Assembly: GCF_963921235.1 (NCBI RefSeq)
Contig: NC_086097.1
Location: 86,616,001-86,680,000 of the forward strand
Reading direction: 5' to 3'
Length of the DNA stretch: 64,000 bases
Source: Mobula hypostoma
Lineage: Eukaryota
Part shown: piece after piece, positions 1-64,000 of the stretch
How positions within the stretch are numbered: the stretch's first letter is position 1
Layout of the letters: the number at the start of each line of letters is the position of its first letter
The notes under the pieces: generated by a model
Database searches by the model: none
What the model was told of the DNA's origin: nothing
What the model saw: only the letters and a program-made list of their open reading frames with translations
Made by a program: the position numbers and the translations under genes

Positions 1-2399
1 CCATTTCTTGTTTACATTTGCATACTTGCCACTCCAATTAAATATTAACCAGTTTGTAAGGTATCAGATGTTTTAAATTGAAGTTTTATAGGCAGTGAGT
101 ACTAGATATTCAGCAAAGTACTTAGACTTGCATTCAGCCAAGCAGGAACATATGAAAGAGGCTTAAAAGCAAAGGGATGTGATCATAGTGAAGTTTATGA
201 GTAGAATTCAAAGACACTCTATCAGTATAAAGTTTAAAATGCTGCTATGAACAGTCATACATTCCCTATTATTAAAACCTTTGATAGCCATTGAAAGGTT
301 GGGATAGAGATCCAGGATTGTTCACCTTCTTCCCCCAAACCCATGTTTTCCATAGTCACTCTGTAAGCAAGACTAGTCAATAAAAAATCTAATGAGGCAC
401 TTTCTGTAGTCCAAGTTACTCTTCTTAGCCTGGACCCAACTCTGGGCTAACATTCAAAATAAACTGGTTTTATTTCACTCAAAGTAATGATGTCCCAACT
501 GTGCCAGTGAAGTAAAAGCTCTTTGCATAGGAGGTCACTATCCCAATCCTGGTTATTTTTCTTCCAACTATGTCCATGGCATTCTCTTTAAAGGGGTAGC
601 TAGAACGAAGGCAATCAGATACAGTACTTGATGAATTTAGGCTAATGCACTTCATACTCAAAGTAAGGAATCAACTGAAGCAACACAAGTTCGTGCTGCA
701 AGGGGAAGCAAGCTGCTAGGTTTTTGTTCCTTGATGCTCTCATTACTGATGCTCTTTGCTTTATTTGACTTTGTTGTGATATTTCAAGAGCCATGTGGCT
801 GTCTTACAAAATTAGGAAAGTCCACTGAATGAGCTATATGTGGCATGAACAATTATCCGATAATGGAGGATGGAGTACCATAGTGAGTCAAATGACAAAC
901 AGGGATCCTGTGGACGACAAAGGGTTTAAGAGAACTACAGAATGCCTCTATGAACAGGGAAATTCTAATTCAATAGAGTTCTACTGTGAAGTGTCACAGT
1001 GCTGGGCTCAAGGATTTCACTGGACTGAAGGAAATCTGATGAGTCATGTGTGTCTGTGCAGGCGGACAGAGTGGGCTAGCACTCAGTAAGGAATGTCTCT
1101 GAAGAGTGATTGTTTAAGTTGTTTTTGAAAACTGATGGAGCAGTTGATCTGCTGAACAGAGGTGAAAAGAATGATCAAAACAAAAAAAAATTTCTTTTGA
1201 CGTACTAGTGAAATGAAAAACTGTTCTAAACTGGTACAGAATTATAAAAATATGGCAATCATATTGTGGCTTAGTCTCAAAATGCAGCATCAATAATAAC
1301 AGGTATGGATGGTTAAATTTCAGATCGGTAAACTCCAGCTGCAGTAGGTGGACCAATTGTACAACTGGTAGCAATGTACCAGTAGTACGTGTGTTTTATC
1401 AGTCTGGTACACAGCATCCAGGTCCATGTCTTCATTTGGTGATTTGCCACATTGTAATGAATGGAAAGCACCAACAAGAAGTTCCCACTGAGAGATACCT
1501 CAGGCTGTTCTTGCATATATCCAGGCAACAGATTCTGGGGACACCTAAGGGAAATACCATGCATTGACATTTGCTGTCTTGAAGAATTTGAAAGAGAAAA
1601 AGAAATAAATGCAGTTGAAGCTAATGATTAAAGTAGAAAGTTGAAACTTTCAACTTTATGAGCAGTTAAATATGAGAGTTCTGCCCACAGGACAGTGATT
1701 AGTTAGTAGTGCTAAAATCCACTAATCTGACATCCAATTGTTTGGAAATCCTAGTGGTTTGGCATCTGGTGCACTTATTAATCTGGAACGTGAGCAGCAG
1801 GTCCAGAGGGCAAGCCAGATGTACAGCTAGAGCCAGGGGTCCAAATAACGGGCTACAATGCAACTTGAATGGGTCTGGAACACAAGGGCTCAGGAACATG
1901 GGTAGATTTGCAGCTGGAAGCCTGGGTTCTGGGCACATGCATATTTTTCACTCCCCTTGAACTCATGGGGTTCACTACAAAATCTATTATGCTGCTGAGC
2001 AATATGTAAAAAAAAGGAGAAATAAAGGTGTGTTTGAGTATTAATAGGAGTGAAAAATCTACTAGTCCGGCACCACTGACAAGGGTGTTGATTATTGGAA
2101 ATCCACTGTAGTATTTTTGTCTCTGATTTAGAAAATTATAGGCAATATCTCACACTGACTTTGGTGAGATTCATGTACAAGTTCATGGCTTTGGTTGACA
2201 TTCCAATGGAACATATAAATAACATTTTGGATGAGGGCAACAAAATTTTTGCTGCACTTTTCTTGTACAGTACCAGCAAAAAATGCAATTAACTTATTGT
2301 TCAAAGTTGCTAAAACAAAACCAGTAAATCTGAAGATAGAGGAGTTTTAGAAACACAAAGGATGATTAAGCCATTGACTAAAAAAAATGAGACTAAATT

Positions 2400-3130
2400 A
2401 GTGGGAAATACAAAAATAGGAGTTTCTGTAGCTGTATAAAAAGGCAAAGTTAACAAGGACAAATGTGGGTTCCTCTCAGACAGAGGACAGAGAATTCATA
2501 ATAGGCAGAATACAGGGGAATTAATCATAAAAGACATGAAGCCTCCCAGAAATACTGGAGATCCACATTAATAAGCTTTGTTTTCTATCTGTTAGCTAAC
2601 TCTTAATCCATGCTAAGTGTATTACCACCAATTGCATGTCCTGTAATCTTGTTTACCAGCCTGAGACATTATTAAGTGCTGCTGCAAATCCAAATAGACA
2701 CTTATTAACCTCTGCTAAAACTGATAAATCCAAAACTTCAGGTAATTCATATCCTAGTAACTTGAACGAGATGGCCACGGATAAAATACTTTGTCTGGTT
2801 AACACTTTCCATTGATTCACAAAGGTTCCTAAAGGTTGAAGGGTAACAAAAGTGTCCTGATAAAGAAAACAGGGAATCACCAACCTAATAGTCTGAGACT
2901 GGTAGTAAAAGTATTGTATCTATAATAAAGAATGAGATACCTAGACACATAGGGATGATATGATTGAGCAGAAACAACATGGATTTCTGACAGCAAATCA
3001 TGTCTGACTAATTTATTGGAATTCTTTGAGAATGTGTCCAGTAGACCAGATGAGGGGAAACCACAGTGCATTTCAGTAGACTCTCGATAAAAGGGGGGCT
3101 CAACAGCAACACATGGAATTGGGGTAGTAC
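2400..3130 (+). mobile_element. Decayed CR1 LINE ORF2 fragments
   Basis: Degenerate CR1 RT-coding motifs (caacatggatttctg...tcatgtctgactaatttattggaattctttgag = QHGF..SCLTNLLEFFE); no intact ORF. Confidence 0.7.
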
Positions 3131-3639
3131 ACAAGCATTGATTATGAATTAATGAAAAAAAAACAATGCTGGAAAGAGTCTGAAGGTCAGGACAAAACAC
3201 TGGAAAGAAAATCAGAGTTCAAGCTTCAGGATAGAGACCCTTTGTCAAAACTGGGAAGGAGATAAAATTAATTTGTTATGCAGCAGGGAAGGTGGGGTTT
3301 GTGATGTCTCTGATAGGCAAAACTGTGGTGGCCATGGGGTTAAGCTGATTTTCACAGCATGGATTAAGAGTTGGTTAAACGAAAACAAAGAGTAGGAATA
3401 AATGAGGACTTGTTAGGTTGACAGACTAACTGGTGACAATTAAAGGGATCAGTTAATGGGCCCTAACTATTCAAAATCTACATCAACAACTTATCTGAGG
3501 GACAGAATGGATCAACGAGATCACCTATGTGTGAAGCTGCAGGAGACAGTCAACGTCCTTGGAGAAAGAATGGATGCTAGGGAACTCAGGAAAGTTAATA
3601 GTGATATTTTGAAGACAGCCCACACTACAGAACAGGAGA

Positions 3640-4410
3640 TGCTGGAGACCGTAAAACACATAGTGGTGGATTAACCCCTGCAGGTTGATTAAGTGTATCC
3701 CAGAACATTGTGAGAAGATAGGAAAGGAATGCAGGGCCACTTGCAGAGATATTTGCATCACTGATAACTATGGGTGAGGTGCCTGAAAACTGGAGTGTTT
3801 CTAGTGTTGTGCCTTTGTTGAAGAAAGATGGCAAGGAAAAGCCTGGTGAGCCAAGCATTAGTGGTAGATGAAATATTGGAGGGGATTCTCAGAGAATCTG
3901 TGCATTTGGAAAGATGAGGACTAATTAGCAATAGTCAGCATGGCTTTTTGTGTGCCAAGTCATATCTTATGAATTTGGTTGAGTTTTTTGACAAATGACC
4001 TATGAGACAGATGTGGGAAATGAAGCTAAATTGTCTACATGGATTTTAGCAAGGCCCTTGACTAGATCAATCAAGGGAGGCTAGTCAGGAAAGTTAGATC
4101 ACATGAGATCCAGGGAAAGCGAGACATGTGGATAAAACATGGACTTGATGATAGTGTACAAAGGGTCATGGTGGAGGGATGTATTACCTACTGGAGACCT
4201 GTGACTAGTGGTGTACTGCAGGCAACGTTGCTGGATCTGTTGCTGTTTATCATTTATTTAATTATTTGTATGAGATTTTAGATTACAGAGTTAGTAAATT
4301 TGCAGATTAAATTGAAATTGTGGTATAGTGGATAGAGAAGAATGTTATCTAAAATTACAATGGGATCTTGATCTAGTGGGCCAGTGGGTCAAGGAATGGC
4401 AGACAGAGTT
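3640..4410 (+). mobile_element. CR1 LINE RT fragment, interrupted at ~4410 and resuming at ~6157-6250
   Basis: VVPLLKK, QHGF, MDFSKA, SKFAD and WQxEF motifs with frameshifts. The expected continuation (gataaatg..cactttgg..aaatggtagg) reappears at ~6157. Confidence 0.75.
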
Positions 4411-6150
4411 CAGAACACAGAACTTAGAACAGTATGGCATAGTACAAGCTCTTTTGAAAACAAAGTTGTACTGACCTTTACCTACTCCTAGGTCAATCTA
4501 ACACTTCCTTCCTGCATATCCCTGGAGTCTCTTAAATGTCTCTAATGTACCTGTCTCTACCTAGCAGTGTGTTCCATATACCCATCACTCTCAGCGTAAA
4601 AAACCTTAATTCTGACATCCCCCATACTTTCCTCCAATCACCCTAAAATTATATCCTTTTGTATTAGCCATTTCCATCCTGGGAAAAATGTGCTGGCTGT
4701 CCACTTGATCTATGCCTCTAATTGATTTATACACCTCTTTCAAGTTACCCCTCATTCTCCTTTGCTCCAAAGAGAAAAGCCTTTGTTCATTTAACCGTTC
4801 CTCATAATGCATGCTCTCTAAATCCAGGCAACATCCTGGAAAATCTCCTCTACACCTTCTTTAAAGTTTCCACATCCTTCCGATAATGAAATGACAGGAC
4901 TTAACACTGTACTCCAAGTATGGTCTAACCAGAGTCTTAGAGAGCTGCAACATTACCACATGGTTTTTAAACTCACTTCCCTAACAAATCAAAGCCAACA
5001 CACCATATATCTTCTTAACAACCCTATCAATCTGCATGGTAACTTTGAAAGATCTATTGATGTGGACCCCAAAAACCCTTCATTCCTCCACATTGCTAAG
5101 AATTCTGCCATCAACTCTAACTCTACCTTCAAGTTTGACCTTTCAAGGTGTAGCATTTCACCCCTTTCTGGATTGAACTCTATTTGCCACTTCTCAGCTC
5201 AGCTTTGCATCTTAACAATGTCATATTGTTACCTATGACACTCTTCTATACTATCCACAACATCACCAACCTTCAAATTATCTGAAAATTGACTAACCCA
5301 CCCTTAGATTTCTGTATCCAAGTCATTTATAAAAGTCACAAATTCAGGAGCTCCAGAACACTTACTGCAGAATGCCACTGGTCACAGAACTCCATCTACT
5401 ACCACTCTCTGCTTTCTGTGGGCAAGCCAATTTTGAATTCACGCAGCCAAGTTTTCCTGGACCCCATGCCTCCTGTCTCTCCCAATGAGCCAACTATGGG
5501 GAACCTTATTGAACACCTTACTAAAATCCATGACTCAGTACCAGAGATGCGATCACTGCAGTTTTCCCCTGGTGGGACATCCTTAACAGTATCCAAAGCA
5601 GTATACTTACTTTTGAGGGAAACAGCCACAAGGATACTCTGTACAGTCTGCCTGTTCCCTTTCCTTTTGCTGACAGTCACCCGACCACCCGCCTTGTGCA
5701 ACATAGGCGTGACTACCATCGTGTAGCTCTTATCTGTGGACTCATTCTCCCGAATGATCTGTGGGCCATCCATCTCCAGCTCCTGTTCTCTAACCCGACC
5801 TGTAAGAAGCTGTAGTTAGATGGCACTGGAGGGCTCCCAGATCTCCCTCATCTTGCAACAGGTGTACACCACTGTCCTGGGATCTATTCTCACCACTCTA
5901 GCTGGGCACTAATAAAGAAAGAAACTTGACAGAAACCTCAAGCAAGCCTCCGCCTCTCTCGCCAAAACCTCTTGAGTGATAGTCTCAGATCTGCACTCTA
6001 TCCCACTCCCACAACGGCCACTCCACTGAAGACTAACTTCTTTTTATTTGCCCCTGCCAAGTGCCTAATAAACTCAAATAATCTCAAGCTTTTAAATCTG
6101 GTGCTACTCATCACAAGTAATAGCACCTGTGATCAGCAGAACTGGTTGAG
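4411..6150 (-). mobile_element. Internally deleted CR1 LINE (5' end/ORF1 part fused to 3' half of ORF2 plus 3' UTR)
   Basis: Minus strand reads ORF1-like VAVSLKSKYTALDTV...SGTES directly into RT-like MDFSKVFNKVPH (junction ~5530), then the ORF2 C-terminus (YEERL..LFSLEQRRMRGNL) and a CR1-type 3' UTR ending ~4411. Confidence 0.7.
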
Positions 6151-6732
6151 TAGTTAGTGTGAGATAAATGAGAGGGGTCGCACTTTGGCAAGATGAATTA
6201 AAAAATGACTTACACAGAAAATGGTAGGGCTTTGAGTAGTGAATAGGAAAGATTTATAGACATATGGGTAAAATACAAACAAATAGGGCTTGCCACGCTG
6301 GGATGCATTGTGTTCAAGACCTGTGGTTTATACATTTCCACATTTGTTGATTAAACAAACTTAAGTGGCAATGTGGGTAATGCTGAGGATGCAATAGGTT
6401 TCAAGAGAATAAACACAAGCAGAGTGAGTGGACCACGTGAGTATACAATGTGAAAAAATCTACTTTGATTGAAAAAAGAACAAAAATACTGACTTTTTTA
6501 ATTGCAAGAGATTGGGGAATGATAATGTTCCAAAGAACGTGGGTAGCCTCACACATGTTGTATTGAAAACTAAAATGCTAGTGCACCAATTAGAAAGGGA
6601 AATGCCATTTTGGAGTTTATTGCAAAAGGATAGGGCCTTGGTGAGACATTAGTTAGAATACTGTGTGCAATTTTATTCTCCTCAGCTATAAAAATAATGC
6701 ACCTATCATAGAGGTGGATTAAAGATTCACTA

Positions 6733-8287
6733 CGTAAATACGAGGAATTCTGCAGATGCTGGAAATTCAAGCAACGCACATCAAAGTTGCTGGTGAACGC
6801 AGCAGGCCAGGCAGCATCTCTAGGAAGAGGCGCAGTTGATGTTTCGGGCCGAGACCCTTCTTCAGGACCAACTGAAGGAAGAGCTAGTAAGAGATTTGAA
6901 AGTGGGAGGGGGAGGGGGAGATCCAAAATGATAGGAGAAGACAGGAGGGGGAAGGATGGAGCCAAGAGCTGGACAGGTGATTGGCAAAAGGGATATGAGG
7001 GGATCATGGGACAGGAGGCCCAGGGAGAAGGAAAAGAGGGAGGGGGAGAAACCCAGAGGATGGGCAAGGGGTATAGTCAGAGGGACAGAGGGAGAAAAAG
7101 TAGAGAGAGAGAAAGAATGTGTGTATATAAATAAATAACTGATGGGTAACGAGGGGGAGGTGGGACATTAGCAGAAGCTAGAGAAGTCAATGTTCATGCC
7201 ATCAGGTTGGAGGCTACTCAGACGGAATATAAGGTGTTGTTCCTCCAACCTGAGTGTGGCTTCATCTTTACAGTAGAGGAGGCCGTGGATAGACATGTCA
7301 GAATGGGAATGGAATGTGGAATTAAAATGTGTGGCCACTGGGAGATCCTGCTTTCTCTGGCGGACAGAGCGTAGGTGTTCAGCAAAACGATCTCCCAGTC
7401 TGCGTTGGGTCTCGCCAATACGTAGAAGGCCACATCGGGAGCACCGGACGCAGTCCAGCCGACTCACAGGTGAAGTGTCGCCTCACCTGGAAGGACTGTC
7501 TGGGGCCCTGAATGGTGGTAAGGGAGGAAGTGTAAGGGCATGTGTAGCATTTGTTCCACTTACAAGGATAAGTGCCAGGAGGGAGATATATGTCCAACAT
7601 ATTATTCTCCGTGACTTCCGCCACCTCCAACGGGATCCCACCACTAAGCACATCTTTCCCTCCCCACCTCTCTCTGCTTTCCGTAGAGATCGCTCCCTAC
7701 GTGACTCCCTTGTCCATTCGTCCCCCCCCATCCCTCCCCACTAATCTCCCTCCTGGCACTTATCCTTGTAAGCGGAACAAGTGCTACACATGCCCTTACA
7801 CTTCCTCCCTTACCACCATTCAGGGCCCCAGACAGTCCTTCCAGGTGAGGCGACACTTCACCTGTGAGTCGGCTGGAGTGATATACTGCGTCCGGTTCTC
7901 CCGATGTGGCCATCTATATATTGGCGAGACCCGACGTAGACTGGGAGACCGCTTTGCTGAACACCTACGCTCTGTCCGCCAGAGAAAGCAGGATCTCCCA
8001 GAGGCCACACATTTTAATTCCACATCCCATTCCCATTCTGATATGTCTATCCACGGCCTCCTCTACTGTAAGGATGAAGCCACACTCAGGTAGCCTCCAA
8101 CCTGATGGCATGAACATTGACTTCTCTAACTTCCGCTAATGCCCCACCTCCCCCTCCCACTTTCAAATCTCTTACTATCTCTTCCTTCAGTTAGGCCTGA
8201 TGAAGGGTCTCGGCCTGAGACGTTGACTGTACCTCTTCCTAGAAATGCTGCCTGGCCTGCTGCATTCACCAGCAACTTTGATGTGTG
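6733..8287. mobile_element. Penelope-like element, inverted (fold-back) pair of GIY-YIG endonuclease/3' UTR copies
   Basis: Plus copy ~7591-8287 encodes PPGTYPCKRNKCYTC...VIYCVRFSRCGHLYIGETRRRLGDRFAEH. Minus copy 6733-~7590 is its inverse. Flanked by a 14 bp TSD with 2 mismatches (ttaaagattcacta 6719-6732 / ttaaagaatctcta 8288-8301). Confidence 0.9.
6833..6874 (-). ncRNA. Minimal hammerhead ribozyme motif in PLE 3' UTR (partly decayed)
   Basis: Minus strand ggtc-CTGAAGA-a-ggg-tctcgg-ccc-GAAA-c-ATC-aactg. Core boxes intact; helix I and III mismatched. Confidence 0.7.
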
Positions 8288-11086
8288 TTAAAGAATCTCT
8301 AGGTTGGTTTCTGATGTGGCAGGTCTGCTATATGAGAACTGGTTGAATGGTCTAGGCCTCTACAGAGATTGAAACAATGTTGTGACCTCATTGAAACATT
8401 GTAAGTTCTTTGTTGATCTTGACAGGGTTGTTGTAGGAGGAATGACTCTCATACTTGAGAAGAATGAGGTGACACAGTGTCAAAATACCTGGGGTAGGCT
8501 ATTTAGGAGTGAAAATAACAAGTGATTTCTTCATTCAAGAAGCAGTGAACCTTTGGAGTTCTTGAACCTGTAGGGTTGAGGAGTCTTAGGCATTAAGTTC
8601 ATAAAGAACTGAGACTGATACATTTCTAGATATTAAAGGAATTAAGTAATACGGAACATCATGCTGAAGTCGAAAAAAAGACAAGATTTTATTGAAAGGC
8701 AGAGCAGTGTTGAGAAGTCAGACAGTCTATTGCTACTCCTATTTTTGTTCATTGTTATCTCAGATAAATAAGGGAGTGAAGGGAAATCTTACCATGATGA
8801 AAAGTCAAGAATCTCTATAATCCTATAAAATAACCGTCAATAAGGTATTTTATTCTCTGTGAGAGAAACTTTCAGAATGTTTCTAGCCAACTTTCCTTTC
8901 TGCTAAACAACTATTCCAAAATATCTTACAATTTCTATTTTATGGATTCCTGTTTAAACAATGTTTTCTTACGAATTTTCTCACTTTTTTCCTGAGTCTG
9001 TTGATTTAGGTTAAGCTGAGTAATTATGGCTCCAGTGAATCTTGTTCAAAAATAAATTTCCATTTGTGATCCTAGATAGTCGATGGCTGGATATTTATTC
9101 TTACCTTAGTATCTGGCATTTCACTCAGGAACAAATACAAAAAATTGAGCTGAAATGAGAACCATTAGTTCATCTGATCAAGTCTTACAAACTACCTCTC
9201 AGATCCCTTACAATAACAATGTAAACATGATTGGTCTTCACCACCATTCAAGCTGCAAAGAGAGTCTGAAAGTAAATCCAGTACCTTTTTTTGACAATAT
9301 TCCTGAGGTCAGAACTACAGGATTTTTAATTATAAAGCTGCCACCTTAGGAGTTAAACAAATTAATATGTAAACTCCACCAAAAAAAAAGATTTGATTCT
9401 AATTTCAGTTCTCTGAGCTTCACATCAGATCTGTAGGTAACCACCGCTCGCAATGTCACTTTTTATTTTTGATTGTTGGAGCAATACAAAGGAAACTCGT
9501 TTGTAAAGCTTTCAATGCCAGTGTGGAATGCCACTCCTGCCTTTCTTAAGGATCTCAGTATAGCCACCAGTTGCTGATGCCTGCAGGTGAGAAAAACCTT
9601 CTAGTAAATGAGGTGTTGTTACAAAGTCTGCATTTTCCTACTCTATTACTAATAATGAATTTCTTAGTGTTCAGCGTTATTAGTATCCGTGCCTATGTTC
9701 TAAAGAGAAGACTGAATGATTGCTAGCTCTTTGGAAGAGTGTATGTAATTGAACACACATTATCTAGGCACCAGGAGAAACCACAGTACTACAGCTGCCA
9801 TCTCATGGCCTACATTGAATATTGCATCGTGGAATCTGTCTTGAGTTTGCTCACAGTAACTTCTAAATTGTGTTTCAGAAATGGAATGATTGAAGAACTT
9901 GAATTCATATTGTCAGCTGAACCAAATGGCATTTCATGAATTTACACCGCCTTTCTAGTCAATCTGATGTTTTACTGAGGGTATACTACCTTTAAATTTT
10001 CCTCAGATTCTTTGCTGATTCTAATCTCATATTCATCATGCACTTTTAGCTTGAGTTTGGGCAGGAGAACCACTACTAATTCTTCACAGAGAATTGTAAA
10101 TTGAAGCCTTCAACATATGTAAAATGGGTAAAATGACATCTCCCTCATTCAATTACTGAAAAAAAAACTAAGCCTATTGACTATCTATCTCTGCTCAGCT
10201 CACTATAGCATCCTCACTGACAGCTGATTCTCAGTAGAGAATGGAAATTTAAATTAAAATTCAGTTTCAGGATGTTGGATTTCCCCAAGAGCATTTCATA
10301 AAATGAAGTCTGATCAATCTATGTCATTTTTGCACCATCAAGGTCCAGATAAGAGGGTGAATAAGGTCTTAGGAGATATCCAAGAGAGCCTGGGAGGCGT
10401 CTACTGCATATTCATATAATTTATCAAGATAAATCTGTTACAAAATTAGATAACCTGCTTATTCAAGCAAAGCACAGCTACAAAATTCCTGATGCAGGGC
10501 CTCAACCCAAAATGCCGACACATTTCCTTTACTTCCACAGATGCTGCTGACCAGCTGAGTACTAACAGCAGCTTATTTTTTGCATCGGACAATAATCACC
10601 TGCGACAGAAAACAGTGGGCAGCCAGGTGATGTCATATGTCAGTAGATTGTGTTGAGGAACAAAGTGGAGGAAACACTGCACTTCTAATGGGGTGTGACT
10701 CCAAACTTGGGAAACATGACTTCAGAGGATCTCGTCAAGTGCTGCTAAATCACTTTGGAGAAGTTTTTGCACTGGTCAGCAAGATACCAAGAAAGGCAAG
10801 GCTTCATAACCAAGTCTTACAATGAAATGCCTCTGCAAATGAAAGTAATTTGTTTCCTGAACTTTCTTTTACTATCGCCTGTCTTTCCAAATTGATAACC
10901 AGTGAATAAGATCAGCATTGTTTACGATAGAATTTCTTAAATCTCTCTAATTTAATTTAGAAATTCTTCCATTAGTCAAAAGCTTTCCTTAGTCTGCACA
11001 ATGCAAAATATAATCATGTAATTCAAAGAAGTGTCCAGAAGATAATAGCTGGAAATTATAAAAGCTTATTCACATAATTATTAAGA

Positions 11087-14000
11087 TGCAAGACAAAGCT
11101 TGTGCAAGTCATTTTATGTGCTTAACAAAAGCCGCAGGCACCCTTTACATTCATTATGAACAAACCAAAAACAGTTGCCTTACACTGACGTCATTACGTC
11201 AGACACCATCTCTTAAAGTGAACACCACAACTCAATGACAGTGCGAATTATGTTGAACGGTTTCTATTCTGAACAATATGTGTCATATGTCATCCATTAC
11301 ATTACCCTACACACAGGCCCCCCCACCCGCCACCAAGAATTCACCAAAACCGGCGTCGTGAGTCTGTCTGGAGCTCATATGAGCTGCCTGGCTCAGGTCC
11401 TATGTACGAACAAAAAATGAATGAGGTAGAATGTAAGTCAACAGGAACCCAAGAGTGCCGTATGCCATGATGGGAGGTAGGAATAGGTGTAAAACAATTG
11501 AGTTTCCTGAGGAGAGTGGAATACTGCTGACTAGACCAGTCATGTGCTAGGAATAAGATCACTCAGCACCTGAAGTCACTGCCCGTACACCAACTTAGCT
11601 GTGGAGGACTGCAAGTCCACTTTTGTAACTATTCAGAGGCCCAACAGAAACCTATGGGAGACAATTGTGCTAACAGACGTCCATCAGGGAAGCCCTCAAG
11701 AGCAGCCTTTAAGGAATGGTGAAACTGCTTAGCTATTGGACTGTGGGTGATATGCCGTGGTGTGATGCAGTTTAACACTGAGGTTCTGGTACATTGCGGC
11801 CCAGAGGCCGATGTGAATTGAAGACAGGTTTCAGAAGAAATGTTAGAAGAGGTGCTGAACCGAGTGACCCAGGTGCTGAGGAATGCCTGAGCCACGTCTG
11901 CAGCCATTATTAATGCTAGAGTGGCAACATCTGGTCATTTGGTGGTCCACCATGGTAAGGAGATATATGAAACTGCAGGACGGGATAGAGGACAAACTGG
12001 GTTCACATTGTCATGGGCAAACCATTACTTAGGGATCTCGAAAGGTGCCAATGGGGAACCTTGACACACCACATAGGTTATATTTCAGTCTTGCACATCC
12101 TTCATAAGGCCAGGTCACACAAACTTTAAAGCAACCAGTTTCTGTGGAGTCCTCCTGCCCAGATGTGAAAGACCATGAATGGAGTTAAAAACAATATGCC
12201 TCCAGTTTGCATGCACTATGGGGTGAGGGTGACCGGTTGAGACATCAAATAGGACAAAAACTCCTGCATCCCTGAACGTGACGTCAGCCAACCGCAGGCC
12301 AGTGACTGCTGTCCTATAAGCCTGGACCTCTGGGTTGGTAGCTTGGTTGATTGCCATGCTGACATAGTCAACCCTGATGTGCATGGCAATGACAGCAAGC
12401 CATGGGAGGCAATGAATGTGCTGTATGTCACTCATGAATTCCGAAATATAGGCCAGGTGGCATTACTACCATGCAGACTAAGGGTCTGACACCTTGGCCA
12501 TCATGTGCACGATGGGCTTATGTGATAAGTGTTTGGTTTTGGATGCACTGGTGCAAGTATGTCATCCAGGTAAACAAAAAGTAAATTGAAGTCTTTTAAC
12601 AGAGTCTATTAGTTGCTGGAAAGTCTGTGCTGTGTTTTTCAGCCCAAATGGCATGTGCAGACACACATGTGTAGACTAAACTCAATTTTAACAGCACTTC
12701 TGGGAACTTCTTCAATGCACACAGGCACCTGATGGTAGCCTCTGACTACTTTAGAGAAAAATTATCTTTCCGGCTAAACATGCTGAAAAGTCTTGAATAT
12801 GTGGGACCAGGTAATGATTTGGGGTGGTGCACTCGACGAGGTGGTAATAATTGCTACATGAATGGCAAACACTATCGGGCTTAGGGACCATGTGAAGGGG
12901 TAAAGCCCAAGGATGTTTTGACCTGCCTACAATGGCAAGCATTTCCATGTTAGCGAACTCAGCCTTTACATTGGCCTGCTTTTCTGAGTCCGGTCTACGC
13001 ACATGGGTGTGGACCAGTGACTCAGTTGTGAAAATGTTGTGCTGGACCCCATGCTTTGTGACTATATTGGAAAATGTAGGCTTGGGAATTTGCCCAGCAG
13101 GCAGGTAAATTCACATGTGGTGTGAATGCACTAGAAAGAATCATCACAGGGAACTTACTGGGGATACAGGGTAAAAAAAAAAGAAGTCCTTTGTGTCCAC
13201 AAGCCAGCAGTTCTTAAGATCTACTAACGGTTCTTTGGCAAACATGAAATCTGTACCTAGCAGAGGGCAAGCAGCTTTAGTCAAGCTGAAGTCTCATGTG
13301 CAGCATCATCCACTGAAGCAGAATGCCATGTGCTGCGTCCCTTAAGTCCAGATCCTGCTGTCATTGGCAGCTTCCAATGAGGGTCCATTACTCTCTGCCT
13401 TATAGACAATGGGTGATGCTGGCAGCACACTCACTTGAGCGCCTGTGGCACACAGGAAGCATCGCCCTGAAAGGTTGTCCGTAATGAACAATAGAAGACC
13501 CTGGCAGCTGGAACATATGGTGTTCACAGACTTACAATGTCCCAATGTTCTGGCACTGTCGAAGCTGCGCGGTGGTCGGCACTTCTTGATATTCGTGTCA
13601 AAGCGTATGTGGCAAAAACATTACTTAACAATGTCTGGTTCAGAGCTGCAGGGATGTGTCTGCTGGGGGCTCTGCTGCCAGCGCTTATTGAGACAGTGAA
13701 AGGAGGAGGAACGATGCATCTCTGCCTGGCTGAGTGTAGCCATTTTAGCAAGCTCCGTATTGTCCTTTATGGGTGTATTAGTGAGACCTGTGCAAACTTT
13801 ATCAGGTATTAGGAGTTCAAAAAAAAATAAAATATGATGATGATTACCTTGGAGAGATAGCATGTGCTCCATTAATTTTGAAGACCTAGCATCACCCAGG
13901 TTGAGCATGGAGAGCAACTGTTTGGCACTCTTAGACTCAGACTCTGTAATAGATGAGTTTTATGAGTCACATACAGTATTTATTAGGTTCAGGTGGATCT

Positions 14001-14458
14001 TCCTGTAGACTTACCATTCTGATGCAATGGAACTACTTTGTGATGCTGCGATGTAGTAAAATTTGGTATTGCCCACGGTGGTTTCTCACAGTGTGAACTG
14101 GGCTTTTGCCCGTGCAGACCATGTGGTAGTGTACTGCTCCCAAAAGTCTGGTAGCTTCAAAGTGACTGCATTAGTTGACATGTTGTTGAGTAACTCTGCA
14201 ATCATTTGTGACTGTTGGGGTCACCAGTGTAGGACTTTGTGAATAAAATATGCGTGAGACATTTTGTGTGGTTAACTAACACCACAGCCCTTTACTTCCA
14301 TTACGAACAAATCAAAAGCAGTCACTTTACACTGATGTCATTATGTCAGAGCGTCTCTTAAAATGAACACAACAACTCAAAAAGTGTTCATGAATTATGT
14401 AGAACAGTTTCTCTTGTGAACAATATGTGTCATCCATCATCTATTACATCACCCTATA
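11087..14458 (-). mobile_element. Decayed Ty3/Gypsy LTR retrotransposon
   Basis: Diverged ~230 bp LTRs (11087-11311, 14228-14458). PBS TGGTGACCCC next to the 5' LTR matches the tRNA-Trp 3' end; G-rich PPT at ~11312-11324. Remnants of gag (KLPDFW..AQF..TKFYY), protease (FLCATGAQVSVLP), RT (WALPLHMVPKP..YLVPHIQDF), RNase H and integrase (HGLSHLGRR) with many stops. Confidence 0.88.
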
Positions 14459-15939
14459 TTTGCCTAAGTTGATGGTAAAGTCAGCAGAAGGGCCGCTCCA
14501 GGATTCTAGAGCTCATAATACCAAAGGACAGCACTCCTCTGGGCCAAAATGGAAAACACAATACCAACAGTCACACACAGCACATATATATACATTAAGA
14601 ATATAGCCTTCCCTGAGTAACATGGCTTGTGGATTGATGGTGCGTGGAGCAACGTTTCTGCAAGAACAGCCCACAGTAGCTCTCATCTTGCACAAGTGCA
14701 GCCACAGATGAACACAATCCAGCTTGTCTTCCAACACCGATGGGAAAGGGGCAGCCCCAACCCAGTATGGAATCCAGTGGCACATAGGCAGCTTTGGTGT
14801 CTTCTTTCCCAGAAGCTGCAACAGGCAACCCCAATGCACGAGGGCCTTGTCCATGCAGCAGCTGAGGGAACACAGCTCACCAGCCATCGGACCTCGCCAA
14901 TGAACCAGTGCATTGTACTCACATTATGCAGTATCAAGCATCATCTTCATGAGTTTAAGAACAACAACACTGTTGTTTTCCCGTAGTAAATCAAAGCATA
15001 CAGTAAATGGATATGTGCACTTCCAATTTAGCCTACATTTAGTGTACATACAAAGCCGATGTCTTACTTGGTATTTGCCAACAATTTAACAAGCATACAT
15101 GAGGTTGACTATACTTTAGAGGACAGAAGTGCTCACAATTTTGTTGGCTTGTACCTTGCACTCTATATTTCCTCTGGTGACACCCTTTGTTACTCTATGG
15201 AAGACCTTTGCCTTGGACTGATGAGCTTAAAGCTCCACCAGTGATGGTTGGGACTATGTGGTTACTGAGAGCAGACATCTTGTGTTTTCAAAATTTGACA
15301 GTTGCAGTAGGGGTCTTTAGCATTAATTTTGTCATTAGGGTTTCTCTGAAGATCCCTTTCCAAAGCGAAATCATAGTTAAACCAACATGTGCCCATTCCA
15401 AGTGCGAGAACAGTTACACTTCAGTACTGAGGTTCAACTCCCTGATTTTCTCTCTGGGTATATACAGCAGCAAGATTGTTGTTGAAATCAGTTTTCATCA
15501 TAGTTTCTCCAGAAGTTAATGAATGCACAGAGAAAAAGACCCTTTCTTTGTCCATGATCCTTCAACTACCATTGTCTTCATTGGCCATCAATTTGCCAAA
15601 ACTGTCCAGTCTCAATTACAGCAGAAAGCCAGCAGATTACTTTTCAAAATATCTCAAGCACTTATCTTAGATGTGTGAGATCATTTTAATTTCCATATAA
15701 GGCATAAGCAAGAGTCATCTCTATTTCTTTACTGTCAAAATGCTGACTAGCCAGCTGAGTATTATTTGCATTTTTTCTGATTTGTTTTCAGACACCCCTC
15801 ATTTGCAAATTTCTTTTTGTTTTAATTATCAGGCTATGTTGAATGGTGAGGTTGAAGGACAGGGAAGTGCATGCAGAGGACAAGAACAGGTATAAGCTGC
15901 TTTATTTCTTGTTTCCAGTGTAGGTCTACTCCTTAACCT

Positions 15940-18900
15940 TTGGATACTGTTGGGGGGGTGGGGTGACAACCTAGCAGGGGAAGTCGCAGTGACCGGTCTT
16001 GGGCACAGAGTCTGGCACTGTGGCTCAGAAGGGAAGGGGATAGAAGAAGACTGCCATAGTGATAGGGGATTCCATAGTTAGATCAGTAGACAAGAGATTC
16101 TGTGGATGCGATATAGACATCTGGATGGTATGTTACCTCCCAGGTGCCGGAGTCAGTGATATCTCGGATCAGGTCCATGACATTCTAAAGAGGGAGGGTG
16201 AGCAGCCAGAAGTTTTGGTACTTACTAGCACTAATGACATAGGCACGAAAAGGGAGGAGGTCCTGAAGAAAAAACTTAGGGAGTTTGGTAGAAAGCTGAA
16301 AAGCAGGACCTCCAGCATAGTAATCTCTGGATTGCTGCTTGTGCTACACAGCAGTGAGGGTAAAAATAAGCTGACTTAACAGAAGAATGTTTGGCTGAGG
16401 AACTGGTGCATGGGGCAGGGTTTTCAGATTTCTGGATCATTGAGATCTCTTCTGGGGATGACTTGTACAAAAGGGATGAGTTACACCTGAACCTGAGGGG
16501 GTACAATATCATTGCGGAGAGATACGCTGGAATGATTGGAGAGAGTTTAAACTAATTTGGCAGGGGAATGGGAAACAGTGATAGGGCTGAGGATGGGGCA
16601 GTTGTCAAACAAGCAGAGGTAGTGTGTAGTGAGACTGTCAGGAAGGACAGACAGATGACAGGACAAAATTGCAGTCAGTGGAATGAGATGCAGTGTAACA
16701 GGGACAAAACCCAAAAGGGTGACGAATGTAGGCCTGAAAGTGCTATATTTGAATGGAGGCAGTACTGTATATGGAATAAGCTAGATGATCTTGTAGTGAA
16801 GATAAGAGATTGGCAGGAATGACATTGTGGGCATCACTGAGTCATGGTTGAAAGAAGATTACAGTTGGGAACATAACATTGTATCAAAAGGACAGGTGGT
16901 GGGGTGGCTCTGCTGGTAAAAAATGAAATCAAATCCTTAAAAAGAGGTGATAAAGGATCGGAAGATATAGAATCATTGTGTGTAGAGTTAAGGAACTGCA
17001 AAAGTAAAAAAGAACCTGATGGGAGTTATATACAGGGCTCCGAACAGTAGCTGGGATGGAGGCTACAAATTACAGTGGGAGATAGAAAATACATGTCAAA
17101 AGGGTAATGTTACAATAGATATGGGGGATTTCGTTATGCAGGCAGATTGGGAAAAGCAGGTCGTTGCTCATTTTGGACACCAAGAGAAGGAACTTGTAGA
17201 ACGCCAACAAGAGAGCTTTTTAGACCAACTCATGGTTGAGCCCACTAGAGGATCAGCAATTCTGAATTGGGTGTTGTGTAATGAACCAGATTTGATTACT
17301 GAGCTTAAGGTAAAGAATTCCTTTGGAGACAGTGATCATATTATAATAGGATTCACCCTGCAATTTGAGAGGGAGAAGCAAAAGTCAAATGTATCAGTAT
17401 TACAGTGGAAAAAGAAGAAGTATTCTAAAGGAAGGATGATACAGACGTGGCTGACAAAGGAATTCACAACCAACATAAAAGCAAAAGAGAGGGCATAAAA
17501 TACAGCAAAAATTAGTGGGAAGTTAGAGGATTGGGAAGCTTTTAAAAGCCAATAGAAGGCAACTAAAAACGCCATAAGGAGGGATAAGATGAATATGAAG
17601 GCAGGTTGGCCAATAATATCAGAGAGGATAGCAAGCATTTTTTTCAGATAAAAACAGAGTGAAGGAAAGGTGAGAGTAGATAACGGATTGCTGTAAAATT
17701 ATTATGGAGAGGTAGTAGTGAGATACAAGGAAATAGTGGATGAACTGATTAAGTATTTTGCATCAGTCTTCATTATGGAAGACACTAGCGGTATGTCAGA
17801 AGCTTGAGAATGTTGGAGTAGAAGTGAGGGCAGTTGCTATTACTAGGGAGATGGTGCAAAAGTCTGAAGGTTGATAAGTCAACTGGACCAGACGGACTAC
17901 ACCCAAGGTTCTGAAAGAGGTAGCTGAAGAGATGGTGGAGGTATTAGTAATACTCTATCAAGAATCAGTAGATTCTGGCCTGGTTCCAGAGGACTGGAAA
18001 ATTTAAAATGTCAATCCACTCTTCGAGAAGGGAGGGAGGCAGAAGAAAGGAAATGGCCAGTTAGCCTGATGGTTGGCAAAGGCAAATGGTTGAGAAGATG
18101 TTAGAGTCAGTCGTTAAGGATGAGGTTTTGGGGTTCTTAGAAGCACATGATAAAATAGGCCAAAGGGAAAATCTTGCCTGCCGAATCTGTTGGAACTCTT
18201 TGTGGCAATAACAAGCAGGATAGACAAGGAGAATTGGTGGATGTTGTGTACTTGGATTTCCAGAAGACCTTTGACAAGGTGCCACACATGAGGCTGCTTA
18301 GCAATAAAAGAGTTCACTTTATTTCAGGAAAGGTACTAGCTTGGATAGAGCATTGGCTCATCAGTAAGAGACTAAGAGTGGGAATAAAGGGAGCCCATTC
18401 TGATTGGCTGCCGTTGACTCCCAGTGTTCTGCAGGGTTCGGTGTTGGAACCGCTTCTTTTTACGTTGTATATCAATTGATTTGAATTACAGAATCGACGG
18501 CTTTAAGGCAAGTTTGTGGACAACACAAAAACAGGTAGAGGAGAAGGTAGGGTTGAGGAAGCAAGGAGGCTGCAGAAAGACTTAAACAGATTAGGAGAAT
18601 GGGCAAAAAAGTGGCAGACGGAATAGTGTTGGGAAGTGCATAGCTATTCACTTTAGAAGGAATAAAAGCATAGACTATTTTCTAAACAGAGAGAAAATTT
18701 AAAAAATCCAAGATGCAAAGGGACTTCGGAGTCCTCATGCAGGATGCCCTAAAGATTAACTTGCAGGTTGAGTCATTAGTGAGGAAGGCAAATGCAATGT
18801 TAACATTCTCTTCGAGAGGACTAGAAGTTAACAATGATGTTATACTGAAGCTTTATAAGGCGCTGGTGAGTCCTCACTTAGAGCAGTGTGAGCAGTTTTG

Positions 18901-19433
18901 GGCCCCTTATCTAAGAAAGGATGAGCTGACATTGGAGAGGGTTCAAAATAGGTTTACAAATATGATTCTGGGAATTAACGTCTTATCATATGATTGTTTG
19001 ATGGCTCTGGGCTTGTACCCATTGGAAGTTAGAAGCATGGGGCGGGGGGGGAGTCTCACTGAAGCCTATCAAATGTTCAAAGGCCTAGATAGAATGGATG
19101 TGGAGAGGATGTTTCCTTTAGTGGAGGAGTCTAGGACCAGACAGCACAACTTCAGAATAGAGGGACGTACTTTTAGAACAGAGATGAGGAGGGATTTCTT
19201 CAACCAAAGTGTGGTGACTCTGTGGAATTTGTTGCCAGAGCTGGCTGTGGAGACCAGGTCATTGGGTGTATTTAAGGTGGAAGTTGATAGATTCTTGATA
19301 AGTCAGGGTGTGAAAGGTTTCGGGGAGCAGGTAGGAGAATGGGGCTGAGAAGGAAATGAATCACTCATGATCACATGACGAAGCAGACTCTTTGGGACAA
19401 ATGGCCTGATTTTGCTCCTATGTCTTATGGTCT
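15940..19433 (+). mobile_element. Near full-length decayed CR1 LINE
   Basis: ORF1 SGNH-esterase motifs (IGDSIVR, LPGA, TNDIG, LHLN); ORF2 APE endonuclease (GVIYRAP, MGDF, SDH) and RT (YLDFQKTFDKVPH, QGSVLEPLLF); 3' tail cctatgtcttatggtct. Confidence 0.92.
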
Positions 19434-19919
19434 AAACCAATAGTAGCTGATACTCAGTTCTTCTGATGCTGTCCCTCATGGCTTTAGATATATGTAGTCA
19501 AAATACAAGCCCAACTCATTGTTATAAAACACTTCTTTTGTTTATATGTTTTCCAAAAAAAAAGCAAATAGCCACAGTATTTTTGTGGTTGAGGAAGATG
19601 CATTTTCTAGTTGGCATGCATGAAACTTCGGGATGGGCACATAAATGTTGATGATTGACAATGATGTTCACCTGAAAAATGCAAGAATGAAAAGAAAGAC
19701 TTGAGAAAAGATAAAATATCAAACATTGCTTTGCAAATTCAGTGTGCACTGAGAAAGCTACTTAAAGTTGTTTCATTGCCTTAAATACACCATAGAACAT
19801 TACTCTGCCTTTACTTTTCTTTGCATTAAAAAGTCAACCTCTTTAACCAAGTGTTCCTCATCTCTCTTCACACTTCCTCTAAGGTTCAGTGTTAGTGCCT
19901 CAGGAAATATGTCTCGTGA

Positions 19920-21690
19920 TGTCATAGAGAATTACATCATAGAAACAGGCCCCTTGGTGCATCTAGTCTCTGCCTACCTGATCTTCTGCCTAGTCCCATC
20001 TACCTGCACCCAGACCATATCCCTCCATACCCATCTCATTCATGTATCTTTCCAACCCTCTGTTAAGCATTACATTTGATCCCACATCTTCCATTTCCAC
20101 TGGCAGCTCATTCCACATTTGTACTGCACTCTCCGAGTGAAAAAGTTTCTCTTCAGATTTCCTTTAAATATTTCACATTTCACCCTACACTGGTGATCTC
20201 CAGTTCTAGTACCACCCAAATTGAGGGCATGTTTTCACCCTAAACCTCTCATAATTTTGTGTACCTGTGTAAGATCTCCCACATTCTCCTGAACTCCAGG
20301 GAGTAAAGTCCTAAACTACTCAGCCTTTCCCTCTAACTCAAAATCCTCAAGTCATGGCAAAGTCCTTGTAAATTTTCCCTGCAATCTTCCAGGCTTACTG
20401 ATACCTTTCCTGTAGGAGGTGTCCCCCACTTTCTGAATGTTCTCTTTACGACATTTCGCTTTTACGAAAGACCTACATTAGTACCTGTTTCCCTTAACCG
20501 AAAGAGGATTTTCGCTTTTACGAAAAAAAAACGCTCGCTTTAAACTTGTGTTTACCCCGAGAAAGACTACCATGACCATGAAGCCTTGCGCAGACTGGTG
20601 TGTGCACATACGTGATGTGCGAATGCGTGTATGTGCGCATGCGTGACATGTACATGCGTGTACGTGCTGATTTTTTTCGACAAATCGATTTTGGCTCAAA
20701 CTTCCCGATTCTGTTAAGTGAAATTACACTGTACATATATTATTTCTACTTTATATAGGCTGTGTATTTATCATATCGTTCCTGCTTTTACTATATGTTA
20801 GTGTTATTTTAGGTTTTATGTGCTATTTGGTATGATTTGGTAGGTTATTTTTTGGGTCTGGGAACACTCAAAAAATCTTCCCATATAAATTAATGGTAAT
20901 TGTTTCTTTGCTTTACACCATTTTGGCATATGAACGGTTTCATAGGAACCGGATAGCGGGGGAAACCTGTTAGATGACAAGAACTGCACACAAAACTCTA
21001 AATTCTGCCTCATCTATTATGATGTACAACTTCATCTTAACGTTGTAACCCCTGTACTCAATGCTCTGATTAATAAAGGACTATGTGCTAAAAGCATACA
21101 ACCATATCTACCCAGATGCCATTTTCAAGGAATTATAGAACTGTACTCCAAGGTCCCTTAGATCTACAGCACACCTCAGAGCCCTACCATAAATTGTGTA
21201 AGACTCAACCTGGTTTCTCCTTCCAAAGTGCAATACCATACACCTGTCTCCATTATATTCAATCTGCCATTTTTCAGAGCAACACATAGTTTTACCGTAT
21301 TATCATCCAAATTATTAACAAAATGATAAGCAGCAATGGAGCCAGCACCTATCCCTGCAGCACTTCCCTTGTCACAGGTCTCCAGTCAGACAGGCATCCA
21401 GCTACTACCACTCTTTGGCCTGTCAGGCTAAACCAATGTTGAATCCAATTGACTACTTCATCTTGAATGCCAAGCGGCCCAACTTTCTGGACCAATATCA
21501 ATGTGGGACTTTGTCAAAAGTCTTGCTAAAGTCCATGTAGACAACATCCACTGCTTTTTCTTCATCAACCTTCTTAGTAACCACCTTAAAAACATTATAA
21601 GATTTGTTTTACATGACCTGTCATGCTGACTTTCCCTAATCAGGCCCTGCCTATCCAAATACTTACATATCCTATCCCTTAGAATACCTT
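19920..21690 (-). mobile_element. CR1 LINE 3' half, interrupted by a Tigger-type MITE
   Basis: Minus-strand RT motifs (GLIRESQH..SCKTNL; MDFSKTFDKVPH) and a CR1 3' UTR near 19920. Confidence 0.8.
20417..20969 (+). mobile_element. Tigger/pogo-derived MITE
   Basis: Ends (aggtgtcccc...ggggaaacctg) and sub-terminal regions match both ends of the Tigger derivative at 47321-48920 in opposite orientation. Confidence 0.85.
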
Positions 21691-21739
21691 AAATCAACTT
21701 TGTATATTTATTACGTATAAATTATATAACTTAAGATTT

Positions 21740-23190
21740 GCTTGCTCACCTCTCTCTCCCCTTTCTCGATCTCTCTATCTCTACCTCTGAAGACAGACTG
21801 TTTATTGATATCTTTTCTTAACCGACTGACTCTCACAGCTATCTTGACTATACCTCTTTCCACCCTGTTACTTGTAAAAATGCCTTTTCCTTTTCTCAGT
21901 TCCTCCATCTCCATTGCATCTGTCCTCAGGATGAGGCATTCCTTTCCACAACATCTGAGGTGTTCTCCTTCTTCAGAGAACAGTGTTTCCCTTCCTCTAC
22001 CATTGATGCTGCCCTCATCCGCATCTCCTCTATTTCCCAGATATCCACTCTGACCCTATCTTCCTGCCACCTTAACTGGATAAAGTTCCTCTTGTCATTT
22101 TCTACCACCCAATGAGTCTCCACATCCAGCACGTCATTCTTCCCCACTTCCACAGAGTTGTCGCCCTCCCCTTCTTTTTCATTCCCCTTTCTGGTTCTTT
22201 TCTTACCCATTCTCCTCTTCACCTTCCTGTGGTGTTCCTTTTCATCCATGGTCCACAGTCCTTTCTTATCAGATTCCTTCTTCTTCAGCCCTTTACTTTT
22301 CCACCTATCACCTCCCAGCTCCTCATTTCATTTCCCCCTTCCCCCATTCACCTACTTTCCCCTTCACCTGGCTTTATTTATCAAGCTCTGTCTGCCAGAG
22401 AAAGCAGGATCTCCCAGTGGCCACACATTTTATTTCCACATCCCATTCCCATTCTGATATGTCCATCCATGGCCTCCTCTACTGTAAAGATGAAGCCACA
22501 CTCAGGTTGGAGGAACACCACCTCTTATTCCATCTGGGTAGCCTCCAACCTGATGGCATGATCATTGACTTCTCTAACTTCCGTTAATGCCCCTCCTCCC
22601 CTTCTTACCCCAACCCTTATTTATTTATTATTTTCCCCCTTTCTCTCTCTTTTTTGCTCCCTCTGTCCCTCTCACTATATCTTCCTCTGGTGCTCCCCTC
22701 CCCCTTTCTCTCTCCCTGGGCCTCCCATCCCATGATCCTCTCCCTTCTCCAGCTTTGTATCCCTTTTGCCAACCAACTTTCCAGCTCTTAGCTCCATCCT
22801 CCCCCTGCTGTCTTCTCCTACCATTTCAGATCTCCCCCTCCCCCTCCCACTTTCAAATCTCTTACAATCTCTTCTTTCATTTAGTCCTGACAAAGGGTCT
22901 CAGCCCGAAACGTCAACTGTACCTCTTCCTATAGATGCTGCCTGGCCTGCTGCGTTCCACCAGCATTTTGTGTGTGTGTGTTGCTTTACTTATCACCTTC
23001 CATCTTGTACTCCTTCCCCTCCCCCTCTTCTTATTCTGGCTTCTTTCCCCTTCCTTTCCAGTCCCAATGAAGGGTCTTGGCCCAAAACATCGACTGCATT
23101 TTCCTCTCAATAAGTACTGCCTGACCTATGTTCCTCCAGCATATTGTGTGTGTTAGTATGGATTTCCAGCATCTGCAGAATATCTTGTGC
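21740..23190 (+). mobile_element. Older Penelope-like element with a younger PLE 3' fragment nested at ~22384-22982
   Basis: RT C-terminal remnant (TDSHSYLDYTS..CKNA.PFSQFL). Nested copy carries the endonuclease C-terminus plus 3' UTR, flanked by a 13 bp TSD (gctttatttatca 22371-22383 / gctttacttatca 22983-22995). Confidence 0.85.
22883..22919 (+). ncRNA. Hammerhead ribozyme motif with G8>A core change
   Basis: agtc-CTGACAA-a-ggg-tctcag-ccc-GAAA-c-GTC-aactg. Confidence 0.6.
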
Positions 23191-24380
23191 TTTCTTTATA
23201 ACTGATTGTTGATATTGGCTGACTCATTAATATTGGCTGAGGAGCTTTCCCAGATAAATTGGCACTAAGTGTTCACAATATGCAATTATAGGAGCAAGTT
23301 TCCTGTTCCTTAAAATAAAACAGAATTTCCAATTCTGACGCAGTGTCATTTACCTGTAACTTGCTAGTCAAACCAACATGGCACAGTTGGTTGTGGTATC
23401 ATCTGGATCCCACACGATAACATGACACTGCCTGATGAAGAACAATGGATTCTTTCACCATTCATTTCTCAACCCATGCCATCAGACTTATTGCTTGTGC
23501 ATGTTTGTGGTTGTTGTTGAAGTTGAGTGGGTATTAAGTTTGCCTACACATCAGTTACTGAAATCTTCCAAAGAATATGAACTATATTGTGATTCATGCA
23601 AGTACTTCTTCTTTTTGTTATATATTGTCCTTTAAGAATAATCCATTTATGTATCACATGAATCCCAGACTTCAGAAGTGCAGCACTTCAAGTGATTTAT
23701 AGTTTTTATAACAGACACTTTTCTTAGATTACAAAATAAGGCAAGGGGATGATTCTTCCATTCAGAACTTCATTTTCTACAATGAACATTGGACTGTTCT
23801 GAGGACAATTAAAAGCTGAGTCATTCATTTCCTTCCACATCATCGTTCCGGTGTTAGATTTCAGGTTTAGCAGAAATATGACTAACATGTTGAGCAAGTC
23901 TTCTGTTCAAAGTGGTAAAAGAATGCAATTCAAAACATCATTGAGTTAGAATTGGAGTTGCATCTTCCACTGGATTTTTTTTCACTTTATGTGTATCATA
24001 TCATCTGTTAAGCAGTTAGTGGCTACTTATCCAACTGATGAACAATTTCTGTATTATTTCCCCCAAATACCTATCAAAACTCCCTCAACTTCTTCTACTC
24101 TAGCGGAGTGCTACACACCAAGGGGATCTACAGTGCCCAATTAATATATCAGCCTGCACATCTTTGGAATGTGGGAGAAATGGAAAGCCCAGTCAGATGG
24201 AGAATGTGCAAACTTTTACACAGATGGCACTGGACATCAGGATTGATCCTGAGTCACTAGAGCTATGAGGCACTACTTCTACTTGCAGTGCTACTGTACT
24301 GCCCAAGAGAATCCTGGTTGGATCTTCCAATGCATTCTGAGCCCGCTTTCCAACTTCCACCTCACAAAGTCATTTAAAAC

Positions 24381-24976
24381 TCACACAAAATGCTGGAGGA
24401 ATTCAGCAAAGGCGTGGCATGGTAGTGTCACGGCTAGCTGAACAGTTTACAATACCAGCAACTCAGGTTCAATTCCCTTTGCTGTCTGTACATTCTCCCC
24501 GTGACCACCTGGATTTCCTCTAGGTACTCTAGTTTCCTCCCATATTCGAAAGATGTATGTTAGTTCATTGTGGGCGTGATATGTTGCCGCTGGAAGCATG
24601 GTAACACGTGTGCGATGCCCCAAGCACATCCTCGGACTGTGTTGGTTGTTGACACAAAATGACATATTTCACTGAATGTTTCGATGCAGATGTGTGACAA
24701 ATAAAACTAATCGTAATCTTATCTCTGGGGGGGGGATAAACAATTGTCAATAAGAACAAGAACAATGGCTGTATTTTCACACAGCAACTTATTAACTTAA
24801 ATAAGAACAATTCTTGCTCTGACTTTTGCCCCTTTCCTTTTAGTCCTGATGAAGGGTCTCAGCCCAAAATGTTGACTGTTTATTGTCCTCCATAAATGCT
24901 GCCTAGCTTGATGATATCCTCCTGCATTCTGTGAACTTTGCTCAAGATTTCCAGGCTGCAGAACTTTTTGTGTTTA
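24381..24976. mobile_element. Fold-back PLE-tail element with nested SINE (~24410-24720)
   Basis: Inverted PLE tail on the left; forward hammerhead-bearing tail on the right (agtcCTGATGAagggtctcagcccAAAA, from 24842); 11 bp TSD tcatttaaaac (24370-24380 / 24977-24987). Confidence 0.7.
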
Positions 24977-25276
24977 TCATTTAAAACCGGTATGTTTCCT
25001 CATATCTTCTACAATGCTCAATTAACCAGATAGATCTGATCTAGTTTTGAGTTAAAACTTCTCATTTTGTAATTAAAAACCCTTTTGGATCTTGCTCCTT
25101 ATATTACTTCAATGTCATACACCCAACACTTTTCAGATGTCCAATTCTGCATACCCAACTTCATTTAGATCACAAATGCTTACTTGTTACGCAGAAGGAA
25201 GCCATTCAGTTTGTTGAGTCTATGCTGGCTCCAAGCACAACAATCCTTTCAGTCCCATTTCTCATTTCCATCATAT

Positions 25277-25480
25277 ACTGGTTAGCATAACACTTTGCAG
25301 TACCAGTGGCTAGGGTTCAATTACCACCTGTCTATAAGGAGTTTGTACATTCTTCTCGTGATTCCATGGGTTCCCTTGCATAGTCCAAAGACGTACTGGT
25401 TGGTAGGTTAATCGGTCATGTTAAATCGCCTCTTGATTAGGCTAGGGTTAAATTGGGGGTTGCAGAGCTGGAAGGGCCTA
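25277..25480 (+). mobile_element. SINE fragment with tRNA-like head
   Basis: B-box-like ggttcaatt; body shared with the SINE copies at ~24410 (+), ~29130-29420 (-), ~31245-31530 (-) and ~55690-55865 (-). Confidence 0.6.
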
Positions 25481-25949
25481 AATAAAATGCTACTCCAGGT
25501 TATTTGAGCAATTTAGCTCAAAAGCACTCTAAGGTTCTTCACCTTACACTTTTTCTATAAGAATCACTTGTTAAGCCTGTTACCTATCCAAATATTTATG
25601 TCATTCAAGTCGAAGTTTCTGTTAGTAATATTCCCGATACACCGTACAATACTTTGACGAATACGCTTGAATAAATGCTTGTTATTGCTAAGGAGAGCAT
25701 TCTTTGCGGAAATGATGTTACAGGTTATAGGAGAAAGAAGAACCCAATTCCTCTTAAAGGAATTCGGTGAAACCAAATTGCTTTCTTCCCGTACTTAATA
25801 ACGCAATAGCATTTTTGTGACAGGATGATAAGCAAGTCGATGGATCAGAGCCATCAAGAAAAAAAAATTCCTGAACATATTTTGGCTTTACGAAGTCAGT
25901 ATCTTCGCCATATGAGTCAGAGCTCTCTGACTGAGAGCAAATCAACAAC

Positions 25950-26495
<546 letters not shown>

Positions 26496-28289
26496 TAATC
26501 ACTCCTTTTGCTTTGAAATTCGCTGTTGGGGTTCCGGAGATGAGCATATGCAGGGTATACGCTCTATGTACAGCGTGAAAGAGTCCCGTCGCCAAGAAAA
26601 CAGCCTAGGTAGGAGTAATACAATGGGACACTGGTTTAAAATAAATACATTTTGTATTGGTTTCTATAGACGAATTAGAATTAACAAGCTAGTCACAAGA
26701 TGTATACCTGGCACTTATTGCGAAATCAGCTTGAATGCAATGATTTTTGGGGTTAAAAACATTCAGGTTTCAATATTTCGACACAATGCGATCATTGCTA
26801 GACAGCGATATGAGAGCTAAGTGGAACAAATTTTAATTTTCCTTCGGGTTAGTTTAACATAGATTGACTCATGCTTTCATTTAACTTGTTTGTTTTTGTG
26901 GAATTGTTATGAATAAGATGAAATTAATATTTTAAACCATTTATAACCTAGATAAATGTGCTAGTCTTTTATGTAAACCTACTTTGTTATTCCGATTGCA
27001 AGGATTGCCGGATTCTCTACAGCCATCCTATATTGCCAGCTGGTGTTGTTTTTCTGTTTTGTTACTGGTTGTAATATCACCTGATTAATTTAGTAGGTCA
27101 TGCATCTGGGAGAAATGAACTTAATGAAGGTAAGAATAAATGAGTTGTGTGTGTAGCTTAAAAAACAATATGGAAATGGAAAATTAATGTTTCACAACTG
27201 CATACTTGTATCTAATGATGGCCTTTTTTATGATAACTGAGGCACTATATGTGTAGCTTTTGGAAAACAAAGTATGATAGTGTATATCATATAGGCAGGC
27301 CACAGTTATGTGAAATGTAAGAATGATTCACAATTATGTGACCCATCTCTGACTGCTTTAGTCACCAAAGTGTTTAAGTGGCAATGAGCTACATCTTGCA
27401 GAGTAGCTTTAAGTGAAACACAAAAGCCTATTTTCACACAATAAACTTCCATTGGGAAGTTTGTTGTGTGAAACTGCATTGGGATGATGAACAGATAATA
27501 TGCTTTAGAAATACAGAGAAGTATTGGAAAGGACATAGGGCATTACATCCGTGCATTTGAGCAAACTAGCGCCATGTTATCTGATGTAACAGGTGGCGTC
27601 TTGTTTACCAGAAAGATAGCACTTGTGCTAGTACATGATGCTGTCGATAACCTAAAGTGTCAGGCTGGATTTGTGGATTTGAATTCTGGTGGTTCTAGGT
27701 TTTGTGGAAACAACTTGCATTTATGGAGTGCCTTTGAAATAAATTGTCCCAAGGTGCTTGGCAGGGGATAGAATTTGGAAAGAGTAATTTTAGGGTATTT
27801 TACTTCTAAGAGAGAAGAAGTGTATTGTGAACTTTAGATGGCATAAAAAGTTTAGATGAAGCATTAAAACATCTCTCATTTCTGATGGAGGGTCTTTGAC
27901 TTGTAACATTAATTGGTTTCTCATTCCACAGATGTTACTTGACTGGCTGAGTTCTTCCAGCAGTTCTCATTTTGTATCTCAGTGTTTTATCATGGTGACA
28001 CTCTCATGTTTTCAGATGGATTTTGGGATTAATGGATTTGGGATTAAACTGGCCCAGCAGTGGAGAATGTGAGGGAGCAGTGAAAGGAAACAAAATCTCA
28101 CTTTATTTCAGTGCCTCTGCTCTTCTAATTATGGAATTCTGGGATAAGTCAAGATTAACTTAAAATACCAGATTTTGGTTTAGAATGGTCTTTAAAGGCT
28201 TGATGCTAATACTGGGTACCTAAATCAGGTGTTGTTATTAATGATCTCTCAATTTGATGTAAGAATCAATAAAATATATATATTTAAAA

Positions 28290-28556
28290 CACAGACACGA
28301 GGAAATCTGCAGATGCTGGAAATTCAAGCAACACACATAAAAACGCTGGTGAACGCAGCAGGTCAGGCAGCATCTATAGGAAGAGGATCTAAGAGCTGGA
28401 GTAGATCCACCCCTCCCCCTCCCACTTTCAAATCTCTTACTATCTCTTCTTTTAGTTAGTCCTGCCGAAGGGCCCTGGCCCGAAACATCGATTGTACCTC
28501 TTCCTATAGATGCTGCCTGACTGCTGCGTTCACCAGCATTTTTTGTGTGTGTTGCT
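28290..28556. mobile_element. Miniature fold-back PLE-tail insertion with decayed hammerhead (28458-28494)
   Basis: Inverted tail ~28290-28386 pairs with forward tail ~28497-28556; 11 bp TSD tatatttaaaa (28279-28289 / 28557-28567). Confidence 0.85.
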
Positions 28557-29563
28557 TATATTTAAAAACAAAAGGTTTTAAAAAAAAACTCCCATCAGGC
28601 AGGAGATGCTGTAGCATTAGGACAAAACTGGTTAGGATGAGAAACAGCGTCTTCCCTTGGCTGTAAGACTACTAAACTCCCTGGCACTACCCATGTCTCA
28701 TCATGAATAAAGCACCAGTGGCACTATACTGTTAATTTTTAACTTACAGTATGTGCACCTTATTATTTTGTTAATTTATTTGTGGTACTATTACTTTATG
28801 TGTGTGACACGTGTTGTGCACCTTGGTCTGGAGGAATGTTGTCTTGTTTGGCAGTATGTAGGTGTGCAGTTAAATGACAATACACTTGAGCTTGATCTTG
28901 TATCTCAAGCTTGCATCTTACAGGGTTAGGAGCACACCCATCCTCTGAGAATGTTAAAATTGGCCATATGCACCCCATGTTCTGCTCCATTGTGCAATGA
29001 GATCATAACTGAACTTTTATCTTGGCTCAATTTTCTTACTCTAACCCCATCTTTCCTTGATTAGCTGGAGCTAATAAAGCACTCCTGGACAATAAATTCC
29101 GAAGATTTGCTACAATCTGGTTTTAAAGTTTTAATGCTTAGCTTTATTTGTCACTTGTACACCAAAACATACAGTGAAATGTGTCATTTGCATCAACAAC
29201 TAATACAGTTCAAGGATGTGCTGGGGGCAGCCCACAAATATTGCCATATTTCTGTTGCCAATATAGCATGCCATAACTTAGTGACCTGTACATCTTTAGA
29301 ATGTAGGAAGAAACTCATATTCATGGGTTGAGCTTACAACTCCTTATAAACGGTGGCGGGAATAGAACCCTGGTCGCTGGCACTGTAAGGCATCACGCTA
29401 ACCACTAAGCTACTGAGCCACAGTAATTTTGATTGATGGTTGATGTTGTTTTAACTTGTCTTGACCTTAAGTGTTAATCCCTTATTTTGAAATAATGACC
29501 CCTTTGTTCCCGATATGCCCGTCAGAATTGATTGTGTTTCCATATACTCACCTAATTGAAAGT

Positions 29564-30298
29564 ACAGTGGATTCCGGGACACATTGGAACCACCAATTAA
29601 GCAACAACTGTAATTAGCTGAAGTTTCATGGAAGTAGTTAAAAAGGTTTAAAAAGACAAACCAGTAACAAATTATGTATGCAAATGAAATACAGAAAAAA
29701 TTAGAACACTACTGTAGTACTATAAAACTATGTATTACTTCCTAATATTTATCGATGGAACAATTCACCCACAATGTGTTCTTGTGACCATAAATGAACA
29801 AAATCAGCGCAGACACTTATTACAAATAATGGACTGCCTTCATACAATGCTGTCGACAATTGCATCCTTCAAATCTTCATTTTCTTTGTAATGTTCACGA
29901 TGATTATTGATAGCTTCAAATTCTTTGTAGTTTCTAACTTGTTGAAGTAGTGGTTGTTTCTGGCATCTTCAAACCTGAATGCTTGAAACTGCAATGAGCA
30001 AAACAGTTCCGAATTGTCTTGCTGCTTATTTCTCGCCAACTATCAGTGACAAAAATTGCTGCTTTTTGCACACAAGCACATGCAACTGATGCCATTTAAA
30101 GACTGTTTGCTCAAAGCTTGGTGTTGTGTCTAATGGCAATGCAAGTCCACACAACATGACACTAATTAGAAAAGAAACTGTTTGGCAACAGTTTCCTGCT
30201 CCAACTAAGCGGCATGGTATCCCAAATAAACAAAAGGAATCCGGGCTTTTTTCTAGATTAGTTTTTGTTCTTTAATAGTTGTTCCAAATAAGCAGGTG
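29564..30298. mobile_element. Non-autonomous Tc1/mariner (Tigger-like) DNA transposon remnant
   Basis: Starts ta|cagtggattcc with repeated ccaattaagc/ccaaataagc sub-terminal motifs; right TIR truncated. Confidence 0.5.
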
Positions 30299-30512
30299 TA
30301 GTATTGTTAGAGCATAATTGGCGCAAGACATCTCTTCTTGTACTGAAGTGTTCTTGTAACATACCATTTGTTTTCTTAATTGCTTGATGTGAATGTATGA
30401 TAACTTCTAGTGTTTTCTATTTAAAACACCTAGTTTCCTCTGAATACCTGCACCTTGCATCCTTCCATCATTTAAAAGTAATACTTCACATTTCTGTTTT
30501 TTGTATGCATGT

Positions 30513-31075
30513 GTTGTTCGTCCATCATTGACGTCGATGAGGACCTCGACACCATTATGATGGTGTCGAGACTAGCGCGTGATTTGGATTTAAGTGAGGG
30601 AGAGTTGCGCAGCGTCAGCCTCACTCTGTCTTCCCAATTCCCATCTGGATCCAGTGGCAAGACAGAGTCTAGACGGCTGGAGATGGGACTAGGCGCAGTG
30701 GATGACCAGGACGTCTCCTGTGTCTTGTCCTGCTCTACACGTTCCACAACGCTTGCAGAGACCGCCTTCTTCACCGTTGGACCTTCCATTGGTCTCGTCC
30801 GCTCAATCCGCCGGAGTCTGTCTTCACATGCTGGGATAGACAACTCCCTATCTCACCGAGGGTTTGAGACCCGTCGGCTACCCTGACCTGGTTTAGCCGG
30901 CTTGTCGAAGCCATTGCCCGGGGTGTGGCCACTGCCGCATGCAAACAGCTACGGGGAGCTACAGGTGAGAGCTGAGTGCCAGGTGGGGACCAAAGGTGGA
31001 CTAACCGCCCTGAAAAGGATGTGACCTGTTCCCCCACCAGAGGTGCTACCCCTCCCTGACACCCCATACGCCCCA
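30513..31075 (-). mobile_element. Non-coding RTE-type bipartite retroposon (~560 bp)
   Basis: CpG-rich (young). 9 bp TSD tatgcatgt (30504-30512 / 31076-31084). 3' end has stem-loops (perfect 11 bp stem 30545-30570) and a short (AAC)n tail; no RT ORF. RTE assignment is from recalled 3'-end similarity. Confidence 0.75.
30886..31065 (-). ncRNA. Candidate HDV-like self-cleaving ribozyme at the retroposon 5' end
   Basis: P1 GGGGUGU/ACACCCC; P2 ACCUG/CAGGU; P3 AGC/GCC; L3 starting UCC; GGGCAAU after P1'; P4 GGCUU-CGAC-AAGCC; J4/2 GGCUAA. All in HDV order. Confidence 0.65.
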
Positions 31076-31764
31076 TATGCATGTAGATGAGTTCTCGGTA
31101 TCAATCATGGTGCACCCTACCAATCTCACCCTCTAATCTTGGAAATGAATTCTTTGTTCCCACCATTTTGTCTTTACAGTATGTTAGCTCCAACACCTTG
31201 TGCTTTGTCCAGCACGTCACTATATGTCATCTGAAAGTCCTAATATTTATTTATTGAGAGATACAGTGGAACAGGCTGTTCCAGGGTACTGAGCTGCACC
31301 ACCCACCAAAACCCCCTGTTTAACCCTAGCCTAATCACAAAACAATTTACAGTGTCCAGTCACCCTACTAACAAGTATGACTTTGGACTGTAGGAGGAAA
31401 CTGAAGTATCCAGAGGAAACCCATGTGCACATGGTAAGAATATACAAACTTTCTTACAGAGGAAGCCAGACTTGAACTCCGACACACCGAGCTATAACAG
31501 CATTGCACTAACTGCTACGCTACAGTGGTACCCTTAGCCCAACTAGTTCATTCTGTTAGTTAAACCACAAAAGAGAATTCAAATCTATTTGTCATTCATG
31601 ATTCAGCCTTCCATAAACCCCCATCAACTATACTCTGTGCAACAATACAAGCCTGTGCATTCTGTATCTCTGTAACAACCTTTGAAATTCCAGGATGCAG
31701 GCCTCTGGGTTCTGTGATTTATTGCCTTTTAATCTTAATAATTTCTCCGATAATTATTTATTGA

Positions 31765-33430
31765 CACAAGATGTTCTTCAGATGCTGGAAATTTAGAGCA
31801 ATGAACAGAAAATACTGGAGGAACTCAGCAGGTTAGGCAATATCTAAAGAGGGGAATAAACAGTCGAGATTTCCGGTTGAGGCCCTTCATCACGACTGGA
31901 AAGTAAGAGGGAGGAAGCCAGAATAAGAAAGTTGGGGGAGAGGAAGGAGTAGAAGCTTGATGTGATAGTGAAACTAGCTGGGGAGAGCGAAGGTAGCTAG
32001 GTTGGTGGGGGAGGAAGGATTAAGTGAAAAACTGGGATGTAACGGACCTAAAGGCTGAAGAAGAGGAGAATGGACAATGGAAAAAAGGGAAGGAGGAGAG
32101 GCACTAGAGAGAGCTGATGAGGAGAAGAGAAGGGAGAAGACGGGAGCAGGAAAGGAGAATCAGAGAAGGGGAAGCGGGGTATATTACTGGAACTTAGAGA
32201 AATTGATGTTCATGCCATCAGTTTGAAGGCTACCCAGATGGAATATGAGGTGTTGCTCCTTCAACCTGACAGTGGGCTCATTGTGACAATAGAGGAGGCC
32301 ATGTACTGACATTTCAGTATGGGTATAGGAAGTAGAATTTAGGACCATAAGACATTAGAGCAAAATTAGGCTGTTCAACCCATCAAGTCTTCTTTGCTAT
32401 TTCGTCATGACCGACTTACCATCCCTCTCAATCCCATTCTCCTGCTTTACCCATGTAACCTTTGATGCCCTGACTAATCAAGAACCTATCAATTTCTGCT
32501 TTAAATATTCACAATGATATGGCCGCCACAGCTGTTTGTGGCAATGAATTCCACTGATTCACCACCCCTGGCAAATGAAATTCCTCCTCATCTCTATTCT
32601 AAGTGGATGCCTTCTATTCTGAGGCTGTACCCCTTGGACTTAGGCTCCCCCACTGTAGGAAATATCCTGTCCACATCCACTCTATCTAGGCCTTTCAATA
32701 TTTGATAGATTTCAATGAGATTTCTCTTCATTCTTCTAAACTCCAAAGAGTTGTCAAACACTCCCCATATGTTAATCCTTTCATTCCTGGAATCATTCTT
32801 GTGACCCTCCTCCCGATCCTCTCCAATGCCAGGAAAGGGGCCCTAAACTGCTCACAGTACACCAAATGCTATCTGACTAATGCCTTATAAAGCTTCAGCA
32901 TTACATCATTTGTAACCCGTAAAATGGGTGGTTATCAGGAAAGCCCACCTTTTGTAGCGGATAGAGTGAAGGTGCTCGGCGAAGTGGTCTCTCAATCTAT
33001 GTTGGGCCTCCCCGCTGTAGAGGAGGCCGCACCAGGAGTACCTGATACAGTAAATGACACCAACAGACTCACCTGTGAAGTGTGTCTTCACCTGGAAGGA
33101 CTGTTTGCGGTGAAGGAGGAGATGTAGGTGCAGGTGTAGCACTTGTCCCACTAGCAGGCATAAGTGCGAGGAGGGAGATCAGTGGGGAGGGACAAGTGGA
33201 AAAGGGATTCATGTAGAAAGCGATCCCTGTGGAGAGTTGGGGAGGGGGGGAGGAAGGAAAAGACGTGTTTAGTGGTAGGATCCAGTTGAAGATGGCAGAA
33301 ATGACAGAGAATGAGGTGCTAGATTTGGAGGTTTGTGGAATGGTAGGTAGGGACAAGGGGTATTTGACTTGTGGCGGTGGAGAGATGGGGTGAGGGTAGA
33401 TATCTGGGAAGTGGAGGAGGTATGGGTGAG
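31765..33430 (-). mobile_element. Older Penelope-like element with a nested CR1 3' fragment (~32341-32908, minus)
   Basis: Minus-strand GIY-YIG remnant (GVIYCIRYSWCGLLYSGEAQHRLRDHFAEH); 3' UTR with decayed hammerhead at 31861-31898. Confidence 0.85.
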
Positions 33431-34439
33431 GACTGTATTTTACTGATGCTAATTACTTTGAGTTGTTCATTCATTCTACATCTTGAGACTTGCTCTTTTT
33501 GGAAGGTTTTCTGTGAATTCCGTATAGACAGATGCAAAATATTTGTTTTATTTCTGTTATTTCCTTATGCCCCAATATAATTCCTTTTGTCTTGGTCACT
33601 CCACGACAAAAACAGCTTAACAGTAACAAAGCTCAAAACACCTTGAGGGCTACTGCATTATTTCTTTGGGAAACTGAGATAATGGATTGACTTGACGTAA
33701 GCATCGTGCATGTTGCAAATCCTTTGTCTATAATTGGGAAAGCTGCTTTTATAACTAGACAGGCAAAATTCTAAGTAATTGATATTGTATATTCTGTCAG
33801 CTACTGAGACTAATAAACTCGTGTAATGCTGTTACTGTATTGGCTGGAGAAGGAGTAAATGGAACTTGTGAACATCAGTTTTAATGAATAATGTGACACA
33901 TTTGACATTTTGCATTAAATGAAGACTCCAACGTGCTATAACACAAATATTTCATTATTATGCAGAACCTTTATCTAATGTCAAGAGAAAGCCCAGCTGC
34001 AGTGTTTTGTGGAGGTTTCTCAAATACTAATGAATTTTCTTCAGGCTTCCAGATAACACATCGGCGTTTATTAGCGCCAGTGTAAATAACAATATTAAAT
34101 TACATTTTTCGATGAGAAATGGTATAATCTGAAAGAAAGTAAGAAAATAATATCCACCTTTCTCAATAGATGTTGCATTATGTATTTGATCTCTGCACTT
34201 GTGATGCAATTGTAAGGATCCTAATATCAATGTCATCTTGGACATATTGCGTTGGGGTGGGGGGATCAGGTGCAGGTCACGGCACTGAGGAGAAGGGATA
34301 ATTGATGGTAATAGTGTTAGGAAGAAGTTTAGTGAATGTAGAATTGGCCAGTTTTTCTTAATGTGATCATTAATTCGTAGCAATGTCTTTGGCTGTCTCT
34401 TGAGGAAAATTGGGTTTGCTCAGTTCTGATAATTTGTAG

Positions 34440-36150
34440 ATCATATAACACAGTAGTGAATACACAGGCCCTCAGCCCACAATGTCTGTATTGAACGTAA
34501 TGCTAAATTAAACTCAAATGCATATGATTCATGACCCTCTATTTCCTGCACATTTGTGTGCCTATCTAAAAGCCTTGGAAATGCCACTACACTATCTACT
34601 TCCACCATTATTCATGGCAGTGCACTTAGACACCTGCTACTCTCTATTTAGGAAAAACCTTGCCCCCCACATTTCCTTTAAACTTTTCTTCTGTCTCCTT
34701 AAAGCTGTGCCACAGAGTATTTGATGTTTGTACCCCGAAAAACGGTTTTGACTCTCTACCCTATCGACGCCTAGTCATGATTTTATAAACTATCAGGTCT
34801 CCCTTCAGCCTTCAATGCTCCAGAGAGAACAATCCAAGTTAGTCTAACCTCTCCTTGTAGCCAATAGCCCCCAGTGTGGACCCCCTTGTTCTGCACCTTC
34901 TCTAAAGCCTCCACATCCTTTCTGTAATGGGACAATCAGAACTACACATGATTCTTGAAATGTGGTTTAACCAAAGTTTTAAATAGCTGCAACATGGTTT
35001 CTTGACTCTTACACTCAGTGCTGACTGATAAAGCAAGCATACCATATGCCTTCTTAACTACTCTGTCTATATGTGTTGCCATTTAGAGGAAACTAGGGAC
35101 TTGGATACATTCCTCCATATGTCGGTGCTGGGGGGGTTCCTGCCATTAACTATATACTTCCTCTTACATTGAACATCCCAAAGTGCAGCTGCTCACACTT
35201 GCCTGGATTAAACTCCATTATGTCCTTTCTCCACTCATATCTGTAACTGATCTATATCCTGTTATAACTATTGACAAATTTCTTCACTATCTGTAATTCC
35301 ACTAATTTTTGAGTCAGCTTTAAACTTACAAAGTAACCGTCTACATTTTCAATTGAAGTCATTTTATATGTTCACAAACAGCAGAGGTCCCAACGCTGAT
35401 CACTTTAGAACACCAGTGGTCACAGACCTCCAGCCAGAATAACACCCTGCCTCTGATACTCTGTCTTCTATAGGCAAGCTGATTCTGCATCAAAGCTACT
35501 AAATCATCCTGGATCCCATATATCTTAATCTTCTAGAAAATTCCAGCCTTTCTTGCACTGCGGACCGGTTTTATTATTGACAATATTCTTGCGAACCGGC
35601 CGACGGTGGGGGGGGGGGGGGTGTTCAAGTTCAGCAGTGCGTGACATGGAATGAGGAAAGGTGCAGCTGACTCGTATCGTTTCCTCGTGGCCTGGTAGCA
35701 CACGCTTTGCGGCCCCGTGTTGGGGACCACAGTTCTAGATCAGCCTATCATGAGGGACCTTATCAAATGCCCTGCTAAAGTATAAGAGACAAAATCTACT
35801 ACCCACCTTTATCAACCACCTTCACCTCAAAAAAAAACAAACTCCACATGACCTGCCCCACAAAGCCATACTGACTATCCCTAAGTAGCCAATGGTTTTC
35901 TAAATGCTCATGAATCCCGTCTGTAAGAATCCTTGTCAGTTGCTTCCTGATGTGTGGTTTACTGGCCTATAATTTCCTGGATTATTTCTATTTTCCTTTT
36001 TGAGTAAAGGATGAACATTGGCTATTGTCTCATTCCTGGATCTCACCTATGGCTAGAAAGGATACAGTGATCTTCGTCAAGGTGCCAGCATTCTCTTTTC
36101 TTGGCTCTTGATAACCTGGGATTGGTCCATCAGGCCCTGGGGACCCATCC
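34440..36150 (-). mobile_element. CR1 LINE 3' half (decayed), containing a hAT MITE
   Basis: Reverse-complement CR1 3' UTR and RT-coding motifs. Confidence 0.75.
35539..35732 (-). mobile_element. hAT MITE, same family as 43405-44625
   Basis: Shares both sub-terminal regions with 43405-44625; 8 bp TSD ttctagaa/ttctagat; one TIR damaged. Confidence 0.8.
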
Positions 36151-36269
36151 AATGACAGAATTTGACCAATGAGTCTCGGATTGTTTTAGTGAAATGGAGG
36201 TTGAGGATGTTTCTCTTGTTCTTACTAAAAGTCTACGGATGTACAACTGAGAGCACACGGCTTTAACCA

Positions 36270-36950
36270 ATGGAACGTATTTTGCACAGAAACAGGCCTT
36301 TAGCCATAATGTTATTCCAAAGTAATTAAATTGATCATGCTTAATTAAACTAAACACTTCTGCCTGCCTATTGTCTACGTTCCACCATTCTCCATATATT
36401 CGTGTGCCAATCTCAGAATGTCTTAAATATCTCTATCTGTCCCACCACATGACGAAGGGTCTCGGCCCAAAACGTCGACTGTACCTCTTCCAATAGATGC
36501 TGCCTGGCCTGCTGTGTTCCACCAGCATTTTGTGTGTGTTCCCTGTATCATTAGACATTTTGGCTCTGGGGAAAAAAGAGTAGATAGTTGGCATCTTTCT
36601 ACGCCTCTAATAATTTTATAGATTTTTGTAAGGTCTCCCTGTGGCCTCTGCCACTCCAGAATAAAACAACCTCGATTTGTACAACCTATCCATATAGCAC
36701 ATACCCTCTAATCCAGGCAAAATTGTAGTAAACCTTTTCTGCACCCTCTGTGTATTCTCTACATCACTCCTGAAGTGTGTCAACCAGAAATGAATGCAAT
36801 ACTCTAGATGTGGCCTAACTAGAGTTTTATAAAGCTACAGCATTAATTCCTGCTCCATTGACTGTGAACTCAGTGCCTTGATTAATAAAGACAAACATAT
36901 ATGAAATGAGGCACCCTGTCGACTTGTGCAGCCACCTTCAGGGAGCTTCG
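36270..36950 (-). mobile_element. CR1 3' fragment with a ~90 bp PLE tail insertion (36450-36540, +) starting inside the hammerhead core
   Basis: tgacgaagggtctcggcccaaaacgtcgactg...tgtgtgtt is embedded in reverse-complement CR1 3' sequence. Confidence 0.7.
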
Positions 36951-37293
36951 GTACATCTGTCCTAACTAGAATACTGATCAATGTTATAGTTAAGACAAAG
37001 AACTACATGATGTTGATTATAATCAATAGCATTTTCTGTATCCCTGTTGTACCCCCAACACTTAAGGAGGTTACTATAATGATTGGTTGAATTAATGGAC
37101 ACTCAAACTGTCAACTGTGCATTCCTTTTGTTGTATGCACAGTTTGAAGTGTCAAAACATTGGCACTTAATCTGTTGTTTCGGATGAATATTGAAATCTG
37201 AGCGAATTGAGAATCTGGCAAGGGAAGTGGTACTCGTGTTAAAGTTGGATTTGTAGCTGGATATTCCACTGCAGAAAAAATATTAGAAATTAG

Positions 37294-39090
37294 AGGATTA
37301 GGAAGCCTTCAAAAACCAACAGAAGGCAACTAAAAGCCATAGGGAGATAAAAGATGTAAACTAACCAATAATATAAAAGAGGATACCAAAAGCTTTTTCA
37401 GATATATGAAGAATAAAAGGAGAGAGTGGATATTGGGCCACTGGAAAATGACGCTAGAGTGGTAGTAATGGGGAACAAATGATAGATTAATTGATTAAGT
37501 ATTTTGTATCTGTCTTCACTGTGGAAGACACTAGCAGTATGCCAGAAATTTGAGTGTGTCAGAGGCGTAATTGCTATTGCAAAGGAGAAGGTGCTTAGGA
37601 AGCTGAAAGGTCTGAAGGTAAATAAGTCACTTGGACCAAATGGATTCCATGGTTCTGAAAGAGGTAGCTGAAGAGATTCTGGAGGCTTTAGTCATGATCT
37701 TTTACAAATCACTGAATTCTGGAATGGTTTTGGACGACTGGAAAATTGTAAATGTTATTTCACTCTTTAAGAAGGGAGGGAGACAGAAGAAAGGAAATTA
37801 CAGGCCAGTTAGCCTGAATTCATGGTTGGGAAGATGCTGGAATCCATTATTAAAGATGAGGTTTTGGGGTATATGGGGGTGCATGATAAAGTAGGCCAAA
37901 TTCAGTATGGTTTTCTTAAGGGGAAGTCTTGCCTAATAAGTCTGTTGGAATTCTTTGAGGAAAGAAGAGGCAGGATAGACAAAGGAATGTTTGTGGATGT
38001 TGTTTACATCAATTTTCATAAGGCCTTTGATAAAGTCCTGCATATGAGATTGCTTAACAAGGTAACAGTCTATGGTATTGCAGGAAAGATACTAACATGA
38101 ATAGAAGATTTGCTGATTGGCAGGAGGCAAAGAGTGGGAATAAAGGGGCCTTTTTTGGTTGGCTGCCAGTGAGTAGTGGTTTTCGAGAGGGGTCAGTGAT
38201 GGGACTGCTACTTTTTGCATTATATGTCAATAATTTGGAGGTTGAAGTTGATAGCTTTGTGGACAAGTTTGTGGATGATTTGAAGATGGGTGGAGGGGCA
38301 ATTGGTGTTGAGGTAGCAAGGAGTCTGCAGAAGGACTTGGGCAGATTGGGAAAATGGACAAAGTGGCAGGTGGAATATTGTATAGGGATGTGAATGGTCA
38401 TGCATTTTGGTAGAAGGAATAAAGCGTGGATTATTTTCTAAGCATGGAACAAATTCAGAAATTGGAGGTGCAGAGGGCCCTGGGAGTTCTCATGCAGGAT
38501 TCCTTAAAGATTAACTTGCAGGTTGAGTTGTGGTAAGGAAGGCAAATGCAATGTTGGTATTCATTTTGAGATGTTCTGGCGTTGGGCAGAGTCCTGAGGA
38601 GGTTGACAAGAATGATTCCACAAAGGAAAGGGTTAAAAAAAAAACGAAGAACATTTGATGCCTCTGGGCTTGTACTCACTGGAGTTTAGAAGAATTAGGG
38701 GATGGAGAATCTCATTGCAACCTACTGAATATTGAAAGGCCTAGATAGAGTGGATGTGGAGCAGATGTTTCCTATAGTGGAGGAGTCTAGGGCCGGGGGA
38801 CACAGCCTCAGAATAGAGGGACATCCATTTAGAAGAGTGATTCAGAGGAATTTCTTTAGCCAGAGGGTGGTGGGTCTGTGAAATTCATTGCCATAGATGT
38901 CTGTGGAGGCTCAGTAATTGGGTATATTTAAAGCAAAGGTTGACATGTTTTTGATTAGTTAAGCATCAAAGATTACAAGGAGAAGGCAGGAGAATGGGGT
39001 TGAGAGGGACAGTAAAGCAGCCATGATGGAATTGCAGAGCAAACTCAAAGGGCCGGATAGCCTGACTCTGCACTCATGTTTTATGGTCTT
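37294..39090 (+). mobile_element. 5'-truncated CR1 LINE (same subfamily as 15940-19433)
   Basis: LFKKGGRQKKGNYRPVSL, GKSCLISLLEFFE, FDKV, KFVDD; tail ttatggtctt. Confidence 0.9.
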
Positions 39091-40089
39091 AATTTCCCTA
39101 AGTATGATATATATTGTCTGGAGTTTTGTTTCTGATTGTTCCAAGATATACTATTTGATTAATGTCTTTTCTGCTATCTGCATATGAAAATGGGAATTAT
39201 ATCACAAGATTTTACTGTGTTGCTTCTCATCATGTGACCTGAAATTTCATGTTTAAACAAAAATTATGCCAGTTGGAGTAAAATCACAAATGAATATATT
39301 TGTGTAAATTATACTTTTTGTACTTTTAAAATTTTATTCGACAAAGTTAGAACCATTTAATCTGCAATAAAAAGGAAGGAACAGATGCCCATTTGCGAAC
39401 ATATTCAAACAACTTTATGGCACAACCATTGTGATATCTAGTGGTAAAGAGTCTAAATAATTCAGAAGCAATATTGGCAGATTTCTGTAACTAGGAGCAC
39501 ATACAGAAATATTGGAAGAGGGTGGCAAGACACCAAGTCATCAGTTATTCAGCAGCTGCTTGAATGAGAAAACAAAATCCAATAGTTGAGGTTAGAATGA
39601 GCTTTCAAGTGTCTTTATTGAGTTTGAAATTGATTGTATTGTTCTTAACTGCTCAGAACAGGTCATTGGGCATCATACATCCAAATGCAATATCTTCATT
39701 ATTAAATACATGATAATGTTCACCAAAGATTTCTGAGCAAGTCTTGAAAAGGAAATTTAAAAAAAGTTAGAGTTGAAGCCTGGAGCACTTAGATCATTCT
39801 CTTTTCTGGAAGGAGGAGGCCAGCTCCTGTAGAAGCAAATAGTGGGCAAAAGAAGGCTATCAACCCAAAACCTCCTTTCTCTTTACAATTTCCTTGATCA
39901 GCTGTGTTTCCCAATGATTTAACAACATTGTTTTTGTGGAATATTTACGGTAGAATTAAGTTGAATTGTTGTAATTGCTATCATTGAATGTTCTGTTGAT
40001 CTAATTTGAGCATCCCACCACTGTCCCTATCCACCACCCCCACCCGCTCACATAAGCTGTCACTCTTGCTGTCTCTAACTGTTCCCCCT

Positions 40090-40530
40090 ACCCCCCACAT
40101 CCAGGGCATACACCAGAAGCACTGCATTCACAGAGCCCTCAGCATTGTCAAGGACCCCTCCCATCTGTCCCACAATTCTTTAACCTCCTACTGTCAGGCA
40201 GAAGGTACCGCAATTCTAAGAACAAGGACTATTGGGCTGGGTAACAGCTTCTACATCCAGGCTATGAGACTCCTGAACACCCTGCTGTCACCCAGTACAC
40301 ATTACCCATGACACTGCCAGTAGCATTACACTGTTGTATATTAAAGTATATGTCATATATGCACCTTGTCAATTTATTCACCTATAATTTTTTTATCTTT
40401 CAATATTAATATTATTTCATGAGCTGTATATAGTATATGTCCTATGTTTTGTACCTTGGTCTCAGAGGAATGTTGTTTCATTTAGCTGTATACATATGTA
40501 CAGTTGGATGACAATAAGCTTGAACTTGCT
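40090..40530 (+). mobile_element. Rex1/Babar-type LINE 3' fragment (related pieces at ~28590-28900 + and ~41430-41905 -)
   Basis: RALSIVKDPSH..SGRRY..NSF C-terminal motif followed by an AT-rich 3' UTR shared among the copies. Confidence 0.6.
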
Positions 40531-43404
40531 TTTGGGCACCATATTTATTTCCAACAGTTCTCAAGTAGCCACTGCTCAACTTCAAATTGTTATTGTAGAA
40601 TTTTGTCAAATTACATTATTTTGCCTTTCAGTTTTCTCTTGTGGGTTAGGCCAGTTCAGAGCCAAACATATTGCTTAGGGACAGGAGTCACCTTTAGACC
40701 AGATTGTGCAGATTTGTATATTTCATGATGAGGAACATTAGCTAAATTGGGCTTTTAGGACAATTTTGCTAACATACTATTGTAGTGAGATTTGAACTTG
40801 CATCTCTGTATTGTTAATCCAGTCTTCTGAGTTATTAGCCTGATAACCTAAGACAGCGTCCTTCACTGTTCTAGCTTGGCAGTTATACTCAAAGATTCAA
40901 AGCACATTTATTATCAGTGTATAAATTATACACCTTGAAATTTATCAGCTTATAGGCAGCCACAAAGCAAGAACTCCGAATAACCCCAATTTTAAAAAAA
41001 AGACCAAGAACCACTGTGCAGAGAAAGAGAAAAAAACACGCATCATGTAAACAATAGAAGCAAGCCAACATTGTCTCGAACCAGAGCAGCCAGAGTAGGC
41101 TCAATATATTTACAAAAATATTTTATGTGGCAATATTTAGAAACATTTTTTAGAGTATAAATAAAGCTCATTCTTCCTTCATTTTCTCTTGAAACCCTCA
41201 GCTATACATTCTTTGATTATGTCAAAGGCAGACTTTGTTCTCACTTGGCTATTTGCATGTTTATTTTCCTGCAGATAGTTACTAAATCAGGAAAAGGAAA
41301 CAATTTTTATGGTCTCTCTAATCAAGAGCCACCAAAGCCAATTTGCACTGTTTTTCTCTTGGAGTTAAGATAGACTAAATCAAATATTCTGTTCCATATA
41401 CCACATTATGGAAAACACTTTACTCCTTAGTCAAATCAAGTTACATTTGTTACTCACCTGTATACATGTATACTGTCAAACTAAACAACGTTCCTTCAGA
41501 CCAAGTTGCAGAGCACAATACATGTAACTTACACATAACACATGAAGTAATATTACCACTAGTAAATTTAATAAATAAAAAGATGCATTTGTGACGCAAG
41601 TTAAAAGTAAACAGTATAATGCTACCGGTGCTTTATGCATATTGATACCTGGGTGGTGACAGGAAATTTAATACTTTTATGGCCTGAGGGAAGAAGCTGT
41701 TTTCCATCCTAACAATTCATTCCCTAATGCTACAGTACCTCCTGCCTGATGGTAGGAAGTCAGAGAGGTAATTGGATGAATGGGAGAGATCATTGCATGC
41801 GCAGCATTCCTGATAAATATCTCTGATGGATTGAAGAGATCTTCTCAGCATTCCTTGCAATCCTTTGAAGGGACTTGCGGTCAGATATCTTACAGTTCCT
41901 GTACCAGCTAGTCATAAAGGAAAGATAATTTTTCCAGGAATCCCTTGCACATAGTTTCCCTCATGACACAGTAAGTTATTCTGTTGATAGCTGAAAAGTC
42001 ATTGGTTTAATCTTTGGTGCTGAGTTTGCCAATATCAAATGGAGCCACAATATTGATTCTCAAAGGCCTTATTGATTTGTGTAAAGGAAAAACCAGAAAA
42101 ATAAAAATGTATCAATTTAATGATCAAGCAACCTGTTGGGATTAGGAATTGTTCTTAATTCAACTGACCTGCCCTCATTCAGTAATCCATGGTCCAGCCA
42201 TATTTTTTTCCAAGTGGTTGTGTAGAGATGGTTATAGCCTGTGGAAACTTACTCTTTTTCACAAAGGTGTCAATGAGAAAGATGTCTTGATTTTTTTTTC
42301 TTTCTGAGCCCCTCAGTTATGTTGCAACTACTTTGTTTAAAAAGGTAAAAGATAAAATTAGACAAATCAGCCCACTTTGATATAGGTGTAAACATTAACA
42401 TTGCAAAATCACTCCCACCCTATTTGACATTGCTAAGTCCTCTTTCGGGCATCTGAGGACGGATATCTAAATGAGGTGTGATATTCCACCAGTTAGTCTA
42501 GCAATTGACTGTGACATTTGCAGCAATTGGCGTTTATGACAATGCTATAGTTTAACATGTCTGATTTTATGAGTGATACAATGGCACAATAATCACAACC
42601 TTGGTTCAAGTGTAGATCAAAGAACTGAATTCTCGAGGCGAACTAAAAATCACTGTTATTACATTAAGCATTTGAGTGTGACATCATTGAGCCCCGATAA
42701 AATTGAAAGCCATTAAAGGTTTGTGTCACACCTTAAATTGAGGAGGATTATTGTGACTGGAGGGTCATCCCTGCTCCATGATATGCAGACAGGAACTTAT
42801 AAGTACCTGATTATGACAGTCATCATCATAAGAGAATCTAGCCACTGATCATCAGCATTCAATTTATTACCTTTACCAAGTAAACCCACTTCCACCCCTC
42901 CCCACCACCATCAATACTATAAGGTTAGGAGGGTTGGTGATGGTGTTTAGCCATCCTGGACAGAGCAATCTGTTTGACTGCCATCACTCTTATCAAGTAA
43001 ACATTCATTCCCTCCAGCTGGTGCACAATAGCTGCTGTTTGTGCTATTATTTATCTTGGAAATCCAGCAGCATATTCTAAAACAATCTATTTTATTACCG
43101 ACAAGATTGACAATCACCACCAGATGCAGATTTCCTTCCCAAGTCATGCATCATCATGACTTGGAGTTATATCACTGTTCCTTCACCATCACAAAATCTA
43201 AATGCTAGAGCATTCTGTCCAGTGGCATTGAGGGAGCAGCTTTGCCAGAAGGAATGTAATAATGGCAGGTAGAAATAGGTTTTGAATACTAGCAATGCCA
43301 ATGAAGCACACATTCAGAAAGTCACATGATTTAAAAAGAACACCATCTTTAGACTAATTTGAATGAGATTTCATTATAATGTTAACTATAAATTTCCTTT
43401 ACAT

Positions 43405-44625
43405 CAGCGGTCCCCAACCACTGGGCTGCGGACCGGTACGGGGCCGCAAGGCATGCGCTACCGGGCTGCGAGGAAACAATACGAGTTGGCGATATGAATC
43501 AGCTGCACTTTTCCTCATTCCCTGTCACGCCCACTGTTGAGCTCGAACGCACGCGAGGTCATTACACATGCGTCACCCATGTCAGTGCGGGAAGGAGATC
43601 AACTTCTTGAGCTTGCAAATGACGGCGGGCTGAAAAGTACGTTTGATAGAACATTTCTGCCGGCATTCCGGATCAAAGTCAAGGCTACATATCCTGAGAT
43701 AGCTACAGAAGCACTGAAAATGTTGCTTCCATTTCCAACATATCTCTGCAATGAATGCAACGAAAACTAAATTGCGGAGTAGACTGGATATAAGGAACCC
43801 ATTCGTGTATCGCTGTCTCCCAAAACCCCTCGATAGGACCGTCTTGTTACAGTAAAACAAGTATTCAGCCCAGGGCTTCCACAGATGCGGCGATATTGGT
43901 GCGTTGCAATGATTTTATATGTTCATACAAGAAAGATCTGCGCTGTGTGTTTAATATCCAAATGTTACTTAAAATGTTATGATGCTACTGACTTATAAGT
44001 GACTTGTATAACCATATAACAATTACAGCATGGAAACAGGCCACCTCTGCCCTTCTAGTCTGTGCCGAACGCTACTCTCACCTCATCCCACCGACCTGCA
44101 CTCAGTCCATAACCCTCCGTTCCTTTCCTGTCTATATAGCTGTCCAGTTTAACTTTAAATGATAATATCGAACTTGCCTCTACCACTTCTACTGGAAGTT
44201 CGTTCAACACTTACTCCAAGCTCCCCTGTCCTCCGCTAATAATTGACTTATCACTATATTCATGCGAGGAAAATATGCGCTGTGTGTTTAATATTAAATT
44301 AATGTTAGATAAACCCTTTTAGAAATGAAATTGAGTGTATTAGCCACTTATCACCTATATTCCAGTTGTGATTAACACCCCCGCACGAACAGAATCGCCA
44401 AAGACGATTTGCAGAAAAAAATCGGCAAGTGCACGCATGCGCAGTGGTGCCCGCGCAAGGCTTCATGGTTATTGTAGTCTTTCTCAGGGTAAACACAACG
44501 TATTTGACTGCTCCTCTTTTCCGTTGGCAACCATTCCACCTCCCCCCACCCCCCGGTCGGCCAGTCCGCAAGAATATTGTCAATATGAAACCGGTCCGCA
44601 GTGCAAAAAAGGTTGGGGACCCCTG
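43405..44625 (+). mobile_element. Non-autonomous hAT (Buster/Charlie-type) transposon
   Basis: TIRs cagcggtccccaacc / ggttggggacccctg; perfect 8 bp TSD ctttacat (43397-43404 / 44626-44633) with central TA; dimerisation-domain remnant QLLELANDGGLK..YPEIATEALKMLLPFPTYLC..KTKLRSRLD. Confidence 0.92.
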
Positions 44626-45309
44626 CTTTACATAGTCCTGTATTTTGCTATTGATGCTGAATATATTTTGGCTAAAATGTCAAAAACTGCTATATTTATT
44701 CGCTTACTTGGTTCTTAAGCTTGCTATTGGAAGTTTTTTAGCAGTCAAGACAATATTGAACATCACCATTTACATTATTAGAATTGAGCTAAAATTTCAG
44801 TAGCGAAGTTTGCTCTTTTCTATGTGTTTGCCTCTTCATCTATTATCTTTGCACATTTGTTGACTCTCAATATCTTCAAACTTACGTTTTTTGTTCAAGC
44901 TTTGCTTACAGTTCTTCTCAATGACTGACCATTGCTACAACATTATTAAGTTTTATCTGATGTACAACCAAACGTCATACTTCACAATGTTCCAAATGTG
45001 GCTTCAGCCTATTAAGGGTGGTTGTATCTTTGTTGCTTTTGATTCGTGGAAATAATACGTTAATACCAATGTAAGTTATAAACTGACGCTTCTATAAAAA
45101 GAACTTGCATTGGTGCCTTGACCTGTTGGAAAATCATCCTTGTGTATTAACTAATTCAGTTGCCTTATGTGTTGTGGGGGAGATGATATACTTAATAGTA
45201 TGAGAATGTGTAGAAATGCCCTTGGATGTTTATAGTTTTCAAGGTGCAAGGACAGTGGTGGGTCAAATCTTATTTACTTGGGCATACATTTTTTTAATTC
45301 CATGAAATC

Positions 45310-45388
45310 TAGGGGTTCCCATCCTGGGGTTCATGGATTCCTCAGTTAATGGTAGGGGTCCATGGCATACAAAAGGTTGAGAACTCCC
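45310..45388. mobile_element. ~80 bp hAT mini-MITE (partial second copy ~45955-46002)
   Basis: aggggttccca..cct / aggttgagaact termini resemble hAT TIRs; internal aatggta..ggtccatggca is shared with ~45960. Confidence 0.55.
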
Positions 45389-47320
45389 TCATTAATGGGA
45401 GTTAACTATATATCCGGCGTATGAATTTGGTCATATTAAAATGAATTTTGATCCATTCTTATTCCATACAAATGGATTAGTGCAAGAAGGCAATTTGCTG
45501 TTTACCTGTTCGTGAGAAAATGTGTGTTTACTGGAATATCTGAACAATATGCAAATACAACTCGTGTATAAATGCATAATTCCTTGAAAATGATGACACG
45601 GGTAGACAAAATGGTGAAGAGGGTAAATAACATGCATTGTGTATAAGAGGTGGGATGTCATATTAGCTGTATAGAATGTTGGAGCATGAGACTACACTTG
45701 GAATATAGGCTGCCATACTATAGGAAGGATGTGATTGAGTGTGCCAGGGTGCAGAAAAGATTCATGAGGATGTTGATTCAGTAGGTGGGATAGGATGTAA
45801 CTAATTTTTTTCTGGACTACATAGTGACCGTAGAGAGGATTATCAATCTAATCAAATTTAATTGTTATTCAAACCATATATGGATACAGCCGAAGGAGAC
45901 AGTTCCTCAGGGGACCAAGGTGCAAAAACATTAAAAATAACGAGAAAGGATACCGTGCTTAATGGTATTGGTCCATGGCAAAAGAAAGGTTGGGAACCCC
46001 TGGTTTAGAGGGATTTCAACCAAATGACCAACTCAGGAAAGCGTCTCAATTGGCATGGAGAAATTGGCCTGAAGGGGCTATTTTCGTGATGCTTAATTCG
46101 ACGACTTGATGAGATAAGTATTTCTATAAATCTTCGGTCCCGAGTTTTTGGTTCCAATAAATACTTTTGGTTGCTTGTCTTGTATCAGTTGTATGCTTTT
46201 CATTGTGCTTGCACACCCCACAACCCTTTTGCCCCTCCTGTTCTTTCCTGATTCTTCTCATTTGTTCAAATTGCAGTTCCATGTATCTTTGTATAGCTAA
46301 TGATGTCTGTGGATTGGTTGCTAAGAAATAGCTGACTGATCAACTGGAGGACAACACAGCTGAGACCAAAGCAGCTATAGTAATGGCCTTTTTCCTGCAA
46401 TTAGAAATATACCCTATTCATGTCACTGAAAGCAACTCATTAGTTTTCATTTTGTCAAAAAAATTTAGGTTTGGAAAATGGTGAGCTTGCTGAGCACGTA
46501 AGCTATTTTCTAGTACTGTTTGGATTTGTAACTAAATGCAGACTGGTAAATCTAATTGTCCAAATTAATAAGTTGTGATCCTCCAGAGGCTCACTGGCAT
46601 TGCTGCAAACCTGCCATGGTTTCATTTAAATTGTTCCTTGTACTTGAATTGAGGGAGACAGTAAGTCATATCTTTTATAGAATAAAAATGCTGCTGATGA
46701 AGATGACTGCTTTCAGTATTGGCAGTCAGGAAATGACTAAGGGCGTCATTACTTTTAAAAACAAAAGCTTTGCATGCAATGCCTAATTATTTATAAATGG
46801 AGCATTTATATTTTTGCCCTTTGGCTTTGAGTTTTGTTACTGCCAACTATTTTCTTGTTGTTGACAATTGAGGGAAAGCAGCTGTGAGCATTGTTGGATT
46901 ATCAGGCTGTTAGCAATGTGCAGTTCTCCATGAAAGAGAAAAACAAACTGTCAGAGGTTATATTCACATGTTAATCCCACAAGGAAGCTTACTTATTTTA
47001 CATATTTTTGCTCAAACTAAAATACTTGAGTTCAGGTTAGAAAATTATATTCATAATAATTAATTGCAATGGAAATCATAGAATAATTAGAAGACATTGC
47101 AGATGCTGGAAGTCTAAAATGCAAATGAAGTTCAGCATGTCAGGCAGGATCCTTGATGAGGGAAACAATGTTTCAGGTGTATGTCATTGTTTTTAATTGT
47201 GTACAGGTGGTTTTGCCCTATTAATATAATTTGTGAGCTCACATTAGATCACTGTCTTGCACATTGCTAATGGAGCTGTTATATTCTGTACTTGTCAAAA
47301 TGAGTTTTCATTTCTAAGTA

Positions 47321-48920
47321 CAGGTTTCCCCTGCCATCTGAAGGTACAGCACTCCTATGAAAATGGTTCGTAAGCCGGAATGTCGTAAAGCGAAGAAGCA
47401 ATTACCATTTATTTATATGGGAAAATTTTGTGAGTGTTCGCAGACCCAAAAATAACCTGCCAAATCATGCCAAATAACACATAAAACCTAAAGTAACAGT
47501 AACATATAGTAAAAGCGGGAATGATATGATAAATATACAGCCTATATAAAGTAGAAATACTTTTCCAACAATCATTGCCGGCACTGTTCTCCGAAGCGAA
47601 AATCTCACACAAGCACTCTCGGCAGAAAATCTCACGCACGCGCTGTTGGCAAAAACACTCTCTCCAGTAACCTTCAACCTATGAAGCTGCCAAATCGTAC
47701 CAAATGTAAAAATACACAGCCTATATAAAGTAGAAATCACGTATGTACAGTGTAGTATCAGTTACTGGAATTGGGAAGACAGGGCAGAGCACACTGATGA
47801 TGGTGTGTTAGACTGAGTCGTGGCAGGTTTGGTGGTGCAGTGGCCCCACCCTCCAGGCCGCCAACCGATACATTGCCGCGAAGCATGCAGTGGTAGCCGG
47901 AAGGCACACAGCACATCTTTAAGAAAAAAGCCGAAATAAACATGCTAATTAATTAGGTGCTGCCCGACACGTAATTGTCTGCCCAGGTCAGTGCCGATTG
48001 CATCACCTCTGATCTGGGTCGACATTTACGTGTCGGGCAGCACCTAATTAATTAGCTTGTTTATTTGGGCTTTTTTCTTAAAGATGTGCTGGTTGCGTCC
48101 CGGCTACCGCTGTATTCTCCGCGAATCGGTATCTGTCCACGGCCCGGGGGTTGGGGTGGTGGGACACTGGGGTGTCATCTCTTCGTCTGTTTCCATTATG
48201 ATCAGGCGACTCATCTTCTCCTATGACTGCCCACCTTGATGTCGAAGGTTGAGGTTCGTCATCTGCTGTGGCTGATGTGGAAGGCTTGCTTGACTGCTGA
48301 GCCTCGCACATTTTTCTATCATACAGTTCTTTGTAAGGACTCAAACCATCCTGCAAATATCCCCTAAACCTACATACCCTTTCAAAATTAAAGTCGTACT
48401 TTATCATTGCAGCGAAAATCTCACGCAGTTGCTTCACGTTCATTTCGCTACTGAATTCGTTTTCGATTGTTATCCTTTCCTCTTCCAATTACATCGGCTC
48501 TTCATCTATCAGTTCTTGGTCATGGGATGCCAAAACTTTTCAACATCATCTTCGTCAGCTTCCACAAGCCAAACTCACGTTGTCCTTACTTCATTCACCA
48601 CGATCGAAACGCTTAATTATGTCTAGTTTTACGCTAAGTGTAACACCCTTACAAGCTCTTTCAGGCTTTTCCAATATCTCAGAACTCATCTTGCAAACGG
48701 CTACTCACAGGCATGTGTTAAAGCAATGCCGTTCTGAATCCGGGGGAGAGCGGCTGCTCGGGGCGCGCGCTGCCTTTTATCGTGCGCTGATTTTTATCGC
48801 GCACTGATTTTTTTCGTAACAGTGAAAACACCTTCTGAAAGCGAAAACAGGGTACTAATGTAGGTCTTTCGTAACAGTGAGGTTTCTTAAAGCGAACGTT
48901 CGAAAAGCGGAGGACACTTC
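47321..48920 (-). mobile_element. Internally deleted Tigger/pogo transposon
   Basis: TA TSDs; imperfect TIRs (caggtttcccc / ggaggacacttc). Minus strand: N-terminal HTH remnant from ATG 48689 (VTLSVKLDIIKRFDRGE) joined at ~48575 to C-terminal EDDVE..LASHDQEL..YKELYDRK; DDE domain missing. Confidence 0.88.
47844..48156. repeat. Long inverted repeat (~145 bp arms, ~17 nt loop)
   Basis: cagcacatctttaagaaaaaagccgaaataaacatgctaattaattaggtgctgcccgacacgtaa is mirrored at ~48026-48092 with 2-3 mismatches; outer arms are more diverged. Confidence 0.9.
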
Positions 48921-50020
48921 TATTCATGAACTAAATAGAAAGCTTAGTAGCGCCTATAGTTTTTAACTTTTTGATAAATTAACTTAACACAGGTATTCAT
49001 CCAGACACTTACAGCCAAGAGACATTCTACAAAGACATTTTGTTTGGAGGGCTACGTATGCTTCAGAGTGTATAAACTGAACAAGGCTAAAGTGGGGGAA
49101 GTGATAATGATATTAGTGATGTATGGCAAAGAACTTTCCGAGCAGTTCTAAACAGTTTATATCTATTTTTATTTATTCTTAAATTTATTTTATTCTATTG
49201 TAGCATAACTTCCCACTGTTCTGTGGCTTGATAACAAAGAAAAGTATCCTTGTGTAGACACAAGATTGCAGATACTGGAATATGGAATAAAAACTAGTTG
49301 ATAGAAGAACTCAGCGAGTCAGGAACAATCAGTGGAGGGAAATGGACACTTGACCCTTCATCTAGACTGAAGGATAAAGGGGAGATGGTCATTTTTTCTA
49401 CTTTTTTTTTTAAAAACGCGGGAGGGGAGGGTGGAAATAATGATAGAGACTTGGAGGTGATAGGTAGAAGGCAACATTTGATGGACTGATTAGAGATTAT
49501 GGTGGATCATGGAACCAGATGAGTGAGGCGAGGGCAGGTGAGATCAATAGTGGCAGGGGAGCCAGTGGAAGAAGTTTTTGAGTGATGGCCAGATGTAATG
49601 GGTGGAGAATGGGAAAGAACTGGTGATGGGAGGCTTGGGGTGAGTGTAGATATGAGGAGCAACACAGAAGTAGCTGTAGGTTGAAAATTGGAAGGGAGAT
49701 AGGGACTTAGGAACTTACAATGATCATGGAAGTGGTATGAAGCATTCTTGGAGCTATTGGCTCAGAAATCTGAATCTTCATGGACTTCATTCTTTAGTCT
49801 TAATGGAAGTGGCTGGTGAGATGCAAGAGACTATATGTTGTATGCTACTGGTGAGAGATGAGAGATGGTAGTGTTAGTTTTAATTTTCTAAAAAACTCTA
49901 GATTTGAGGAAGGTTCCATACGATTGAAAAATACTAAAACTGTGTGTGTGTGTATGTGTGTGTCTAAGAAAGAAAAACAAAAACACAGGTAGCTATAGAC
50001 CAGTAACTACATCTATCACT

Positions 50021-50777
50021 TTGGGAGCAAGAACAGGAAGGCAGATTATTATCTGAAAGGTGTGGAGTTAGGTAAGGGAGAAATACAAAGAGATCTAGGA
50101 GTACTTGTTCATCAGTCTCTGAAGGTGAATGAGCAAGTGAAGAAGGCTAATGGAATGTTGGCCTTTATTACAAAGGGAATTGAGTACAAGAGCAAGGAAA
50201 TCCTTTTGCATTTGTACAGGGCCCTGGTGAGATCACACCTAGAGTATTGTCTACAGTTTTGGTCTCCAGGGTTAAGGAAGGACATCCTGGCTATGGAGGA
50301 GGTGCAGCGTAGGTTCACTAGGTTAATTCCTGGGATGTCCGGACTGTCTTACACAGAGAGGTTAGAGAGACTGGGCTTGTACATGCCGGAATTAAGGAGA
50401 TTGAGGGGGGATCTGATTGAGACATATAAGATTATTAAGGGATTGGACAAGATAGAGGCAGGAAATATGTTCCAGATGCTGGGAGAGTCCAGTACCAGAG
50501 GGCATGGTTTAAGAATAAGGGGTAGGTCATTTAGGACAGAGTTGAGGAGGAACTTCTTCTCCCAGAGAGTTGTGGAGTTGTGGAACACGCTGCCTCAGAA
50601 GGCAGTGGAGGCCAATTCTCTGGATGCTTTCAAGAAGGAGCTAGATAGTAGGGGAATCAAGGGTTATGGGGACAAGGCAGGAACCGGGTATTGATAGTAG
50701 ATGATCAGCCATGATCTCAGAATGGCGGTGCAGGCTCGATGGGCCGAATGGTCTACTTCTGTACCTATTGTCTATTG
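50021..50777 (+). mobile_element. Young 5'-truncated CR1 nested in an old CR1 (~49800-51960)
   Basis: Open 210 aa ORF2 C-terminus (50062-50694); (CTATTGT)n tail; 9 bp TSD tctatcact (50012-50020 / 50778-50786). Confidence 0.9.
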
Positions 50778-52899
50778 TCTATCACTGTCAAAGGCAAAAG
50801 AAGCTATTATTGAAGAAGTTAGAGCACAGCACATCAAAATTCAGGGTCATGTGGTTTTCTCAAAGGGACATTTATGAAGAAATAAGAGATGTGGTTCAAA
50901 AGAAATGGATGGATGCAGTATACTTAAATTTGTGAAAGCATTTGATCATGTGTCACATCAAATGTTATTACAGCTCATTGGAGGTGATGGACATAGAAAA
51001 TTAGATGAATGAAAGCAAACATCAATGTGTCTTTTATTTTGGTTGGCAGGATGTAATGAGTAGTATGGCTCAGGGTTCAGTGTAGGGTGCTTATCTTCGT
51101 GCAGTTCAGATAAATAGAGAAAAGAACTAAAGATTAAATTTGCTGATGACAAAAAGATGGGAAAGTAAGCTGAGAGAAAGACATAAGAAAGCCATGAAGG
51201 GATGAGCAAATGTGAGTTAATGACAAAAATCTGGCAAATGGAGTGCAAGATGAAAATATGAAACTCGATATGGCTGAAACAATTTAAAAAACCATATGAA
51301 CAAAATGGTGAAAAATTACAGGAATCGAGGTGCTGTTGGACTTGATTTGCAAAATGCTATTATGCAGGTTCAGCAAATGCCTGTGAAAGATTTATTGCTA
51401 GGAAAATTGATTTCAAAAGTGGAAAATTTGTACTTAATTTGAGTAGGGCATGGGTGAGACTGCATCTGCAGAAGTGTAAACATTGTTTTTTATTGGAAGT
51501 AGTTTAGATAATTTTAACATAACTAGAATGAGTGCGTTGATTTCTGAAGAATAATTGGACAGGTTCTCCTGCACTTATTGGGATTCGGAATGGTGAGGGG
51601 ACTTGATTTGAAATATTTAAGATGTCCTTTGGGGTCTTGACAAGGTAGATGTGAAGAGAATGTATTGCTGTTGGTGAATCCAGAGCAAGAGGTCACGTTA
51701 AAAAGAAAGGGCCATCTATTTAAATAAGAAAAAGCAAAATATTTTGTTCTCAGAATTTTGAGTTTTGGAGCATTTTTTTCTTAGGAGGATGGATATGGTT
51801 TGAATATTTTTATAGCAGAGTTAAGTAGATAATTGATAAGCAAAGGATGAAAGTTTACAGTAACGAATATGGAATGAGGTTGTAATTGGATTAGCATGCT
51901 CATGTTAGGTGGTGGAGCAGGCTTGAGAGGCTAAGTGATTTACTCCTACTCCTAATTCAAATATTTGGATGCAATAATAGGATTGGACTTTAGTCCTAAA
52001 TTATGATATTCTTTTGATGTTATAGCCTGATGTCAGTATTGATCTTTATTTGGTTGTAGTTTCTCTTTATGCCAGTATAGAAGTGTATAATTTTTCAGGG
52101 CAGGAATGGAAGATTTTTTTTTTGGTTATTTGACGTCTTGCAGTGCCATGTAGCTTTGTATGTTCTTGAACTGTTCAATTTTCCCACCTCTGTTTAGAAA
52201 AATTAAAAGATTATAGTTAAATCTTCAATTAGTTTCTATTTTTATATATTAAAACAATAGTAAGAAGAGAGAATCTTTTCAGAATTAGATTTGCATTTGT
52301 TCTTTTTGCTTTCTGTAATAATATGTATTGAATGTTTGAAAGATTTGAGATCACAAATTCTGTAAGCAGTTTTACAGCATTAGCAGTTAGCTGATGACTC
52401 GCTTCATTTGCCCATTCCTTCAATTAAAGTACAAGTTCTGGTAGAAGAAGCATAGGGGCCATTATTTCATGATGCCATTGGGAGCAAAGGAGTGCAGTAA
52501 GACATGAATACTGGAAGTGAGTAAAATGAGAAAATCTGATGGAACGAAGCACCAGCCATTGGGTGATGATTGGCTCACCAAGTTGAACCAATCATTTTGC
52601 ATTGATATAATCCGCTTATCATTTTTTCTTAAGTAAAATTTTGTTTTATCTTAATCCTATATGTTTGGCTGCTTTAAACACAAGTAGGTGAGCCATGGTA
52701 GAATACTTAGCTCCTTAAATGACTTTGGGTACTTGTAGCCAGCTAATTCTACATCCATCTCATATCCATTGTTATTTATGGTTAACAATCTTTTAATCTT
52801 AATCCTAGTTAAAATGATGAGGTGACCTACAATCAGTTGCCATGATCTAAAGTGCTTCCCAAATTTCTAACATCTTCTGCACATAGAACTGTTTTCTAA

Positions 52900-53860
52900 T
52901 TTCATATCTGAAAGGCTTGGCTAATTTTTAGTGTCCCTGATTATAGATGGCCTATCAGCATACATATTTTCTATTTTTGCTCTATCTGCTCCTCATACCT
53001 TTGAAAATTTCTATACAATAGACTTGTAAATTCCAGCCTTGAGCCTGTAATGTGTTCACAGTTTAAATCTTGGAGTCCAGGTGTCATTCTGCTGCACTCA
53101 GTTGAATATCAGTGCACCCCTTGCCCCAGGGATATTTCCGAGAACTGTGAATACTACCAGCTGTAGTGGAGTAAGCAGGATTTTGATGAGCTTAGAATGA
53201 CTTGTACTCCACTGTACTTGAGTTGTTAAGGTACAAAATTCAGCATTTATCAGGCTCTTTCCTTTTTGTACTTGCTCATGACATCTTATTGATTTTATGT
53301 GCATGTTTACCCTCTCTTTTCCCCCTACCCTCTCCTTGACATTCTTGGATTTCTATACCTTAATATTGTTTTCATGGCCTTGACTGGAATTTTATTTCAG
53401 GCATAAACTATGGAATCATACTTAGATGTTAAGTGGGAGTTGATTGGGCCTGAAATTTTATTTTCTTCTTGTTGAACCAGACAACAGGAGTACTTCAACG
53501 CTAGTTGGCTTCTTTCTGCTGCTCCCTCTGTATGTTAAACCTTTCCAGAACACCTTTCCCCTCATTGAATTGTATTTTTGTGGACTGCTAATTTTTAATG
53601 CCCTAGATCTTTTGTACTGCTGACACATTGTACTCTCTAAAAATGCCATGAACTTGCTCATGAATTTCCTGGAGAAGTAGGAATAACTCATCCGTCTTCA
53701 GAAAAAGCTGCAAGTTAAAATCCACCATGCTGTTTCTTCTGCTTTTGTTAATCTTTTCTGTTTTTCCGTTGCTTTGTTTACCATTGTTAAAGCCTTCCTG
53801 CAATAAGCTGACCAAGGTTATGCACAATATTTGTCATTGTGTCTAACTTTAGCAGTATAG
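52900..53860 (-). mobile_element. Highly decayed CR1 fragment
   Basis: Reverse-complement remnants of RT-region and 3' motifs. Confidence 0.5.
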
Positions 53861-54276
53861 TGAACTGATTTCTATTTCATGAGACATAAAATGGAGTAAT
53901 ATATTACTTTATTGGTAGTAATGTCAGATTAAATTGAATTCAATCCCTGAATTGCAAAATCCAGTAAATTGAAAACATGACTTTAAATCTAAAATGAATC
54001 CAGTTAAGGAAGGAAACAACACAAGAAGTTTAATTAGCAATTGAAGCTTCAACTCCAGAATGCTATTTAAAGCTACATAGAACAGGTGATGGGAAAATAG
54101 CATTAATTTCAGCAGAAATTATATTATTTCCTGTTATGGGTGGAGCACTAACTTTTGAAAAATACTAAGGTTTTATGTGGCATTTATTACATTTTTACAT
54201 TTATTTCTATTTAGAGATACAGCATGGAGCGGACCCTTCCAGCCCAACAAGCCATACCACCCAGCAACCCACCTTT

Positions 54277-55688
54277 TAGTCATAGTCATACTTTATTGAT
54301 CCTGGGGTAAACTGGTTTTTGTTACAGTTGCTCCATAAATAATAAATAGTAATAAAACCATAAATAGTTAAATAGTAATATGTAAATTATGCCAGGAAAT
54401 AAGTCCAGGACCAGCCTATTGACTCAGGGTGTCTGACCCTCCAAGGGAGGAGTTGCAAAGTTTGACACAGGCAGGAATGACTTCCTATGACACTCTGTGT
54501 TGCATCTCGGTGGAATGAGTCTCTAGCTGAATGTACTCCTGTACCCACCCAGTACATTATGTAGTGGATGGGAGACATTGTCCAAGATGGCATGTAACTT
54601 GGACAGCATCCTCTTTTCATACACCACCGTGAGAGAGTCCAGTTCCATCCCCACAACATCACTGGCCTTACGAATGAGTTTGTTGATTCTGTTGGTGTCT
54701 GCTACCCTCAGCCTGCTGCCCCAGCACACAACAACAAACATGATAGCACTGGCCACCACAGACTCGTAGAATGTCCTCATCATCGCCCGGCAGATGTTAA
54801 AGGACCTCAGTCTCCTCAGGAAATAGAGACGGCTCTGACCCTTCTTGTAGACAGCCTCAATGTTCTTTGACCAGTCCAGTTTATTGTCAATTCGTATCCC
54901 CAGGTATTTGTAATCCTCCACCATGTCCAGACTGACCCCCTGGATGGAAACAGGGGTCACCGGTACCTTAGCTCTCCTCGGGTCTACCACCAGCTCTGTT
55001 GTCTTTTTCACATTAAGCTGCAGATAATTCTGCTCACGCCATGTGACAAAGTTTCCTACCATAGCTCTGTACTCAGCCTCATCTCCCTTGCTGATGCATC
55101 CAACTATGGCAGAGTCATCAGAAAACTTCTGAAGATGACAAGATTCTGTGCAGTAGTTGAAGTCTGAGGTGTAAATGGTGAAGAGAAAGGGAGACAAGAC
55201 AGTCCCCTGTGGAGCCCCAGTGCTGCTGATCACTCTGTCAGACACACAGTGTTGCAAGCACACATGCTGTGGTCTGCCAGTCAGGTAATCAAGAATCCAT
55301 GACACCAGGAAAGCATCCACCTGCATCGCTGTCAGCTTCTCCCCCAGCAGAGCAGGGTGGATGGTGTTGAACGCACTGGAGAAGTCAAAAAACATGACCC
55401 TCACAGTGCTCGCTGGCTTGTCCAGGTGGGCGTAAACACGGTTCAGCAGGTAGACGATGGCATCCTCAACTCCTAGTCGGGGCTGGTAGGTGAACTGGAA
55501 GGGATCTAAGTGTGGCCTGACCATAGGCCGGAGCAGCTCCAGAACAAGTCTCTCCAGGGTCTTCATGATGTGGGAGGTCAATGCCACTGGTCTGTAGTCA
55601 TTGAGGCCGCTGGGGTGCGGTGTCTTCGGCACAGGGACGAGGCAGGACGTCTTCCACAATACAGGAACCCTCCGGAGCCTCAGGAGGG
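54277..55688 (-). mobile_element. Young 5'-truncated Rex1/Babar LINE nested in a SINE
   Basis: 378 aa open RT frame (DYRPVALTS, FFDFSSAFNTI, GAPQGTVLSPFLF, KFSDD); (ATGACT)n tail; SINE halves at ~54205-54275 and ~55690-55865. Confidence 0.9.
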
Positions 55689-55984
55689 TTTGAACACTAG
55701 CCTAATCACAGGACAAATCACAGTGGCCATTTAACCTGCTAACTGATACATCTTGTTACTGTGGGAGGAGACCCACACATTCATGGGGAGAACGTACAAA
55801 CTCCTTACAGATGGCACTGGAAGTGAAGTCTGAACTCTGGAACTAACTGGCTGGCTACCGTGGCACCTAATTATTTTTTTTTTGCAAATTGCCATAGACC
55901 TATGGGGACCTATGCCATCCAGCAACAGACTTGAATAACTTCCACGGACAACTGATCAATAAATAAAAGCACCTTTTTTCCTCT

Positions 55985-56560
55985 CTATCTTTAAAATGTT
56001 CTACAGAAAGTTAACAGAGGAAAGGTCAACAGAAATGCAAAATGTGTTTTTATTGCAAGCGTATTTAAGCATAAGTGTAAAGATATCTTATTACTTAATT
56101 ATGTAGGGCCTGGTTGAGGCCATAACTGGAGTATTGTGAACAGCTTTGGTTGCCATAGCAAATCAAGATATAATTGATATCAAGTAGAGATTAGTCAACC
56201 TAGCTGTTGGGATACCATGTCCATCATATGAAGGGAAATAAATTTGGCCAAGAATGTTTTACAGCATAGGAGGCTCAGCAGTATCAATATGGGAAGGATG
56301 TTTCATTTTGTAGACAAAGGCAAACCTAGGCATTATAGTCTCAATATAAGGTAATGGTCACTTAGGATTGAAATAAGAAATTTCTTCATTTGAGGCATGG
56401 TGTATCTTTGGAATTCTCTACCCCAGAGAGTTGAGATTGATTGAATTCAAAATTGAAGATTGATAGATTAGTGGAATCAAAGAAAATAAGTATAGGAGAG
56501 GAAAATTATGTTGAAGTAAAAGATCAGCGATGATTTTGTTGAATGACAGAATAATTGTTT
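55985..56560 (+). mobile_element. Highly decayed CR1 3' fragment
   Basis: agggcctggttgaggccataactggagtattgtgaacagctttgg (RALVRP.LEYC.Q.W) and 3' UTR remnants. Confidence 0.55.
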
Positions 56561-57668
56561 TTTTCTATTGCAGCTGTTTCTTGCGTTCAAAAGCCAGGAG
56601 CAAACAAATAGGATTTAGGATTGATGTTGTTCTATTATGAAGTAAATGAAAACAAAAAAATGTATTTTAAAAGTGAAAGTTGGAGTACGTTCCATGCTCT
56701 TCCAAGGGAATGAGCTTCTATATACAAAATTACTTCTTCAGTACAAGAAAGGTAGTTAAATAATTACGATTCATATTCCATTAAAACTCAGTTAAGGCAG
56801 CTTAGCCTTTTGTCTTTTACAGCAAAATAATGCATATAACGTTGAAGCTTATTGTAATAATTGACTTATTCTTGATTGCCTTTGCAAACATCATAATACC
56901 TGAAGAATTAAAAATATTTGTGCTGGAGTATTTGGATTTTTAATCTTGCAACCTGGGTGCAAATGCCAGCAGCTGAAAAATTTTACCTTCTCAATTTCTA
57001 CTTTGCATGCACTTAGTTAGACACAGTGACCCAAAGCCCTGTTCCTCCCTAATATCAGCTTTTTCATTCTGCATTGCTGCTTGTTATTAAGACATGGTGA
57101 AAACTACAATTATTCTACTCATTTAGGGGAAAAACATGCTGAAACTGTGATATGAATTTTAGAAACACTCAGGGAATCAGACAACATTAATGGAGAAAAG
57201 TTAGTGAAGTTCTTCCATTTTGATCAAACATCTTCAAGCCAAAATCTATTTTTTTTCTTTGTGGGTACTCCTTGACTCTATCAATTGAAATTTTGTCACT
57301 TAATTGATGGAAAAGAAATCAATTTTGTCAGCTGTATGTGATGCATTAAAATTACCTTACTTTCTGAGGTGAGCATCACACTTTTAATATTAAAATAGAA
57401 TATGCACTAATGGAAGGATTAATCCACTAACTGCACAACAGTTGGTCAAATGTTAGGGTGGTTACATTTGTCAAACAAGTAATTTAGTACAAAATTAATT
57501 GGTGTTTGAAATAATATGCTAGTAATTCACAAATAATGCAGATGTGTGAAAGGTAAGCTTTGACTAATTGGATAAAGTACTTTGATTAATGAAGAAATGT
57601 AAGCATTAATTGAAGGGATGTAGGAAGGCAGTATTAATTGAGACACAAGCAGAGAGGAGTGGCAAATG

Positions 57669-58342
57669 AACGCAGCAGACCAGACCGCATCTCTAGGAAG
57701 AGGTACAGTCGACGTTTCAGGCTGAGACCCTTCGTCAGGATTAACTGAAGGAAGAGTTAGTAAGAGATTTGAAAGTGGGAGGGGGAGGGAGAGATCCAAA
57801 ATGATAGGAGAAGACAGGAGGGGGAGGGATGGAGCCAAGAGCTGGACAGGTGATTGGCAAAGGGGATATGAGAGGATCATGGGACAGGAGGTCCGGGGAG
57901 AAAGACGGGGGGGGGGGACCCAGAGGATGGGCAAGGGGTATAGTCAGAGGGACAGAGGGAGAAAAAGGAGAGTGAGAGAAAGAATGTGTGTATAAAAATA
58001 AATAACGGATGGGGTACGAGGGGGAGGTGAGGTATTAGCGGAAGTTAGAGAAATCGATGTTCATGCCATCAGGTTGGAGGCTACCCAGACGGAATATAAG
58101 GTGTTGTTCCTTGAACCTGAGTGTGGCTTCATCTTTACAGTAGAGGAGGCCGTGGATAGACATGTCAGAATGGGAATGGGATGTGGAATTAAAATGTGTG
58201 GCCACTGGGAGATCCTGCTTTCTCTGGCGGACAGAACGTCGACTGTACCTCTTCCTAGAGATGCTGCCTGGCCTGCTTTGTTCACCAGCAACTTTGATGT
58301 GTGTTGCTTGAATTTCCAGCATCTGCAGAATTCCTGTTGTTT
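57669..58342. mobile_element. Young fold-back Penelope-like insertion
   Basis: Minus copy (endonuclease C-terminus plus 3' UTR, 57669-58235) followed by a plus-strand tail (58235-58342); perfect 14 bp TSD aggagtggcaaatg (57655-57668 / 58343-58356). Confidence 0.92.
57706..57747 (-). ncRNA. Best-preserved minimal hammerhead ribozyme motif
   Basis: Minus strand aatc-CTGACGA-agg-gtctcag-cct-GAA-ACGT-C|gactg: complete core, palindromic ACGU helix III, GUC triplet. Confidence 0.78.
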
Positions 58343-58932
58343 AGGAGTGGCAAATGGTGGTTTTCCAGACCAGTGATTAGTGTACTGTGGTAATTCCCAC
58401 CCCCCCCCCACCCCCGGGATCTTTGTTGGGAGCACAGCTATGATTTTGTATGTGTTTAAAATCTGAGTTTGGATATTAAAAAAAAATTTTGAAGTTCATA
58501 AGTTCAAATAATGAGAACAATAGAAACAGGCTTGAGAGAAAGAAGTGGATAAGCTGCTGTATTGTCTGACTCATTGTGAATGACATTTACTCTGGGGTGT
58601 TTGAGGTGAATTTTTTTATTGGTGAAAAGAGAGCAGCAGCAAATAAATTAATACATAAAAAAATTTAAGTGTTTCTATAAGATGGAAGGTGTTCACATCT
58701 TTTTTTTAAAAGAGCCAGCCCAAATATTAAAGGCTGCTCTTTTTACAAGAGTTTATCAGATCATTGAGTTTGTAAATGGAGCATGTGATACGAATATAAT
58801 TAAGATTAATGACATTTTTATAAAACACTGGTTAGATTCCAGTCTGAATATTCTGTTTAATTCTGGGTACCGTATTTACAATATATGTTACAAAATGCTG
58901 GAAGAATTCAGCAAGTTGAGCAGTATCGATGG

Positions 58933-59240
58933 ACTCGTTATACTCTATACTTTATACTTTATTATTGCCAAACAATTGTTACTAGAACGTACAATCATCA
59001 CAGCGATATTTGATTCTGCGCTTCCCGCTCCCTGGATTACAAATCGATAGTAAATATTAAAAGTTTAAATGATAAATCATAAATAGAAAAATGGAAAGTG
59101 AGGTAGTGCAAAAAAACCGAGAGGCAGGTCTGGATATTTGGAGGGTACGGCCCAGATCCGGGTCAGGATCCGTTCAGCAGTCTTATCACAGTTGGAAAGA
59201 AGCTGTTCCCAAATCTGGCCGTACGAGTCTTCAAGCTCCT
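58933..59240 (-). mobile_element. Rex1/L2-type LINE 3' fragment inside a decayed fold-back PLE-tail element (~58890-59330)
   Basis: Reverse complement reads ..RFGNSFFPTVIRLLN then a 3' UTR with a short repeat tail; PLE tail halves on both sides. Confidence 0.6.
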
Positions 59241-61020
59241 CTGATGCAGGGTCTAGACTTGAAACATTAACTTACATCTTTTATGCAGAGATGTTGCTTG
59301 GCCCACTTAATTTTCCCAGGATTTTCAGTCTCTTGTGTTCAAAGATTTCAGGGTTCAGAAGAAATGCAAATGATGAAAAGTTTGGTTATTGCAGAGACTG
59401 GATAAACTGGGGTAGGTCTCCTTTGAGCGGACAAGGCTAAGGAAAGAAATAATAAAAATACTGAAACTAGGAAGCAAATAATGGATATGTAAAGAGAAAC
59501 TGTTTTCCATAGCAGAGGGACAATAATCAGAGTTAACATATAGATCAGGTATCATCTATAGAAGGAGGAAGTTAATGTTAAAGGTGGTTGACTTTGCATC
59601 AGAGCAAGCCAGTTCAGATACAAGGACTGATTACCTGAAATATTGTTATTTATTGTTGGAGCTCTCAGGCAAATGGGCAGAGGAAAGGTGACCTGATTTT
59701 ATGTTGACCTCTGTTGAAACAGTGAAGTGGACCAAAGACAAGATTATAGTGGGAAAGAGAAATTATACTGATGAACATTGCGAAAAGACTATAGGGGTAT
59801 TATATGAAGCTATCATCCTGTCTGTGTTGGATGTCTCTAGCGTAGTGAAGATTACTACATTGTAAGCATAGAATGCCTTACAATGGAAGAAATACAAATG
59901 AACTGCTGGTTTGTCATAGACAGAATGCTTAGGTTGCTGGATGGTGAGAAATGGCAAAAGGACTGGATTTGAATCTCTTGCAGCACCATGTTGGAGCTAG
60001 GAGAGCTCCTGCCTCAAATCTGTAGCAATTGAAGTTCAGTCCTGAATCTACCAATCCAGTCAAGTGTGAGGAATGAACAGTTTGACAAAATGTGCTGTAA
60101 AATCATAAGCTTGAACAAAACATTGAGGTCTTCAAATTAAAATAGCTTCTTTTTATTGTTTTACCGGGAAAAATAACTTCTGATAGTCTTGCAAGAATTT
60201 TCCTGGAAAGTAACTGATTCACATGTGTATATTCTGAGAGAAATTTAGGATTAATATTTCTTGCAACTTTTCTGCACATTGCCACCATTTTATAACAGTG
60301 ACAGGAAAAAAAATTGCACTTGGGCAACAGGTGGCTGAGTGTATCTCATGACTATGGGCACTGCTGTGAGTACAGATGACACCAAATAAACATGGATACT
60401 TAAGCTACTTTGTTACAAGAATCCATCTGTATCATTGTAATACCTTAAATATAAAATATTTTCTTAAAATTTCACATCTTTAACTCTTGGTTTCAGCTGT
60501 TTTCTTTTCCCACCCATTTCTGTATTGTGTGCTGGTCATATTCCTATGAGATAAAACACTGATCTTTGATTACTTATTGTGGTATTTTCAACTTGATTAT
60601 ATAACATTTTTGTATAGAAAGAACTGCCAAACATAAGTTGTCCAGTCTATTTTTCTGATGGAAATGGAGACTGTTCTGTCATTGAAATTTGTACTCTAAG
60701 AATGTAACTGACCTCCCAAGGCTTACATTAGACTTATGATGTAAATATTGGAAGTGGAAACATCTTTGCATTATCCTTCCTGAAGTTTTGTCAATATATT
60801 TAAATTGAATGCCAGATCTAACTGAATTTCTAATCAAACATTGAGTATTTAATCATAGTAGGGTGTATAATCTTAGGAAGAGTTTTGGAAATTGAATGGT
60901 ATTAGCTTGGGAGGCAAGAGAAAAAGAATATTTTAAGGGAATAATAAATACCATATTGTCACAACTTGCTTGAAATAAAAAAATAAAACTGCTGATACTA
61001 GAAATCTAAAATAACAACAG

Positions 61021-61140
61021 TAAGTGCTGGAAATGTTCAACAGGTCAGGCCACATCTGTGGGAAGAGAAACACGGGTAACATTTCAGCTGTTTTTCTCTT
61101 CCCATAGATGTGGCCTGACCTGATTATTTCCAGCAACTTA
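61021..61140. repeat. PLE-tail-derived hairpin (~50 bp arms)
   Basis: caggtcaggccacatctgtgggaagagaaa pairs with tttctcttcccatagatgtggcctgacctg; outer gctggaaat/atttccagc also pair. Confidence 0.8.
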
Positions 61141-62587
61141 TAAACATGTTTTAAAGATTCTCTGAAAATGATCTGTAATCATGTGGCACGGGTGATGACA
61201 GCTTGCGTTGCAGACGTGGGAAATAGTGGCCAAATTAATAAAACAATAAATTCTTATCTTTCCATTTTACTGCAGGGTAAGTTATATTGTTAATCAATAA
61301 ATCACCTTAGAAGTTGCGTGAAAGAAATGACTGAACTTTGCTGTTGTGAAGTATTACTGTATATTCTATATGTTTATAGCACAAACTGGATTACACCCAG
61401 AAGCTACACATTTGTGTTCTTGCTCCATTGAGTTTCCTTCTGTGTTTCTCCATCCAATTTTATCTTTCCATTTCCTTTGACCCATGTCTTTTAGTCCATC
61501 GATTGCCTCAGCTGTTCAGTGTGGTAGCAAAGTCAATATCTAAGCAGAGCAAAGTGCAGTTTGACATGCAAGTTTCTCTTGCACTCTGAACACCCAAGTT
61601 GGGCGGTCTTTCATTGATTCTGTTATGGTTATTATTCTATAGATTTATTGATTATGCCCACAAGGAAATGAATTTGCATCTTGATAATAAATTTATTTTG
61701 AACTTTGAGGTTTGTGGTGTATTGCTAGATGCATAAAATTCAAAACTGTTGCATTAAAATAAAGAATAATGCAATGCTTTATTTATCAGTCTCATTACTC
61801 AACTAAATTAAAAGAATGTGAAGTAGATCACATGTTGCTACCTGGGGAATATGCTCAGTTGCAAATCAAATCGTGGCCTGGGACTTACAGTGGGATGATA
61901 TATTACTGGTTCCTTACTCAGAAATTTTATGTGGTTATGATAGACCACTTGAAGCTGAACACATAATTTCAGACTACTTGAATCACGTAGAAATTTGGAG
62001 AAACAAGAAATTAACTTTTATTGAATATAATGCCTTTAATTGTATAATGGTGTGGACACTTAGCAATAGTTCAACTAAACTGTTTTGTCCATGATTTTTG
62101 TTTGTACTCAATGTCTGAGACTTCTCACTTAAGTGTCCAACAATAATCAACCAGCATTGATGGATTCCAGTTACCCTGATACCAATTCTATATGATCACA
62201 ATGTACTGTTGAAACCTTTCATCATCCTAGTCACTGACAGTGCCGAGATTTACAAGAAGTCTAAATGGGAATGCAACAAATGTGAGAAGCCCAGGCTTTG
62301 GATGTAAAATTGGCACCCCAGACAAAGTAGAGCTCATAGGCTTTCTTAATAAGTGTCATGCTCAATCTTTGCGATTTAAGCGTATACTCACTACAAACAA
62401 ATTATCGTGGCTGTTGCAACATTGGCAAGATATTTTGCTGTCACAGATACCTCTGAAAATACAATTACTTTATTATAATGTGCATGCTATGTGTGTAGAG
62501 CATGCGCATCAACATGATTGCAAACCAATATACATGTAAACGCAGTGCATAGAATGATATGTGTATGATGCTTTTATTGCCTTTCTA

Positions 62588-62651
62588 AAACTTGTCCTGC
62601 TCTGCAGTATCCACCCTGCCTATGCATGCCCAGGCATGCCTGGACAAGACG
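62588..62651. promoter_or_regulatory. Candidate p53/p63-family response element cluster
   Basis: RRRCWWGYYY half-sites: AAACTTGTCC (62588, perfect), then contiguous ATGCATGCCC (62622), AGGCATGCCT (62632, perfect), GGACAAGACG (62642). Confidence 0.45.
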
Positions 62652-64000
62652 GAAAACTTTTCGGCTTACATTGTGGATAACATTTTCATCGACTTGAATT
62701 ACGAATTGAAATAACAAATATAGGTGATTACATAAACATTGTGTGTGATAGGGAAATTTCATGATCAACAGCCCAAAATCCATAAGATATAGCCAAAAGT
62801 ATTCAGGAAGCAAAATCTTTGTTGTCCAGTGTTATAATTACTAATTTGGGTAATTTTAATTTTTTAGTAGCTATTTTTGGATACTCTGCTAACAATGTTA
62901 ATATCATTGTATCTTTTCACCTTTTAGAATTTATAGAATGGTTTGCATGTGCGGTTGATGCTTGAGAAATCTTCTTATTAACACAATTCTAATTTGTTTC
63001 ATTTTTATGTGATTAGTAAAAGAACTGAACATGGTACTCTTGGTATGCGAGAGGATTCTTTAAAATTCTTTGGCTCAAAAGTACATTTTGAAGTTGGCAA
63101 TTGTATGTGAAACAAAAAAAAGCTGGATGAATTCCATGGCATTCCCCGATCCAGAGTGTAATTTGATCATCTTTCTCCTTAAGTATATAATATAAACATA
63201 ATACTTGCTATATGTCAATTTTTTGGAAATACACACAGAACATTTAATTTGTTAGCAGTAAATTATCTTCAGACTTCTGTGAGCCTTACTGCTGAAATAC
63301 TACGATCAATCAGTGTGGGAGAAAATGCATTTTGTGTTAGTTTTGTTTGCTGATTGGAATATTTTGCCTGCATTAAATTTTAGTCGACAATACTGTGAAG
63401 TTGTGGAACTTGTGCCACATCTGATGAGTTTAAAAAAAATTAAAATTTACAATTCCTTATGATTCAATGAATGTATTAAGGAAAAAAAAAGGTCAGGCAT
63501 GAAATTGTACTTGGAAGTCTTGAAGCCTTGGAAGGAAGAGACATGGATGCAAGTTCACACTCCACTCTACGTATCTGCTTAACTTCTCAGATTTCCGAAG
63601 CTGGAAGTTATTGAGGGAACAGTTATTGTCTGAATTGGTTCTCCAAAACAAGCTCATTTTGCATGGTCGCTGGAATCCAGAGGGGACAATTTACAGCATA
63701 GTTTTGAATACAAAATGAGCTGACTGGCAGCTATGTAAAATTCTGAGAAATTTGTGATAAATCTTGTAATAGCAATAGATAAAGTTAAAGATCAACTCCC
63801 ACCTCCAGAAAAATTAATATTTATATTAACTTATTTCCAGAGGGAATCAAATCCTTGCATTCTGGTACAGGTAAAAAGCCAAACCAAGTCAAATAATTTT
63901 TTCTTCCACAAGTTGAACTAAGATTATCCAAAGTTTTGGTGGTTCATGCCATTTAGATTTATTAGATTAATTCCTGGGGTGAGGGATTTGTCCTAAGCAA

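Follow-up and report, generated by a model that had tools for sequence, protein, structure and literature searches.

A candidate HDV-like ribozyme in the 5' leader of a young, non-coding retroposon family of Mobula hypostoma

Within the window (the whole 64-kb stretch of Mobula hypostoma DNA that was analyzed), an element of 562 nt was read directly on the minus strand from position 31074 to 30513, or of 563 nt if an extra T at 31075 is counted. All features described below are on that strand unless noted otherwise. The element is flanked by a target-site duplication (TSD) of 9 bp, ACATGCATA, the 5' copy of which lies at 31076–31084 and the 3' copy, again ACATGCATA, at 30504–30512 (direct reading and TSD script). 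The T at 31075 falls between the TSD and the element (TSD script and copy comparison). Contigs of four public sequencing runs had loose ends at 30512 and 31075, which match the bounds of the element. Near the 3' end there is a perfect 11-bp hairpin at 30545–30570 (CTCGACACCAT / ATGGTGTCGAG, loop CATA; direct reading), which is kept across the 30 aligned copies described below and is possibly a recognition site for reverse transcriptase. The 3' tail (30513–30544, copy alignment) consists of ...GATGGACGAAC and then (AAC)n or (AACC)n, of a length that varies in the family, and the 3' terminus of the window copy was read directly as GATGGACGAACAAC. The longest stop-free stretch in the element is 124 codons and lies on the antisense strand. 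As there is no notable sense ORF in its sequence, the element is taken to be non-coding.

A first look at the M. hypostoma genome (3.48 Gb, 200 contigs) produced 3873 candidate copies of the element. Those that were scored (at least 40) were all full-length and 96–97% identical. An alignment of 30 copies with their flanks revealed that the flanking DNA was unrelated, that TSDs were present and that the (AAC)n or (AACC)n tails varied in length. These features, together with the high identity of the copies, therefore indicate a young, abundant, non-autonomous non-LTR retroposon, and we called the family of the window copy family E. The window copy itself has five private bases in its core, at which the 29 other copies and nearly all contigs of the four runs carry the alternative base. 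Three substitutions in it break helices of the fold described below: T to C in P1 of the first unit (31070), G to A in P3 (30960) and G to C in P2 (30885). The resulting A-C mismatch in P3 had been pointed out in an earlier note on this DNA and was confirmed, and it is private to the window copy, as the 29 other copies and nearly all contigs have a G. Because these substitutions break pairs of P1, P2 and P3, the window copy is probably inactive, that is, a dead copy that probably has no activity of its own.

The stretch flagged in the earlier note comprises the 5' ~195 nt of the element, and homology to the 5' leader of LINEs in the same genome extends over the element's first ~335 nt. Nucleotides 25–360 of the element are 77% identical over 338 nt to the leader of a LINE (L031) located 55 Mb upstream on the same contig, the ORFs of which match Exo_endo_phos (E=1.7e-6) and RVT_1 (E=6.7e-27). 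The ORF of this LINE extends to about the end of the element, leaving a very short 3' UTR, and its endonuclease plus reverse transcriptase layout is as in RTE-clade LINEs. We refer to the partner LINE as RTE-type, a name taken from the earlier note and consistent with its ORF for an endonuclease and a reverse transcriptase. The 3' ~100 nt of the element had no match in the one LINE copy that was compared. Overall, the sequence comparisons support derivation of the retroposon from the 5' leader of LINEs of the same genome that have an endonuclease and a reverse transcriptase. The earlier claim that the element is a non-coding retroposon was thus borne out in the form of a LINE-leader derivative (77% leader identity, no notable sense ORF). 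Two other retroposon loci of the genome (L083 and L084) had no likeness to the leader.

Five further families with this leader were assembled for comparison. Family A is the L031-type LINE, of which 30 copies were collected; family C is an older family (21 copies) and family F has 7 copies, short pieces being read of both. Families D1 and D2 consist of four homologous pieces on three metagenome contigs that were retrieved with an 18-nt pattern. The same HDV-like double pseudoknot can be drawn for all six families, four of which (E, A, C and F) belong to this genome and two (D1 and D2) to the metagenome contigs. In a collection of viral contigs there were 0 matches to the leader pattern. When a collection of genome contigs was scanned with a GC-rich 15-mer, 120 bacterial matches attributable to chance came up, and the leader profile was absent from them apart from a single 30-nt match (E=0.007).

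The earlier note had proposed that the element's 5' end is an HDV-like ribozyme, based on the order of its helices, HDV-like sequence boxes, a large structured J1/2 and a hairpin in L3. All of the sequence features that it listed were found in place by direct reading, and the fold order, the boxes, the structured J1/2 and the L3 hairpin recur in the six related families. The element begins with a 9-nt unit, GGGGCGTAT, at 31074–31066, which lies directly upstream of the G1 proposed in that note (31065). The first seven nucleotides of this unit (31068–31074; GGGGUGU, or GGGGCGT in the window copy) are complementary to ACACCCC and are our proposed 5' strand of P1, the proposed cleavage being 5' of G31074. 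A second GGGGTGT, the P1 strand of the earlier note, was read directly at 31065–31059. In our fold, the second unit (31055–31064) is the 5' strand of a stem that closes J1/2 (RNAfold MFE and pair counts), and the 3' strand of this stem is at 30983–30974. J1/2 as a whole (30972–31067) is predicted to form a structured peripheral domain of ~96 nt (RNAfold, RNAalifold).

The 5' strand of P2, CUCUCACCUG, lies at 30962–30971, where CACCTG was read directly at 30967–30962, and pairs with 30890–30881. The P2' strand (30881–30890), in which CAGGTC was read directly at 30890–30885, is CAGGUCAGGG in the window copy and CAGGUGAGGG in the family (copy alignment; in forward-strand notation, 30885 G>C in nearly all contigs). 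The P2 pairing of the earlier note is therefore present, while its drawing had to be amended: P2 has 10 bp in the family majority (CUCUCACCUG/CAGGUGAGGG), and in the window copy it is interrupted at 30885 by a C-C mismatch. The 5' strand of P3 (30958–30960) is AGC in the window copy and GGC in the family (copy alignment; in the same notation, T>C at 30960 in nearly all contigs). It is followed by L3 (30930–30957, 28 nt), which cross-family comparison resolved into U-CC-NN-G and then a hairpin insert with the stem GCTGT (30949–30945) with GCAGT (30935–30931; direct reading). The CC at 30956–30955 is a strand of P1.1 in the proposed fold. Next are P3' (GCC, 30929–30927) and P1' (ACACCCC, 30926–30920), which together occupy 30920–30929 (direct reading and pair table), and the 3' strand of P1.1, GG, at 30918–30919 (pair table of 16 sequences). 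GGGCAAT was read directly at 30919–30913 and GGCTT-CGAC-AAGCC at 30912–30899. The P4 hairpin, recognized by both-side changes between families, spans 30898–30913 and has 5–6 bp across the families. Downstream of it, GGCTAAAC (direct reading) contains the putative catalytic C in J4/2 at 30896 (GCUAAAC, or GCCAAAC in family F; invariant alignment column C179). The helix strands and the J4/2 motif proposed here can be drawn in all six families as P1 GGGGUGU/ACACCCC, P2 CUCUCACCUG/CAGGUGAGGG, P3 GGC/GCC and J4/2 GC(U/C)AAAC.

Comparison between families revealed that the core is much better kept than its surroundings, with an identity of 0.86 (0.82 without the stretch of the scan pattern) versus 0.56 in J1/2. 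Standard pairs were found in 95.9% of 606 cells from 16 sequences of the six families versus 38–49% when partners were slid by 1–3 columns, both sides of a pair changed in 15 cells of these sequences versus 4.4 ± 2.1 in shuffles, and in an 80-copy alignment 94.1% of cells were paired versus 32–53% in the slid control, all of these controls being biased toward the proposed fold because the structure was read from the tested sequences. The earlier note had called for a covariation check of P1 to P4, which had a divided outcome. P4 covaries at 4 of its 6 pairs (CG 10/GC 3/AU 1, CG 11/UA 5, CG 7/UG 6/UA 3), but P1, P2, P3 and P1.1 do not covary across the six families and their strands are conserved. 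The case for the pseudoknot helices is therefore one of conservation, and such invariance could serve another function. In the periphery, the J1/2 hairpin covaries (RNAalifold; CG 52/UA 18, GC 45/AU 30, CG 50/UA 26). The stem that closes J1/2 (GU 47/GC 26, UA 47/UG 27, AU 29/CG 10) has one-sided changes that preserve pairing in all families, and both sides change in one pair between families E and C.

Within the core, P1 is paired at 7/7 positions in families E, C, D1, D2 and F and at 6/7 in family A. In the 16 sequences of the six families, 8 of the 10 pairs of P2 are invariant, and P3 (GGC/GCC) is 97.9% paired. The two pairs of P1.1 are CG in 16/16 and in 12/16 sequences, the remaining cells being attributable to CpG decay. 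In L3 the U at position 1, the CC and the G at position 6 are retained in all families, and the two positions in between (4 and 5) vary by family (UCCCCG, UCCUCG, UCCAAG and UCCACG). Pairing of the L3 CC as P1.1 is the standard assignment in the HDV fold. The pattern in L3 is as would be expected if the U and G formed a reverse wobble and the CC formed P1.1. An L3 G that forms a reverse wobble with the L3 U is described as highly conserved in parts of the R2 study of Eickbush, Burke and Eickbush 2013 (PMC3774820). The stem of the L3 hairpin (4–5 bp) is also retained, although D1, D2 and F have one pair fewer and the D2 stem reads GUUG/CAGC. The C homologous to 30896 is invariant, whereas the base that follows it varies (U; C in family F). 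The majority sequence of the non-coding family E retains an intact core. Loose ends in runs X1, X2 and X22 had suggested a variant with a shortened L3; this was rejected as a natural variant, as in this genome it is a single decayed copy (L082) with deletions in L3 and P4.

The frequency with which such a motif arises by chance was examined using a descriptor of ordered P1, P2, P3, L3 with CC, P1.1 GG, P4 and a C in J4/2, in which J1/2 was limited to 130 nt and L3 to 32 nt. A strict version was set at family-majority quality (7/7 pairs in P1, 8 bp or more in P2 and 5 bp or more in P4). In real sequence (596,274 strand-bases) the relaxed descriptor matched 5 unrelated loci, in 3.2 Mb of dinucleotide shuffles it matched 15 loci, and the strict descriptor had 1 match in 3.2 Mb of such shuffles. 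These figures exclude the added coincidence that P1 starts at the first base of the element. The relaxed descriptor is satisfied by the majority sequences of families E and A, by 24 of 30 E loci and by 9 of 30 A loci; the window copy fails it because of the P3 mismatch. The motif in the family is more than chance.

Several features of the motif depart from HDV. In HDV, L3 is short, about 7–8 nt, and caps a P3 of 3 bp, whereas L3 is 26–28 nt long and has a hairpin across the families described here. J4/2 is about 2 nt longer here than in HDV. A G.U wobble closes P1 at the cleavage site of HDV, whereas the corresponding pair is G-C in all six families (GC in 13 of 14 scored cells) and G.U occurs only in a few decayed copies (6/79). 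An Rfam search of the 64-kb window found no family at gathering score, and none of the Rfam HDV families matched the window copy at E up to 10. When the majority-like copy L014 was searched, the best of 4227 Rfam families was RF02682 (HDV, F. prausnitzii), with 13.2 bits versus a gathering score of 44 (E=3.4). The alignment of RF02682 to L014 is in the correct register, in that GGCAAC, a short P4 and CGGCUAA are matched and the homologue of 30896 falls in GGCUAA. The boxes are thus similar in register, but the below-threshold score places the element RNA outside RF02682 as modeled. In the literature searched, of which the ribozyme part was incompletely covered, no natural precedent for a hairpin insertion in L3 was found. 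That literature also yielded nothing pertinent on HDV-like ribozymes of this form in fish, which, given the incomplete coverage, is weak evidence of absence.

The 5' ends of the copies bear on where a cut might occur. Family E starts with two tandem 9-nt units, GGGGUGUAU GGGGUGUCA. Among the 19 copies with a clear adjacent TSD (at least 8 nt), the first unit was complete in 16 and lacked 1–3 nt in the other three; ten of the 16 had nothing in front of the unit and six had 1–8 extra nt. Families C, D1, D2 and F likewise start with two units; each of the three complete D copies begins there, as do the F copies that were sampled. The family A majority has one unit, with a C-A mismatch at the seventh P1 pair (28/79 cells unpaired), and its 5' ends fall anywhere along the upstream unit, with partial units of every length and up to three units (L044). 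A T was present at -1 in 22 of the 23 family E copies with a complete first unit (AT in 12/23), also where this T lies outside the TSD. An RNA cut 5' of G1 would lack the T, and therefore an extra step must be assumed. The reverse transcriptase may add an untemplated A to the cDNA, or it may slip back on the tandem unit and copy one to three more bases. In a model for R2, a duplicated P1 sequence allows cleavage at either of two sites, which moves the element's 5' end (PMC3774820, in part).

Taken together, we consider it fairly probable that active source copies carry a genuine self-cleaving HDV-like ribozyme in their leader. Most likely, the leader RNA of such copies adopts an HDV-like double pseudoknot of enlarged form and cleaves the transcript that contains it immediately 5' of the element's first G (31074 in the window). 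The first GGGGUGU unit and ACACCCC would form P1, and the second tandem unit would close the J1/2 domain of ~96 nt. P2 (10 bp) and P3 (GGC/GCC) would form the second stack, the CC of L3 would pair with the GG after P1' as P1.1, and the C after the P4 hairpin, in J4/2, would act as the general acid. Through such cleavage the retroposon RNA would be separated from a read-through transcript and acquire a fixed 5' end, and this release would account for the multiplication of an element that has no promoter. In this we infer the tertiary fold, the catalysis, the co-transcription and the role of the tandem unit.

The principal alternative is that the leader, as a structured RNA or DNA element, is conserved for a different job, that its 5' end is set by transcription initiation, and that its likeness to HDV is superficial and involves no catalysis. 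Such a job could be a cap-independent start of translation, binding of an element protein, RNA stability or an internal promoter. We regard this as unlikely. The invariance of P1, P2, P3 and P1.1 is what a sequence-specific binding site or a promoter would produce, but the full ordered HDV topology is rare by chance at such quality (1 in 3.2 Mb). The failure to match Rfam at threshold, the G-C in place of G.U at the cleavage site and the large insert in L3 also speak for a non-catalytic leader, whereas L3 varies only where HDV tolerates variation and the C of J4/2 is invariant. The T at -1 (22/23 copies) would fit an RNA that starts one base earlier. The non-coding derivative, however, has no ORF to translate, and yet its core is intact in the majority sequence. 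A ribozyme and a role in translation coexist in R2 and L1Tc according to parts of PMC6765202, so that the ribozyme and leader-function readings are compatible.

An HDV-like ribozyme that uses the second unit as P1 and cuts 5' of G31065, as in the earlier note, is improbable. The second unit equals the first in its complementarity to ACACCCC, RNAalifold puts P1 on the second unit, this choice gives 85–93% paired cells in two helix parts, and 8 of the 30 family A copies (about a quarter) retain only 0–2 nt of the upstream unit. Nevertheless, the expectation that the 5' ends of copies pile up at G31065 was contradicted in family E, as 0 of 30 copies start at the second unit and the starts lie 9 nt upstream at 31074. 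By sequence, both units are complete in 23/30 of these copies, 1–3 nt are missing in 5/30, which thus have most of the first unit, and most of the first unit is missing in 2/30. The template RNA must therefore have included the first unit. The related claim that the element begins at its predicted cleavage site held to the extent that copies start at the first of seven bases complementary to P1', but that site is 31074 and not 31065. In the RNAfold MFE structure the partner of the second unit is the 3' end of J1/2, a pairing kept in all families through one-sided changes, and through the AU 29/CG 10 exchange between E and C. Based on the starts of the copies and on this pairing of the second unit, the first unit (31074–31068) is the better candidate for P1, and the cut is predicted 5' of G31074 rather than G31065. 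A chance resemblance within a repeat, that is, a fold without function, is the least credible explanation and very improbable, for although the relaxed descriptor does match unrelated DNA (5 loci in 0.6 Mb of real sequence), the core is 82–86% identical across six families while the adjacent J1/2 has drifted to 56%, P4 has compensatory changes, and P1 coincides with the element start in every family that has complete copies.

If the RNA of active copies self-cuts as proposed, it would stretch the limits of the HDV fold, which include a short closed L3 and a near-universal G.U wobble, and it would be an RNA missed by current covariance models. Other large genomes may therefore harbor ribozymes of this sort that go unnoticed. 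Self-cutting would also explain in concrete terms how a non-coding retroposon lacking a promoter came to have thousands of young copies in a genome of vertebrate size. A testable idea about how a working cleavage site is kept after each jump is suggested by the tandem 5' unit together with the near-constant T at -1. We tentatively raise a broader hypothesis, which on present evidence is more doubtful than the self-cleavage itself and which we would not presume to be correct. It is that these leaders represent an expanded HDV-like class, with an L3 hairpin between the P1.1 strand and P3', a G-C cleavage pair, and a tandem P1 strand with a dual role (P1 and closure of J1/2). Slip-back would regain the U at -1 so that each copy could re-cut wherever it landed, and in a vertebrate genome the class would drive both LINEs and a SINE-like family that has thousands of copies and was active recently. 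Even if there is no cutting, the invariant strands of the pseudoknot mark a leader element common to many LINE families.

Ruminski et al. are said to have described HDV-like ribozymes at the 5' ends of non-LTR retrotransposons in 2011 in J Biol Chem. In RTE, Baggins, R2 and L1Tc elements such ribozymes are established as a feature of the 5' end, and for RTE and Baggins they are known in non-autonomous relatives as well (PMC6765202, in part). Like these, the candidate lies at the extreme 5' end of a LINE leader, follows the double-pseudoknot order, has a C in J4/2 and is presumed to release an element without a promoter from a co-transcript. It differs from them in its 26–28-nt L3 with a hairpin, the G-C at the cleavage site, the tandem P1-like units, the vertebrate-sized host genome and the failure of Rfam models to detect it. 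Several points appear to be new: L3 contains a hairpin, the cleavage-site pair is G-C, and tandem P1 units would divide the labor between them. The same holds for the occurrence of such a leader, along with a short derivative that was active recently, in a vertebrate-type genome of very large size.

Of the known systems, the R2 ribozymes are similar in having a very long J1/2, high identity of P1.1, P3 and L3, and a model with duplicated P1 (PMC3774820, in part). Their J1/2 loops are reported as 216–498 nt in silkmoths in that study. R2 differs in being site-specific in 28S rDNA, with a P1 that often includes 28S sequence, and the P1 stems of fruit-fly R2 covary strongly whereas P1 is invariant here; an L3 insert, present here, is not described for R2 in the sections of PMC3774820 that bear on these points. 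R2 SIDEs are non-autonomous, internally deleted LINE derivatives that keep the 5' ribozyme and the 3' end (Eickbush and Eickbush 2012, PMC3414825, in part). In comparison, the element described here is dispersed rather than in rDNA, it is very abundant (3873 first-look candidates), and its 3' end is unmatched in the single LINE copy compared. A further parallel is NARTc, a non-coding retroposon that shares the 5' HDV-like ribozyme of L1Tc, and the RNAs of which cleave in vitro at +1 (Sanchez-Luque et al. 2011, PMC3185411, in part). According to the same source, the L1Tc ribozyme (L1TcRz) is compact at 77 nt and doubles as a promoter, whereas the candidate here is ~195 nt long and has two insertions.

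Among the 23 family E copies in which the 9-nt unit at the element's 5' end was complete (the window copy and copies among loci L002–L030), 22 were observed to have a T directly 5' of the element's first G, at position 31075 in the window copy. In 12 of the 23, the two bases preceding this G were AT. The T fell outside the target-site duplication (TSD) in both the window copy and L004.

Variation at the corresponding 5' junction was observed in LINE family A, a family in the same genome with a related leader. In these copies (L032–L061) the tandem 9-nt GGGGTGCAT units varied in number, ranging from a single T to nearly three units, with a notable case at L044:1493-1520. It looks like either the RNA was copied repeatedly at its 5' end or truncation at this junction was ragged.

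The LINE copy whose leader matches that of the element spans ~4.65 kb (L031:4107-8765) and is flanked by an apparent TSD, ATGTTA(C/T)AG; its reading frames are interrupted by stops and shifts. The 3' ends of the two elements differ. On the minus strand, ~30 nt before its 3' end, the retroposon has a perfect 11-bp hairpin with a CATA loop (window 30545-30570), which is kept in 30 family copies and may represent a recognition site for reverse transcriptase, while the 3' end of the L031 copy carries a 7-bp hairpin, GCTTCGG/CCGAAGC.

Divergent homologues of the entire leader were found on three contigs of one metagenome assembly (L088, L092, L096, and L097), and on one of these contigs, 2,056 nt in length, two leader copies were located ~1.9 kb apart. 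The leader-bearing contigs presumably represent animal DNA within the sample. In the older family C, deletions in one copy (L082, G000:C2:167661060-167661620 in the window's own genome) have removed the hairpin of L3 along with P4's 5' strand. Contigs of three sequencing runs had loose ends near-identical to L082, yet a string of this type had only one match in the window's own genome when up to three mismatches were allowed.

Elsewhere in the window, the sole other match of the relaxed HDV descriptor, at 35560-35760 on the plus strand, was taken as a chance occurrence because it lies beside 14 consecutive G and lacks every one of the HDV-like boxes. Antisense to the element, on the plus strand of the window (30513-31075), we also noted a stop-free stretch of 124 codons.

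Follow-up and report, generated by a model that had tools for sequence, protein, structure and literature searches.

A damaged copy of a known minimal hammerhead motif in the end repeat of an abundant Penelope-like retrotransposon of the ray Mobula hypostoma

The stretch of DNA analysed here, termed the window, covers 64,000 nucleotides of Mobula hypostoma (NC_086097.1, positions 86,616,001 to 86,680,000); its GC content is 40%, and CpG occurs at 0.30 of expectation. An insertion of a Penelope-like element (PLE) occupies approximately positions 57,667-58,342 between 14-bp target-site duplications (Table 1). Its main arm, on the minus strand, is 5′-truncated and contains the end of a GIY-YIG frame (stop at 58037-58035), the 3′ UTR, a hammerhead motif and a 44-nt tail, and is joined head-to-head, with a short overlap, to an inverted arm at 58235-58342. 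This truncated, head-to-head form of insertion has been described for PLEs (bioRxiv 2021.04.23.441226). The motif, read from 57742 to 57706 with a predicted cut after 57711, is a damaged copy of a known minimal hammerhead lying in the end repeat of the retrotransposon: helix II is intact, and a G>A change leaves one A·C mismatch that breaks helix I. Another Penelope insertion of the head-to-head kind, at 6732-8289, carries two motifs that are both broken, together with linker and EN fragments. The window also contains dispersed LINE-like fragments approximately 19.75 kb apart (17700-19300 and 37470-38960; 50406-50661), an inverted repeat of 155 bp with a 3-nt spacer and 81% complementarity (47844-48156), and a short hairpin (61047-61118) whose weak, sub-threshold matches to miRNA families are probably due to chance.

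Table 1. Coordinates of the flagged insertion and of the hammerhead motif copies in the window
Feature	Position	Strand	Remarks
Main arm, 5′-truncated Penelope-like copy	57667..58242	-	92% identical to ORF-intact copy L166
Inverted arm, tail copy	58235..58342	+	5 nt before predicted cut to 102 nt after
14-bp target-site duplication, left copy	57655..57668		
14-bp target-site duplication, right copy	58343..58356		
Minimal type I hammerhead, flagged copy	57706..57742	-	core CUGACGA-A / GAAA-CG-UC intact
Motif copy, helix III broken	6834..6869	-	one arm of head-to-head element ~6732-8289
Motif copy, GAAA broken	8193..8228	+	other arm of head-to-head element ~6732-8289
Degenerate motif copy, 9 mismatches	10485..10520	+	absent from first list; Hamming scan
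Motif copy, G8 lost	22883..22918	+	
Motif copy, older subfamily, flanks different, core broken	23060..23095	+	
Motif copy, older subfamily, G12 lost	24842..24877	+	
Motif copy, A6 lost and helix III broken	28458..28493	+	
Motif copy, older subfamily, core broken	31862..31897	-	
5′-truncated copy, start within core, G12 lost	36445..36480	+	
Very degenerate motif copy, 11 mismatches	59237..59272	+	absent from first list; Hamming scan

The original prediction listed nine copies of the motif in the window, and all nine are present to within a few bases. With up to 8 mismatches allowed, a 36-nt Hamming scan found nine copies, and with up to 11 it found 11, the two additional ones starting at 10485 and 59237 on the plus strand, and none in the reversed window used as a control. 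The number of copies able to work had been overstated: among the 11, the core is intact in the flagged copy alone, and in none are core and helices both intact. Most genomic copies, the flagged one included, are predicted to be inactive passengers.

The minimal type I architecture itself stands, with the core CUGANGA / GAAA / NUH present in 45,139 exact copies genome-wide. PLE minimal hammerheads are defined by an unpaired base between positions 9 and 10.1 and by a loop-less palindrome at 15.2-16.2 (PMC4209133); here these are an extra A and ACGU, respectively. The proposed 4 bp of helix I are extendable to 5 bp via a U·G or C-G outer pair, and the proposed 3 bp of helix II to 4 bp around a CUCG loop. 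Both helices are able to pair in the family, with the single helix I mismatch in the flagged copy. At 10.1-11.1 the pair is G-C in 6,478 exact copies and G·U in 38,661. This G·U pair was considered as a novelty and rejected, being present in several published rows (PMC4209133 supplement).

The Penelope-like identity of the host also stands, since the motif lies in the pseudo-LTRs (PLTRs) of elements with an RT/GIY-YIG ORF. Of 20 long copies fetched and picked for spanning the ORF start, four have an open frame of 1,013-1,016 aa running to a normal stop, and in L166, L167 and L177 an open ORF is placed between two motifs 3.5 kb apart, one in each PLTR. Both motifs are fully intact in these three copies, so that young copies do carry the core. 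The single ORF (1,013 aa) has its start 166 nt after that of the core, which places it approximately 135 nt downstream of the cut, and encodes RT followed by GIY-YIG. The Pfam matches (RVT_1, E 1.1e-4; GIY-YIG, E 1.9e-3) are both below the gathering cut-offs, and the DKG and YIDD motifs are present. A C-x4-C-x2-C linker at approximately residues 877-885 of the L166 ORF fits the CX2-5CxxC linker between RT and EN that characterizes the Neptune clade and is also common to Nematis. The host thus appears to be a young, Neptune-like Penelope family, with a linker that would suit either Neptune or Nematis. Partial tandems, an inverted 5′-truncated partner and an optional tail of 30-40 bp, which are features of EN+ PLEs (bioRxiv 2021.04.23.441226), are all found in the ray family, and two loci (L161 and L162) have tandem units with three motifs. 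In one full-length-like copy (L041:6066-6069), 62 nt that its sister copies have close to the ORF start are missing.

The very dense seeding claimed for this genome was borne out. In the 3.48-Gb assembly, exact 34-mers number 45,139, namely 38,661 with CCU and 6,478 with CCC at the end of helix II, and reversed 34-mers none. An unbiased sample of 40 evenly placed 10-kb pieces (400 kb) contained 40 motifs at ≤10 mismatches and none in the control; the core is intact in 11 of the 40, and core and helices in five. Extrapolation from this sample gives approximately 350,000 relics and 43,000 intact copies genome-wide, the latter in agreement with the exact count. Such a scale, with a relic approximately every 10 kb and an intact motif every 77 kb, is unusual; the 45,139 exact copies may be set beside approximately 9,000 motifs in Xenopus and 4,000 in coelacanth, which were counted by a different, descriptor-based method (PMC4209133). 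The dominant genomic form of helix II is therefore CCU and not the CCC of the original consensus. In a tree of 121 pLTR segments, a sample biased by the searches that collected it, position 11.1 is T in 99, C in 20 and A in 2, and CCU marks a short-branch, young clade; the flagged main arm is placed at the base of an older clade (23 tips, 17 with C and 6 with T). CCU is therefore a fixed subfamily change that goes beyond post-insertion CpG decay alone; many of the remaining differences do lie at CpG columns.

The motif is also shared beyond the young copies. An older subfamily has a 37-nt motif block in common with the young one, and its immediate flanks are different; the borders of this block are marked by loose ends at 2333 in three of four sequencing runs (contigs) and at 2369 in all four. 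A search pattern that excluded the main helix II gave 73 matches, against 6 in the control, mostly from three other families. Across 30 loci of these families, pairs 2-6 of helix II can form in 128 of 150 cells, compared with 53, 67 and 82 of 150 when helix II is slid, and the helix I positions, which lay outside the search pattern, are paired in 23, 27, 21, 21 and 16 of 30. Copies within a family are related, and these counts therefore represent few independent events. Three unrelated families of this genome keep the core with helices that differ in sequence and are still paired. tblastn with the main ORF gave no hit under 60% identity at the loci of the other families, and Pfam no match to a fragment of family E; their putative PLE link relies on GIY-YIG-like text read by eye.

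Several of these loci deserve mention on their own. Two further hammerhead families have a 6-bp helix II (L212-L214, L216, L217 and others; L211, L218, L219, L235, L239 and L240), the second with GIY-YIG-like text upstream. A separate, older Penelope-like family is represented by L215, L224, L225, L227, L231-L233, L237 (~1490-1550) and L271-L280. In this fluke-like family, the hammerhead and its flanks are nearly letter-identical to the two rows of the liver fluke Clonorchis sinensis (PMC4209133 supplement). Forty scored copies of it, 81-85% identical, are spread over many chromosome-size contigs and preceded by a GIY-YIG-like frame; a protein search returned a single match without a name, and a literature search on this family found no paper. 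Fluke-fish horizontal transfer is a possible reading of the resemblance.

Whether the motif could be a chance sequence or an ordinary repeat merely resembling a hammerhead can be judged from these data. The Rfam scan found no hammerhead family at E≤5, and folding z-scores are only -0.7 to -1.2, as such an explanation would have it. It is effectively refuted by the exact fit to the published minimal hammerhead consensus and position, by the paired helices of different sequence in other families, and by reversed controls with only 0-6 matches.

Insertion ends do not mark the cut. Among 143 3′ ends of young copies, taken from non-random loci with the 30 loci of the cut-region end listing excluded, 53 are at +60..69 and 61 at +95..109 past the cut, i.e., approximately 65 or 103 nt beyond it, and the templates were therefore continuous across it. 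At the 5′ side, 164 ends are exactly at the cut, compared with 67 at a control position that lies two bases further downstream. Among 100 of the cut-position rows, at least 37 look by eye like microhomology joints or short deletions. A separate set of 100 rows from the region around the cut includes approximately 10 perfect fold-backs centred on GTC|GAC. Such fold-backs fit either a cut template or annealing of the 6-bp palindrome, which leaves room for a minor cut-derived class; with the excess of 5′ ends at the cut, they could mean that some templates are cut. As a major class, cut-site-defined 5′ ends were rejected; none of the 33 ORF-start-spanning rows begins at the cut.

Most 5′ ends in this region lie elsewhere. 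The 12 positions at the 5′ edge of helix I hold 3,611 ends, whereas the adjoining upstream window holds 828 and the 16 positions around the cut hold 589. Once corrected for the occurrence of the three search anchors (28, 17 and 18 of 30 young copies), the excess at the edge is approximately 2.6- to 4-fold per window. Of 30 inspected insertions at this edge, 23 start at -33..-30, 16 have an inverted partner and, in a simple check, six have a duplication of at least 7 bases. The edge also reads as a YYANWYY initiator. For full-length copies, however, a simple transcription start as the explanation is weakened by the finding that only one of the 33 rows spanning the ORF start begins at -31. A splice acceptor (CUNAC branch-like sequence, pyrimidine tract and CAG before helix I) was also considered and is unsupported: the upstream sequences are diverse with no shared exon, and 5′ ends show no pile-up in the branch-point window. 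In the four sequencing runs, which consist of contigs, no readable ends or splice joints were seen. Separately, mini-insertions of approximately 100-135 bp, comprising one whole motif and a tail, were found at L242, L246, L247, L251, L252, L255 and L256, several with clear target-site duplications.

Cleavage followed by religation could generate a circular unit RNA that serves as the real template in a rolling-circle process (proposed in PMC4209133), and the ribozyme would then be essential even though the ends ignore the cut. Partial and full tandems are indeed common among copies spanning the ORF start, whose 5′ boundaries are scattered, approximately 17 of the 33 rows start upstream of the motif (-52 to -1027), the three-motif units exist, and the motif is kept across subfamilies. 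However, read-through of a tandem locus yields the same products, and ribozyme-dead RNA of an anole element inserted normally in vitro (PMC11167929). The circular template is accordingly held to be rather unlikely, although the likeliest of the alternatives to the reading preferred below.

Nearest-neighbour folding, in models that ignore core tertiary contacts, bears on how the motif may act. In the active dimer, a nested fold, helix III results from pairing of ACGU in one copy with ACGU in the other, and helix I likewise joins the two copies. Its energies are -12.5 and -17.9 kcal/mol, compared with -31.3 and -35.3 kcal/mol for the alternative duplex, and in the minimum fold of the monomer ACGU is paired with the core. 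A modelled active fold that is not the minimum agrees with weak, assisted cleavage and proves nothing. For this class the published view is that activity would require two paired copies, and such a view fits the loop-less ACGU helix III. The unfavoured active fold, the G·U in place of G-C at 10.1-11.1 in the young, dominant clade, and insertion ends that ignore the cut would suit a motif that in this lineage is catalytically vestigial and has been retained close to the RT start sites for another role, as a signal for protein binding, promoter function or structure. We regard this as improbable: every core letter is kept in young copies and in three unrelated families, and the G·U is also found in several published rows (PMC4209133 supplement).

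On the reading that we prefer, and consider probable, a Neptune-like Penelope retrotransposon that has been massively amplified carries the minimal type I hammerhead in its pseudo-LTR, and this hammerhead likely cleaves weakly, only as an ACGU-paired dimer and probably with the help of protein. The dimer would arise within a tandem or full-unit transcript, between the two motifs that lie 3.5 kb apart, and each core would cut the GUC of its partner. Reverse transcription would then start approximately 65 or 103 nt downstream of the cut, on RNA that is continuous there, either uncut or religated. With such a start the motif would be inherited by every new copy, and its density would therefore reflect retrotransposition and not selection on each copy.

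The folding models, together with the accumulation of 5′ ends at the edge of helix I, also raise the idea of a position-gated switch, in which RNA starting at this 5′ edge could form helix I, whereas in read-through RNA a hairpin with the pyrimidine tract upstream would trap the core. In all four copies folded, upstream pyrimidines are predicted to sequester the core, and the mean pairing of helix I does not exceed 0.06 when 60 nt of upstream sequence are included, compared with 0.66-0.97 in RNAs running from the helix I edge to 10 nt past the cut; with longer tails, the pairing in edge-starting RNAs varies from 0.01 to 0.95. If this doubtful idea were true, the 3′ copy of the motif, ahead of the RT start sites, would be protected and the 5′ copy cut.

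Both parts of the preferred reading, the dimer and the assistance by protein, have precedents. Exactly this motif was defined for metazoan PLEs by Cervera and De la Pena in 2014, with approximately 4,000 and 9,000 examples in coelacanth and Xenopus, respectively, and a Schistosoma example with no cleavage as a monomer and low cleavage as a dimer or trimer (PMC4209133); the dimer view was repeated later (PMC6765202). The ray motif resembles that class in its type I topology, CUGANGA with one unpaired base, G at 10.1, GAAA, palindromic CG and UC, in a short helix I with a pyrimidine-rich 5′ flank and a location in both PLTRs approximately 3 kb apart, and in mostly solo, truncated copies with opposite-strand pairs; it differs in its short helix II of 3-4 bp (PMC4209133). 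The closest published rows among those compared are Acropora Neptune and Crassostrea, with an identical GUC/GAC helix I, and no cartilaginous fish is among the rows examined of that supplement (PMC4209133 supplement). In Poseidon PAc of Anolis carolinensis, cleavage by the hammerhead is protein-assisted, insertion in vitro proceeds without it, and RNA-seq read ends do not mark the motif (Frangieh et al., 2024; PMC11167929). PAc and the ray family share a hammerhead in the pLTR, an apparently uncut template and two preferred 3′ ends approximately 35-40 nt apart downstream of the cut, which in PAc correspond to two internal RT starts. In contrast, the ORF of PAc starts inside stem II and not approximately 135 nt downstream of the cut, and the ray protein has a Cys linker and is Neptune-like (PMC11167929). 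Non-LTR retrozymes, including those of one chondrichthyan genome, have a type I hammerhead derived from PLE pLTRs (bioRxiv 10.64898/2026.07.22.740005). Tiny non-coding copies of approximately 100-135 nt are also present in the ray genome, but retrozymes are tandem arrays (bioRxiv 10.64898/2026.07.22.740005), whereas the ray family has a coding element that is inserted at dispersed sites, either solo or head-to-head, and no tandem arrays of short hammerhead monomers were found among the window copies.

The novelty of the motif had been overstated in the original prediction, as this kind is already described in PLEs. It is well supported that the motif belongs to this class, which is described in most PLEs, and the ray family is notable for its abundance; a literature search found no paper on this ray family, and the supplementary tables of earlier surveys may list the lineage. 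The genomic record argues against the cut defining the ends of the element. As the family is young, includes copies with an intact ORF and has left insertions that can be dated in the tens of thousands, the in vivo role of the PLE hammerhead becomes testable in this ray.
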